NCBI GenBank assembly: GCA_002811645.1
Contig: PDIP01000145.1
Span: 66,050 to 130,049 of the forward strand
DNA: 64,000 bases
DNA from: Corallochytrium limacisporum Hawaii
Lineage: Eukaryota > Protista > Pluriformea
Direction of reading: 5' to 3'
Below the pieces are notes generated by a model. The model saw only the letters and a program-made list of their open reading frames with translations, was not told the origin of the DNA and made no database searches. The position numbers and the translations under genes are program-made. Shown here one piece after another: positions 1 through 64,000 of this stretch. Numbering within the stretch: the first letter of the stretch is position 1; every line of letters starts with the position of its first letter.

Positions 1-2
1 CG

Positions 3-1052
3 GTGAGCATCGTAACGATTTTGCGCGAAGGTTACAGTTACGTCGAATATTCGGTCCAGAGTCTGCTGCGCGCAGTCAACGCCTACGAGGGCATCTTCAG
101 GGATAAGGTCCACATAATCATACAGATTGGCGACCGAGACCTGGATAAACAGCAGATCCAAAAAGATCGCCTGCAAGAAGAGTTTTCGAGAGAGATTGAC
201 GAGGGGCTGATCGAGGTCATTACCATTCCCGAGGCCTATCATCCAGCGGAGTACCCAGTGACAGGCCGGGACCAATGGTACTTCAAACAAATCGTGGACT
301 TTAGCCACGTTTTCAAGCACGCAGCCACTCAAAAAGGAGAGTACCTTATCTTCATGGAGGACGATTTACGATACAATGAGAACTTCTTTCAAGAGCTCAA
401 CAAGTTCTTAGACAACAAAGACAAAAGATACGGACTAGAGCCGTGGTACATGCTCAGCGTGAGCGAACTCGGCTTCATTGGTCGCATATTCAAACACCGC
501 CATCTCTGGGAGTTTGGAGAGCTTTTGAAGAGCTATTACACAAATGGAAAAGGTATGCCGGTGGACTATCTCATGATGCACTGGCTTTGGTTACACCGAC
601 AGGAGACGCAACGCTCCTGGAAGAAATCATTAGCTCAGCACTTAGGGGTGCACTCATCTCTGGAGGGTCGAGTCCAGTTGTTACAGGACTGGAAGGCTCC
701 AAAACATCGACTTGATCAGGAGATCTTCAAGCTTGACGACAATGAAGCTGCTGATCAAGCAGACGACGGAGTGACAGACGCCAATCCAAAGCCGCAAGGA
801 GATGAGCAGGCAGAGCAGGAGCATGTGCAGGTGCAGGTGCAGGAGCAGAAGCAGGAGCTGGAGCAGGAGCAGGAGCAAGAGCAAGAGCAAGAGCAAGAGC
901 AAGAGCAAGAGCAAGAGCAAGAGCAAGAGCAAGAGCAAGAGCAAGAGCAAGAGCAAGAGCAAGAGCAAGAGCAAGAGCAAGAGCAAGAGCAAGAGCAAGA
1001 GCAAGAGCAAGAGCAAGAGCAAGAGCAGGAGCTGGAGCAGGTCAGAAAGTAA
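3..1052 (+). CDS. GT54 / MGAT4-like beta-1,4-N-acetylglucosaminyltransferase, 5'-partial (frame open at window edge), with acidic (EQ)n C-terminal tail
   Basis: Motifs match the MGAT4 catalytic domain: KQIVDF (cf. KQNLDY), YLIFMEDD (cf. YYVQLEDD), ELGFIGRIFK (cf. QLGFIGKMFK), PVDYLM (cf. PIDWLL), SLAQHLGVHSSLEGRVQLLQD (cf. SLFQHVGTHSSLAGKIQKLKD). The GTG at 3 is not a true start and the TM anchor lies upstream of the window. Confidence 0.88.
   Translation: MSIVTILREGYSYVEYSVQSLLRAVNAYEGIFRDKVHIIIQIGDRDLDKQQIQKDRLQEEFSREIDEGLIEVITIPEAYHPAEYPVTGRDQWYFKQIVDFSHVFKHAATQKGEYLIFMEDDLRYNENFFQELNKFLDNKDKRYGLEPWYMLSVSELGFIGRIFKHRHLWEFGELLKSYYTNGKGMPVDYLMMHWLWLHRQETQRSWKKSLAQHLGVHSSLEGRVQLLQDWKAPKHRLDQEIFKLDDNEAADQADDGVTDANPKPQGDEQAEQEHVQVQVQEQKQELEQEQEQEQEQEQEQEQEQEQEQEQEQEQEQEQEQEQEQEQEQEQEQEQEQEQEQEQELEQVRK
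843..1040 (+). repeat. Coding hexanucleotide microsatellite (GAGCAA/GAGCAG)n encoding poly(EQ)
   Basis: Directly visible perfect GAGCAA run from about 873 to 1022, with GAGCAG variants on both sides. Confidence 0.97.
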
Positions 1053-1317
1053 ACCTGGGAACACCATGTCCCGGTGTAGAACGAACATGACCACATTTGT
1101 TGGAGCATGCACAGGAGCCTCGGATCTGGATCCTGGGTACTCCGAATACGACAAGAGATCACGAATAGTAGATTACGAATACGACAAGAGACCGAGTCGT
1201 ACATTTCGAATAGAAGATACGAATAGAAGTTTATGTATATATTATTGGAAGGCATGAAAACAGGATCACCATATCCAGATTCCAATTTCGTGTCGCACTG
1301 GCTATGGCAAACGATCG

Positions 1318-2934
1318 TCAGACAACCTCAACTAGCTCGTCCTTATCCTCGTCCTTATCCTCATCCCTCTCCGAAAGATGCAGCTGCTGCTGCAGCTGCT
1401 GTAGCGGAGCCAGGCCATTCTGCCATGCGTGATGAATGGTCTGCAGTGCGGGACTGTCCCCCGTACCGTCATTGTCAGACGTAAAACAGCAGGGCAAGCA
1501 GATAAAAGACGTAAACACCTCCTTGAGCAGGCCAAGCTTTGTACCACTGTAGAGTAGGAGGCAAACATTGATCGACGTAAGGATCACAAATGGCCAACGG
1601 ATAATACGGGCCACATCCTGGTTCTTGAAGTCTTGCACGTACATGAATACAAAGTCACCAATGATCAACGCCAATTCCACAAACAGAGATATTTGCATGG
1701 CATCCACCGTCACGGACAGGGACCGCTCCTTCAAACCCATCAGCACCTGGTATGCAAGTAGCGCACTGAGGATGGTAAGGAAAAAGAAGTCGAGGCGGAA
1801 GGGGATTTTGGGCAGGACATCTGCCAGTAGCAAAATCTCGATGATAATCTCAGAGAAAAGCATAAAGATGGCGTTGAAGCTGATCATGACCTGGGCCTTA
1901 ACCACACTGGAAGGCAAGGTCTCGGACAGCATGCGGTGCTCTGTGTCGTATGGGTTCACGCTGCGGTGCGTACTGGCCACGCGTTCTTCAGCGAGGCCAG
2001 TTGGAAGGCTTACGCCCTGAAGCTGTGAAGCGGTCGCTGCGATGGACGGAGACGGAGACTGTGGTTGGGGCTGGGCCGCCTCGACGTCATAGTCGTAGTC
2101 TACACTGGGAGCGACTGAGCCATGTGCATGTGCATGCGCATGCGCGTGGTGCACACGGCGGCGGTGGTGGTGATGGGCGTGGTGCTGGGTATGGCTACCA
2201 TGGAAGGGACTGCCGGGCCGACGGCCCTGATTTGGCAGGTGCTCGGCTCCGAAGCTGAGTGGAGAGGCTGGTTCTTCGGCCATTGTGTCCACAACACCCG
2301 TGACCATCGCTCCTGAGGACTCTGCTTCCTTTTCCTTCGCGGCCGCGGCACTTGCTGCGGCCTTGCGCTCCTCCTCAGTGCGCCTCACACTCTCCCGGCG
2401 CTGCCTCCGCTGCGCCTCCTCGACTAGCGAAGCGTTGCTCAATTCAGTCTGAAGCCAATGATAAATGTCTGACAGTTTGTGACCAACGGTGACCTGTCTA
2501 CGCATGCCACCCTTCACTTGGCCAGGGGTGCGAAGACGGTGCGGTAACGTGTCGATGTCATCACCAGCCATTGTGGCACCTCCCTGCTGCAATGATTGTT
2601 GTTGGTAGTATTCTTGTTGTTCACGGATCTGCCGCATTCGTTCCTGGTCCCGAAGGTTAGGGAAGCTCCGGACCCGCTGTTCTCCTTGCAGTGCTGGTGT
2701 ATGTTGCGTTCCCCGACCGGCGACATGTGAGTGGACGTCCGGCCCCAAGCGTGAAAGGAATGACCGTCTCCGCTGAGGCTGTTGTTGTGGCAGCTCACCC
2801 TGCTGCTGCTGTTCTTGCTGCTGCTGTTCCTGCTGGGTCTCCTGGCTCTCTTGCTCCATACGCTGTAGGGACGTTTCCGAATCTGCAGTGGGCATGGGGA
2901 TCCATGACTGCCTCTTGTGCGGAGGTCCAGTCAT
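1318..2934 (-). CDS. Unknown membrane protein, 538 aa: long disordered Q/H/R-rich N-terminus and about 4 C-terminal TM helices
   Basis: Long uninterrupted ORF. Four hydrophobic segments (VMISFNAIFMLFSEIIIEILLLA; FFFLTILSALLAYQVLMGL; ISLFVELALIIGDFVFMYV; WPFVILTSINVCLLLY), then CLPCC and an acidic tail. Convergent with the MGAT4-like gene. Confidence 0.8.
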   Translation of the reverse strand: MTGPPHKRQSWIPMPTADSETSLQRMEQESQETQQEQQQQEQQQQGELPQQQPQRRRSFLSRLGPDVHSHVAGRGTQHTPALQGEQRVRSFPNLRDQERMRQIREQQEYYQQQSLQQGGATMAGDDIDTLPHRLRTPGQVKGGMRRQVTVGHKLSDIYHWLQTELSNASLVEEAQRRQRRESVRRTEEERKAAASAAAAKEKEAESSGAMVTGVVDTMAEEPASPLSFGAEHLPNQGRRPGSPFHGSHTQHHAHHHHRRRVHHAHAHAHAHGSVAPSVDYDYDVEAAQPQPQSPSPSIAATASQLQGVSLPTGLAEERVASTHRSVNPYDTEHRMLSETLPSSVVKAQVMISFNAIFMLFSEIIIEILLLADVLPKIPFRLDFFFLTILSALLAYQVLMGLKERSLSVTVDAMQISLFVELALIIGDFVFMYVQDFKNQDVARIIRWPFVILTSINVCLLLYSGTKLGLLKEVFTSFICLPCCFTSDNDGTGDSPALQTIHHAWQNGLAPLQQLQQQLHLSERDEDKDEDKDELVEVV

Positions 2935-5599
2935 TTTGAAATCTATGTTCGAACTCTGACTTCAAATTCTATTTTTCACTACTACCGAACGTTTGGTACA
3001 AAGAACGGATTCATAACCACGTCTTGTTCCTATGAAGAGAGTCCACGGTTGGAATCATGCAGTTCATTTCGTTTCTAGGTCTTTGTATTTACTTGCTAGG
3101 TGATGTTTGGTATAGATTTGATCGCTATATACCTCAACGGAGAATGTCGAGAAGACAGCGTGTAGATTGGGTCTGTAAGCGAAGGAGAGCACAGTATATG
3201 CAGGTCCGAAGAATGGATTGGATCTGGCTGCCTGCCTGACTGGCACCCTTTGGCGCAGACCAACAGTTTCGAATTCTGATCAACACCGTTACCTTTCCCC
3301 CGTTGGCGTCACCGTTGGCGGTGGTTGGCATTGGGGTCATTTCATCTAATCTCCCGCGTTACCTTTTGGGCCACCCCCCCATCTTCGTTATCGATGAAGT
3401 AATTGGGACACCTCCTGGTCCAGTCAAAAATCCAGTTTCCATACTAAATATATTAACTCTCTCGGGTCTGAGAATAGAAAGGAAGAAAACAGCCACCTGG
3501 ATGCATCGTAGGCGGAGTTCTGATTTTTTGAAATGTACACACGCTGTGGTCCCCTCTCCCTCTCGCCTTCTTTGGCCGGGGGAAGTGCCAGTTATTCTCA
3601 GTCTCACCCTCCCCCCCTCCTCCTCCTCCTCTAACTCCGCGCACTTGTAAATGCGTACGGAGGCAACATCAATTGACTGCTCAGTTGTCTACATGTACTG
3701 AATATCATCCCCGACTACGCTATTAAAACAATACAAAAACAATATACTACATAGGTGTAATGTATATTTTCGGTACCGGCCCAGGTGTTGCGTAGGGCTA
3801 GGTTCTCTGTGACGTCGCCCCAGTTGGGGACACGAGAAGACGACATCATCCCCCCCCCCAAGAGAGAGAGACTCGCACAGTCAACGCGGGCCACGGGAGA
3901 GACCCCCGTAGATTTTCCCTCGAAACCCACACTTTCTAGCAGGTTCCAAAATAAACAGAAGGGTTCTGCCACCCCCACTCCCCCCCCCCCCCCCCCGGGG
4001 GGGCGTTCTCTCTTCTCCCTTCCGTTCCAACACCCTCGCAATACCCTCGCAATGTCCCTTCGTTAATCACACCTGCCCTTGGTGTGTTTGAACCGTCCCG
4101 TGTTGTGGATTGGTACCTAACGGAGGGGGGCTTTTGGTGGACGCAGTGTTCTTCGCTGCTAATACTCCGATACGAATTTAAGGGTATTTTGCCAGGGTAC
4201 GAGAAAATAGGTCACCATGGGTGGAGTCCGAGTTCGTTCTGTCCATACCAGAGCCCCCTCCCTGCCCCGGTGCAAACCTGCAATGTTCTGAGTATATTTA
4301 GTATTGCATGTGTCAATCATACAGTTTTTTATGGTGGGTCATCGATAGCAACCCCGAACGGGCACTCGTCATTGCCCCCAACCACCCGGAGAAAAACTCG
4401 CGCCACTACGTGTACACATCGCAAGGGACGTGAGTTTGTCCCCGGTCAAGAAAACGCGGTACAGAACAGACTGACAAAAAGTTGCAATTGGACGAGGCGT
4501 GTTTTTGAGTTGGTGTTTTTTTTCTTAAGTCCCAATCAGCCCGGTCCCGCAGCTCTCCACCCCCGGGGGGTGGGAGTGGGTTCCCGCAGACATTGAGAAA
4601 TTAAGGACAGATAAGCGAAAGATCCCATTCAGGCTGCCTGGCTGATAAAGGGTTCTCCTTAGCCTGTTCTTCCCCCTCCCCCCCTCCACCTCCACCTCTC
4701 CCTCTCCCTCCCTTTCAGCGCCCGCAGGTGGTGGTGGTACACTGCCTCGTCGCTTTTGGGCCTGCGTGTGTGTTGGTGTGCTTTGCGTCTGGCTGGCTCT
4801 CTCTCTCTCTCTCCCCCTCTCTCCCCCCCTGGTTCCCTCGCTTTCCCTTCCGTGCGCTGTCTTGCCACTTAGGGGTCGTAGAAGGAAAAAGTCGGAAGAG
4901 AACACACACGGGCGCGGGAGAATTTTATCTCTCAAAGGCTATGAATGAGAGAGTTGCGTGAATGGGAAAACCAAAAAACAACCTTGCTTCCACGCCTGTA
5001 GGGGAAAAGAAAGGGAGGGGGGGAGAGAGAGAATCATAGTTATTACATTAGGCGGACGGTCTATTAAAGAATTCTGCTGTACGTCGGTCCGAATAGTACC
5101 AAGAGCCAGGATGGGCAAAGGGGGAGTGAGGGGCGGACAGTTTCGACACTGGGTGCAAAGCCCAACGGGGAGAAACGGTGGGATGTGCGGGCACCATATG
5201 ATTTATATGGGGAAAAAGTATCAGGGCATCTGTCGGGGCCAAGACGGTCAATATTTTTTTCTTTTCTTCCCGGTACCTTCTGCGGTGTGATACGGGAACG
5301 AAACATCCCGAAGATCGGTCACGCAGCTATTTTTGGTTTTCATATACGTTTTGCAATCCAGAAATTCTGTCGCAGCGTATGCATAAAATATGTATACACA
5401 AAGTATGATATTAAAAGTTAGCCGTATACAGTTTCACACAGGTGCGAAGTGAGTAGGACCCCCTGCAGGTTAGGTGTGACAAGATTTGTGCCAACTGTAC
5501 ATTGTCCAGCCAAGCGTGTCCTTCTCCATTCCTTCTCTATGATGGATTGTGAACCACCGATGAGCGACTCTTGCACCGCCGGGCATGTAAGTGGGTTAC

Positions 5600-8450
5600 A
5601 AAATCGGACGATATTGGGGACCTGTTTAATGAAAGGGCATGGTCAAGTCCTAATGATTCCACGTGGAATCAGTACGGAATGTACGCACGTCGAGTCACTG
5701 TATGAGTGAGTATGTCTTAAGTTCTTAACTATGGTGGGGGTAAAGTCTCGCTCGGGGCGTACGGATTTCCCGCGCGGAGAGAGTCTGCGGGAGCTGGGGC
5801 TTCCCAATTCGTTCCGACTGGGCTTTGGGCATCTCCCATTTCTCACGTCTATATGTTCCACCTGGCAGAAACAAAGAACATAATCATCGACCTCAAACTT
5901 CACTCATGTGGTACACTCCCTTCGGTCCCAGTGAATTTGGCAAACAAGTTCGCTCGTCAACATCTGTGGAAGGGCTGTGTGACTGTCGACGTCCATTTCG
6001 TTTCAAATCATTGGCGCCCCCCGAGGGAGCACCCACTAGCTACTCCCTCGTGGACAAGAGCAACATAAGTGATAATGGAAGGCCGTCTGTGCGAATGCTG
6101 GGGACAGGACATCCTCTACTGTATAGCGTTCACATGAAAAGCGATGGTGAGTCAAATCCAAGAATGACGAAGTGCCACCGTTTCCTCAGGAAGTCATCTT
6201 CAACATCAAAGCCTCGCGTGCATCAAAATGGACAGAATAAGGAAGACGGTTCTACGGCTCATTAGCATGGCAAAGAGAAGCTCGTTTATCGCACAAGCGG
6301 ATGTTAAACGATGGCGAGTGTGTTTCGTCAGCGATGAAGTAATTGTAGCGTTTTTGATGAACCTCAATCTCCTTCCGATGTGGCCGATGATCATATCTAT
6401 ACCTGTAGGATCATCGTCCATTCAACACTGACAAGCGTGCAAACAATTGAACCACTAGTAATAAGGAGCACACTAGCGGCACAACCCACCACCACGTCAG
6501 GAAATCATTAGCCTCTCCCCAACCGAACATGGTCTTGGCCAAGCTGCAGTTTTACGACGGACCAAGCGCAGGTCCAGACGACCGCATTACTCATGTCACC
6601 ATGGATGGTCACCGACAGGGGATGGCAGCCTATAGCGGGGTCTCTCTTCAAGAGGAAGTTGTGGAGCGTGGGCAGGTTCCCGTCGTTGGGGGGCACACAG
6701 ATGCAAACTTTACCCGAGTGGCATCACAAGTCCGTAGAGTGCGGCTGTGACACATCCGTGTAGTGGTTGAGCCGGGCAACAAGGAACAGGAGGCTCTACA
6801 TGCCACGAAGAGACCCGGGGCGAGTCCGAACTCTTAGGAGGTCATAGTATGTGGGCAGATCTGCTTAATCTTCCCAGTGTCCATACGACTCCGTCCTTCA
6901 GCGTCGATCGTGCTTCATTGGTGACCTGAGTACGGTCCGCCCGGACAATGGCACCCCGAAGCAAACATACCTGAAACCCTCATGAAGTCGCGAAATACAG
7001 AAATCCATATTTTAAAGAAATCTATTGAAATATATAAAATCAACGAGAGTACCCGAATATTTAGAATATGGCCAGTCAGCCCCACAAGCGGCTCGAGGTG
7101 CCTCGTCGGATGTCATGCATTTTGCCATGGGACCCTGGGGTATGAAGCTACTGGCATGTCAGCTGTGTTCGAGCTGGCGATCAGGTCAAAACCAGGAAGC
7201 AGCCCACAAGAATAGGACTCATGTACATGTACAATACATACCGGCTAGTGACCATACGTTCTCCTACATCACGTGTTGTCTTCCTCTACAGGGCGCCATA
7301 GTATACAGAGAGTTAGAGTAAGCGATGGCATTGCGTAAAAGTTTCTTTCCAGCCCGTGATATATAAACAATCAATATCATAGCATCCAGAACATGAATGG
7401 TCATGATGGGCAGGAGTCCTTCTTTCGGAATTATACTGCCCATCAGACTCTGTTCATGTTGACAGACGGGCAGATATGAAACACTGGAGTGCGCACTGTG
7501 GGCGTTCATACCTATGCCTCGTACGGATGGTGGGGTCTTGAGTCTGAATGCGGGTTGAGGGTCAAGCCCGAACTGTTCCAGCTGGTCACTTCTGATCCCA
7601 CTGGTCCATCCATTCTGACAGAGTACAGGAATGATTTGACGACTGTGTTTCACGGGCTCAGCATGCACCAGGCTCTTAGGGAATTATCCACACAATGCAA
7701 ATATTGAACAGCCGTAGAAATGAAAGGCAGGTTCTTGTTTCGCAGCCCACATTCCCGCCCATCCATCACCCAGGCTAATCGTATTTGGGAACTTCGGTCT
7801 TTATTGTCACCGCCCACATGAGGCATCCACAAAGAATTTAGTGTCTAAGGTCGCCATTCCTTTGTAACGGATGACAGTGGACTATTGGAACCTACGTCTG
7901 CCGGGAGGCCGCTTGGACCCAACATTTGCGGGCTCCGATTTGGTACGTACGTTAAATTTCCTTCCTTTTTCAGATGCTCAGTAGTGCACCCGGCTATTAT
8001 CCTTGCCCTCCGAATTTCTTCCTGACACCCTGTACGCGTACGTTGAGGGCCATTCGCTATAGGAAAATAGTGTTCCTTCGGTGGTTCCCCACCCAACCTT
8101 TATTTCATTTTGGGAGCGTAACTGGTGCAGCTCGTGAGCAGGAAGCCATCCATTAGTGTCCGGGGCCATCGCTTGTAAATTCCAATTCCTTCACTTTCGA
8201 TCACATAGATTTGTCCTTTTGGATGGCGGCACTCATACGGCACGGTGAGAAAGCCCACTTTCAAAGACCGTGCAACCTGTTTGACAGGGAGAGAGGCATG
8301 CTTTCTGAGTGGCAGAGGTGTCTACGGTCCAACCGGCATCTTTGGTCGTTCCTTCGAAGATTGTTGCTGAGAGGGCACCGATTGCGTTTCTGGATTGTAT
8401 AGGATGCCGTGTGATGGTAAGGTCCTCACAGAGTATCACTGGGAAAGTTC
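5600..8450 (-). mobile_element. Decayed Ty3/Gypsy (chromovirus-like) pol relic: RT-RNaseH-integrase-chromodomain order
   Basis: Manual minus-strand translation across many stops and frameshifts gives motif remnants in the correct order: ASCSRAAPVTLPK (~8130, PSxSPxxAPV), KEHYFP (~8070), MLGPSGLP (~7915, MPFGL), VQYL (~7705), QPAFRLKTPPSVRGIG and PKEGLLPI (7420-7560, RNase H TDASxxGIG / EKELLAI), ICVP..DPAIGCHP..CSLAK (6540-6700, HHCC), FEVDDYVL (~5890, FxVGDxVL), TYSLIQ*LD..DSTW (~5660-5720, chromo YLxKW..xTWE). A purine-rich PPT-like tract lies at 5520-5538. Confidence 0.62.
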
Positions 8451-9899
8451 GCTTTGAGACTCAATGGGCCACCCACAAGCCCACACAAACCAAGCGGGAA
8501 ACCCAATCCTAAGAAACAGGGCGACTTGCCGTAAAAGGAAGTTTTCTTACAAAATTTCCCCTTTTCGGTCTGTACAGCCGGTTAAACTTTGGCAGCGAAA
8601 TTCTTTGGTGGCTGGGCGTGCAGAGAACAACGCAAATGCTTGAGCGCACAGAGTGCACACATTTCTTCCCTGTGGTTCCTGTGTGTTTCTTCTTCCTTCA
8701 TCTGCAGATAAGTGCTACGATGTTGACGGGGTTCATGTCAAAAGAGTCTCCATTCGTGCAGGATTAGTTATATAATTGTGGAAATAGTAAGCAACAATTG
8801 CCCCTTTGTTCTCTTTGGTATTTTTGTGGAAATTCAGAAAGCGAAACCACATCAGTAACGTGTGTAAGAGAGCGCCGCTTGCGGAATCGGGACTGTAAAC
8901 ACACAATATGGACAAAATGTAACTGAACTCTTGTGCGAAAGAACTTAAACCGTTGTTTCATTGGTTTTTGCAGGAGATCGAAGCAATGATCCGAGGTTTA
9001 TAGAAGTTTGGAGCTTGAAAAAATTTAGCGTGGAGAGGGCTCCAGGGAAGAAAACGGCGAGAGAGACAGCGATGTCGGGATACATAACCTCCTTGCTTCC
9101 TTCCTCTTCATCACCAACATTTCCGTCTTTCCCAAGAAGCAGTAGGATAGACCAGGCGGAGAAGTCCTTTCATGTTGTAGACAAGGATGTACCGGTCTCC
9201 ATAGCGCAGCGCTTGGCTAAGTTCTCCTCGTACTCGATGTCCCCTGTGCGAGAATCCTACTACCCCCTAGTTTCTAAATTTACCGGGGAAGAAGCAGAAG
9301 GAAATATGCTAGACGCAATTAAACACAAACTGGCAGCTCTCCGCGAAGACACCTTCGTAAGAAGCAGAAAGCGATCTCTTGTCAATTTGTTGAAAACACT
9401 AGTGCGCGTGTTTATCTTTCAGTCGCTAAGAGGCGAAGATTCAAACCCCTGCTGCCCGTGCTTCTCCACCAACGAACCTGAGCAAGGAACGAGATAGTAG
9501 TACCAAGAGGGAAAACGAGAACGAAACTACAAGTTTCATTGTAGTATGAAATGAACTCGTGTTGGAAGCTTTGTTCTCGAGAGAGATAGTAGAAAGAAAA
9601 TAAGTGCCGTCTACCAATTGTTTCGGTGTGGGTGACTTGGACACCGGTCTTCACACATGTGCTAGGTGCGTGCTGTCCTCATTGTCAGATACCGGGGGCA
9701 AGCTCTCGGCACGTTTTTTCTCAATGGCAACAATGAATACTTTCCGGTGTAAATATATATATACTGAGGAGGTGAAATGTTCGCCTATTTCTTGGCTGAC
9801 ACACTTAGCACGTCAATATCAGTTTCCACCCCCTGCTACTTTCCTATATATCTCTCTTCAACAAGAATCCGGAAAGGCCGGGCCCATGTTCTGCCAACT

Positions 9900-10060
9900 T
9901 CTTAAAACCGATAGGGATATACTTGTAGATAGAAACCATGCAGTGCGCTCTCTGAATGTCCACAGCAAAAGGAAGTGGGACATTCCATTCGTTCCTTGTA
10001 GATGTTTCTAAATGAATATTCGCGGGTTTCCCACTCATCTAGCAGCGGTCGCTTTGTTAT
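9900..10060 (-). mobile_element. Possible non-LTR retrotransposon C-terminal zinc-knuckle remnant
   Basis: Minus strand reads ECPTSFCCGHSESALHGFY, resembling CPxC....ESxxHxFxxC; a single degenerate motif only. Confidence 0.25.
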
Positions 10061-13000
10061 GTTACGTTAAGAATACTTGCTTGATGCATGTTGGTACGTC
10101 GATTTGACGCATAGCTCTGTTGTTTGACAAAGTAGTCACAGCTTCCGTAGTCTTCGTTTCCCCTTCAGTCGTTTCTAATCTCGTTTGCACTAGGGTATAT
10201 AGGATACCCCTTGTCTGCCATTCTTTTTGCAGGTTTGTTTGGATGATACCCCACCTTGTTCAGTTGCTGCGCTCCGCTCATCCAAGGGTGTGTTTCATTC
10301 TCTCTCTCATTTCAGGAAGGTCCGACACTGGTATTGCTCTCACTTTCTTGAGCTCTTTGGTCGATGAGTGACCGCTCCCCTTCTATACAAGGCAAGGTAA
10401 CTGTATGATGCTTTCCCAATATAGAAACCGTGCACTAAGACGCTATGGTTTTGACCCGGGATGTTGAGGGAGCTTCGGTTGCCCTCCATCCACCTCCCTT
10501 TAGTTCTTCAGTGCCTCCTCGCAACAGAAACAGGTATGGCATCAAATGACTCAATGGCCATGTGGTGAGGAGCAAGCTGTACCTTGTTGGCTCTTCAATT
10601 CCCATCCGCCCCTCAGCCGACCGCCCCTCTCGGCCCCCNNNNNNNNNNNNNNNNNNNNNNNNNNNNNNNNNNNNNNNNNNNNNNNNNNNNNNNNNNNNNN
10701 NNNNNNNNNNNNNNNNNNNNNNNNNNNNNNNNNNNNNNNNNNNNNNNNNNNNNNNNNNNNNNNNNNNNNNNNNNNNNNNNNNNNNNNNNNNNNNNNNNNN
10801 NNNNNNNNNNNNNNNNNNNNNNNNNNNNNNNNNNNNNNNNNNCACCCCACTCCGCTCTCTTGTTCCACATAAACACCAGTCGAGAAATTCAATATCCTCC
10901 TTCTCACATACGAACTATTATGGCACGGGCTGTAGGAATGCCTGCCGAAAAAGTGCCCGGCAATATGACAAAGAAGGAACTGTCCTCCTTCATTTAAAGA
11001 TCTTGTTGTTCCCCATGAGTATGAATGAGAATGGAAACTAGATCTGGGAAGTCTGAATGAATCCATAACTCCATCTCCAAATTGTTATGGCGCATTGTCG
11101 AAGATCAGAAACCAGATGCCACACCACACGCGAGGCCCCACGCTCCCCATTTGCGCATGTTCTTCTCCAATGTGTCTCTGAGTAGTTTGTGTGGTGTGTA
11201 ACCGCTGAGTCTTTGGATCAAACTCCGATCGTCTGTTACTGCTTGATTTGCTTGCAGAGTAGAGTACTTACAAGAAGGAGTACACAGAACATACCTCCAT
11301 CATCGAATTTTCAATTTGGGCCCCTTGCTTGAGACAGTGACTTCGGTTGCCTTGTGTGCGACTTCTCACTCCATCTTTCGATTCGGTGTCTTGAAATTTT
11401 GTAGAAAAGGGATAGTTGCAGATGATTCCCGTCCCCTACTTTGCCTCCATGTCTGTCGTGTAAAATGTGAGCCTGAGGCTATGGTTGAAAAATTGTGAGA
11501 GTTGTATGGGGCCCAACCAACTGTCCGTTTCCCTGTGGGTTTAACAAGTGGCGGTGCTCGGTCTATTTGTTGGAGACAAGGCGCGAAGGATATTTTCAAT
11601 GGCAAGACACAGCTAACTCGGTGTCTCCATGGCGTGTTACAACTCATGATTGTGACCCCATGACCATGCGGCTGTCTTTGTTGTGTATGGTGCCTGAATG
11701 CTTCGGCCTTATCTCATTTTAAATTTTGACACCTTACCACATACTCACACCAACTACGATATCCTTGTAATAGAGTTTTTGATTTTGTTTTGTTCTTCTT
11801 GTCGTTGTTTGCAGTGATTAGAATATCGTTTGTGGAGAATAACTCAAATTCTATGGAGCCATTGTTTATTATGTGTTGTATGTCTCAGTGGGAGTAACAA
11901 CTGGCCCGTGGATGGGCAACCACGCTCGGTGCCGCCTTTGCTTTATTTGTGCCCCTGTCTGGGTGCATATACACTTCCCACGGAAGAGCCACTGTGCTCC
12001 TGTTTGGCCATCTCAGTTCATCATCGACAACATCACCACTGACACCAACTTATCATTTCGTTTTGGGGCCCACCTGATTGCGAGCGCTAACCAGACTCAC
12101 ACACTCCCTCACACCCCGCTCACTACAAACTCAGGTGATGCACCAAACTCGTTTCAGACAGCCACAGACACAGACACACATGGACACACAACGACACCAA
12201 TCCCAGCGCAGACGATGGAATGATAGCAAGTCCCTAGGCAGCCGGCCCCTTGTGGGTGTGTTCAATGCGTGTTGCTTCTGCCACACAATTGACAATGCAG
12301 ACCTTAGCGGCCCATGGTGCACGCAAAGCAATGATGATCTCCACGGCAGCTGGAACCGCAAAGGACATGGATCAAGTGGGTTCATGTGTTATACTTGGGG
12401 TCGCAAGGGGTAAAATAACATACAATTCATCGACATCGTCAACCGGTGCCCACCGTGCTCGCACACACAAAACGCAGAGTAACCAAACCTTTTGATGTGA
12501 TGGAATTCATATCGCTGCGCAGGGTCTGAGGGTTTACGATGCGCGGTGGCATTCATATCCGTTTACGGTGATGCACCTGTCTCCTCCTTGTGTATGAGTG
12601 TGCGTAGAGAATTGTTGCGTGGAGAAAAACTTAGACTAATCGCCTTGCAGTAATCGTTGTGGGTGGGGTTTGATTTGAGCGTTGCCATTCATGATCCCTT
12701 CTCGGCAAGCCTCAAACTAGGTTTGGCCTCGCGCACATTGAAATCACAAACATGCTAAGCTACGCTACGTTTCAGGTTCCTTCTGTGTGCGCTCTCCTCG
12801 ATGCCTCACGATGAGGTCTTTAGGATGGCGCGGTGGTCCCCCTCCTGCGCACTCATCCTCCCGATTTCTCTTCCGTCTTCAGCCCGATTTCCCTTCCGTC
12901 TTCTGCCGTCTTGATCCAAAACACTAGATCCTTTTTTCTCCTCTTTCCTCGTCTTGCGTTCCACGAAGATGCTGTTGCCAGTGGTGCTCCTCAGGGACTC

Positions 13001-14949
13001 AGAGGTGCAGGCGGGCGCCCTGGCCGGAATCGTTCTCGTCCTTGTCACCTACCGCTGCCGGTGATGCAGGCAGAGTGCGGTAGTGATGATGTTGAATTTT
13101 AATCATGCATTAACGAATGTACAGAGTGTTCTCATTGCAGATGAGCGAGGACACTCCCCTTAGTCTGTGGACACGGACCTTAATTAAAACTTTCTCCCCC
13201 GTTCAATCCAAGGAAAACACTTGGTGCCGGGGGAGAGACAATGGAAAATCTTCGGGGATGATTGATGGATGGATGGATGGATGTTAGAAAAGATGAGTTG
13301 CTGCTACCAAAACACTGTGATTCGCACACACCACACCGTCTGAACGGGGACGAAAGATACAAGGGAATTGCGAAGATCCTAACTTACACTTGCACCAACA
13401 CAACGTGACAGCGATATGATAACGCAATGCCTTTACGCAGTCAAAAGCTGGCAAAATTAGCAGAGTGGGACAGACAGGTATTGTTGCTTGGATCAAATCG
13501 AACAGCGACACAGTCGAGTTTGGTGCAGTGTGTGGATGATGCTGATGATGGTGGTGATGTGTGCCACCGATGGTTGACGCTCTGCCGGATTGTATGGGTT
13601 GCTCTTGCGCAGGGACTAGTGCAGTAGTAAAGATTCTTTATGTCACACATATTTTTCATTTCACTCATGTCTTGCGAATCATCGTTCTTCTCATCAAAGC
13701 CTCGATCAGCTTTGTTCACCACCCTCATCATCAAGCCATCGGGAGAGTGAGTTGCTGAATTTTGTGTCGTGCCAAGGCAGCCACTGAGAGTATTCGTGTT
13801 TTGAATGTGAACCCTGAGCGTTGTTTGCTGTCTTTTTTTGGTTTGCTTCGGATGGGCACGGGGAAGGACCCTTTCTTCTGGGTTTGTTGTTTTCTCAACT
13901 TTCTGGGCCCATCTTGACCTCTCAAAAAGGACAAATCTTTGTTTCTGGTTTGCTCCGCTTCAGCGGGCACCATAGCCACGAAAATTGCTATCGGAGAGTG
14001 ACATTCGGTCACCAGCGAACTGGTTTACTATCGAGCAGACCAGGACCTCGCTCGGAGGACAGCACCCAATTCCGTGCCTTCTCGTTAGATCCAGAAGTGG
14101 TTTACAGCCGGGTTCGATTCGTGACGCTCCTGGTGTAGAGTCTCGATGCAATTGGTGTTTTCGTTGAGTAGCCAAGCAATGCACCTGAAAGGTACAGATC
14201 CAGTGGTGCGTTCCCTTGCGAATGTAATGGCAAGTTAACCGGTCGCCGGTTTGCAACTCCGGTATCCGGCTTTCTTGCCACAGGGAACACGATCTGCTGC
14301 GACCGGGTCCCCCAGTTGAATCATTGGACGGCTTTCCTGGCGCGCTCTCCGTCGCAGTCCGTCTGCCGCCGTGTCTCGTGCATTTATACTCAATACTGAG
14401 GAACTGGCCAGCTTGCGTACACAGCCCAAAACAAACTTCACAATGGCGTACTTTCTAAGCGCGCACATCCTTCAGTGAGCCTACTCCAGAAGCAACAGAG
14501 GCCATACCTGCCACTCCCCAAGGGAAGCGTATTGCCGCTTACGGCAGTAAACTGACCGCCGCGCGTAGGCGAATGGGCAAAGTCCAAAAACTAAACGAAG
14601 AGTTAGAATTGACCATAATGAGTCAGTTGTGCCCTTGGGGGGGCCTTGATTGGGCATATTGAACAATACCACTACCACCGGGATCTTCCCGCCGCAGCCA
14701 GAATTGTTTCGCCTAGGGACACTCGTACACAAGCAAATGACCTCCTTTGGTTTCTTTCAGCCTCGTCAGTATGAGGTGGCACAAGGCCACGGAGTCATCA
14801 ATCAAACGATCGTATCGCATCAAGAACGGTGTGGAATGTGTGTTTTGTGTGGATCTTGCGTGTACATCTTGGACGTGTGATGGGTAAACCCACCCATCCA
14901 GACTTCAGCAACGTGGCCTGCGGCCGATGAGAATTTTACCATGAAGTCT

Positions 14950-16400
14950 AAACATCAATGGAGGCTCAACCGGACTCAACAGGTAATCCCGTGTTTTCTG
15001 GTTTCAAGTTAATCATTTTTTGACATTCTCTTGAACTATTCACAAACGCCTGGGTTATGGCTAGTGCACATAGCCTGTGCTCTCTACTGACTCCGGAGTG
15101 TGTGAACTTGGAGGCTATACCAGTGGCACAAACAAGTCAAGTCGCCACGGTCACTGCGAAGAGCGGGGCAATTCTTCCGTGAACAGCAGGACCCTTGCAC
15201 CGCTGGATGTTTCTTCTGGTCTCTGCAACCGATGCGAAAATTGTTGGTCTCCAGACGCGAGCATGGTTGAAATGAAATGGCAGACTGTAAAACACGACCC
15301 CCGGAGGGAACTTGAGAAAACCCGACGGGTTCGCAGGAGAACTTATGACGAACAGAGCCACAAGGATCGCAACTTTTGTTTCGCGAAGCAAAAAAATTCT
15401 TATTTTTAGGACTCCGCCTGCCGCTGTTATGGACGAACTATCACCGGTTGTTTTTGTCATGGCCCAAGGGTTGCCTATACTGTAGGGCAAACTGTTACAC
15501 AACGATCGAGGCACTGAGCCAGTTTGTTATTTTGAATCTGTAGGTTTTTTATCCCCGCCTCTTGGTTGAATACTCTGATATTGGCAGGTTTCTCGAATTC
15601 GGTCACTGATTCGCCAATCCCGTGGTCAGATCGAACGCGCGGGGCCTTAGCAATTCAATGAATATTCCTTGCAGTTCAAATACAATGAGATTCACGGCAA
15701 GATGAACACCGGAGCATGGAGCATCGGGAGAAACATGAAAAAAAGAGTTGAGTGCAAACTTTGTGTCTATCCCTTGCACGAACACTCGTTTCTATTTCCA
15801 GGACTATCTGTAAGAAAAGGGGGGGGGGGTAAATGTAGGGCACGTAAACCGCAAACAGAACGCTGCCATCGCGCATCCCCCCCCCCCCCCAGGAAATCCA
15901 AAGCTTATCCCAAACAAACCCCTTTGGGGGNNNNNNNNNNNNNNNNNNNNNNNNNNNNNCGAACACTCGTTTCTATTTCCAGGACTATCTGTAAGAAAAG
16001 GGGGGGGGGGGAAATGTAGGGCACGTAAACCGCAAACAGAACGCTGCCATCGCGCATCCCCCCCCCCCCCCAAGGAAATCCTAAGCTTATCCCATACAAC
16101 ATCATTTGGGGGTTCTGGTGCGGACATCGATGATCATTCTAATTCATAACCATTAACAATTCGCATGGAAGGCCAATGATAGGATCACTATGCAAACTAG
16201 AACGCTTGTAGTAATTAAGTCCAGTGGATCTGAGTATCCTTTCTTTCGCAGCGCATCCGGTGGTGCGCTTATTGTTTGGTGCTGTATTTCTTCCCGACTT
16301 GTTTACGGTTTCTAATAAATAGATCAACGATGTCTTGAACCTTACATATGCTTATCGCTCATAGATTCAAGCTGTACCCGCCGGCATGGTGAGAGGATGG
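14950..16400 (+). mobile_element. Decayed L1-type LINE reverse-transcriptase relic
   Basis: Ordered remnants: EERGNSSVNSRTLAPLDV (~15160-15210, NxRPIxLxN), DELSPVVFVMA (~15432-15465, GDPLSPxLFxLA), LVEYSDI (~15570, YADD), ARGLSNSMN (~15640, SGLxIN), WSIGR (~15720, LSxxGR), FAWK (~16165), VDLSI (~16225, GGLGI). Confidence 0.42.
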
Positions 16401-17169
16401 AATTTTTTTGGACTGGACTGCTCGTGACGATTCGTGTCCAGAAATAATCGGACACAACTCGTACGAAAAACTCTCCGCGAGCTCGCCCGCCGGCTATTGA
16501 GATCGTGTATCGTAAGTCCACGACAAAGGCGTCCAATGTCACCGGCTAAGGCAAACAAATGAAAGTAGCTATATTGACACATATTGCTGTGTGCATGAGA
16601 AGGTTCAGTTTCTTCAACGGAAAGGCACTTCACTGTGGCCCCCGTAAAGGCAAGGGAGAGATTGTTCAAATTTTCTTCATGCTTTTCCATATAGTAAACT
16701 GACTCTCTCTCTCTCTCCCTGTCCTTCAGTCTGTTTGTCGCTGTCGATGTCTCTGTCTTTCCTTCAATAGCTTTGCTGTTTGTATGTTGGTTTCCTGAGA
16801 TCTGCCAGTCGATTTCGCCAGCGGAAAATATGTGCTGAAGAAATTGTGCAAAAGTTCCATAGAAAATACATACAAAGGCTCCCTTTTCACTACTCACCTT
16901 TCCGTTTATGTTGTCATTTTTTGCAACAACTCTACGATTCGGATCTGTCGCTCACTGAAGGAATGCATTCTATATGTCGTAGACGTAAAGTTTTCTTCAG
17001 TGTGTTTTTACTTGGTCGCCCAGTGCAACGGGAGTCGCTCTGTTTTGAAGTAAATTGCGACCTGCCTTCTTTGGAAAGTGAAGGCAACGTGGTCCTTTGA
17101 TGGAGGAAGGGAAGGAAAGCAGAGAAAGGGGGATGGGCAGGGAATTATTGAGCCTCGGGTGGGTGAGCA

Positions 17170-18100
17170 TCATCACCACAGGTCCTCATGTTTTCTGTGT
17201 ATGAAGTGATTGGGTCTGGGCGTTTGATGTACAATATCAAATGGAGGTAGATATATGAAGAGGGTGTGGTATTGCGCACAGGTACATGCTGGTAGCAGCT
17301 GCGCAATGAAGGCTCTAGAAACTATTGGGATGTCTGGCCAACGAAATTCTGTGAAAGTTGAGCGGATGGTCGCATACTCGTTTCCAAGAGAACTGCAAGA
17401 GCATGAGTGCGTACAGGCAGACAGATGGTTTCTCCAGAAGGATCATCGACAGAGGAAGCATTTCAGAAAGTTCTTGTCGTCTTTCATTTCATTCTGGTAC
17501 TGATGAGCAATTCGCTGCATCGCTCCAAATGCTCCGATGCGCTTAATGCACTCTCGTTGCAGGCGAGTATCCCAAAATAAATACTGTTTCGTACAGTAGG
17601 TTTCGAGTATCTCTTCACAGACGTTAGCAGCTTGCGCGTTGCCGGTTTCTGGTGAAAGCGATCTGTCTCGGTTGATCCACGAGAGGAACACTGCCGAGGT
17701 ATGCGGGTATTGCATTGTGCCGGGGTTGCGGCACTGGGGGAAACTAGATCCAAACAAATCATAGCTGCGATTGATGACAACGAGAAGGATGTGGAAAAGA
17801 TGCTAATGGCTGCTGATGACGGTTGCGCAAAATTTGGTATTCAATATTCAATGTACATGTCCAGCTACGCTATCGCACACTAACATACATTGGCAGCCGC
17901 TGATCGCTTTGTCCGTTGGTGAAGAATTTTATAAACCGTATGTGACTTTCCCTTGAATCTCGTTGTTTGCATTTTGGCGCCTACTTAGTCCCCGGTACGT
18001 CCATAATATTGTATAGACACTTTTGTCGAACCGACGGATATGTTGCTGCCACAGCAAAGAGCATCCTCTGTTCTGCGCCCTCTCGCCTTTAGAGGCGTTG
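17170..18100 (+). mobile_element. Second decayed LINE (RTE/Tad-like) reverse-transcriptase relic
   Basis: Ordered remnants: TGPH (~17180, PGPD), SRNYW (~17320, NYRP), QTDGFSRR (~17420, QxGFxxxR), EAFQKV (~17460, AFDxV), LQASIPK*ILF (~17560, QGSxLSPxLF), IAAIDDNEKDVEKMLMAADDGCAKFGIQYS (17760-17850, post-ADD helix and GxxxNxxK), LY..FVEP (~18010, LYxxxVRP). Confidence 0.55.
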
Positions 18101-19299
18101 CTGTTTGTTAGGAGGGGACACATTCTGCAGCCTTGTAGGGAGGGACAAGGAGGTCGGCTGTCACTCGCAGTGGTCTTCTGCTGTCGCAGTCTGAGCATGG
18201 CAGCATAATGGCGAGATACCACACGAACATACAGCCCACAAAGACGCGCTCTGTCTTCAATGGACACTCCCAAATATTTCGGCTCCTCCCACTCCCGCTA
18301 GTGTCGAGGATCCACGGGCTTGGCAGTTTCTAGTGGAAGATGAATTGTCCTGTTTCGCTTTGTATCCTTCTTTCTAGTGTACTTTACACAGTGACCTTGT
18401 CCTCTTCTCCTCCCATCTGTTCCTGGTATATACTTCCTCCTCAGCTCCAGTCCTTTTTCTTTTTTGCGGCGTCCAAGAATTAATGACACTCTTACTGTTA
18501 CACGGATACCACACAGGTGGTACACAGAACCTAGACCGGATGGCCCTCTCTCTACGCACACACACACACACACACACACGTACACACACACACACACACG
18601 TACACACACCGCACCTACTACACATTCTTTCATTTGGGTTGGGGGAGTGTCTGTGGTTGCCCGCACCTCGTTGTCTGCTGAGATGCGCCCAGGTGCGCCG
18701 GCCACGAGAGAGCGAAAGCGGGGGCTGGGGGGGAAGAGAAGGTATCCACCGCGCGCTGAAGCCGACACACACTGGGCCCATTGGACACTGGACAAGAGAG
18801 TAAGAAGTAGAACGTTGTTAACAAAATATTGTTGCCTCAAACACCCTCTCTTTGCTCTTATATGTTTGCCTTCATTCTCTCGGTTCAGACAAATCGCATC
18901 CCTTATCGATTGCATCTGGTGTGCCTCACGGTGGCAGTCCAAATAGCGGCAGAAGTGTCTATCTGTGTCCGAGCTCCTCACGCCTCCCACTTCTAAACGT
19001 GTTCGCGTTCCTTAGGTCTCAACAACATTTCAGCAAGTTCAAAACAGGTTATCATCCCGAACAGCTTGCACTGATGTCGAACATCCACCTGTTCGCGGGA
19101 GCATGCAGGAGGGAGGGGAAAGGGGAAGCAGAGGGAATCTCCTTGAGTCTTTCTCCTCATTCCGGACTCAAACAAAACATGGTAGCGCCACGAGTGTGAC
19201 CCTTACTTTGAGATCTCAGTGTGTGTGTGTGTGCATCTTCTTCTGCTTCATTCTGTGTCTGTGTTCCTCGTCACTTCCGTTGTTTACTTCGTATTAGTG

Positions 19300-20900
19300 A
19301 TGGGCTTGAAAGATGCCCGTGGAAGGCCAAGGGCGCAAGTGTGGACGTCCACAATCAACTGACAGTATTCCCAAGTATTCGTAAGTATTTGTGTGAGCAT
19401 ATAACTGCGTTTCCTTGAAAATGAGACGCATCAAGTGTCTCTACATTTATCCCAAGCAATATACACACGACCACCGCAACTTCGGATGTGGGTCGATGGT
19501 GGTGTTTCTCAATTCCCTAAGCTTCCTGCGACCAGCGAGTCATACGCCCACGGGTAGGGTCTATTTTGCCGAACAGCTAGACATTTCCTTTCTCCTCGCT
19601 TTCATCAGGGTAGTGCCATCCAACTCGAAGAACACACTATATAGAAGCCATGGACATCGAAGCCTGTGTCACCTCGCCACACGCTCCTCGACCATGTCGG
19701 TTGGCCTCCAGATCGCCAATCCCCAAGAACTTGTGTAATGCGACAGCAAGGAGGGGCTTGTTTCATGTGGCAAAGTTTTCCACATGGCGGCGGGCATCCA
19801 GAGCACATTGTGTGCTCAACTCTGCCAAACCGGCGGTCTCTGGGGTGTACACTTTCTCCCACTTCTGAGCAACAACCGACCGCCAAACTCCAGTATTTCT
19901 CCACAGCAACGGAACGAAAAACTCTTCCTTCCACCCAGCAAAAAAAAAACTTTTTCTCCAAATTCTCACAGGCTATGGCGAATTATCCATCGGGTTCCGT
20001 TCGATCGAAGAGCCGTGCTAGTATATGTATGTAATTCTGAGGCGTATGCGTGAGTGTATCATGGTGCATACCATGCCCAACGGTGATGAATCTGAGCAAA
20101 AGGGCTCGACAGGGGACGGGGGTACTGGGGGTTCTTCGTTGCTCCATCCGACCAACCACCATCAACATCACCGGTGTGCACCGGGTGTACAGTCACGGTC
20201 TGGAGATTATTCACCTTCAAGGTCTACCTTATCGAAAGCACACACGCATACAGAAACGAGAGCAGGTTAGGAACCCGGCGGAACCTAGAAAACAAGTGGG
20301 TTTGCGCTGGAAACAAGGACGAGAAATTCGTGAGGTTTAGAATCAACCGCGTTGCAAAACTTTGCAAACATCTATTCTCTTTCATTTCCCTTCACCCTGT
20401 GCCGTTCCGTTTAGTAGACTCGTATGCCAAATTTGCAGGAGCATAAACACCCACGGAAGAGGAGCTCTTTCTTAGCCAATCCGAAGGTGCATCCGATCAA
20501 AGCCGCAAGATGGACAGACCAAGGGACAAGGTCCAGGTCAGAACAAGGAAGGGATAAGTATTTGATCACGATGAGCGACTGACCAACCGGATGGCGCCCT
20601 GATGATATATTTGAAGCACCTTGGTAGTGATGGCGCCTTCTGTTGCTATTCAAGGAATGGAGCCGCCTTAGGCATGGCCAGTGCGCTTGCCTGAGGGGCT
20701 GTGTGCGAGTTTGGTGTAGATCTGCTGTCAAAAACTTTTGATGGCGACAACAGACCCCACACCACCGGCCTCTGCATCACAACTCGCAATTCCGGACATC
20801 CGAACTGGGATGGGGACGGTCAACATCGGTTCCTCAGTAACGATCACGGGTACTGCGGTACATTCGCTACTGCCGGAGGAAGAAGTGCTGGCAAAAAAAT
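19300..20900 (+). mobile_element. Decayed Ty3/Gypsy RNaseH-integrase relic
   Basis: ORF 19415-19738 KQYTHDHRNFGCGSMVV..PTGRVYFAEQLD..HGHRSLCHL follows the RNase H pattern TDASxxGxGAVL..ERNY..ELL..TDHxSL. Then VSWCIPC (~20060), LQGLP (~20220), LFSFISLHPVPFRLVDSYAKF (~20370-20435, LHGxPxxIVSDRDxxF) and KPQDGQTK (~20500, HPQTDGQTE). Confidence 0.65.
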
Positions 20901-22099
20901 AAACTTTTAGGGGTTTTCCTAAGTCAGGGAGGCGAAAGAGTTGGACGGAAGAAGCCCATCTTTCAAAAAAACAAATTGCGTGGAGTCGTCCGCGTGTGGT
21001 GAAGTATTTCTTCCCATCGCACCTGCTGTCGTAGATTTACTATAGAAAAACGTGTATCAGTTTCAATAATACAATCATTGTTTAGTGTTCTGTTGTGGGG
21101 GTTAGAAACAATGTGTCCACGTACGTCCCAGTACATATTTCGAAATAGACTCAGAGGAATTTCAGCCCCACTTTTTTTTTGTCGCAGAGTCTTCGTATCC
21201 AAGGCCAAGGGGGTGAACGGTAGGGACAATATTTTGCCAGGTCTACAATACCCGTGTTTTCATAATAAATGTACTTCATATTTCAGTCAATTAATGGCGG
21301 AGTCCTCTGTTTTGTTATTTCTTTTATTCCGCTCGAAGGAGTTTTTTCGACAGCACCTCAGAGTGTTCGTTCATTTCAACGTTTCGAAATTTGAAATGCG
21401 CTCTGGATTATCGAGCTTTGTTTCGCAGCAAATACGTACCAACGAAAACTACTTTATTGCAACTGTCGTTGTTCTGCAGTGCCAGTTTCCCTCTCGCACA
21501 TTTTTTTTGTATGAGGGCACCACGTACCGCAAGGGCGTAGCAAAAGATTTAGGTTTCAATTACTTTGGAGTTGGATGGTCCGACATTGTCGCAAGTAGTC
21601 GCCACAATCGCCGAGGAGAGGGTTAAAAACAGGCACATTATACGCTGGGTGTTCCCGACTGTTCGGCGCACTGTGAGTTGAAGCGCGACTCGTGTGTTCG
21701 CTATTCCTCGGTAGGTGATTTCCTCAGTACGAGGTTAACTAACCGAAAGCGCGAACAACCAAGCAGAGAACAAGGGAGCGCATGGGAGAGAAAGAGAGAA
21801 GGCGAGGGAGAACGAGACAGAGATCCTGACCGACACAACCAACACATACAATCCACAGTGATGGAGAATTTGGTGAGATGATATGAGTCCGCGAGTGTGA
21901 GAGGGAGACACGGAAAATGTATGTGTCTGATATTGAAAGGGGGGAGGTGGGCGACCCTTTTGTGCGCGTGGAAAGGAGTTGAGTGTGTGAAGGCTTGCAA
22001 AATTAAAAGTTTTTCTTTCGTGCTCTCGCCGAGCTGGTGGGGTCATTTCAGTATAATCTGGATCATGGACTATATGTTTGGCCCACTTTCATGTTCGAG

Positions 22100-22800
22100 G
22101 AAGCAAAATTCGAGTGGGAAGAGATAACCCTTGCAGCTCCCAGGTCGTCCGCGGGATGTTCCGTGTTTCTTGTTGAGCGCCAGTCGCTGTCCGTCCTGCC
22201 TTAACATCAGGATGGAGCGATGTCAAAGGGTACGGTATCGGACGCCGATGCTTCAGACCTCGCCCCCGTCACATATTTTAGTGGCGGACATGCACCATCG
22301 TCGTCTAGAGATGGTACCTGAGACGAAAACAGGAACATTCTCTAGGGCATACCTAAAGGGAAAGAGATGACTCTCTTTGGTCTCGACCACCAAATTAGAG
22401 CGACAATCAAGAGGGGATAAGGTGTCGATGAGCAGCTGTACCATACCAAACGTCATGGAATAGCCAAAGGAGGCCTTGAGGTGCGGATGACATTCGTCAG
22501 CGCCATATGGAAAGAAAGAGCTGCTTCACACCCAGAAAGGAATGATCTAAACTGCCCGCTCTCTCGTGTTGGCGTTGCATAGCCACGTACAGGAGAGCTG
22601 CTCGAAGATGACGAGTGTCACGAACTCGCTGTGCAGAAGTTTGAACGCTGGCACCAATTCCCCAATACCTGGATGGGAGCGGCAACCCCTCGTAGAATCT
22701 CTTCGAAATCTTTCATCAATTGTTGGAAGACCAGAAGCGAAGGTATTGGCTTGTTCCATCACTGGGCTAGAGAATTGTTTGCAGTTGGTTTGGCTCGATG
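22100..22800 (-). mobile_element. Possible decayed reverse-transcriptase relic (DIRS-like?)
   Basis: EAALSFHMAL (~22510, DLxxAYxH) followed by KASFGYSMTF (~22460, LPFG); weak and frameshifted. Confidence 0.2.
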
Positions 22801-25772
22801 CTGCATATTAAGTGTATGTAACAGACGAGCACGGGTTTCTGGTGGGGTTCGTCCGCTGCTACTTGTTAAATTATTGCTGGGGACCGATCGACCGCTCCCG
22901 TAACATCCTCCACCCTTCTGTAGAATGGGACTCTCTATTCAATCGACATTCCACAGGGACGATACTGCGAAAATGGGGAAAGAAAAGCATCGTTCCAGCA
23001 TGCCGGTGCGCTTCGATTTGACGTGAAAGTGAAAGCAACTACGTGTTTGCATATACCGTTGTTTGACATTGAATCTTCGCAGGCCCCTTGCTAGATTATC
23101 AAGTGCCACGGCCCGAGGATTCATAGAGCACACATTCTTTCCTAAGCGTTCCACTGTTGTGTGTTTCTCTCAGAACATTGCAAATCTTTGAGCCCTTTTT
23201 TTGCCACTGAACGTAGATTTACTACGGCCACTCCCCTCCTGCCATATACAGCAGGTTCTGACGCACGCAGTCACTGAGACAAGCGAGGGGGGCAGGCGCC
23301 GAGGAAAAGAAAGTTTTTCTCTATTCTGATCCTCCTCCCCCGCCGAGTGGCGCACCGCGATTCGCCACAACCAACGGGTCCATGATGTAACAAAATGTCG
23401 TTGTAAAGGAACACAAAGTACACACTAACTGTGCAGATGTGCGATGGACAGCGACTCGAGCGGACGGGACTAGTGGAACGAGTAAGCAGCGGTACACAAT
23501 GTTTGGGTGGAAGTGGAGGTAGCGATGGACTTTCACCACCGGGGAGAAGGAACTGGGGGGCGGGCGAAACGCAAAAAAAACATTAGACGCACACCTTCTT
23601 TTTTCGTTCTTTTCTAATGACCTGATGGTGATTTCCTTCTCAATGGCCACCAATGTCTTCCTTCCAAACCTCCCCCCCCCCCCCCCGGCAGTCTCCATAG
23701 GGGAAGACTAACAACGTCTGCGCTACGTCCGCTGATCTCTGAGTGTGTGGGTGGGAGCTTCCCCAATGGAATGGAAGAAACTTCAACCTGGGTTGGTGAG
23801 AGAGCGAGAGAAAAACATTGTTTTTCCCTTGTATGTGTGTGTGTGTGTGGTTCGGTGGAATACCTGTGGCTCCCACTTCCAGCAAGTAAGGGAAGGAGGC
23901 CAAAAGGCGAGTTTGTTAGCTTTTATGCGACAACCCCTATGATACATAGTAAAGAGAATGGGAGGGACAGACTTGTTCTTTTCTTTCCTTTCTGAGACAA
24001 GAAATAGCCAGAGCGGTGGCAGTTGGGCGAGGGCAAATAGCGCAGAAGCGATCCCCCTAAAAAAAAAAAGTTTTGAGTTGCGCTCCCTAAGTTTCGCCAA
24101 AATAAAGAAGAGAGACTCATTTTTGCAACCTCTTCATCTGCTCGCGCAACGTACCATGCTCCGAGACAAACGAATGAGGCTGAGGGTTCCGGAGGCCTAT
24201 GATGTTACGGCCGGTGCTATCGATGGGCATGCCTTGTGGTGAGTGCGATGGCGGCTCCAAGGGAGGGATAAGTGGAGACACGAGGCCTTCCTGTCCACTG
24301 ATGAACGGTGTCCCTTCCCCTTTCCCCTTTCCCTCCCCCCTCTCCCCTGGCACTGAAAGTGGTAGTTTCACTGCGCAGTGGGACCCCCTTTCCCCCCTTT
24401 CCCCCATCCCCCTGGAACCCGGCCGGGGGGCGGGGGGGGGGGGGGGGGGAGAGAGAGAGAAAGAGCGAAAGGGGGAACCAGGGTGAAATGTGTTTTCCCC
24501 AGGTCCACCACTTCCCACTTGCCTCTTCCTCTCCCAAAAAAAAACTCTTCTGAACAAAATTTGACTACTCATTTAGTATTGAGGAGACACGCAGGAAGAG
24601 TTTTTTTTTTGGCCGGATGAAAAGGCAGAGCGGTGGTGCGGTGCCCCTCCGTAGGCGCCGGGAAGGGAGAAAAGGGGAATCCAGAAGGAAAAAAAAGAAA
24701 GAGGGGAAGAGGCGAGGAGAGGTGGGAGACGACGGTCCAGAACCCCGCGGCGGCGGGGGAGGGGGGGGACTTGGGCGAGGGGAGAGTTGGGGGGACCCCG
24801 GGAAGGAGGGGAGGGGGGGGGAAAGGGGAGTTACCCAAGCGCACACGGGATATACTACTACTCTTGTCTCCCCCCCCTTCTTTTTCCTCTTGCACTTTAC
24901 CTTTTCCCCCTTTTCCCCCCCCCTCCCCCACTTTACCGGATGGTGTTTTTGGGCGCGGCCTGTTTGGAAGGGAAGGGGTGCGCCTCTCTTCACCGTACAC
25001 TCAGGCAAGAGGCGAAAGATCAAGCGGTACCATCGATGAAGGGCCCTCTCGACACACAAACACTCAAACACACACCCTACGCTGTTGGTCAAATGGCCCT
25101 TTGTAACCCTTCCCCCTCTTTTTTTAATCGGTGCAGCGGATCGCAAACAAGAGCGGTGTATGTGTATGTGGATGTCAGAGTGTAGCTGATTCCCATTTGT
25201 TCGCCTCTTTTCACCTCTTGTCTCTCTGAGTCGAGATTGTGGGGCCCTTTTCCCTCCCTGAGTACCAGCCAGCCATAGTCTATAGATACATAGAGGCGTT
25301 GGTGACACCAAGAACCCATTAAGACTTTTGGAGAATGTTTTGGGAATGTTGGCGCGATGCCACCGGGATACTTTGGTATTTAAGAACAGAAGGGTATAGA
25401 AGTGATCATAGTGATAGAAACTGATCGAATTGTATGTAATTATTTACAAAACAGCGACCATAATATTTCAAAGCGAACTTTAGCTATTTTAGCAAGTCAC
25501 AAGCAGATTACAAGGCGAATAAGCAAAGCATCAGCCCAAGGTCTCAGCATCTTCCAGTCTTCCTGAAAGAGTCTCCGGAACGGAAATAGCCACCATTAGT
25601 GCCATCAAAGTAAACCGCAGCCTCTTCACGATCACCTGCCACGACAGTGTGAAGCATTTCTGACAGTAGGAACTTCCTTGATTATCAAAAAACACAACCC
25701 AACTCTCCGTAACGTACATTCTTCAACCACCCACCCTTCCCTTAGGATAGTAATTTTCACATCATCACAGTT

Positions 25773-27509
25773 ATGAACCACGGGAATTTGAGCCAAGCAC
25801 CAATCGAGGAAATCCACCGCAAGCTTCAGCAGCCACTGTCAGAAATCAGCTTCCGCCGTGATGGCAGTTGTAAGCGTACATTAGTGGCCGCTGAAGAGGA
25901 ACCGATTTCCGAACCCTACACAGTACTCAACCATGGTATCCGCGACCCCTCTGGCCGCGCCCTGGTTAACGGCATCCAACTCGTCGAGTCTTCGGTGCGT
26001 GATTTGAACCGTCTGCTGGCAGAGGCAAATCTTACCGAGTGTGAAAGCCGTGGCATTAAGCGCTGCCGCCGTCAGGTGCGCAACCGCTTTGCAGCACAGA
26101 TGTGCCGCCGCAAGAAGCGCATGCGCAAGCAGCAGTCCCAGCAGGCCCAGGCCCATGGTGCTCCCTACGGACACCATGCCCACCACCCCGCTGCGCACCA
26201 CCACCACCCTGGCCACCCTCTGGGAGCCGTGAGTAGCCAGCACAGCCTGTACTCCGCCTCAGACTGCTCTGAGTCTGTCAGTGCCAACCTCGACAACATC
26301 GACACCGGCAGTGACGCCAGTCTGCAGGGCCACGGTGCCACTGTTGCTGACCAGCGCTGCAGTCTGGAGCAGATCATGAACGACCTCGCTCACCGCGACC
26401 GCGTCATGCAGCACCATGCTCAGCATCCTGCCGCCCGCCATCACCACCACCCCTCTGGCCACCACTTCACTGCCCACCAAGCCGTGACTCGTAGCAGTGG
26501 CAGCCACGAACTGTTCTTCACCGAATTCGACGCCACCCAAGCCCGGACCTTCAACGCTCCGCAGCAGTTTGGCCTGAACCAGGCCCAGCCTTCCGCTGGC
26601 GCCGGTATCATGAGCCATCTGAGTGACACCTTCAGCCACAAGGTGGATCTGCAGCAGGCCGCTCAGCAGCAGCACCATGTTGCTGCCCAGCAGCAGGCTG
26701 TGGCACAGACGCCACCCCAGCAACAGCAGGCATCACCCATTGGACACCAGCAGCAGCAGGCCGCCCCTTTTGGCCAGCAGGCACACTCTCCCGTCCAGCA
26801 TCAGGCTCAGCAGCAGGCCCGTTCCCAGTGGCCCAACGTGGATTTGGAGCACATCCTCCACCGTCCCCCCACAGGGACTGACCCCAAGGCGGCGGCCGTC
26901 CACGGCCACAGCCACAGCCACCCTGCTTCACCACAGAGCCTCCCCGGCGCCGCTCCGAACGTAGTGGACACCACCCAGCACCGCCAGTCCCTGTCCGAGC
27001 AGCACCCAAAAGGTGAGCAGCAGCTGCAGCAAGCGTCTGCTGTTGCAGCTGCTAGCCCGTCCAGCAACTCTGTGCACACCACCAACCCCACTGATCCCAA
27101 CAGTCCCGCTGCCCTCGTGCCTGGTGACTCCCAGTCCCAGACCAGCAGCGCCCTGAAGTTTGACTCCGGCCACCCCAACAACCACTGCAAGTGCTCCTGC
27201 GGCTGCAAGGGCCAGTGCGGCAACTGCCTCTCTGGAAACTTCCCTGTGTACAGCCCGAAGAGCGCCAGCAACCCTGCTGATCTGTTCGTCGCGACTGCTG
27301 CCAAGAGCGAGTCCACACCAGACAACTTCGGCTTTGGAGGGAACGTTGTCGTCAACGAGTCCAAGTCTCTGGGCTCTGTCAGCAGCCTGCAGACCCATGA
27401 AGATGTGAAGCCGTTTGTCTTTCCCATGACTGACATCGGCGGCGAGTCTGAGACCAGCCCCGGTTCTCAGCGCCTGAGCGGTGCCGGTCCGATGAGCGTC
27501 CACGGCTAA
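25773..27509 (+). CDS. Maf/CNC-type basic-region transcription factor without a leucine zipper (SKN-1-like), Q/H-rich, with a C-terminal Cys cluster
   Basis: aa 70-116 LVESSVRDLNRLLAEANLTECESRGIKRCRRQVRNRFAAQMCRRKKR aligns with the Maf extended homology region (LVSMSVRELNRxL) plus a CNC/AP-1-type basic region (RRxxxNxxAAQxCRxRK). 578-aa ORF with strong C/G-ending codon bias. Confidence 0.85.
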   Translation: MNHGNLSQAPIEEIHRKLQQPLSEISFRRDGSCKRTLVAAEEEPISEPYTVLNHGIRDPSGRALVNGIQLVESSVRDLNRLLAEANLTECESRGIKRCRRQVRNRFAAQMCRRKKRMRKQQSQQAQAHGAPYGHHAHHPAAHHHHPGHPLGAVSSQHSLYSASDCSESVSANLDNIDTGSDASLQGHGATVADQRCSLEQIMNDLAHRDRVMQHHAQHPAARHHHHPSGHHFTAHQAVTRSSGSHELFFTEFDATQARTFNAPQQFGLNQAQPSAGAGIMSHLSDTFSHKVDLQQAAQQQHHVAAQQQAVAQTPPQQQQASPIGHQQQQAAPFGQQAHSPVQHQAQQQARSQWPNVDLEHILHRPPTGTDPKAAAVHGHSHSHPASPQSLPGAAPNVVDTTQHRQSLSEQHPKGEQQLQQASAVAAASPSSNSVHTTNPTDPNSPAALVPGDSQSQTSSALKFDSGHPNNHCKCSCGCKGQCGNCLSGNFPVYSPKSASNPADLFVATAAKSESTPDNFGFGGNVVVNESKSLGSVSSLQTHEDVKPFVFPMTDIGGESETSPGSQRLSGAGPMSVHG

Positions 27510-30500
27510 AGCACAACTTCATGACAATATATGAAAAACGGACTAGGATTTTTTCACAACCCCACCCCCCCCTTTATCACCGACTTCCTTCGTGAGTGTA
27601 AATCTGAGAAAAGCTTCTACTTTTTTTTTTCTGAGAGCAAGAAAGGAAAAGAAAAGAAGAAGTACTTGCCAGAGAAACACACGAAACAAAATAGTGGCGA
27701 AGGAAGTTTTCGACACCAACCAGTTCATCACCCATAACGCCAAACCTACCACTAACGGCCCCCCCCCCTGCACCACCACCACCCCCCTCCCCACACCTCA
27801 CAACCCGAGAGTTCCCCAACGGTGTGTTCCATACGCTCGGTTCCCCATCATTTGGCCAGCGCAACCTTTGGACTCGGAGTGTTTTTCATTATTTTTTCCC
27901 TTGGTGTGTGTGTGTGTTGTGTGTGTGCTGTGCCGCGATCACCCCCGAATTTCACATTAAAAAATAACGAATGAAGAAATCCCTCTGCCCACAAAACCAA
28001 AACCACCACAAAGTTTCTTTTCTTTTTTTTAGCAACTCTTCACGACATTGCCAATCACAAAACAACGGACTACCTACGTTGTTTTGCAAGGCTCAGCACA
28101 AGATTTTCTTTTTTTTTTTTTCGGTTTGACATGGCATCAGGCCCCCCTCTCCCCAAGAGCCTGCTTGGCCTTCCATCTAATTTTCCTTGGCCACAAACTT
28201 TTTTTACATTGGTGGGCTGCTGGCTCCTTGGCGCCACACAAGGCAAGCAAGGAAAGAAAAAAAGGAAGAAAACTAAGAAGAAAAACCATAGGCCAATCAA
28301 CATACAGAAGAGATAAGCCTGGCCCTAAGTGACAAATACATAAAGAATCTTCCAACCAAAAGACCACAACAATGTGCAACACACCCCTCTACGCACTCTC
28401 CCTACACAACAGCATTCGGTGTATCAATCTCTTCGGTTTAATTCCTATTATCTTTACTTCCATTCATTAACTATTAAAAACCCGAAACTTCACTGCCGGG
28501 ACAAAAATAGCAGTCCATAGATAACGGCCATCACTGAGCGGGCCGGGAAACCCCCCCCCCTCTTTCCTTCCCAAAGCGAAAGCCCGGAAGTGGAACCCCC
28601 CCCCCCCCCCGGGTGCCCGCTTGGGACACCCAACCCTGAAAATCTTTTCCTCTCTTTGTTTTTTTCTTTGGTGTTTTGTGTTTTATTTTTTTCTTGGCCC
28701 GGTTCTAAGCAGCACAAGCGGTGCAGGAGGATGGGGAGATGATGATGGTGATGATGATGGTGATGATGATCGGAGAGACAGGAAAAGGAGTTAAGAGAAA
28801 TGGGAAAAACGAGGCGCGCGCGCGTGCCATCAAAGTCAGTCAGTCAGTCAGTCAGTCAGCCACAGCCCAGTCAGTCAGCGTGTCGGTCAGCGAAAGTTCA
28901 CAAAGCAACGAAGAGGACAGGGACGAGAGGAAAAGATTTTCAGGGTTNNNNNNNNNNNNNNNNNNNNNNNNNNNNNNNNNNNNNNNNNNNNNNNNNNNNN
29001 NNNNNNNNNNNNNNNNNNNNNNNNNNNNNNNNNNNNNNNNNNNNNNNNNNNNNNNNNNNNNNNNNNNNNNNNNNNNNNNNNNNNNNNNNNNNNNNNNNNN
29101 NNNNNNNNNNNNNNNNNNNNNNNNNNNNNNNNNNNNNNNNNNNNNNNNNNNNNGGGGGGGGGAGGGGAAGAAAGAAGTCCCGAGTGTGAGAGACAACAGC
29201 GGCAGAAGTAGGAGTGATGAGAGCGTGTGTGTCTTGTGTGTTTGTGTGTGAGTTTTGATCGCCATCTCTCCCCTCCCCGCTCCTGCTCAAACAGTCTTTC
29301 GAGGTTAGGAAAAAGGATAAAAGAAATTTGGGGAAGCGCGGGGAAGTGGGGAAGGAGGCGGGTTTAGGCGGGATGGACAAAAAAGGGATTGGCTGGCGCG
29401 GTCAAAAGGAACGCGGCAAAAAAATGGAAAACTTGGAAATAAGGCGAAAGGGACAAAAACAAAAAACGAAAGAAAAAAAAAGAAAAAACCCCTTCTTTTA
29501 CTTCCCCAGCAAAGCAAGGAAATAAGGGCCAAACGCAAGAACAGACACCGCACTCCCGAAGAAGCCCCACCCACACGCAGAACCACAAGTGAAATGACAA
29601 GGTCCAGAGTGGAACACTCCCTTTTTTTTCACGAGGATTGGACACATCCTTGAGGATGATGATGCGGCGTACGGCGGCTGGTAAGTGCGCAACATGTTGT
29701 CGCGATGGTGTGTGCTGCTGGTGGATTATGTAACGTCGCTTGTCCATGGTTTTGATACGAGTTTGGACGAGCGCGCAAGCCTTCTTCTCCACATGTCTTT
29801 GGGTTACTTTTTTAGTTTTCTGGTTTCCGTACGCGTACTGGCAGTGACTTCCGCATGACCACCACGCACTTGGGTGTTTCATCATGCCGGTTTCTTATTT
29901 CTACCGTTGTTTGCGATGCAATATCCCTCAGCTGCGGTTGGACCCGGTCCGGTTTTGTTGGCGTGCCTGCCCCAATCCAAACGGCCGCGTTTTGGCACTT
30001 CGGGTGGTGGGGTGGGGGGGGGGACACCCGCCACATCGCTTCCTCTCTGATCATCAGCTACGATCATCGTCTAGCGAAACGCGAAATCCCACATGCCCGC
30101 CCGTCCCATCCCCCATCCAATCCCATCCAATCCATCCATCCATCAAGCCATCCAATCCATCCATCACGATCTATCCTACGGTGCACACACACACACAAAT
30201 GTACATACACGTATGGCACCAAAGCACAATCTCGTCCGCTCCGCCACCCTTCCCCAAGCCCGCCGGTATCGGCACACCACCCACTCACCACCGGCACGGA
30301 ACACACACACACACACACACCCATCCAACAAACACGCACTTCTCCCCGCAGCACCGCAAGTAAGAGTTCGGAGACGTCCGAGTCCGTGGATGTTGATCAT
30401 CCATTGCTGTTCTTCGGTATAGTTCTCCTTGGCCCTCGGCGTCGGCGCTTCGTTGCTGGGTCCCCGTGTGGCAGTGGGAAGTGATTTGTGGTTGGGAAGG

Positions 30501-32869
30501 AATCTCCGAGGGGGGGTCCCGCCGGACAGCAAATGAGAAAAGGACCCACCACCGGACCCCACCTCTCCTCACCTTTTCTCCGTGACGTTTACAAACCGAC
30601 GCACCCGCTCCGCCACCTCTTGGTCTCTCCTAGACGGGCACACCTGCCCGTGGTGGCGAGGGGAGGAGTGTGTACAGTGCCCGCGATGTTCTCGCGCGGG
30701 GTTCACACTGTGTGGCCGCATTGTTGATTTCTCAACAACCGTCGCATTGTGTAGGTACCGCAAAAAAAGTTAGAGGGACAATAGAATGTGGGAGAGGGAG
30801 AGAGAGAGAGAGAGAGAAGGAGAGCATGTGTGTGTGTGTATTGCATGCGTGTTGCATGTGCGATGCGTTCCATCGCGTTATCGCTTGCATGTTTGCCACC
30901 TGGCCTTCCCTGTTCCTTTCGCCCCGTGCTACGGGGTCTACGGTGTATACCAACAACCAATCTCTGCGTCCGTTTCGGTTCGTGCGCCTGTTTTATTTGG
31001 GTCGTCAGGCTATCGTTTTCGTCGAGTCTTCGGTACTGGACTTTCTCACGCTCTTGCTTTGTGAAGCGCACCTGTGGTTGTGGTGAAGAGCAACAATTTT
31101 TTTTTGTTTGAAATAAAAAAAACCGCCAGCCGTTGGTATGTATTTCTTTTTTTCTTGTAGGCGGTGTGTGGTTGTACTGCTGCTGCTGTTGAACAACTGA
31201 ACAAAAGAGAGAGAGAGAGAGTGAGAGGAGGAGAGAGAGAGACAGAGGGAGGAGTTAGCTTGGTTGCAGTACCTTCTGCAAGTTCTCTATCCCCCACTTC
31301 GTTTCCCTTACCTTCTTATGCACTGCACACCATAGGCAAAAACCCGGACCATGCAAACGAAAACCAGAAGACGGGCACACACTCACCACAGTGGAACCCG
31401 GCCCACTCTTTTGTGCCCTCGTAGTCCATTCTCCTTGCCCTTGTGTCTCGGAGTGACAAGTTGTCCCGCTGATCCCGCATTAAATTTTTTTCTTTCTTTG
31501 GTTTTAGGTTTCCATTGAAACCAATATGCTCCTTAAACCCACCGGCGGCGGCTTGGGAGAGGTTTCCGTTTGGTGTTGTAATTATCCTATATTTTTTTTC
31601 TTTAAGTTATGTGTGCTGTTGCTGTTGCCGTTGATTTGTTTTCGTTTTAGTTTCGGTGTCTTCCCTTTTTGTCTAAGCTCGAACCCTTCACGTCACCCAC
31701 CCGGCTACCCACACACAGAGACCAGCACACACAACCCTACCTTTTTTCTTAAGTATGTGTTGTGTGGGGAAGGGGTTTGGGGGAAGCGCGTTTGTTACCT
31801 CTTCCTTTGTTTTTTCTTCCTTTGTATTTTCTTCCTTTGTATTTTCTGCCCCTTCCTTTCTTTTTTTTTTTTGTTTTGCTACTCCCAAGTTGTTCTTCTG
31901 GCATGTCCCAACTCCTGCTTACCAGCTCGTCTGAAACTGACACAGTTCGAAAGTTAGAAACTGCCACCATGGCCAGAGAGTTAGGTAGTAGAAACCGCCA
32001 TTTTTAAGGTTCAGAAGGGGCCACCATCGCGCACCACCCTCCCCCCCCGGGGGGGGCCCGGGGGAGTGGGAGAAGAAGAAAACGTTCCCCGAAGGTTGGG
32101 GGCTGGGGAGGGGAGGGTTGGACCCAGACCCGGTAGAGCACGAACAAAGCAAAGAAAGAAAAAAAAAGGAAAAACAAAAAAAAAGTCTGTCATTTTTAAC
32201 TATTTTTCATTCTTATCCTCTTGCCTCACTTCTTAAAAAAAAAGACTGTCAGTAAAAGGGAAAGTCGGGGGAGGACAGGACCCCAGGGAGACCCAATAAA
32301 AAAAAGAAAAAAATCCGAAGACCAAAAAAAATAAGGAAGACTACGCGGCAGTTCGGGGAGAGAGAAGAGAGAGAGAGAGAAGGGGGGCCCAAAGGGAAAA
32401 TTAAGAAAAGGGGAGAAAATGGCCGTAGGGGATGGAGAATTTTAAAATAAGGAATACAAGGGAAAAGAAAACGGAGGCCCACCTTTCCGGCACAGTTTTC
32501 AACCGAACGCGTGGGTCTGGTGTTCACATTTTCTTATGTTTGGCAGGAGGAGGGTGTAGAAAGGGGAGGGTGGGGGGGGGGGTAAACCAAAAGGGAGAGA
32601 GGGGAAGGCAAAGGTGTACGGGGGCATGCATTCCTCTGTCAGGGGAAGGGGTCCGAATTCCGGATAGTTCGGATGGCCTGTCTGACGGGAAGCCTTGGAA
32701 TTACCCAAGGGGCAGCGGGAACACATGACACTTGCCCCAAAAAGTGTTAGAACTCATGACACGAGAACGCGTTGTCATTCGGACGGGGGTTCACCTGCGT
32801 GTCGATAGTTGGTGTCTTTGCCTGCAGCTCTACAACGTGGCAGGATGACAAGACGCGAGTGGCACACAG

Positions 32870-33255
32870 TGAGCGAGTGCGAGAGAGCGAGTGGCACACA
32901 GTGAGCGAGTGAGAGAGAGAGAGAGTGAGCGAGTGAGAGAGAGAGAGAGTGAGCGAGTGAGAGAGAGAGAGAGTGAGCGAGTGAGAGAGATAGAGAGTGA
33001 GCGAGTGAGAGAGAGAGAGAGTGAGCGNNNNNNNNNNNNNNNNNNNNNNNNNNNNNNNNNNNNNNNNNNNNNNNNNNNNNNNNNNNNNNNNNNNNNNNNN
33101 NNNNNNNNNNNNNNNNNNNNNNNNNNNNNNNNNNNNNNGAGAGTGAGAGAGAGAGAGAGTGAGAGAGAGAGAGAGAGAGAGAGTGAGCGAGTGAGAGAGA
33201 GAGAGAGTGAGCGAGTGAGAGAGAGAGAGAGTGAGCGAGTGAGAGAGAGAGAGAG
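32870..33255 (+). repeat. Compound minisatellite, ~24-bp unit GTGAGCGAGT(GA)n, spanning an assembly gap
   Basis: Directly visible on both sides of gap 33028-33138. Confidence 0.92.
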
Positions 33256-33969
33256 GCAAAGGCAAACGAGGCAGCAGGGAATGAGGAACACAGATACACA
33301 CACCCACGCATTTCACCCAGTGGACATATAAGTAAAATGTCAGCAATGGGGGGGGGCTGAGCGGCAGATTTTGTCTGTGTGTGTGTGTGGGGGGGGAGAG
33401 ATGCGGGAGGAGCGACCGAGCCCGACTCTACAGAGCCGCAGGAAATAAAGTACCCAAGATACGCCCCACCCCGGTGTGGGGACAGTCCGAGATTAGCCTC
33501 CTGCGTGCCGCGTCGCTACCGTTGGTTTTTTTTACTGTGCAAGGATTTGGGATCAATCGCTACTTTGCAGGTGTGGTGTTCGTCTGTTCCAGATCTCCCG
33601 TTGTCGCATTGATCGGAAGCTTCTTCCAGGTGATGAAACTAGCCACGTCCATCAGTGCCGACGTTGAACTCATGGTGTAGTTCTCTCGAGATGGTGTTGG
33701 GGTCTCGAGGTGGCGAGAGGCTGAGCCCTTTGTGGGCAACCCATGGGTCAGGTAGTGATGTGCGTACAGGGATCGTCGTGGGTCTGCTGCAGAGCTAGGA
33801 TGTGAAGGGTCAGCCGCCGCTGGTCTCATCACTTTGCATGCCCATTCCCTTCCAAAGCTTTCATCCACATGAAATTTATCAATATCAAATATACAAGGTT
33901 TATATAGTGAATGTGTTGTTTTCCCTTTCGTACAAGATTCTCTGCGCAATCTGCTGCACATTGAGTGGC

Positions 33970-35229
33970 TCAGAGCTCCTTTGTGCCGCCCGGATACTCT
34001 TCAGTGCCATTGGGGTAGAGGGCAAACCGTGGCTTGCGTCCGTGCGTGATCTCATCGCCGTCCCAGGGCCAGCCACCGAACTGGGTGCGCTGGTAGTCAG
34101 CAAACGCCTGCATGATCTCTTCCTGGGTGTTCATCACAAACGGTCCGCGCTTGGCGACGGGTTCACCTATCGGCTTGCCCTGGAGGAGCAGTAGATTCGC
34201 ATCCCTCTCTGATCCGGGGTTGGTCACGGTCAGATCCTCCGTTGACACCAGTTCCACGGCGCCATACTCCTTGAGTGTCGGGGTCGAGCTGCAATCCAGA
34301 TGTACGATACCATCCTGATCACCTCCACGGTAGTGATAGAGAGAACGGTTGACACCCGCGATTGTGGCCTTGGGCAGCGTTATGGAAGCACCAGGTGCGA
34401 GCTTGATGATAAATACCGCCACTCCCGACGCCGGATCCGCAGCCCAACTGCTCGGGGTCGGTTCCAAGGCTTTGACTCCGTGCAGCTCACCCGCGATCAC
34501 GTCGACCACAGTTTTACCGTTGTCCTGGGTGTACCGCGGCAGCTCTTCCCGCCATAGCATTTTGTAGTGAGGATCCACCATCTTGGACTTGCGCGGAAGA
34601 TTCAACCAGATCTGAAACAGTTCCAGCGGATTGTCCTTATCTGCGTGCACCAATGGGAACATTTCAGAATGCTGGACGCCCTTTCCGGCGGTCATCCACT
34701 GCGTATCATCTGCGCTGAAGCGTCCCTTGGCTCCGAGCGAGTCGCTGTGGTCGATGTAACCTTCCTTGACGACGGTGATTGTCTCAAAACCCCGATGTGG
34801 GTGGTGTGGAAAACCTGGCACTCTTTCTCCGTGGTACATTCGGAAGCCATTGCGCAGTTCAAAATCCATACCAATCTGACGGCCATAGAGCTGGTCCTTG
34901 TTTACGCCCATCGTGGGATTTCCCTGAGGATACTGGTCCCTGTGATGAACGCAGAATAGGAAAGGGTCCTGGGTTTGCCACGGGCTGAGACCCAGAGTCA
35001 CGGTACGGATTACCTTACGAGTGGTACCGACTGCCATGTTGTCGACGTCCGATTCCGCAGTCTCCGTTACTATGGTTGTTGCGTTCCTGGTGCCAAAGAA
35101 TTTGCTTGAGTTGATAGTGTAGACGAGATAGAATGCAACAATCCCAACAAGAATTGATAAAGAGAAATTGTTGCGCGTACTTAGCCAAAATCTAGTGTCG
35201 CGACTAGTGCTATGCTTCTTCGGTTTCAT
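33970..35229 (-). CDS. Pirin (bicupin, Fe-binding) with an N-terminal hydrophobic anchor extension
   Basis: Pirin motifs DPFL, GFPHHPHRGFETIT, HSDSLG, QWMTAGKGVQHSE (3His-1Glu ligands intact), FQIWLNLP, GKPIGEPVAKRGPFVMNTQEEIMQAFADYQ. Confidence 0.95.
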   Translation of the reverse strand: MKPKKHSTSRDTRFWLSTRNNFSLSILVGIVAFYLVYTINSSKFFGTRNATTIVTETAESDVDNMAVGTTRKVIRTVTLGLSPWQTQDPFLFCVHHRDQYPQGNPTMGVNKDQLYGRQIGMDFELRNGFRMYHGERVPGFPHHPHRGFETITVVKEGYIDHSDSLGAKGRFSADDTQWMTAGKGVQHSEMFPLVHADKDNPLELFQIWLNLPRKSKMVDPHYKMLWREELPRYTQDNGKTVVDVIAGELHGVKALEPTPSSWAADPASGVAVFIIKLAPGASITLPKATIAGVNRSLYHYRGGDQDGIVHLDCSSTPTLKEYGAVELVSTEDLTVTNPGSERDANLLLLQGKPIGEPVAKRGPFVMNTQEEIMQAFADYQRTQFGGWPWDGDEITHGRKPRFALYPNGTEEYPGGTKEL

Positions 35230-36124
35230 ACAAAGGATGCCTTCCCTTACGCTTGAGAAGGGCAGTGGGCTTTGTTCAGTTCCAAAGCCAGTTATCTCGG
35301 CAAACGATCTAAGAAGACCTACTTCTGTGCAACCGTGTTAGTTGTGATTGGCTGTGTTAAATACCTTCTTGGAAAGGAGAACTGGGAGGGGGCGCTCGGC
35401 GACCTCATTGCTAAAACTCAGCGCTAAGCGCGTCCGCGCCAGGCCTGTAATCGCCCATACCACCGCCCCGGACCCACGTACACCGGGAAAAGGAAGGGTC
35501 TGACCGCCGCCACCGTTGGGCCCATCGCAATCAAAATCAACAATCATGAAAATTCCTGATTGTACTATTACTCTTGAATACTGTCGACAGGATAATCAAC
35601 TTATCCAGTACGTATATTGAATGCACCGTGAAATATTGCTGAATACTCCGAATATTGTTGTGTTCCCATGCTACGGGTAAGAATCCCTGGGAGCGGAAAT
35701 CAGCTGTCTGCATGTGTGAATCAAAGTGACTTAGGTACTGCTGATGGAACAAAGGAGAGCATTAACACGAGCAGACCACCACACACACATACGCACGGGA
35801 ACCAAGCTGGCGACGCACCTTTCTGCTCGGGGGACTCTGGGGTTGTGCGCACCGGTCCATTTATATTGATTATTCCCGAAGACGAAAAGAATATACCAAC
35901 AGACTTCCCCCCCCCTTTGGGCAAAAGACAACAAAATACAAGAGAAACCCACGGTACATATAAGAAAAAACAAAGGGGGAAACCAAAAAAAAAAAAAAAA
36001 AAGGGAAGGGTGTTAAAATACCTCGAGAAACCAAGAACGGTGTCGTATGTGTATTGTTTGCTCCCCCAGGAGAGACACCAGCTAGGGAAATTTGGGGGTT
36101 GGGGGCTGAGGCAGTAGCCAACTT

Positions 36125-37822
36125 TCACTGGGCGGTGGTGGGCCACATCTGCCAGGCCAGCACCGCAGTCTGCCCGACAGCCGCAAGCCCGACCCCACGT
36201 CGGGCCATCGGTGATAGCCACGTACCGAAGCCTCCATCTGCGAATTGCGCAGCGAGCAACGCCTGCAGAGGCAGCAGTGCTGTTGTGACCACCGCATTGT
36301 TCTGGTCCGAGCCAGGAACATTGGCCGTAGTCACCAGTGCCCAGACAGTGCCAACGACATACGCACTAAACGCACGGTTCAGTGCCCGTCCCCGGAGAGT
36401 GAGTGAGCGCCGGCGCCACCTTCTGATACCTTCGTAGACCGTCAGAGGCCAGACAACGATGCCAAAGACCAGGAGGGGGACAGTCAGACGCTCTGCAATG
36501 GTGGACAGGGCGAGGGTGGGCGTGAGATCCATTGGGACCGCAGGGATGTGCGCCTTTGCGAGCAAGGTACCGACACCAACCGCTCCGACTGTCGCAGCAC
36601 CAAGCAGGGCACCAATGGAACGCCATCGCAGGCCTGGACTGGTCCGTACACCGGTGCTATCCGTGCCGAAGAAGAGCTCAAGGGTCGCACCCAGGGTCAG
36701 TACGGCAGAAGCCACCGAACTGACACCACCCTGTCCCAGCGCAAATCCGGCCCCGAGCACCATCCCCAGACCTGCCATCGTTGACCCGGCTCTACCGTTG
36801 CCGAGCTCAAGGGTCGAGAAAAGGCCATGTTCCACAACACTTAACATGCAAGCCACCATGACAGTTTGCCAGGATTGAAAAGATGCAGTGGAACTGGTAC
36901 TGGCCAAGACGCCCAATCCTATAACGCTGGAGGCGTGCCAGAGCAACGGTAAGTGCCTGTGTCCCGGACGATACAGCTCAGTCTGAATGCGTTCAAGAGA
37001 CTGACTATCCAATTTCGACTGCACACGATTCTCTCGCTGCTCCTGCCATGCACGTGCGACACTGGCAATGTCGTCTCCAACGTCGGCCTGCGATGTTGGC
37101 GGCGGCGGGGCCTGGGACCGACCAGAAGGGGACTGGGCAGGAGTATTGGGTTGATGCGGCAGTCGACGACTGAGGTTCCGGAGCACCGCAGATGCGCAGT
37201 TACGCTTGGGATCCCGATCTTGTGCACAGTACAGTGCAGCTGAGTAGTAGATGGCACCATCAAGGACTAGCAGCTGCGCAAAGTGCAGGCCCTGACTGGC
37301 CACGACCTTCAAGTCGAGTGCGTCCATTCTAATGGGCAAGGTTAGTAGTGGGCTTGGCCATACCACAGACATCAAATATAGGGACCTCAGGGAAAGTAGT
37401 GCTGCGTAGCTTACCCATCCCACTGATGGTGTGTGCGATTTTATCCACCGCAGGATCCGTGTGGCGAGTGAGGGTTTCGGTTCTTTCTCGGCGCGCCGCT
37501 TGAACCGTTCCTCGCGCTCCCGCTCCTCATCAGCCCGACGCTTGGCCAACCAGCGCTCGTGCACTTTCTTGCGCTCTGCGTATTCTCCCATCTTTCTACG
37601 GATTGACACAGTTCTATCCATCTCTGCTTCGCCCAAGGTCGCTCCGGTCAGGCGCCGCTCACGGGCCACGGACGCGACTTCGTCTCCGAATTCTGCGCCC
37701 GCCTTGGCCTTAGTATCCGGCAGCCGATCGCTCTCGAAACGGCCATGATTGCTGACTCCATTACTTTCACCCATACTGTTTTTGCTGTATAGCAGGTCGT
37801 CGTTGAGAGTAATATCCCTCAT
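36125..37822 (-). CDS. Unknown multi-pass membrane protein, 565 aa; possibly a divergent DMT / nucleotide-sugar-transporter-fold protein
   Basis: Long ORF with a charged N-terminus and about 9-10 hydrophobic segments. STASFQSWQ..LFSTLEL..AGLGMVLGAGFALGQ resembles SLC35A AATYQVTYQ..LFSVLML..ASLLLLFTGVAIVQ. The gene call is firm; the family call is tentative. Confidence 0.7.
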   Translation of the reverse strand: MRDITLNDDLLYSKNSMGESNGVSNHGRFESDRLPDTKAKAGAEFGDEVASVARERRLTGATLGEAEMDRTVSIRRKMGEYAERKKVHERWLAKRRADEEREREERFKRRAEKEPKPSLATRILRWIKSHTPSVGWVSYAALLSLRSLYLMSVVWPSPLLTLPIRMDALDLKVVASQGLHFAQLLVLDGAIYYSAALYCAQDRDPKRNCASAVLRNLSRRLPHQPNTPAQSPSGRSQAPPPPTSQADVGDDIASVARAWQEQRENRVQSKLDSQSLERIQTELYRPGHRHLPLLWHASSVIGLGVLASTSSTASFQSWQTVMVACMLSVVEHGLFSTLELGNGRAGSTMAGLGMVLGAGFALGQGGVSSVASAVLTLGATLELFFGTDSTGVRTSPGLRWRSIGALLGAATVGAVGVGTLLAKAHIPAVPMDLTPTLALSTIAERLTVPLLVFGIVVWPLTVYEGIRRWRRRSLTLRGRALNRAFSAYVVGTVWALVTTANVPGSDQNNAVVTTALLPLQALLAAQFADGGFGTWLSPMARRGVGLAAVGQTAVLAWQMWPTTAQ

Positions 37823-38899
37823 TGGTTGTTACTTGTCAAGGTTTCTAGCCCTCTAACATTGCCCACGAAACTGCTACGCCGAAGACACTGCTCCGGTGCT
37901 CATGTGGATCCGACCTTTATCTCTTCCTTTCACAAGATAAACACTACAAGAAATTTGGTGACAACCAGACTAACAAGAGATTTCGAGCCACTCATTCTTG
38001 AGTACCATCAACCAACGTGACCCAGAACCAAATCATAGCTCTGCACCCGCCGTGTGCGCGCGCGGGCATTTCAAGTCGCCCTGTACGGACTCAATCACCC
38101 CCTCTCTCCACGGCGCCCAACCTCCCTTCCCACTCTCTCTATCCCCAAGACCCGCCCTTGCAACCACGGCAAGTGTGACGGTGGGCAGGGGAGGGGGGGG
38201 CTGGCGGTTGGGGGGAACTGGGCGCTTGCGGAAGAGGGGGGACGCACGTTACGCAGTAAACACGGTGTCCCCAGCCAATCAGAAGGCTGTTTCCCCTGGC
38301 CTTCCGCCTTGTTGTTTTACACCTATACAATTCTTTTTTCTCTTGCTTTGTAAGTTATTTTGGCGGTTGCTTCTTGCCCCCCCCTCTCCTCGCTACTGAA
38401 CAATTTTTTTTTCTGTCTGTTTTCACTTTTTTTCGAAATAGTAAGAAAAGCCGAGTGAAGAACCACCCAGCAGGGGACCTTCCCTGCAATTGGGAGCTCT
38501 GCAAACCGGGTTCCCCCTTCCCGCCCTCTCTCTCTCTCTCTCCCTCCTCCCTCCTCTCTTCTCTCTTCTCTCTTCTCTCTTCTCTTCTCTCTCTCTCCCG
38601 TCTTTTCCTTTCGGACGGGGGCCCTCTCCGTGCGTTCCCACTGCCCGCAATTTCTTCACCACAGTGCGGGCTCTCGGGTGTTTACAATATGCGGCCCCCT
38701 CGGCGCGTAAGGCCGCCCCTGAACGTGTTGCGGGGCAAAGGGGACCCCCGACCCTCCGGGGCAAAAGGAAAAAAACGGCGGTGGAGGGTATTTCAAATCG
38801 AAATCACCTACGTGGACCTTCCCTCCCAGTTTTAAATGTATTGAATTTTGTGTTGATTCAATTTTTGATTTATTCCTGCGTTTGGCTACACTCCTGCTG

Positions 38900-40585
38900 T
38901 TATTCCACCCTATGGGCCGCAGCTCTGGGTTGGTTCGGACAGGGCACACAGGGGTCTAAACTATTCCGCACCCATGTCCCCTCGCCATGCTCTTGATTAC
39001 TCCTCAACTCACTGATAGAAGCACAAACTAAGGGACCTTTGGTGGGACTGTGAGGGTAGGTGTTTGGCTGTTGCTCGACGTCCACCACCGGCAGACTCTT
39101 TTCGGTTGCATGACCCCAGTTGGAGGCTTCCGAATCTTCCGTGACTGGCCTTCCAGTCATGAGTTCCTCAATCTCTGCTGCGCTTCGTCCCTTCGTCTCC
39201 GGCACAAATGCTAAGACTAAGCCAATCAGCAACACCGCATCCAGACCAAAGAGAATGAAACAGAGGCCCGGATCCACCTGTTCCGCGAGCAACGGGTACA
39301 CCATTGTGACCAGGAATGCCGATGCCCAAGAGCTACCGGCCCCGAGGCTCATGGCCACGCCTCGAGCACGCGTTGGTGATATCTCCGAGATCACCACAAG
39401 TGGTACCAGTCCCATTCCCGCACTGAAGAAGAACATGTACATACAAACGGCTAGGACCGCAACGAATGAACCAGACGAACTAATACGCTCTGGATCCGCG
39501 CTCGTGCCGCCAGCCAGAAAGACATAGGACAGACCGGATAGGGCCACAGTACAGAAAGCACAGGCGACGACAATAAACACTTTTCGGCCGAGACGGTCAA
39601 GTAAGACAACTCCCACTCCACCTCCCACGACCTGCACAGCACCCATGACCATATTCGCGATCTCCGGGCGCTGGATTCCGGCCTGCTCGGAAATTAGAGA
39701 CAAGTAACTGGCGATTGGTGCATTTCCCGTGGCTTGTACCATGGCTGGAATTACAATCGCGAGGGTGATAACTTTCCAGAGTCTTCTGTCCCTGAAGGCA
39801 GTCCAATACCCAACTGTGTGCTGCTGGTTGCTGATCGGACCATAGTCGATCATCCCCTCCATCCCCAGCCAGATTTCATTGTTGTTAGCGTCCCACTCAC
39901 GATTAACCGTCACGAGCCAGACAGGGCTTTCTGGACACAGGAAGTGCAGTCCCAACCCCACACATGCGGCCAGACCCGCACCTATCCATGCTATCGGGCG
40001 CCAGTTCTCTGGTGACAGAGACGCGCCGATCGCGTACGGCAGGAAGATTCCAAACGACAAGAATAACTGCGAGATTGAGGTCAAATTGCCACGATATGCT
40101 ACTGGGCTGATCTCTGTCACGTATGTGATCACACCCGAAGCGAACACACCATTGGCATAACCCGTCAAGATTCGCCCGACCAGGACGATGGCCATATCAA
40201 AACCGATTGCCATGAGTGCGTAGCCGACCAGGCCGATGAGGGTTGCAATCTGTAACGCCCGTATCCGTCCGCATCTATCCAAAGTTAGTGCCGACGTTAG
40301 AGATCCAATCATACAGAACAATGGAGCCATGGACGCGAAAAGTGCCTGGGTTGAGTTGTCGATTCCGAAATCCCGGATCAGTCCCACGAGTACTGGAGAA
40401 CTGAAACTGATTCCAAACCCGAACACGATCGAAGCTGTGCTGGCTACCGTGACGGCAATAATGGTTCGGGCTCGGAGACTCACCGATTCCTTCAGAGATT
40501 CCTCTGAGTCGTTTTCAGAGATAGTTCCATACGACCGACGGGGCAGCTGCGCCCGAATCTCTTCCCCTCCAACCACAATGGACAT
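38900..40585 (-). CDS. MFS sugar porter family transporter (GLUT6/8 / Tret1-like), 12 TM
   Basis: Signature motifs DRCGR, GRILTG, YVTEISPVAYRG, PESPVWL, DRLGRK, SEISPTRARG, VPETKGRSAAEIE. Confidence 0.95.
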   Translation of the reverse strand: MSIVVGGEEIRAQLPRRSYGTISENDSEESLKESVSLRARTIIAVTVASTASIVFGFGISFSSPVLVGLIRDFGIDNSTQALFASMAPLFCMIGSLTSALTLDRCGRIRALQIATLIGLVGYALMAIGFDMAIVLVGRILTGYANGVFASGVITYVTEISPVAYRGNLTSISQLFLSFGIFLPYAIGASLSPENWRPIAWIGAGLAACVGLGLHFLCPESPVWLVTVNREWDANNNEIWLGMEGMIDYGPISNQQHTVGYWTAFRDRRLWKVITLAIVIPAMVQATGNAPIASYLSLISEQAGIQRPEIANMVMGAVQVVGGGVGVVLLDRLGRKVFIVVACAFCTVALSGLSYVFLAGGTSADPERISSSGSFVAVLAVCMYMFFFSAGMGLVPLVVISEISPTRARGVAMSLGAGSSWASAFLVTMVYPLLAEQVDPGLCFILFGLDAVLLIGLVLAFVPETKGRSAAEIEELMTGRPVTEDSEASNWGHATEKSLPVVDVEQQPNTYPHSPTKGPLVCASISELRSNQEHGEGTWVRNSLDPCVPCPNQPRAAAHRVE

Positions 40586-41559
40586 TGCGTTGATATGACT
40601 GTATGGGCAGGCCTCCTGTTGCTGACACTGATCACCTGAACATTGCGACCAGTGGTGGCTTTCAATTCTATGACGATAGTGCTTTTTTCCCTTATTATCC
40701 TCTCATTGTGTTGAAAACTTGGCGATCATGTACGACGCTGACCACTGAAGTCATTGATCCGCTGGAACCCGTTGCATGTGTGACCCACGGGGAGTATGAA
40801 GTACCCACTCCCTCCTCCCATCTTGCGTGCTTCTCGCACTCCTCTCGTCGGGACACCAAGTTTTTCCCCTCCCATCGATCACTACCGAAAGTGTGATAGT
40901 TAGCCAGTCTTCCGTTGTCGCTTGCGGCAGTCGCGAACTCGCTACCATTTTTCCACTGGAGGCGGGTTGAGGCGGGGGGGGGGAAGAGCCATCCTGCACT
41001 TGCGGCCCAAATAAAGTGAGAGAGACAGTGTGACCGTGCGGTCAACTGTTTGGCTCCAGTTTTTCTAAGGCACGGGTAGGGCACGGCCTCCTTGAACTCT
41101 CTCACCGAGTATTCGGGAACGGTGGTATAGGAAATACAAGTGGCTGGCCCGTGTGGGTAGAGGCTCCTCTCTGTCTTATGCACAAATCATCCGCGTGTAT
41201 TGTAAAGCCCAATGGCTTCAGCCAGCGGCCGTGGACGGGTCAAGATCAACGACGACGATACGCTGACGGGTCATACGGATGTAAGAGCGTGTCCAAGGTA
41301 GCTGAATAGCCTGAACTGATACTCGCGGTTTTGGCCATCTATTGTGCCATGAAGGAATGGGGGTCAGGTATGTTACACACCGCGAGACCTCTGTCGGAAC
41401 TTGAATGCGCCGCAGGAGCTCCGGACGTCCGGTTGAAGAACAACGCGCAGCTCGACGGTGACAAGATAAGAACGACAGGCCGAGCCACGCCGTATGAGAG
41501 AGCGAGTGAGAGAGTGCACAGAGAAAGAGCGCAAGAGAGGAGAGAGAGTGCGCAGGCAC

Positions 41560-41705
41560 AGAGAGTGAGCAGAGAGAGAGAGAGAGAGAGAGAGAGCTCA
41601 GAGAGAGAGAGAGAGAGCTCAGAGAGAGAGAGAGAGAGCTCAGAGAGAGAGAGAGAGAGCTCAGAGAGAGAGAGAGAGAGCTCAGAGAGAGAGAGAGAGA
41701 GAGAG
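41560..41705 (+). repeat. Compound minisatellite CTCA(GA)n, ~21-bp unit
   Basis: Directly visible. Confidence 0.9.
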
Positions 41706-42189
41706 TGCTGAGAGATTGGGTCGGTTGATATACGCGATGATCGTCACGCGCACCCCAGAGAGACAAAGTGAGAACCTGGAATAACTGGGGACTGAATCAG
41801 CAAGAACAAAGCAACAGGGATGCGCCACTGCAACCTACTTATCGCTTTGGTATGCGCGGTAGGTTGTTTCCCGGTACTGTGGGATGTGCGTATGTGTGTC
41901 TTAGCCATGACTTGTTCACCGATCGTCTCCACCACACCCTGTTTTCCTTCGTTTCCCCTTATGTTAGCTATAGAAAGTATGACAGCTTTACGAGGAAGGC
42001 CTCCAAGGAAGATAGGGGAGGAGGTGCGGAGGGAAGGATAGTGGTGATGACACCGCTAGTGGTACACATTCAAACGGGGTTCGTTTCGTGGGAGGTACCG
42101 AGGCATACAAAAGCTATCACTTTTTTTTTGCGCTACGCCTGGCATTACCAAGAACCGAAGAAAAAAAAAGGGTAATCGAAAGAGAGAGA

Positions 42190-42191
<2 letters not shown>

Positions 42192-42241
<50 letters not shown>

Positions 42242-42369
42242 NNNNNNNNNNNNNNNNNNNNNNNNNNNNNNNNNNNNNNNNNNNNNNNNNNNNNNNNNNN
42301 NNNNNNNNNNNNNNNNNNNNNNNNNNNNNNNNNNNNNNNNNNNNNNNNNNNNNNNNNNNNNNNGAGAGA

Positions 42370-42419
<50 letters not shown>
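42192..42419 (+). repeat. (CA)n microsatellite spanning an assembly gap
   Basis: Directly visible on both sides of gap 42242-42363. Confidence 0.95.
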
Positions 42420-42422
<3 letters not shown>

Positions 42423-43176
42423 GTCACTCCGGGTTCTGCTTGATCGACTCATCCGGGTCAGTACCAAGGTACTCTCTCAGGTACCGAGAAACCTACAGTT
42501 TTCGGGCGAAAGGAGGGAGTTGGGGGGAGGGGGGAGGGGGGAGAGCCGGACCAAGAGTGACGCTCTGGGATGATTTGGCCCCCCCCACCCCCCGGGTGGC
42601 CACTCTTCCTTTGGTAGCCAGCATACTCCGCCGCGAACGGCGGGGCCGCCGAGTGTGTGGTTGGTGTTGGTTTTGGTGTCTCTTCGCCTTCTGTTCCCCT
42701 TCCCTTTTTTCCCATGCTCCATCCCCGGGTTCCACCATAACCCTCGGCTGGGCTCCCTGGCGTTGTTGGTGGTGTGAGGTTTGTGTGCGGAACAAAAGCA
42801 TAAAGATATGAGTGCCATTGGTAAAATTCTTCCATATTTTATAATATTACACAATAAGCGGAAAAAGGGGGTGGGGGCAAGTGTTTCTAATCTCTCACCA
42901 ACCTCGGGTCTTTTTTTTTCCTCTCTGGAACCAGCCAGAAATATCTTTTTTGAATCTTCGTTGATAACTGCCAAGGGAAGGGACCCCCCCCGGGGGGGAG
43001 GGGGAATTTTCCAGATGGGAAGATGCAGGTGATGCAACCAACGAACGTTGCCCACTGCTTTGCTGTCAGTCGTGATGATGATGATGTTGATATGTGTATA
43101 CCTCTCCGTGCGAGATGGACCGGCCATCAAGCCGTCAGGGTCTTCGATATCATTGTTGGTTCTTGTCACTCAGCAT

Positions 43177-45672
43177 CTAGACAGAGACATAGTCGCGATT
43201 GTCGCCGCGACGAGCGCGCCTGTGGAACAGAACTCCGAAGATGAGAAGGGTGGCAACTGCCACACCGCCGACAATGCTGCCAGTGAGAATCGCTACCTCT
43301 GAACCGCTTCCGCTAGAAGAAACGTCCGGAGTGCCTGAAGTTTGGGCTGAGGGGGAGCCGGTCGAGCTGCCGTGGGTGGTCACAGTCGTGTGGTGCGAAT
43401 TGGTACTACTGCCTGTTGCTGTTCCAGTACCAGTGTTCGAGCTTGGGTCGTTACTCGGGACAGAGGTGTTGGTGGAGATGCTGGTGCTGGTGGTCACGGA
43501 GGTGGCTGTAGTAGTGACTGTAGTGGGTATAGCCGGGTTGGTGCACGCTTTTTCAGCTGCACAGTTACCTACTCCACACTCTACACAGACCTGGCCGTTA
43601 CTACCACCGCATTGGCAGCCACCAGAAACGCACTGTGCGCAGCTGTAGTCGTCCTTTGATCCGGCGCACAAACCGTCGGTGTACCAAGACGTCCATTGGT
43701 TTAGATCGCACTTGGTTTCGCCACCGGAGGTGATCTTCTTGCCCCACTCGAATGTCTTGCCAGGCTCAGCCTGGATGACAACGATGCCGTCCTTGTTGGT
43801 CAGGACAGCATTAGAAGCTTCATCGGAATCAGCAGTCGGCAGAGTGACGCCCTCCATAGGCACCTGACAAGGCTCTTTGTCGCTGGAGATGCTAACGCTC
43901 ACGTAGTTGAAAGTTGTGCCATCGGAGCGCTGCGTCATGACGGTCGCGTCACAGTTGTTGAGGGCCAGGCGGTTCATGAAAATGTCATACAGTTCGTCTT
44001 GCTTGTAGGAGGTGAAAGGCAGCGAAATGTACTCGTGCATGCACTTCGAGAGGCTAAAGACGTGATTGGACAGCAGGCTCTGCGTTTCATTCTCATACTG
44101 GAAGAGATTCATGTTGGACTGATGGTACATGAGAGGATCTTGACGGAGCGACAAGATCAGAGGACCGATGTATCCGCAATCGTATTCGTTAACTTCTTCT
44201 TCGCTCTTAAAACCAAAGGCGGTTTTATCCCAAACCGCGAGGTTCTCTTCGGGAGTGGCAGCGTTCCAGTCAATGCGGGTGGCGTGGCGAGGGATCAGGG
44301 TCATGCCTTCGTAGCCGTTGTACTCTACTGTGGTGATGTAGGGCAGGAAGTTTGCGGCGGTTTCGAAGGTGTAGTTGTGCGGACCATAGTCATTGTTGGA
44401 CAGACTGTTTGTCATGCCTAGTTCATCCATGGCTTTCCAGACGGCACCGTTTTGCATACCGGAGTATGTGCCGGAGATGAAACCCTTACCGGACCAGGTT
44501 TCAGACTCAGAAAAGCCCAGGATCTGGGTGGCCATGCCAATGTTGTAGTGAAGCTCAATTTTTGCATCGGCGACACTCATCTCAGCCATGTTTGGATGAG
44601 TGAAGGTATGGCTGTGCCACAGGAAACCATCGCGCCACTCCTTAGTGAGGGCCGCCTGTGCCAGGTCAAACGAGTCGAACCACGGGCCGTAGAAGGTCTC
44701 ATTCATATACCATTTGTCTGGCCACGGGTCGGTATACTTATCTTTGTTCTCATCGGGCAAAAGGTAAGCGTCCACACTGATATTGTACATCTCAAAGAAA
44801 GGACCAAACAGATAGTTGTTTGTTTCACCGTCGTACTTGGTGGCCATGCCGTTGATGCCGAGGGCGAATTTGATAGAGTCGCCGGTCTCCTTGTTGTACT
44901 CATCCTGCAGAGTCAGATGATAGCTAACGTTGTCTACGGGCACGAGATGGTCATTACTGAGGAAAAAGTCGTCCACCTGCGGGCTCAAGGCAATTTTGCG
45001 CGCACCCATGATGACCTTATTAGTGACATATTGCAGGGCAATGTGCTGCAGGGTGATGCCGCCAAGAGTGTTGTTTTCGCAACGGGCGGTCACGTACATA
45101 ACTTTGTTCTTGGTGTCTGCGAATGCAATGGTTGCTTTAGTGTCGCTTGCGAGGGTGGCAAAGGGAACCATACCAGGCACGCCGCCGGGGATGTAGTCAA
45201 AGAATAGCCTCGGGAACTCCATGTCTTTGCCACGGACGACAACGCCTTCAAGGATCTTGGTATCCTCGGTTTTGGGTACCGTGACCGTGTTTGGCTCAGA
45301 CTTGACACCCTTCTTTTCAAGATCGTAGGGACCACCCCAGTTCATGGCTACCCACCGGGCACTATAGTTGCTCAAGTAAGTCATGATGACGCCAGCGTCA
45401 TCGTTGGAGACTGGACCGGTGGTGATGACGCAATTGTACTTGCCGTCCTCGTCAACGTCAATAAGGGCGTTGTAGCTGACCTCATCGTAGAAGTCCATTC
45501 TCATACCGGTACCCTTGAAGAGAGCGAGACCTTCTGCGTCTGTGTTGTAGAAGACAGCACAGCCGAGACCAGTCGGCCGGTAGAATTCAGTCGATGAAGC
45601 ACCCAGGGCCACTGCAGATCCAAAGATCAGCACGGCCAAGAGGGCGGAGCTCAAATACTTGTGACCTTGCAT
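43177..45672 (-). CDS. Agd3-like (CE18-type) polysaccharide deacetylase, type-I membrane-anchored, paralogue 1 (831 aa)
   Basis: Start moved to MQGHKYLSSALLAVLIFGSAVALG (signal peptide) at 45672. Agd3-type motifs: PQVDDFFL (~44960-44982), SHTFTHPNM (~44596-44610), IPRHATRI (~44280), LRQDPLMYHQSNM (~44110-44150). Followed by a 10-Cys module, Ser/Thr stalk, TM (AILTGSIVGGVAVATLLIFGVLF) and a short tail. Confidence 0.85.
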   Translation of the reverse strand: MQGHKYLSSALLAVLIFGSAVALGASSTEFYRPTGLGCAVFYNTDAEGLALFKGTGMRMDFYDEVSYNALIDVDEDGKYNCVITTGPVSNDDAGVIMTYLSNYSARWVAMNWGGPYDLEKKGVKSEPNTVTVPKTEDTKILEGVVVRGKDMEFPRLFFDYIPGGVPGMVPFATLASDTKATIAFADTKNKVMYVTARCENNTLGGITLQHIALQYVTNKVIMGARKIALSPQVDDFFLSNDHLVPVDNVSYHLTLQDEYNKETGDSIKFALGINGMATKYDGETNNYLFGPFFEMYNISVDAYLLPDENKDKYTDPWPDKWYMNETFYGPWFDSFDLAQAALTKEWRDGFLWHSHTFTHPNMAEMSVADAKIELHYNIGMATQILGFSESETWSGKGFISGTYSGMQNGAVWKAMDELGMTNSLSNNDYGPHNYTFETAANFLPYITTVEYNGYEGMTLIPRHATRIDWNAATPEENLAVWDKTAFGFKSEEEVNEYDCGYIGPLILSLRQDPLMYHQSNMNLFQYENETQSLLSNHVFSLSKCMHEYISLPFTSYKQDELYDIFMNRLALNNCDATVMTQRSDGTTFNYVSVSISSDKEPCQVPMEGVTLPTADSDEASNAVLTNKDGIVVIQAEPGKTFEWGKKITSGGETKCDLNQWTSWYTDGLCAGSKDDYSCAQCVSGGCQCGGSNGQVCVECGVGNCAAEKACTNPAIPTTVTTTATSVTTSTSISTNTSVPSNDPSSNTGTGTATGSSTNSHHTTVTTHGSSTGSPSAQTSGTPDVSSSGSGSEVAILTGSIVGGVAVATLLIFGVLFHRRARRGDNRDYVSV

Positions 45673-45791
45673 TGTTAAAGTTACAGGTTCATTATATTCT
45701 ACTACAAGCAGATTTTCAATCGATGCTTTTGGTTCTTTAACAGAGCTTGTGTGTTCGTGATCAAGAGAGTCTGACGTGTGTTCAGACGTAT

Positions 45792-45799
45792 CTTTTATA
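45792..45799 (-). promoter_or_regulatory. TATA box candidate (TATAAAAG) for deacetylase paralogue 1
   Basis: Exact TATAWAWR match 120 nt upstream of the ATG; identical in paralogue 2. Confidence 0.5.
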
Positions 45800-48700
45800 C
45801 CTGGATGCCTCTCCTTAGGTGCGATGAAGAGTCCCGTTCTGGAGTCCTTTAGACAGCTTATCATCTGATACACTACCGGCACAATTATCAAAAGAGAACT
45901 TGAAAGCTAATGAAGAATGACACGAGGAGTGAGTGGAATTTGTGCAAATTTGTCTCCCTAATGGGACAAGACGAAGAGGACCGAGCGGACACCCGGAATC
46001 CCCGCATACGAAGCGAATATGCAATTTCCATGGTACTGCGTCCGAATCATTGCTCGAGGAGGAGAAAGAATTATGAGGTCAGGCGATGGACAGCAGTCCA
46101 TGAATTTCTCTGTCCTGGTACATTTTATATCGATATATTGTGCTCACTTTGGTATCAATTGCCCCAACTGACCTCGACCGTTCGAAGTTTTCCGAAGGCC
46201 CCTTCCCTTCTCCCACCGCTCGGGCACACCTTTCCCTCTCTCCTCTTCCCCCCACCCTCCCGGGGGCGGCAGAATTTCTCTATGTTTGCCGGGTTCCGCC
46301 GTACAATAATACCCAATTCATCAGTAGGTTCAATAGGTTCACTGCCCCCTCCCACAATCTGCGAGGGACACACCGTTCTTTTGTTCGTCGTTGGACACTG
46401 TATTTATGGATTTTCCCATTTATCTGAACACACACACACACACAAAGACAGACACAGAGGAGTGTGCATGGTGTGGATCATCTCACTTTTCGTCTTCCAT
46501 ATCTTCTGTGTTTCTGCTTCCTGCATGCAGACTTTGCTCTGCAACCCGATGAAAGCGGACGCCTTTCCTCAATGTCCTCTTCACTGATCCTTTGTCCGGC
46601 AGGGTATTGCCATTTCATCACACTGTCGTACACTGGCTGTTCTTGTCCCCCCCGTTTTCCCACCCCACTCATTGGTTTCTACTCTACTTCGTTGTCGTTT
46701 GGGCTTCTTTCCGAGGAGCAACTTACGTGTGCGTCTATATCCCGTGTGCTCCATATGCATGCGTTCATGATGGGCTTCCAAGGGAGCACGCGTAGCCCCC
46801 CCCCCCAACGTGCAGTTCTTTTGGTACCGACCGATGGCTACATAAGGGTGTTCGCGGTATCCAGACGGCCAGGACTGCCCAAAAGGTGTAGATGGATATA
46901 CGCTCGTTTCGCATTATCGGCCCTTCGTCAATCTTTTTTTCTTCCTCGTGCCTTTTGCATCGGAACCTGCAAATTCCTCCATCCTCACACTCCCCCCGCC
47001 CCAGGGGGGGGTGTGGAAGGAGTAGGAAAGAGAAGCAAACGGGGACCCGGAAGACTGCTATTTGTAGCCGCGCACACCACTTTCTTTCCTTTCCCGGCGA
47101 ACAATGGTGGAACGCGGATTTCGCCAGCAAACACAGGTCAGTTTGAATACTGAATGTACCGACCTGAACTCGGAATGAAATCACTTTACCGGTAAAGTTG
47201 CTGGGGGAATGAAAAAGGAATGGAAAAAAGGGGTTGGGGGGGGGGTTAATGGACCAAAAATTTTGGGTTCCCTCGATCCGAAGAACTTGCCTGCTGGCGG
47301 GGGCCAGTGCTGCACCAGGGCGGGCCGCCAGGTATAGAGAGAGAGTGAGAGAGAGAGAGAGAGAGACAACCGGGCCGTGAACCAGATAGGGCTGTGCCCC
47401 TCCCCCCCCCCTTTCCCCACGGGCCAATCTGGTGCAGTCGAGCCATTTTCTTTCCTTTTAAGGAGCAGGTAGAGTGGAATTTGGACACTGGCGAATGGCA
47501 CTTGTTCGGCTGCGGAGGTTGGTGTTTGTGCGTGTGTGTGTGTGTTTTGCGGCCCATCAAACGTACGCCCTTTGGTTGTGTGTTTGTTTTGCGTGTGTTT
47601 GCGTAGGCAAAGGCACAGACCTGCGCAAATCGCGGGTAAAGCGTGGCAGCGGTCCTCACCCCTTTGGCGCCTCGGTAAGTGTGACGACACAGCAGAGGAC
47701 GTCGTTGCAGAACACAGCAGATGGCAAAGGCATTTACCATGGTGGTTTGCCACTGCTGACATCTTGATAGGTATTCGTCACGTTAGACTCATTAATCTAC
47801 CCATTGCGATCGTTTTCTGACTCGTCTTTGCCTTTGCACATTCATTTCTAAACCGCGTATGGCCTGTCATCGAGCACTGGGGCAGTCCCTGCTTGTGCCA
47901 CCTGGACCTCATCCTTGATGATCCATCAATTTTGAAGGAATCGAAAATTGGAAAGAAAAAAAATTGTTCGACATGACTTTTGCAGAGTGAAAGATAAACG
48001 AATGCTTCTTCAAATGTTATGAGAGTGGGAGGAATGGTCACCCGTGATTGTTACCGCCTGGGATGATGTAACAGAGGGGGAGGGAGGGACAAAGAGCGGA
48101 GTGAAAGGATTGGGTAAACACAGAATTTGGAGGTGAGCACGGCCGGCGTGGGCTGGCCGGCCATGCGTTCTCTCCGAATATAACACTGAGAAACAAGAGA
48201 AAAACTTATGGAAAACGCATACCAGAAACACCCCCGCCACACACACACATACTGGCACAGACGCGTACATGTGCGTCGTGAACACGGCACCAAACGAAGC
48301 AAGAAGCGGTATCAGTACGGGTGGATAGTCTGTAGTTTGTCAGTGGCAAGCGAGTGAGAAAGACAGCACCTCAGAGTGTAGTGAGGAGTCTGAACCATGA
48401 TATGTGTGTCCTTGTGCGCGGGGTGTGTGTGTGTGTGTTCGTGTGCCTTGAGGAAAGGGGTGTGAACGCTGTGTGAGTATGAAAGTCGTTCCGAGCAGTG
48501 TGTTGTACGGAAAATTGGTATCGTTTCCGTTCCTGGAAATGACATAACGCTTGTTTAGAACGGCGGGTCCGTTCCGCAGGCGCCTGCCACCACTCTCTCT
48601 CTGTCTCTCTTTTTCCAAAACCCCCCCCCACACACACACACACACCCTTTTTCCTCTGGTCCCATTTTCCCCGTTCTTTTCTACCGGGCTTTTTCTCCCC

Positions 48701-49142
48701 GGGTCGCTGGGAGGTGGTGGGGGGGACTTGGTTACGCGGCACTGTGGGTTCCTTGACAAGAAATCCAACAAAAAATTGGTATTAGTGTCAATTGGTGAAA
48801 ATTTTCTTTATTTTTTTTTACTACACGGTCAGTAAAAAATGGGTCAAGTACTCTAAATATACAACCCTCGGTTCAATTCTTCGTCTCTGGAACCAGCCCA
48901 GAAATTTTCAATGTTCTCCCGCTCATCCACAATACCACCGGTGGTAAAATGCCTGGAGAGACCTTGAAGAAAAGACCGAAAGGGGAAATGTTAAAGGGGA
49001 AGGTGCCGGTGATGCAACAAACGAGCGTTGCGCACTGGTTAGTCGTCAGGCGCGAAACGTGTACACTTTCCGGGCTAGATGGACCGGCCATCAAGCCGCC
49101 TGGGTGTTCCATATCGTTTGGGGCTCTTGTCACTCTCAGCAT

Positions 49143-51880
49143 CTAGACAGAGGCAGAGTCAGAGACAGGATCGTCGCCACGACGAGAGCGTTTGTAGAAC
49201 AGAACCCCGAAGGTGAGAAGGGTGACAACTGCCACACCGCCAACAATGCTGCCTGTGAGAATCGCTACCTCCGATCCGCTTCCGCCACTAGACGGGTCTG
49301 TTGTGCCTGAACCCTGAGCTGAAGGGGAGGTGGTAGTCTTCGAGCTGGCGTGGGTTGTCATACTCGTGGTGGTATGCGAACCGGTGCCGGTTGAGGTGGC
49401 TGTACCGGTACTGGTGTTCGAGCTTGGGTCGGAAGTCGGGACGGAGGTGTTGGTGGAGATGGTGGTGTTGGTGGTCATGGAACTGGCTGTGGTAGTGACT
49501 GTAGTGGGTATTGCCGGGTTTGTGCACACGGGTTCAGCTTCACAGTTGCCTACTCCACACTCTACACAGACCTGGCCGCTAGTACCACTGCATTGGCAAC
49601 CACCAGTAACGCACTGTGCGCAGCTGTAGTCGTCCTTTGAATTAAAGCACAAACCGCCGGTGTACCAAGACGTCCATTGGTTTAGCTTGCACTTGGTTTC
49701 GCTACCGGAAGTTGTCTTCTTGCCCCACTCGAATGTCTTGCCAGGCTCAGCCTGGATGACAACGATGCCGTCCTTGTTGGTCAGGACAGCATTAGAAGCT
49801 TCATCGGAATCAGCAGTCGGCAGAGTNNNNNNNNNNNNNNNNNNNNNNNNNNNNNNNNNNNNNNNNNNNNNNNNNNNNNNNNNNNNNNNNNNNNNNNNNN
49901 NNNNNNNNNNNNNNNNNNNNNNNNNNNNNNNNNNNNNNNNNNNNNNNNNNNNNNNNNNNNNNNNNNNNNNNNNNNNNNNNNNNNNNNNNNNNNNNNNNNN
50001 NNNNNNNNNNNNNNNNNNNNNNNNNNNNNNNNNNNNNNNNNNNNNNNNNNNNNNNNNNNNNNNNNNNNNNNNNNNNNNNNNNNNNNNNNNNNNNNNNNNN
50101 NNNNNNNNNNNNNNNNNNNNNNNNNNNNNNNNNNNNNNNNNNNNNNNNNNNNNNNNNNNNNNNNNNNNNNNNNNNNNNNNNNNNNNNNNNNNNNNNNNNN
50201 NNNNNNNNNNNNNNNNNNNNNNNNNNNNNNNNNNNNNNNNNNNNNNNNNNNNNNNNNNNNNNNNNNNNNNNNNNNNNNNNNNNNNNNNNNNNNNNNNNNN
50301 NNNNNNNNNNNNNNNNNNNNNNNNNNNNNNNNNNNNNNNNNNNNNNNNNNNNNNNNNNNNNNNNNNNNNNNNNNNNNNNNNNNNNNNNNNNNNNNNNNNN
50401 NNNNNNNNNNNNNNNNNNNNNNNNNNNNNNNNNNNNNNNNNNNNNNNNNNNNNNNNNNNNNNNNNNNNNNNNNNNNNNNNNNNNNNNNNNNNNNNNNNNN
50501 NNNNNNNNNNNNNNNNNNNTAGCCGTTGTACTCTACTGTGGTGATGTAGGGCAGGAAGTTTGCGGCGGTTTCGAAGGTGTAGTTGTGCGGACCATAGTCA
50601 TTGTTGGACAGGCTGTTTGTCATGCCTAGTTCATCCATGGCTTTCCAGACGGCACCGTTTTGCATACCGGAGTATGTACCGGAGATGAAACCCTTACTGG
50701 ACCAGGTTTCAGACTCAGAAAAGCCCAGGAGATGCGTGGCCATGTCAATGCTGTAGCCAAGCTCAATTTTTGCATCGGCGACACTCAACTCAGCCATGTT
50801 TGGATGAGTGAAGGTATGGCTGTGCCACAGGAAACCATCGCGCCATTCCTCAGTGAGGGCCCCCTGTGCCAGGTCAAACGAGTCGAACCACGAGCCGTAG
50901 AAGGTCTCATTCATATACCATTTGTCTGGCCATGGGTTGGTATACTTATTCTTGTTATCACTGGGCATAGAGTAAGCGTCCACATCCATAGCGTACATGT
51001 CAAAGTAAGGACCAAACTCATAGTTGTTGGTCAGACCGTTGTACTTGGTGGCGATGCCGTTGATGCCGAGGGCGAATTTGATAGAGTCGCCGGTCTTATT
51101 GTTGTACTCGTCCTGCAGAGTCAGATGATAGCTAACGTTGTCTCTGGGCACGAGGTGATCAGAACTGAGGAAAAAGTCGTCCACCTGCGGGCTGATGGCA
51201 ACCTTGCGCGCACCCATGAAGACATTTTCCGTGACATATTGCAGGGCAATGTGCTGCAGGGTGATGCCACCAAGGGAGGTGTTTTCGCAAAGGGCGGTCA
51301 CGTACATAATATTGTTCGTGGTGTCTGCGAATGCAATGGTTGCGTTAGCGTCGCTTGCGAGGGTGGCAAAGGGAACCATATTAGGCACGCCATTGGGGAT
51401 GTAGTCAAAGAATAGCTCCGTGAAGTTCAGTGAGGTGCCACGGACGACAACGCCTTCAAGGATTTCGGTATCGTTGGTCTTTGGTACAGTAACCAGGTTT
51501 GGTTCAGACGTGACACCCTTCTTTTCAGAATCGTAGGGACCACCCCAGTTCATGGCTACCCATCGGGCACTATAGTTGTTCAGGTAAGTCATGATGATGC
51601 CAACATCATCATCAGAAACTGCGCCGTTGGTGATGACGCAATTGTACTTGCCGTCCTCTTGAACGTCAATAAGGGCGTCGTAGCTGACCTCGTCATAGAA
51701 GTCCATTCTCATACCGGTACCCTTGAAGAGAGCGAGACCTTCTACGTCTATGTTGTTGAAGACAGCACAACCAAGACCAGTCGGAAAGTAGAATTTAGTC
51801 GATGAATCAGCCAGGGCCACTGCAGATCCAAAGATCAGCACGGCCAAGAGGGCGGAGCTCAAATACTTGTGACCTTGCAT
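49143..51880 (-). CDS. Agd3-like (CE18-type) deacetylase, membrane-anchored, paralogue 2 (interrupted by assembly gap 49827-50519)
   Basis: Same signal peptide (ATG 51880), PQVDDFFL and SHTFTHPNM. After the gap come the same 10-Cys module, S/T stalk, TM and stop at 49143. The ORF track splits it (49781-51973 and 49143-49652) because of the gap length. Confidence 0.8.
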
Positions 51881-52000
51881 TGTTAAAGTTAAAGGTTCAT
51901 TATATTCTACTACAAGCAGATTTTTCAATCGATGCTTTTGGTTCTTTAACAGAGCTTGTGTGTTCGCGATCAAGAGAGTCTGACGTGTGTTCAGACGTAT

Positions 52001-52008
52001 CTTTTATA
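52001..52008 (-). promoter_or_regulatory. TATA box candidate (TATAAAAG) for deacetylase paralogue 2
   Basis: Same motif, 121 nt upstream of ATG 51880. Confidence 0.5.
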
Positions 52009-54520
52009 CCTGGATGCCTCTCCTTAGGTGCGATGAAGAGTCCCGTTCTGGAGTCCTTTAGATAGCTTACCATGTGATCGGTTGTCGGCACAAACAAAGA
52101 AAACTTCAAAACCAGTGTAGAATGACACGAAGAGTAAAAGTAGTTTGGGTTAATCTGTTTCCCAAAAGAGTCAAGAAGAAGATGACCAATCGGACACGGA
52201 AACCGAGCCTGCGAAGGGAATATACTATTTCCATGCTACGGCGTTCAAATCATCGCTCGAGCGAGAATGCAGTTTTAGGAGACCCCATGGTCAGCAGTTC
52301 ACGACTTTCCCTTTCCTGGTATATTTTATATGGATATATTGTGCTCATTTTGGTATCAATTCCCCCAACCCCCCCCACCCGTTCGAATTTCCGAATGCCC
52401 TGTGGTCGGCCACCCTTCCCCCTCCGCAACCCACCCGCCTTTCCCCCTTCCCCCCCCCTCCCCGGAGGGGGGAACTCTCCCCGTACAATTTGCCCCCAAT
52501 CTTCGCCGGGACACCCGGGGCCTCCCCGCCGTACATAACAACTGATCGGTGGGTGCTTCACTGCCTCTCTCCCGTCTTTTCGTCCTCTGAACACCTCGTT
52601 CATAGCAGAGCGGCGGACCCGGATTTACGTTTTTCCTCGTTTTCTGAGCACACAGACACCGACAGCGAGACGAGAGTGTGCACGGTGTCATCCTCTCAGT
52701 TTTCGTTCCCCTCGGCTGTGGTTGTTTCTACTTTCTGCATTCAGACTTTTGCTCTGCAGACCCGATGAAAGTAGTCACCTTTCCACAACGCTCTCTTTCC
52801 TCTATCCTTTGCCCACCTGGGGTCTAACATTTCATCACACTGTCGTGCACGGGCTATTCTTGTGCCCTGGCTTTCCCACCGCCCTGTGTACTTCCACTCT
52901 TCGACGCTGTCGTTTTCTCCGATTTGTGCCGTTCCGAGGAGAAACTTACGTGTGCGTTCGTGTCCCGTGTGCACTCGTTGACGATGTGCTCTCAAGGCAC
53001 CACGTTTAGCTCCCAATTGCGCTTCTTATGGTACCGACAGACAACTACACAAGGGTGTGCCCCTGTATCCAGACGGCCAGGACTGCCGAAAGGTTTGTAT
53101 ATATGCTGGTGTTCGCACTATGGGGTTGGCCGTTAAAATTTTTTCTTCTTGCCTTGCTTCATAATTTGCAAATTCGAAATCCTCCCCCGGGGGGGGGGGG
53201 AAGGGGGGACGAGGAAAGGCTGGTATTGGGAGCCGCACACACCACTTTCTTTCCTTTCCTGGCCAACAATGGTGTAAGCGGATGTTGCCGACAAACACAA
53301 GTCCATTTGTATACTCAATACACTGAACTGAATTCGATATGAATTCACCTCTCTATAAAGTTGCTGGGGAAATGGGTAGAAGCCAAAATTTGGGTTTCCT
53401 TCGCGATCGTCCAAAAACTTTGCCCTCTGGCGAGACAAGGGCACCAGGGCCGCGCCAGGTAGAAGGGCCGACCCGATTGGTGGCACACTAATCTGGTGCA
53501 GTCAACTCTTTTCTTTCCTTTTATGGAGCAGGTAGAGTGGAATTGGGTTAATGGCAAATGACACCGTTCGGCTGCCGGGGGGTGGTGTTTGTGGGTGTAT
53601 ATGTGTGTGCGCCCCCCTTCAACAGTGCGCCCATAGTGGTAGTTTTGCATGTTTCGGTTGGCATTGGTGTGTGTCAACCAGCGCGCATCGCCAGCGGTTC
53701 CCCGTCCCCTTTCCGCCTTTGGCGCACAAAGACAAGTTTGACGATTATCAGCTGAGGACGGCACAAAAGACCGCAGGTGGTAGCAAAGGAATCTCTGCTT
53801 CTGTGCGCCTTTACCATGATCACTTTACCATTACTGACATCTTGGGTGGTACATTCGTCACGGTAATTAATCTACCCATAGGGATCGCTTTCTGAAGGTT
53901 TTCTTTGCCTTTGGTCTTTGCGCGTTCATTCATAAATACATATGGCCTGTCATCGGGCACTGGGGCAGTCCCTGCGGGTGCCACCTGGTTCTTCATATTT
54001 GATGACCTGTCAATTTTGGGGAGTCAAGAATAAGAAAAAAAAATATTCGAAACGGCCTTTTGCATAAGGAAAGATTTTTGCGAGTGTGGTAAGAGTGTTA
54101 GATATGACCGCCTGTGGATATTTATACCGCCTGGGATGATGTAACGAACGGCGGGGACGCAAGAGTGGAATGAAAAAGACTGGGTAACGGGGAATTTGGA
54201 CGTGAGCACGGCCAGCGTGGCCTCGCCGGCCGTGCGCTACTCTACGAATACAACAACACTCATAAACAAGAGAGACAAACCTATGGAAAACGCATACCAC
54301 ACCCACACCTCGTACACCCGCACAGACGCGTACATACGCGTCGTGAACCACGTCCCCAAACAACGCAAAGGAAGAGCAGTTTCTGTACGGCTCGATAGAC
54401 AGTAGTCTGTCAGTGGCCAGGGAGTGGACAGTCAGCACCGCAAACCTCCGCGAGGAGTTTGTGGGTGAGGAGTGTGGATGTTTGTGTTTGTTGTGTGTTT
54501 ACCTAGGAGAAGGAAGGACG

Positions 54521-54522
<2 letters not shown>

Positions 54523-54572
<50 letters not shown>

Positions 54573-54588
54573 ACGCATGCAATTGTGA
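54523..54588 (+). repeat. (GT)n microsatellite
   Basis: Directly visible. Confidence 0.95.
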
Positions 54589-56749
54589 GTTTTTTTTGTG
54601 CTGTGTGTATGTAAATTGGTATCGATCCCTTCCTGGAAATCAAATAAAAGTTTTTTGGAATGGTAATTGAGGATGTGACCACACTTGGCCGCTTACCTCA
54701 TCAATTGCCTATTTGGACGCTGTGAAGTCTATGATGGGATGTCTTTCGAAGTGAATTGCATGTCCTTAGCCATGGCTAAAAACCCAAATCCAGTGATGAT
54801 GTTAGAAGAGATGGAAAGCGGAACCAATGATCCCCGCAGAGTGGTTCACGGAGTGGTAGTAGTGTTTCCCGGAGTTCTCAAGAGCAATCCAACTTTGATG
54901 ATGAATGCGGTGTCCGACAGCCCGGGAAAAACAGGCGCGACAGTGGCCCAATGGGCCAAAGAGGCAAAAGAATTTACAAAACGGCACAAAGCGCTAAGAA
55001 TTACACATTTTGCCGTATGTAAACATACGCGCACCCCACGGCCACCTTTCAACAGAAATACTGCAGAGGCGTGTGTGTGTGTGCGGGGTGTCCCTTCGGT
55101 TTTTTTTTTTTCCACCGCGCAGGTTTTTTTCTGTCCGTTCTCCCTATTTCTTGTTCATTTCTCCCCTTTTCCTAATTTTTGTTTTGTTAGGCCCCACTTC
55201 TCCATTACGGGTGTACTGGAGCTACTGTGCTGCGGTGGGAGGAGGGGAGAATGGGAGGGGTAGTTAGTAGCGCCTTGCCGTGGTCCACACCCNNNNNNNN
55301 NNNNNNNNNNNNNNNNNNNNNNNNNNNNNNNNNNNNNNNNNNNNNNNNNNNNNNNNNNNNNNNNNNNNNNNNNNNNNNNNNNNNNNNNNNNNNNNNNNNN
55401 NNNNNNNNNNNNNNNNNNNNNNNNNNNNNNNNNNNNNNNNNNNNNNNNNNNNNNNNNNNNNNNNNNNNNNNNNNNNNNNNNNNNNNNNNNNNNNNNNNNN
55501 NNNNNNNNNNNNNNNNNNNNNNNNNNNNNNNNNNNNNNNNNNNNNNNNNNNNNNNNNNNNNCCGTCGGCCTTCCCGCTCCCCTTCCCTCCCCCCCCCCCT
55601 TCGCTGGCGCGCTCCGAACCATTTTAGGCTAGAGTGTTTACTTTTTTGGGCAGCAGGGAGGGTTCCACTTTGCAGGAAATCCAACAACAAAAAGAGGCGC
55701 GCTACACTATCGCACCGACGCTGGGGACCAGAAGCGGGTGAGGAAGGAGAGGGGGGGGTGTCGGGCACCGGCACCTGCGGAAGACCCGGCCGTCCCCGTC
55801 ACCCACCCACAGAGCGAGGTGAAGGAAGGGGAGCCGCGAGGATTTGATTGCCTGATTACCTACTTTTTAACCAGGAAACTGACGGGAAGTGCTGCGCATC
55901 AGCGGGCATCCACTCTCCAGGCAAGGAATAGAACACATATAGTAAATCTTCCTGTTGGCCACAATTGCATCATACGGACCCATCTATTTTCAGAGATACC
56001 AAACTCAACTAAGCCACAGATCTGTTGGCATCCGGCGGATTCCTTCTGCGATCGTGCGAGCGTGCTCAATCGTATATTAAATCGACAGAACCGCGCGAAT
56101 TCCACTGATAAAATAGGTGCTCCATCTCAAATATGCCTTGCTTCCAACAGTTGCAATACACGGACCATGCCGATGCTCAGAGTCGAAATGGGCACCTTTG
56201 CTATTCTCATCATATGATCCTAAGCAGTACCCACCCTCGTGTTGATCGCACTATTGATATGATCGTCGTCTATGGTTTGCTACACCTCAACCGATTCTCA
56301 TTCCATAGCATATTCAAAGTTCTTGCAATCCACTTTCACTGGCCGAGTCGCACTAAACGGGTATCATTGAGCTCATCATTGCGAACTTTCTTAAGAGCAG
56401 CTGTCCCTGGAACAGCCCCCGCAAGGTTCTATATATATATATATAGATTATGTATGCAAAGTAGGGGTGTGGTGTGTGCGCGCCACATCACGCCTGTGCT
56501 CATTTCATCCACGAAAGTCTTCAGGCGCGGAGCGCTTGCTTTCCAATCGCGCGGATCAAACCCCGAGGCCGTCGCATATTCAAAAATTGCCCTGTTCTGT
56601 CATCGTGGATGTGTCTGTAATACTATCGTTGAGTGTGTGGCTGTTGATATTTGTGCCTGCTCCCCACCCACCAATGCACCAAATTTTTCGCTCTTGCAGA
56701 GCAATTCGCCTTCGAATTGGGAAGCAGCCAGCACCAAACAGGGAACTCG

Positions 56750-57950
56750 AAGCAGTGAAAGAGTACCGTCAACGGCATCCAGTTACCCAGAGCCATGGAT
56801 CACATCACATTCACATAGAGCAGAGAGGCTACTGAGGCACAGGTAACACATACTTCGCCCACCCAGAGCAAAGGTATCGCATGCGTCCCACCTACCCGCC
56901 GCGAACATTTCTATTTCGTCAGGCGGGTCACGGACGCAGTAAGTAAGGTCACCTCACGATGGTAGTACCGTGGTTCTCCAATACGTGTAACAAGTTCCCC
57001 TTGGTGTGCGGGGTCTTTTGTGTCTGTGTAGCAAAACCCGTACTCTTAGTTGATGTTTGAAAATGTTGTTCTTGTCTAAAAGTAGTTCCATCAAGACGAT
57101 ATCGCATTTTCAACGACTGCGAAGGACAAATGGCGGCAATGATTTTCTATGGAAACATGGAAATCTGGTGGTGAGCAATTGTCGCCGACACTGCATGTGG
57201 AGAGTATAGGTGTGTCTCTGTGCCCGTGTCAGTATGTTATTGTGTCGTGTTTGAATGATTCCATACCCTGCTCTCGCCTACAGCTTCTCGTATTTTCGGA
57301 ATTCAGGATTCAAGCGTTGCTGTGTCCTTTAAAGGGTAGCACTTCAGCGGAACTGGGAGGCCAGCTACTCATATTCTCACAAAATCCACGGCTCGTGAAT
57401 GTGAAGCATCACCTATCTTGGGTATCACCGTATTTCATTGACATTTCTTAGTACATTGGCTATGAAACGCTGGGGCGTGCGCTCTCTGTGGAGCCGGGAC
57501 ACAAATTGCAAATTGAGGACTGCGTCAGCATCTCCAGTATGTTGACTAAGAGCGCAATTTGCTGTGAGTTAGACCCTTCCTGTAGATGTGTTGATTACCA
57601 GGAACTTCCATACGGAACACCATGCCATGCATGATTCGAGAAACTTCCGGAGGTGACAACTGTTGGCATACTATGACCGCATAGATGAAGCACGGACCAT
57701 GACATGGACAACAATACCTTACAACTTCCAAGCTCAAGAGTCTAGGTTGATGACGATAAAACGCCTTCTTTTCCTATGGACAGTCATAGTCCCGGGCGCT
57801 CCGATGAACCTAATTTCCACAGGGCACACACGCGCACAGGAGGTTCGAGATCAGCCAAAAGGCTTGGGGCACGACCCTCTAAGGCTTACACGGTACCAGC
57901 GGGGACCTAATTACGAGCCCGGTCGGCCCTCCTCGAGCAGTGGTAGTTGA
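56750..57950 (-). mobile_element. Decayed Ty3/Gypsy RT(-RNaseH) relic
   Basis: Remnants in order: VEIRFIG (~57810), PPEVSRIMHGMVFRMEVPGNQHI (57590-57660, PxPxxxxI..LDxxxGYxQI), QFAICVP..HAPAF (~57470-57515, MPFGLxNAPxxF), VIPKIGD (~57420, YIDD). Confidence 0.35.
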
Positions 57951-59202
57951 TGGCCAGCAGCTAATGAATGTACTGGAAACACAAGGAGAAGCGATATTAT
58001 TCTTTTTTTTTGCTGAGCCTGCAGGAAATACGAGAGGGGAAAGTTTTCTAAAATTGTATCACCCGTCCCGCATACGTAACCAACCCGCCTTCGCTTCGTC
58101 ACCTTCCTGTCTAGTCACAGTGGGGAGACATGTGACACCCGTGAGTGCGGTTTACGGTGGTCGCATTCATGTGTATAGCCGTATAGAAACTGAAGTCGCC
58201 TTGGATATCCAAGGCAGTGATGTGGGTTGGTAAAATGCGTCCGCGCTCCTGTGTGGGTGCTTTCGTTGTTGATATGCCTCAATCCTGCCCATGCCCCGTA
58301 TTGGAGACGAGACGCTCGGTAGGGCCCGGTGAATTATATAACAGTGGGAACAAGGCTTCGATCGCGATAGTACCCACAGTGGATATATAATCTATGAACA
58401 TCCTCACGGCAAGGAAGCGGAGTTTAGAGACAGACACAGACAGACAGACCTAGTGTCATGTAACAACGGAGGAAAGCACCGTGCCAACAACACGCAGTGG
58501 CCCGCCCATCGGGCAGACTCCGAAGAGGCCACCGCGCCTACGGGCAAAGGAAACCTCACCTTTTTTTTGTTGGTTACTTGTTTTCTTCTTCTCCTTTTTT
58601 CTAGCGTGGCTATATCGGGCCCGATGGGTAAGGAATCATAGAAAAAAAAGGAGGGGGTTGGGTAAGAGAGAGAGAGGGAGGGAGGGAGGGGGTGTGTGGG
58701 GAACACGGCTTCGAGCGAATTTGCGATAGGAACGGTGAGTGTTGGGCTGAGAATGGTAAGAGAACGATGAAAAGGAGTATTGTTCAGGGCAGACTTCTCA
58801 TCACGCTCTGTCCACCTTGTATTCCACACCGCACGCTTCTTTTCACTTCGGACTAGTATGTTCGTCACGCACTCCCGCGCAATTTCCATCATCACCCATC
58901 ATCCTCCTGGCTTTCCTGCTTGATGCTGGCCCATGGGAATTCAATGACCACGAACTCTCATCATCATTCGTGTCATCATCATCATCTCAGTAGCAGCCGC
59001 ACCACTAGGAAATACGAACCTTAATGATTTACCTGGCTTTCTCATATTTTCTTTTCTCGAATATTTTAATGCAATTCACCTCTTTTCTGTTGGTAGTGGC
59101 CAGATGCCCGCCTTTACGAGTGAATGGCCCGCAGATTAGAGGGATATTCCGGCCAGTGGAACCTTAAGACCAAAATTTTGGTCGCTACCAGCCGCACTCA
59201 AA

Positions 59203-61644
59203 CTATAAGCCGTCCGGAATACAAGCTTCGATCACGCCGCAAGAGTCGCCATCTCCGCATTGGACACAGGTGTTCGGATTATCCTGGTCGCACTGGCAGC
59301 CACCGTCAGCGCACTCAGCACAGTCAGTCGAGTCTGCGTCAAACCAACAAGTTTGGCCGGTATGCCTGACAGTCCACTCGTTAAGAGTGCAACCGCCATT
59401 GTCGCCACCGTTGTCACCCCCGTTGTCACCGCCGTTGTCGCCGCCGTTGTCGCCGCCGTTGTCGCCACCGTTATCGCCACCGTTATCGCCACCGTCGGGC
59501 TCACATGCTTCAGCGGCCGCGCATGCTTCCTCAAAACCATCGCCGCACGGGACGCAAACTCTGTGATTGTTTACGTTACAGCCGCAACCACCGTTTTTAC
59601 ACAAGGCACAGTCATCTCGGTTAGCGTCAAACCAACAAGTGTCGCCTCCGGGGCTGAGTGTCCATTCGTTGAGAGTGCAGTCACCGCCATTGTCACCGCC
59701 ATTGTCACCGCCATTGTCACCACCATCCCCAGAGTCATCGATTGAACCGTATTCGTATGTCACACCTGCGCTGGCGGCGATCAACGCTCGCTGTCCATCA
59801 TTAGAGAGGACAGCGCCCGCTGATGTGCCGTCTACCGCAGCTGGGAGAGTGATACCTTCTAGGGGAACATTACAGGAGGCATTGGTGCGGATGCTGACGT
59901 AGGTTACGATGCCTTCACCGCTGCGCTGCAGTACAACCTCGGGGTTGCAGTTGTTAAGAGCAGCGCGTGCCCGGAAAATATGGGCAATATCGTCTTGCTT
60001 GAAGGAGCGGATGGGCAGTGTCAGATACTCATGGATAGTCTCGGCCAATGTGCTGACATGGAGAGACACCAGGCTGTTAGTGGAACCAGAGATGGGATTG
60101 GTGTTCATGTTAGCCTGATGGTACATTAGGGGATCCTGGCGCAGGGCCATGATTGGCGGACCCAATTCCACCGTAGCTTCATAATCCATCTGTTCTTCGA
60201 TGCTGTTGAAGGTGAATCCCCAACCGTTCACGATGTTCAGATTCTGTTCCGGTGTTGCCGCGTTCCAAATGATGAATGTGGGATGCCGTGGGATGAGCGT
60301 GACGCCAGCGTATCCATTGGTCTGAACAGTGGAAGTCCAAGGAAGATAGTTACGGCGGGTAGATTCTGTGTAGCTGTGTTCCGGGTTACCATTGTCGGTG
60401 AGTCCATTGTTTATGCCAAGTCGAGCCATTGCCATCAAGACGTCGCCGTTTTGCATGCCGGAGTATTGGCCGCACAGTAGGGAATTGGGTGACCATGTAC
60501 TGTAGCCACGCAGACCGAGAACGTCCTCTGCAATGTGTTTGTTGTACAATATTTCAAGTTCCGTATCTCCATCGCTGAGCACCGCCATATTGGCATGGGT
60601 CATGGTGTGGCTATACCAGTTGAAGCCCTCTTTCCAGCTGCTCGATTGGGCCGCTTGGGCGAGAGGAAAGGCGTCCACCCAACCCTGCCAGAAGCTCTGA
60701 TCATTCCACCAATTGTCGGGCCAAGGATTCACGTACTTGTCGGAATTAGTACCAGCCAGTGAAAACGCATCCACGTCCTTTGCACTGGAATCGTAAGCAC
60801 CCCATTCAAAGCTGCTGGTCACTCCGCCGAGCGCGATGCCCATGCCATTGAATACCAGGTCGAGCCTGATGGCGTCACCGTACGCAGAATTGTGGGAGTC
60901 CTGCCAATTCAAATGCCAGCTGACCTCATCCACAGAAACCTGCTCTGTGTCATTAAGGAAGAAGTCGTCAATCTGGGGTGAAACATTAAGCTGGCGAGTA
61001 CCAACGAAGGATCCTCGCGTAACCCATTGAAGTGCCAAGTGCTGCAAAGCCAGCCCTTCCATGTAGCTTGAGTTAAGATCACTTAGGACGTACAGGACGA
61101 GACCAGCGTTATCCTCAAACACCACAGCTCTGGATGTATTGGACCCGGTGGATACGAGGGTACGGTATCCCGACTGACTGTTGATGTAGTCAAAGTTTAG
61201 CGACGGAGCAGGCCAGGCCTGCCCGCGATTAATAACGCCGCTAGCAAAGGCAGTGTTAGTGGCATTGGGACGCAGGGTATTCTCCGACGTAGCGATGCGG
61301 CTGTTATTGATGGGTCCACCCCAATTCAAGGCTATCCAGCGGGCGCCGTACTGAGAGCTGTAGCTGGTGATGGTGTTCGCGACAGGAGAACTTACCGAGC
61401 CGAGAGTGATAATGCAGTCGTAGTTGCCGACACCATTGCTGGACAGTGAACCACTGTTGACTACACTGAGGTAGGTCATGGGCATACCAGTCCCTTTGAA
61501 GACCTGAAGACCATCTCCATTGAAATTGTTAATCACTGCGCATCCTGCCTTGGTGGGTGAGTATGCTGTGGTCACAGCAGCGCAAAACAAGATCAACAGG
61601 GCCAGCCAGCAGACCGGGTGATCGCGATACTGAGCGCTTGACAT
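59203..61644 (-). CDS. Agd3-like (CE18-type) deacetylase, secreted, paralogue 3 (813 aa), with two 10-Cys modules and (GGDN)n linkers
   Basis: Signal peptide (..CWLALLILFCAAVTTA). N-terminal region FKGTGMP..GNYDCII..YSSQYGARWI resembles the Agd3 N-terminal carbohydrate-binding domain. Motifs PQIDDFFL, SHTMTHANM, IPRHPTFI, LRQDPLMYHQANM. No TM segment. Confidence 0.88.
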   Translation of the reverse strand: MSSAQYRDHPVCWLALLILFCAAVTTAYSPTKAGCAVINNFNGDGLQVFKGTGMPMTYLSVVNSGSLSSNGVGNYDCIITLGSVSSPVANTITSYSSQYGARWIALNWGGPINNSRIATSENTLRPNATNTAFASGVINRGQAWPAPSLNFDYINSQSGYRTLVSTGSNTSRAVVFEDNAGLVLYVLSDLNSSYMEGLALQHLALQWVTRGSFVGTRQLNVSPQIDDFFLNDTEQVSVDEVSWHLNWQDSHNSAYGDAIRLDLVFNGMGIALGGVTSSFEWGAYDSSAKDVDAFSLAGTNSDKYVNPWPDNWWNDQSFWQGWVDAFPLAQAAQSSSWKEGFNWYSHTMTHANMAVLSDGDTELEILYNKHIAEDVLGLRGYSTWSPNSLLCGQYSGMQNGDVLMAMARLGINNGLTDNGNPEHSYTESTRRNYLPWTSTVQTNGYAGVTLIPRHPTFIIWNAATPEQNLNIVNGWGFTFNSIEEQMDYEATVELGPPIMALRQDPLMYHQANMNTNPISGSTNSLVSLHVSTLAETIHEYLTLPIRSFKQDDIAHIFRARAALNNCNPEVVLQRSGEGIVTYVSIRTNASCNVPLEGITLPAAVDGTSAGAVLSNDGQRALIAASAGVTYEYGSIDDSGDGGDNGGDNGGDNGGDCTLNEWTLSPGGDTCWFDANRDDCALCKNGGCGCNVNNHRVCVPCGDGFEEACAAAEACEPDGGDNGGDNGGDNGGDNGGDNGGDNGGDNGGDNGGCTLNEWTVRHTGQTCWFDADSTDCAECADGGCQCDQDNPNTCVQCGDGDSCGVIEACIPDGL
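59392..59495 (-). repeat. Coding 12-bp tandem repeat encoding (GGDN)x8; a shorter copy lies at about 59680-59725
   Basis: Directly visible in DNA and protein. Confidence 0.95.
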
Positions 61645-62049
61645 ATTGATAGGGTCACGTTGTTCTTGTTAGAATTTAAGTCTTTGCATAGTATTGCTGT
61701 TCATGAACTTTTGTTTTCAAATAGAGAGTACTATAGAACCAAACTGTAAGCTCAAAATCCAAACCAGGTCCTCGGTTGAAAGATCCTGTTCTATTGGTCC
61801 GGGTGATGCAAGTGTTCGATCCTCAGAATACTCGATATGAATACCTTAATTTACAAAGACGAACAAACAGACAACATAGAAGCTTGTATGACACCATTCA
61901 TGGCGTACCTAACATTTAAACAGTGACACACGAAGAATTCTGCCGGAGGCCTATCGCTTCGACCTTCCCATGCGATATATCGCCGAACTCACCCCGCGTT
62001 TCCCCTTTCCCCCCTTCCCCCCTTCTCCCTGGCCCACCACTGCCACCCC

Positions 62050-63150
62050 GCGAATTGCCAACTCCCTTGCAAGTTTGTGGTGTTTCGGTATTGTGAAACC
62101 GATTGGATTCCCGACCATATGTTGGATGCTCTTATGCATCCGTAGCGTGCGCATGCAGGAATGCGCTCCCTGTACCAACATTGAGACGGCTCACCTCAAG
62201 ATAGCAGCCATAAACACTCAGACCGTACTGCTTAGTGTCTTAAACATGGAGCAAAAACCCAGAACCTCCCTATTTTAACGAGTGGCATCTCCCTTTGCAT
62301 CTCGAATGTGCACCCATACGTTACATAAAGGATTGATGCGCACGGCATCCCCTGTCCAGATCTCTTATCCTCATCTTCCATCTAACTCTCCTAGGATTCA
62401 TCGTCCGAAGAAATTGGGGAGCCCTCAGTCAACCGCGGTCAAAGCGGAACGTAGGCGTTCTGTATGAGGGCCACGACGGAGGGATTCCTGGGCACTGCTC
62501 GGTGGGTCGGCCACGGGCCCTTCTCCTCCTCCCAGTGCAAAATTTGCTGACCATGCCGGCCCCTCCTCCAATTCCCTTTTCACGTTTTCATTTGAGAGAA
62601 GGCGTATGCTCAATTCACTGGACCACAGTAAGGCAAGACACCTGTGATGTGTACAGGCGATGCTCTGTACTATTCTGTCAGGGAAACGCCCACCGACAAA
62701 AAGGAAACTTCCGTCCTGGGGATTTGCCGCGTAATGGCCTGCTGAGAGAAGGAGATCCTCTTTTGTCCTAATCGCACAACAATCTGCTTGAATTTGCATT
62801 TATAAACAGTGAGTGAAATTTGCTCGTGCATACCTCGCTGTGGTACTTTTTGAATACATTGGGATAGTCAAGTCCGGTCAATGACTAAGCGTGTACCCAT
62901 TAAATGGAGATTCTCCAATTAATCTGTCACCGGATGTGTTGGCGCATCTCCTTCATATCCAAACAGTGAAGTGAATATCTCCAAGGTTGCGTGTGCTCAC
63001 GGCCGCTGTCGCACGCTCCCTGGGGTTAAGCTATGACCGAGTTCTGACTTTCCTCTGGGGGTCACTTCTTCAGAGGTTAGTACCGGTGACAAGTCCTCTG
63101 CATGCCCTATCATGTCTTAATTTAGCACCAATACCATAGTTAATCAATGA
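62050..63150 (-). mobile_element. Decayed Ty3/Gypsy RNaseH-integrase relic
   Basis: Ordered remnants: LGDIHFTVWI*RRCANTSGDRL (~62920-62985, LxEYDFxIxYxPGxxNxxADxLS), SAGHYA..SIACTHHRC (62640-62745, HHCC), GPAWSANF (~62550), LTAVD (~62430), GMPCASILYVTYGCTF (~62305-62350, HGxPxxIxSDxGxxF), NPIGFT (~62100). Confidence 0.5.
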
Positions 63151-64000
63151 ACACAATCCAATGGTAAACACCTCAGTTCTGTACAACTTCACTCCAAATG
63201 CTAACCAAAGATAAAACTAAGAACCTCCTCCTCCCACCACTTTTTCTTTTCTTCCTCGTCCGCCCAAGTAAAAGAACACTGGAAGGCTAACAATGAAAAA
63301 GGGAAACCAACAACCCCCCCCTCTTCCCCACCCGAGGGCCGGGGTTGTCCAAGGCAAAGGCGCGAGAAACTTCATCACCACGCTACCGCTAATACAACCG
63401 TACTCCATTTTCGCTTGCGTCATGCGGGTGGGTGCGCACCCGATACCCATATTTGGGCCGGGGCTGTCGGGCATATGTATTTATTATGGTTACCTCTCCC
63501 TCTTCTCGGGGACCTAAACACCCTCCCTCTCTCCCCCGGGGGGGGGGGGTTCTCTCTCTCTTTTTTTTCTTTCTTTTTTCTTCCTTTTGAACCCCCCCCC
63601 CGGCTTTGGCTTGGCTTCCCCGTGCTGTTTGACTCCCTTTGCTTTTTGACCCTCCTCGCTCCTTCCGCTCCAGCACGGCTTTCGGCTGTCTGCCGCAGAG
63701 TTTTTTCTTTTCGCATTTAATATATGTGCCCGGAGCCGAAGTCTTCCAGGAGAACACAATACAAAAAAGTGGAATCCCGTAAAGTGAACAAAGGATCAAT
63801 TTTCCTCTCTCTTTCTTCTTTTTCGCCTTTGCTAACTAAGAATAAGAACCTTTTCCCGTTTGCTTTGTGTGGCGAGAGAGAGCGGAAAGTTGTTACGAGG
63901 TGTGGGCCTATTCAGTCCCTTGGAGGGTACCACCCTCTGTCTGGGAATATTGTATCAAATCTACTCATTTTGATTTAGCTCTGCCGTCGCTTGGGAGAGC

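Follow-up and report, generated by a model that had tools for sequence, protein, structure and literature searches.

A small cysteine-rich module on Agd3-like deacetylases of Corallochytrium limacisporum and in invertebrate proteins: a candidate polymer-binding domain family

Three intronless genes for Agd3-like (CE18) deacetylases in a 64,000-nucleotide stretch of the genome of Corallochytrium limacisporum (hereafter the window, meaning the whole stretch that was analysed) carry, at their C-terminal ends, four copies of a module of about 57 residues, each with 10 cysteines. Corallochytrium limacisporum is a free-living unicellular holozoan and a relative of animals. As judged from sequence comparisons, the family to which these copies belong is large and older than animals; the four copies would be members of an ancient extracellular domain family that is missing from annotation. 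The reading favoured here, to which we give a probability of about 0.45, is that the module is a binding module of this family that tethers enzymes to a polymer of the cell wall or matrix.

Results

The module and its host genes in the window

Translation bore out the four 10-cysteine copies described in an earlier note on this DNA, with the correction that all of them lie on the minus strand (Table 1). The spacing, as counted in the four copies, is C-x13-C-x8-C-x2-C-x4-C-x-C-x7-C-x2-C-x(4-7)-C-x5-C, and 21 columns are invariant across them. All three host genes match PF25115 (Agd3_CE) with E-values of about 1e-40, and host scores of 142.8 and 136.6 bits against a curated cut-off of 27.6 place the hosts in CE18 as putative enzymes. 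Paralogue 3, whose two module copies share 57% identity, is predicted to be secreted, given a signal peptide and the absence of a membrane segment. Paralogues 1 and 2 have a single module, from which a Ser/Thr-rich stalk leads to one membrane segment and, after it, a short basic tail; the gene body of paralogue 2 is broken by an assembly gap at 49827-50519. The arrangement that the earlier note had described and read as possible avidity, with two copies on the secreted enzyme and one on the tethered ones, holds for these window paralogues (3 versus 1 and 2).

Table 1. Positions in the window of the module copies and of the surrounding features of the three deacetylase genes
Feature	Positions	Strand	Evidence and remarks
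Paralogue 1, ORF	43177..45672	-	probable start is the Met ahead of the signal peptide
Paralogue 1, membrane segment, then short basic tail	43225..43290	-	
Paralogue 1, Ser/Thr-rich stalk from module to membrane segment	43291..43542	-	
Paralogue 1, module	43543..43710	-	10 Cys, type A; translation; profile E 5e-30
Paralogue 1, CE18 domain	43939-44691	-	
Paralogue 2, membrane segment	49197..49262	-	
Paralogue 2, module	49524..49691	-	10 Cys, type A; shares 83% identity with the paralogue 1 module
Paralogue 3, whole ORF (813 aa)	59203..61644	-	signal peptide, no membrane segment
Paralogue 3, module copy 2 (C-terminal)	59221..59391	-	10 Cys, type A; translation; profile E 1.5e-31
Paralogue 3, flexible Gly-Gly-Asp-Asn repeat linker joining the two copies	59392..59502	-	translation and coordinates
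Paralogue 3, module copy 1	59503..59679	-	10 Cys, type A; translation; profile E 7e-30
Paralogue 3, linker from enzyme body to module copy 1, partly Gly-Gly-Asp-Asn repeats	59680..59769	-	
Paralogue 3, Agd3-type CE18 deacetylase domain	59935..60942	-	PF25115, E 1.8e-41, residues 235-570

Host genes across the Corallochytrium genome

A profile built from the four window copies was searched against the whole assembly (24.1 Mb, 286 contigs) and gave 52 matches, with E-values down to 1e-30. After retrieval of the loci, at least 47 clear module copies were located in about 21 genes; each gene has between one and four of them, at either end of the protein. The module is thus not confined to the three window deacetylases from which it had been described, given these genomic copies and those in invertebrate matrix proteins (see below). 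Eight host ORFs taken from the assembly match Clim_evm proteins of EukProt at 100% identity, which identifies the genome as that of Corallochytrium limacisporum.

According to Pfam, the hosts comprise Agd3-type CE18 deacetylases (nine genes), proteins of the GH114 endo-alpha-1,4-polygalactosaminidase family (four genes) and purple acid phosphatases (two genes), together with three genes of a family U1, two of a family U2 and two singletons, all of them without a Pfam match. A phmmer search of PDB sequences with the partner domains that lacked an identification returned no match. A GH114 cluster is among the language-model neighbours of U1 (0.87), and the profile-profile alignment of U1 to GH114 runs across the catalytic 'DG..D' motif (E = 2.4e-4, 44% probability); U1 is probably a GH114-like barrel, which is to be read as a lead, as is the weak likeness of U2 to the local Agd3 paralogues in their N-terminal domain.

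Every host starts with either a signal peptide or a signal anchor, and one to four copies occur in secreted and in anchored proteins alike. Like beads, the copies are strung on flexible linkers of low complexity, at one end of the enzyme or the other, as is typical of the binding modules of carbohydrate-active enzymes. The module is present at nine of the 18 CE18 loci and at four of the six GH114 loci of the genome; that CE18 and GH114 genes here work without it in one half and one third of cases, respectively, is an observation that counts against a binding role. No GH135 gene was found when the Corallochytrium genome was searched for one. The nearest relatives of each module copy are copies on paralogues of the same host family, which indicates that the fusions are old and were spread by gene duplication; recent domain shuffling is ruled out by this clustering.

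Animal and environmental homologues

A profile of 47 copies was searched with HMMER against 1.84 billion representative proteins, an extension to wider protein sets that the earlier note had suggested. It retrieved 238 protein clusters outside Corallochytrium at E<=1e-3, of which 51 were at E<=1e-10, and the best E-value reached 1e-52. The module was found in the amphioxus, tunicate and acorn worm genera Branchiostoma, Styela and Glandiceps, in the brachiopod Lingula, in the molluscs Haliotis, Ruditapes, Argopecten and Sinanodonta, in the nemertean Tubulanus and in the annelid Dimorphilus, and many more proteins with the module came from marine metatranscriptomes. A word-indexed search with the module region of paralogue 3 was dominated by matches to the Gly-Gly-Asp-Asn linker, with one true match, and is uninformative on distribution.

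The partner domains of these proteins are varied. In matrix proteins, the module accompanies VWD with D8C, Ig_VWDE and EGF ('VWDE-like' proteins, in which a tandem pair of modules stands at the end), and other mosaic partners are Frizzled-Ig-trypsin combinations, EGF arrays and discoidin/F5-8C domains. Sugar-related partners outside Corallochytrium include C-type lectin and galactose-binding domains, GT31 and GT32-like transferases and the combination of DUF4874 with DUF4832, and fusions to GH135/Spherulin4 were found in two unrelated environmental eukaryotes. In the galactosaminogalactan pathway of fungi, GH135/Spherulin4 is the third enzyme family. The earlier note had also proposed a look at which carbohydrate-active enzymes carry the module; CE18, GH114, GH135, GT31 and GT32-like enzymes were found. 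The CE18, GH114 and GH135 fusions, together with those to lectin domains and glycosyltransferases, speak for binding, whereas the purple acid phosphatase, VWD/EGF matrix protein and Frizzled-Ig-trypsin hosts speak against it and fit a protein-binding or spacer module equally well.

Cysteine pairing and sequence conservation

For the family as a whole, 244 instances (62 from Corallochytrium and 182 from elsewhere) were aligned to the profile. Eight core cysteine columns are retained in 89-100% of the instances. Cysteines at columns 15 and 28 either co-occur or are both absent (146/0/0/98, counted as both present, one only, the other only and both absent), columns 34 and 47 are likewise paired (217/0/3/24), and columns 3 and 59, which open and close the 10-cysteine pattern, also co-vary (42/28/7/167). 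On the basis of this paired presence and absence, the columns are read as disulfide partners, and the five disulfides that had been claimed for the module gain indirect support from the near-perfect covariation of cysteine pairs. For the window copies, C1-C10 and C5-C8 pairs are predicted from the alignment. A metal-binding cysteine cluster is rejected on account of the secretion of the hosts and the pairwise covariation of the cysteines; secreted or surface-anchored hosts and cysteine pairing together point to a disulfide-bonded extracellular module.

The 10-cysteine pattern is correct for the window copies but does not describe the family, being a lineage-specific variant of the eight-cysteine core. 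Its form, with a clasp between the N- and C-termini (type A), is seen in 42 of the 62 Corallochytrium instances but never among the 182 others. The form found outside Corallochytrium (type B, 143 instances) has the cysteines at columns 15 and 28 and is also present in one Corallochytrium GH114 protein. A third form has the core alone, with eight or six cysteines.

The conserved non-cysteine positions include an aromatic residue (97% of the 244 instances) followed by Thr (96%). The others are a Gly, an aromatic pair and an Asp past the second cysteine, an Asp-Cys-Ala motif (Ala 94%) and a Gly-Gly-Cys-Gln-Cys motif, and these positions are common to the Corallochytrium and animal copies. Of the conserved aromatics that had been claimed for the window copies, the one ahead of the invariant Thr stood, but the aromatic pair is absent from paralogues 1 and 2, an observation that counts against binding.

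Structure prediction and family assignment

AlphaFold models were obtained with pLDDT values of 90.7 for the window copy at 59221..59391 (47 sequences) and 82.4 for a scallop copy (114 sequences). Both are predicted to have four short strands, arranged alike, and a terminal helix. Pfam gave no match at E<=1 for either the Corallochytrium or the animal copies, and two module profiles had no match at E<=10 among PDB sequences. With both models, Foldseek returned nothing better than E = 4, and a fold comparison with 48,161 chains had none at Z>=2. The top Foldseek rows, to 4-1BB (a TNF-receptor repeat protein), were weak (E 4.7-8.9, TM 0.27-0.32) and fell below Z = 2 on recheck. A search of the ESM Atlas by shape gave only rows with TM<0.5, among them EGF clusters at TM 0.36-0.38, and a search by features gave no usable match. 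In the published literature, nothing relevant was found on the short motifs of the module or on Corallochytrium wall enzymes. The modelling and Foldseek comparison that the earlier note had proposed therefore gave confident models and no fold match, and its description of the module as unassigned holds with Pfam, PDB sequence and fold searches. By these searches the module is assignable to no existing family, which at such a small size does not prove a new fold.

Several known modules were compared individually. CBM14/peritrophin-A (PF01607), CBM1 (PF00734) and WSC (PF01822) had no Pfam match at E<=1. Hevein-type modules (CBM18) have eight cysteines, including a CC doublet, and a chitin-binding motif of Ser and aromatic residues; hevein/CBM18 (PF00187) was rejected on the lack of a Pfam match at E<=1 and of a CC doublet in type A. 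Like hevein (CBM18) and CBM14, the module is small, extracellular and apparently held by disulfides, has conserved aromatics, and occurs in one to several copies on the linkers of carbohydrate-active enzymes as well as in non-enzymatic matrix or mucin-like proteins. Unlike them, it has an eight-cysteine core with a variable pair as its cysteine number and spacing, and there is no match to them in sequence or fold.

EGF domains have six cysteines, paired 1-3, 2-4 and 5-6. The module resembles EGF and laminin-EGF in size, in its CxC motif and in its use in animal mosaic matrix proteins, but its first CxC cysteine pairs downstream, as judged from covariation. Membership of the EGF-like domains was rejected because no EGF profile matches the module, column 34 covaries with the downstream column 47 and the best fold rows are at TM<0.4. 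PSI domains have eight cysteines, paired 1-4, 2-8, 3-6 and 5-7. They are similarly extracellular and of about 50 residues, and their local spacing, C-x(6-8)-C-x2-C-x(4-8)-C-x(1-2)-C-x(6-8)-C, is similar to that of the module, whose predicted structure consists mainly of short strands. PSI (PF01437) was rejected as there is no Pfam or fold match and the covariation does not fit when the cysteines are mapped onto PSI by eye. The downstream pairing of the first CxC cysteine makes for a poor fit to either the EGF or the PSI connectivity.

In Aspergillus fumigatus, the deacetylase Agd3 has a binding module, CBM87, which binds its galactosaminogalactan substrate and is a domain of about 220 residues with an alpha/beta/alpha architecture, N-terminal to the catalytic domain (PMC7229062). 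Both are non-catalytic modules on CE18 deacetylases, but the module described here appears to be a 57-residue disulfide knot and is C-terminal on linkers; it is absent from the fungal and bacterial Agd3 covered by the same study (PMC7229062). That fungal Agd3 already has its own binding module is an observation that counts against a binding role here (PMC7229062). In the CAZy sense, a carbohydrate-binding module (CBM) is a fold of its own that adjoins a carbohydrate-active enzyme, and the module answers to this part of the description by its confident stand-alone models and its CE18, GH114, GH135, GT31 and GT32-like fusions.

Discussion

Proposed role and alternative explanations

The module would fold independently, into the four short strands and terminal helix of the models. 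Eight core cysteines would hold it, while the fifth disulfide may vary by lineage: in Corallochytrium it would be the clasp between the N- and C-termini, and in animals the fifth pair would instead adjoin the second and fourth core cysteines. An early fusion to secreted or membrane-anchored enzymes in Corallochytrium may have been followed by multiplication of the module along with them. The main partner enzymes are putative members of families that attack galactosamine-type exopolysaccharides either by deacetylation (CE18) or by cleavage (GH114 and, probably, GH114-like), and in fungi CE18, GH114 and GH135 share one substrate class (PMC7229062; PMC11356417). The module recurs on three families of enzymes for which galactosamine polymers are the substrate, and this makes a carbohydrate- or wall-binding role plausible. 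On its flexible linkers, the module could be a non-catalytic binder that keeps the enzymes at the polymer of the wall or matrix, as a CBM would. A more specific version is put forward tentatively, as one that is less likely than the general binding role: that the module represents a new carbohydrate-binding family for polymers rich in galactosamine/N-acetylgalactosamine (or related amino sugars), which arose before animals, serves as a wall- or matrix-enzyme tether in this unicellular holozoan and survives in matrix and mucus-type proteins of invertebrates.

The module could alternatively be an EGF-like structural spacer or a protein-protein interaction module that binds no sugar, and that sets the distance between enzyme and surface or mediates oligomerisation or contacts with matrix proteins. 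The animal copies are embedded in mosaic matrix proteins of the classical type (VWD-EGF, EGF arrays, Frizzled-Ig-trypsin), the tethered paralogues place the module between catalytic domain and stalk, phosphatases also carry it, and EGF and TNF-receptor repeats come up as its weak neighbours in fold searches. Long flexible linkers part the Corallochytrium copies, however, which do not form a rigid rod, and the repeated fusion to three enzyme families with one substrate class and the conservation of several polar and aromatic residues besides the cysteines also speak against this explanation. We regard it as a serious one, although less likely than the binding reading.

Less probable still, the module could belong to one of the known small disulfide-rich superfamilies (EGF/laminin-EGF, TNF-receptor repeat or PSI) but have diverged so far that neither sequence nor fold searches recognise it at its size. 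At about 57 residues, fold-search scores are inherently low, the only weak rows were to 4-1BB and EGF domains (the ESM Atlas EGF clusters at TM 0.36-0.38), and the local spacing is like that of PSI and EGF. Such a membership is, however, difficult to reconcile with the outcome of the Pfam search, of both PDB profile searches and of the comparison with 48,161 chains, nor does it sit well with the first CxC cysteine, which covaries with one downstream while the equivalent EGF and PSI cysteines pair upstream. That chance, low complexity or a non-coding repeat produced the pattern has next to no probability: the repetitive linkers nearby are all that could suggest it, against long open ORFs, gene models identical to published ones and conservation across phyla. 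Chance is excluded by the 52 genome matches (E to 1e-30) and by the 238 proteins at E<=1e-3, with the best of these at 1e-52.

Implications

If the module binds glycans, it would found a new binding family in CAZy and could serve as a probe for amino-sugar exopolysaccharides such as those of fungal (galactosaminogalactan) and bacterial (Pel) biofilms. For Corallochytrium itself, the analysis brings to notice a large set of putative enzymes of the galactosaminogalactan type (18 CE18 loci and 6 GH114 loci). Whatever its ligand, the module is a conserved extracellular domain that a single-celled animal relative has in common with several invertebrate phyla and that current domain libraries have missed; naming it would better annotate hundreds of proteins and lengthen the list of pre-animal building blocks of the matrix. 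Should the amino-sugar-binding reading be true, the handling of cell-surface glycans before animals would be linked to the biology of the animal matrix.

Module-bearing proteins beyond the deacetylases

Two GH114 proteins of C. limacisporum look like type II membrane proteins from their sequences, with a cytosolic N-terminus followed by a signal anchor, the two modules and the catalytic domain. This arrangement is the mirror image of the order in the window's membrane-anchored deacetylases, whose modules lie C-terminal of the deacetylase domain. In the three U1 paralogues, the modules (1–3 per protein) accompany a region of ~550 aa for which there was no Pfam match. This region looks GH114/GHL10-like on the basis of its language-model neighbours (0.87) and a weak profile–profile match that spans the catalytic motif. 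The first ~100 residues of the U2 proteins are weakly similar to the domain that the local Agd3 paralogues carry at their N-terminus (CBM87 side); both U2 proteins lack a deacetylase domain.

Outside Corallochytrium, GH135/Spherulin4 fusions were found on two environmental transcripts or contigs, one having a clear copy of the type B module (Cys pair at columns 15 and 28) and the other two divergent copies. A further family, comprising P0148, P0147, P0099, P0127 and 57 related clusters, is so far known solely from marine metatranscriptomes. Its members combine a signal peptide, a stretch rich in Lys and Pro, a pair of reduced modules (6-Cys and 8-Cys), an EGF-like domain and a C-terminal region of unassigned family.

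Locations of module-bearing genes, assembly gaps and the paralogue 1 extension
Feature	Location	Strand	Remark
GH114 protein	L044:3666-5270	+	type II-like; two modules
GH114 protein	L045:3444-4925	+	type II-like; two modules
U1 paralogue	L033:2909-5542	+	secreted; N-terminal modules
U1 paralogue	L043:2141-4711	-	secreted; N-terminal modules
U1 paralogue	L048:199-2277	-	secreted; N-terminal modules
U2 paralogue	L041:2549-4759	+	4 C-terminal modules
U2 paralogue	L042:2669-4171	+	1 C-terminal module
GH135/Spherulin4 fusion	L053:66-1346	+	environmental eukaryotic transcript/contig
GH135/Spherulin4 fusion	L054:405-3185	+	environmental eukaryotic transcript/contig
Run of N (gap)	window 49827-50519	n/a	within paralogue 2
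Run of N (gap)	window 42242-42363	n/a	inside dinucleotide microsatellite
Paralogue 1 upstream open frame	window 45673-45891	-	73 codons

Gene models in the window

The gap within paralogue 2 takes out a portion of the gene between its deacetylase domain and module; besides the two tabulated gaps, the window contains five further runs of N. In paralogue 1 the open frame continues upstream of the Met preceding the signal peptide, and this Met (45670-45672) is probably the true start.

Enzyme repertoire

GH135/Spherulin4 was not detectable across the whole Corallochytrium genome, which encodes at least 18 Agd3-type CE18 loci and 6 GH114 loci. Judged by these predicted genes, the holozoan Corallochytrium has a large set of galactosaminogalactan-type enzymes.
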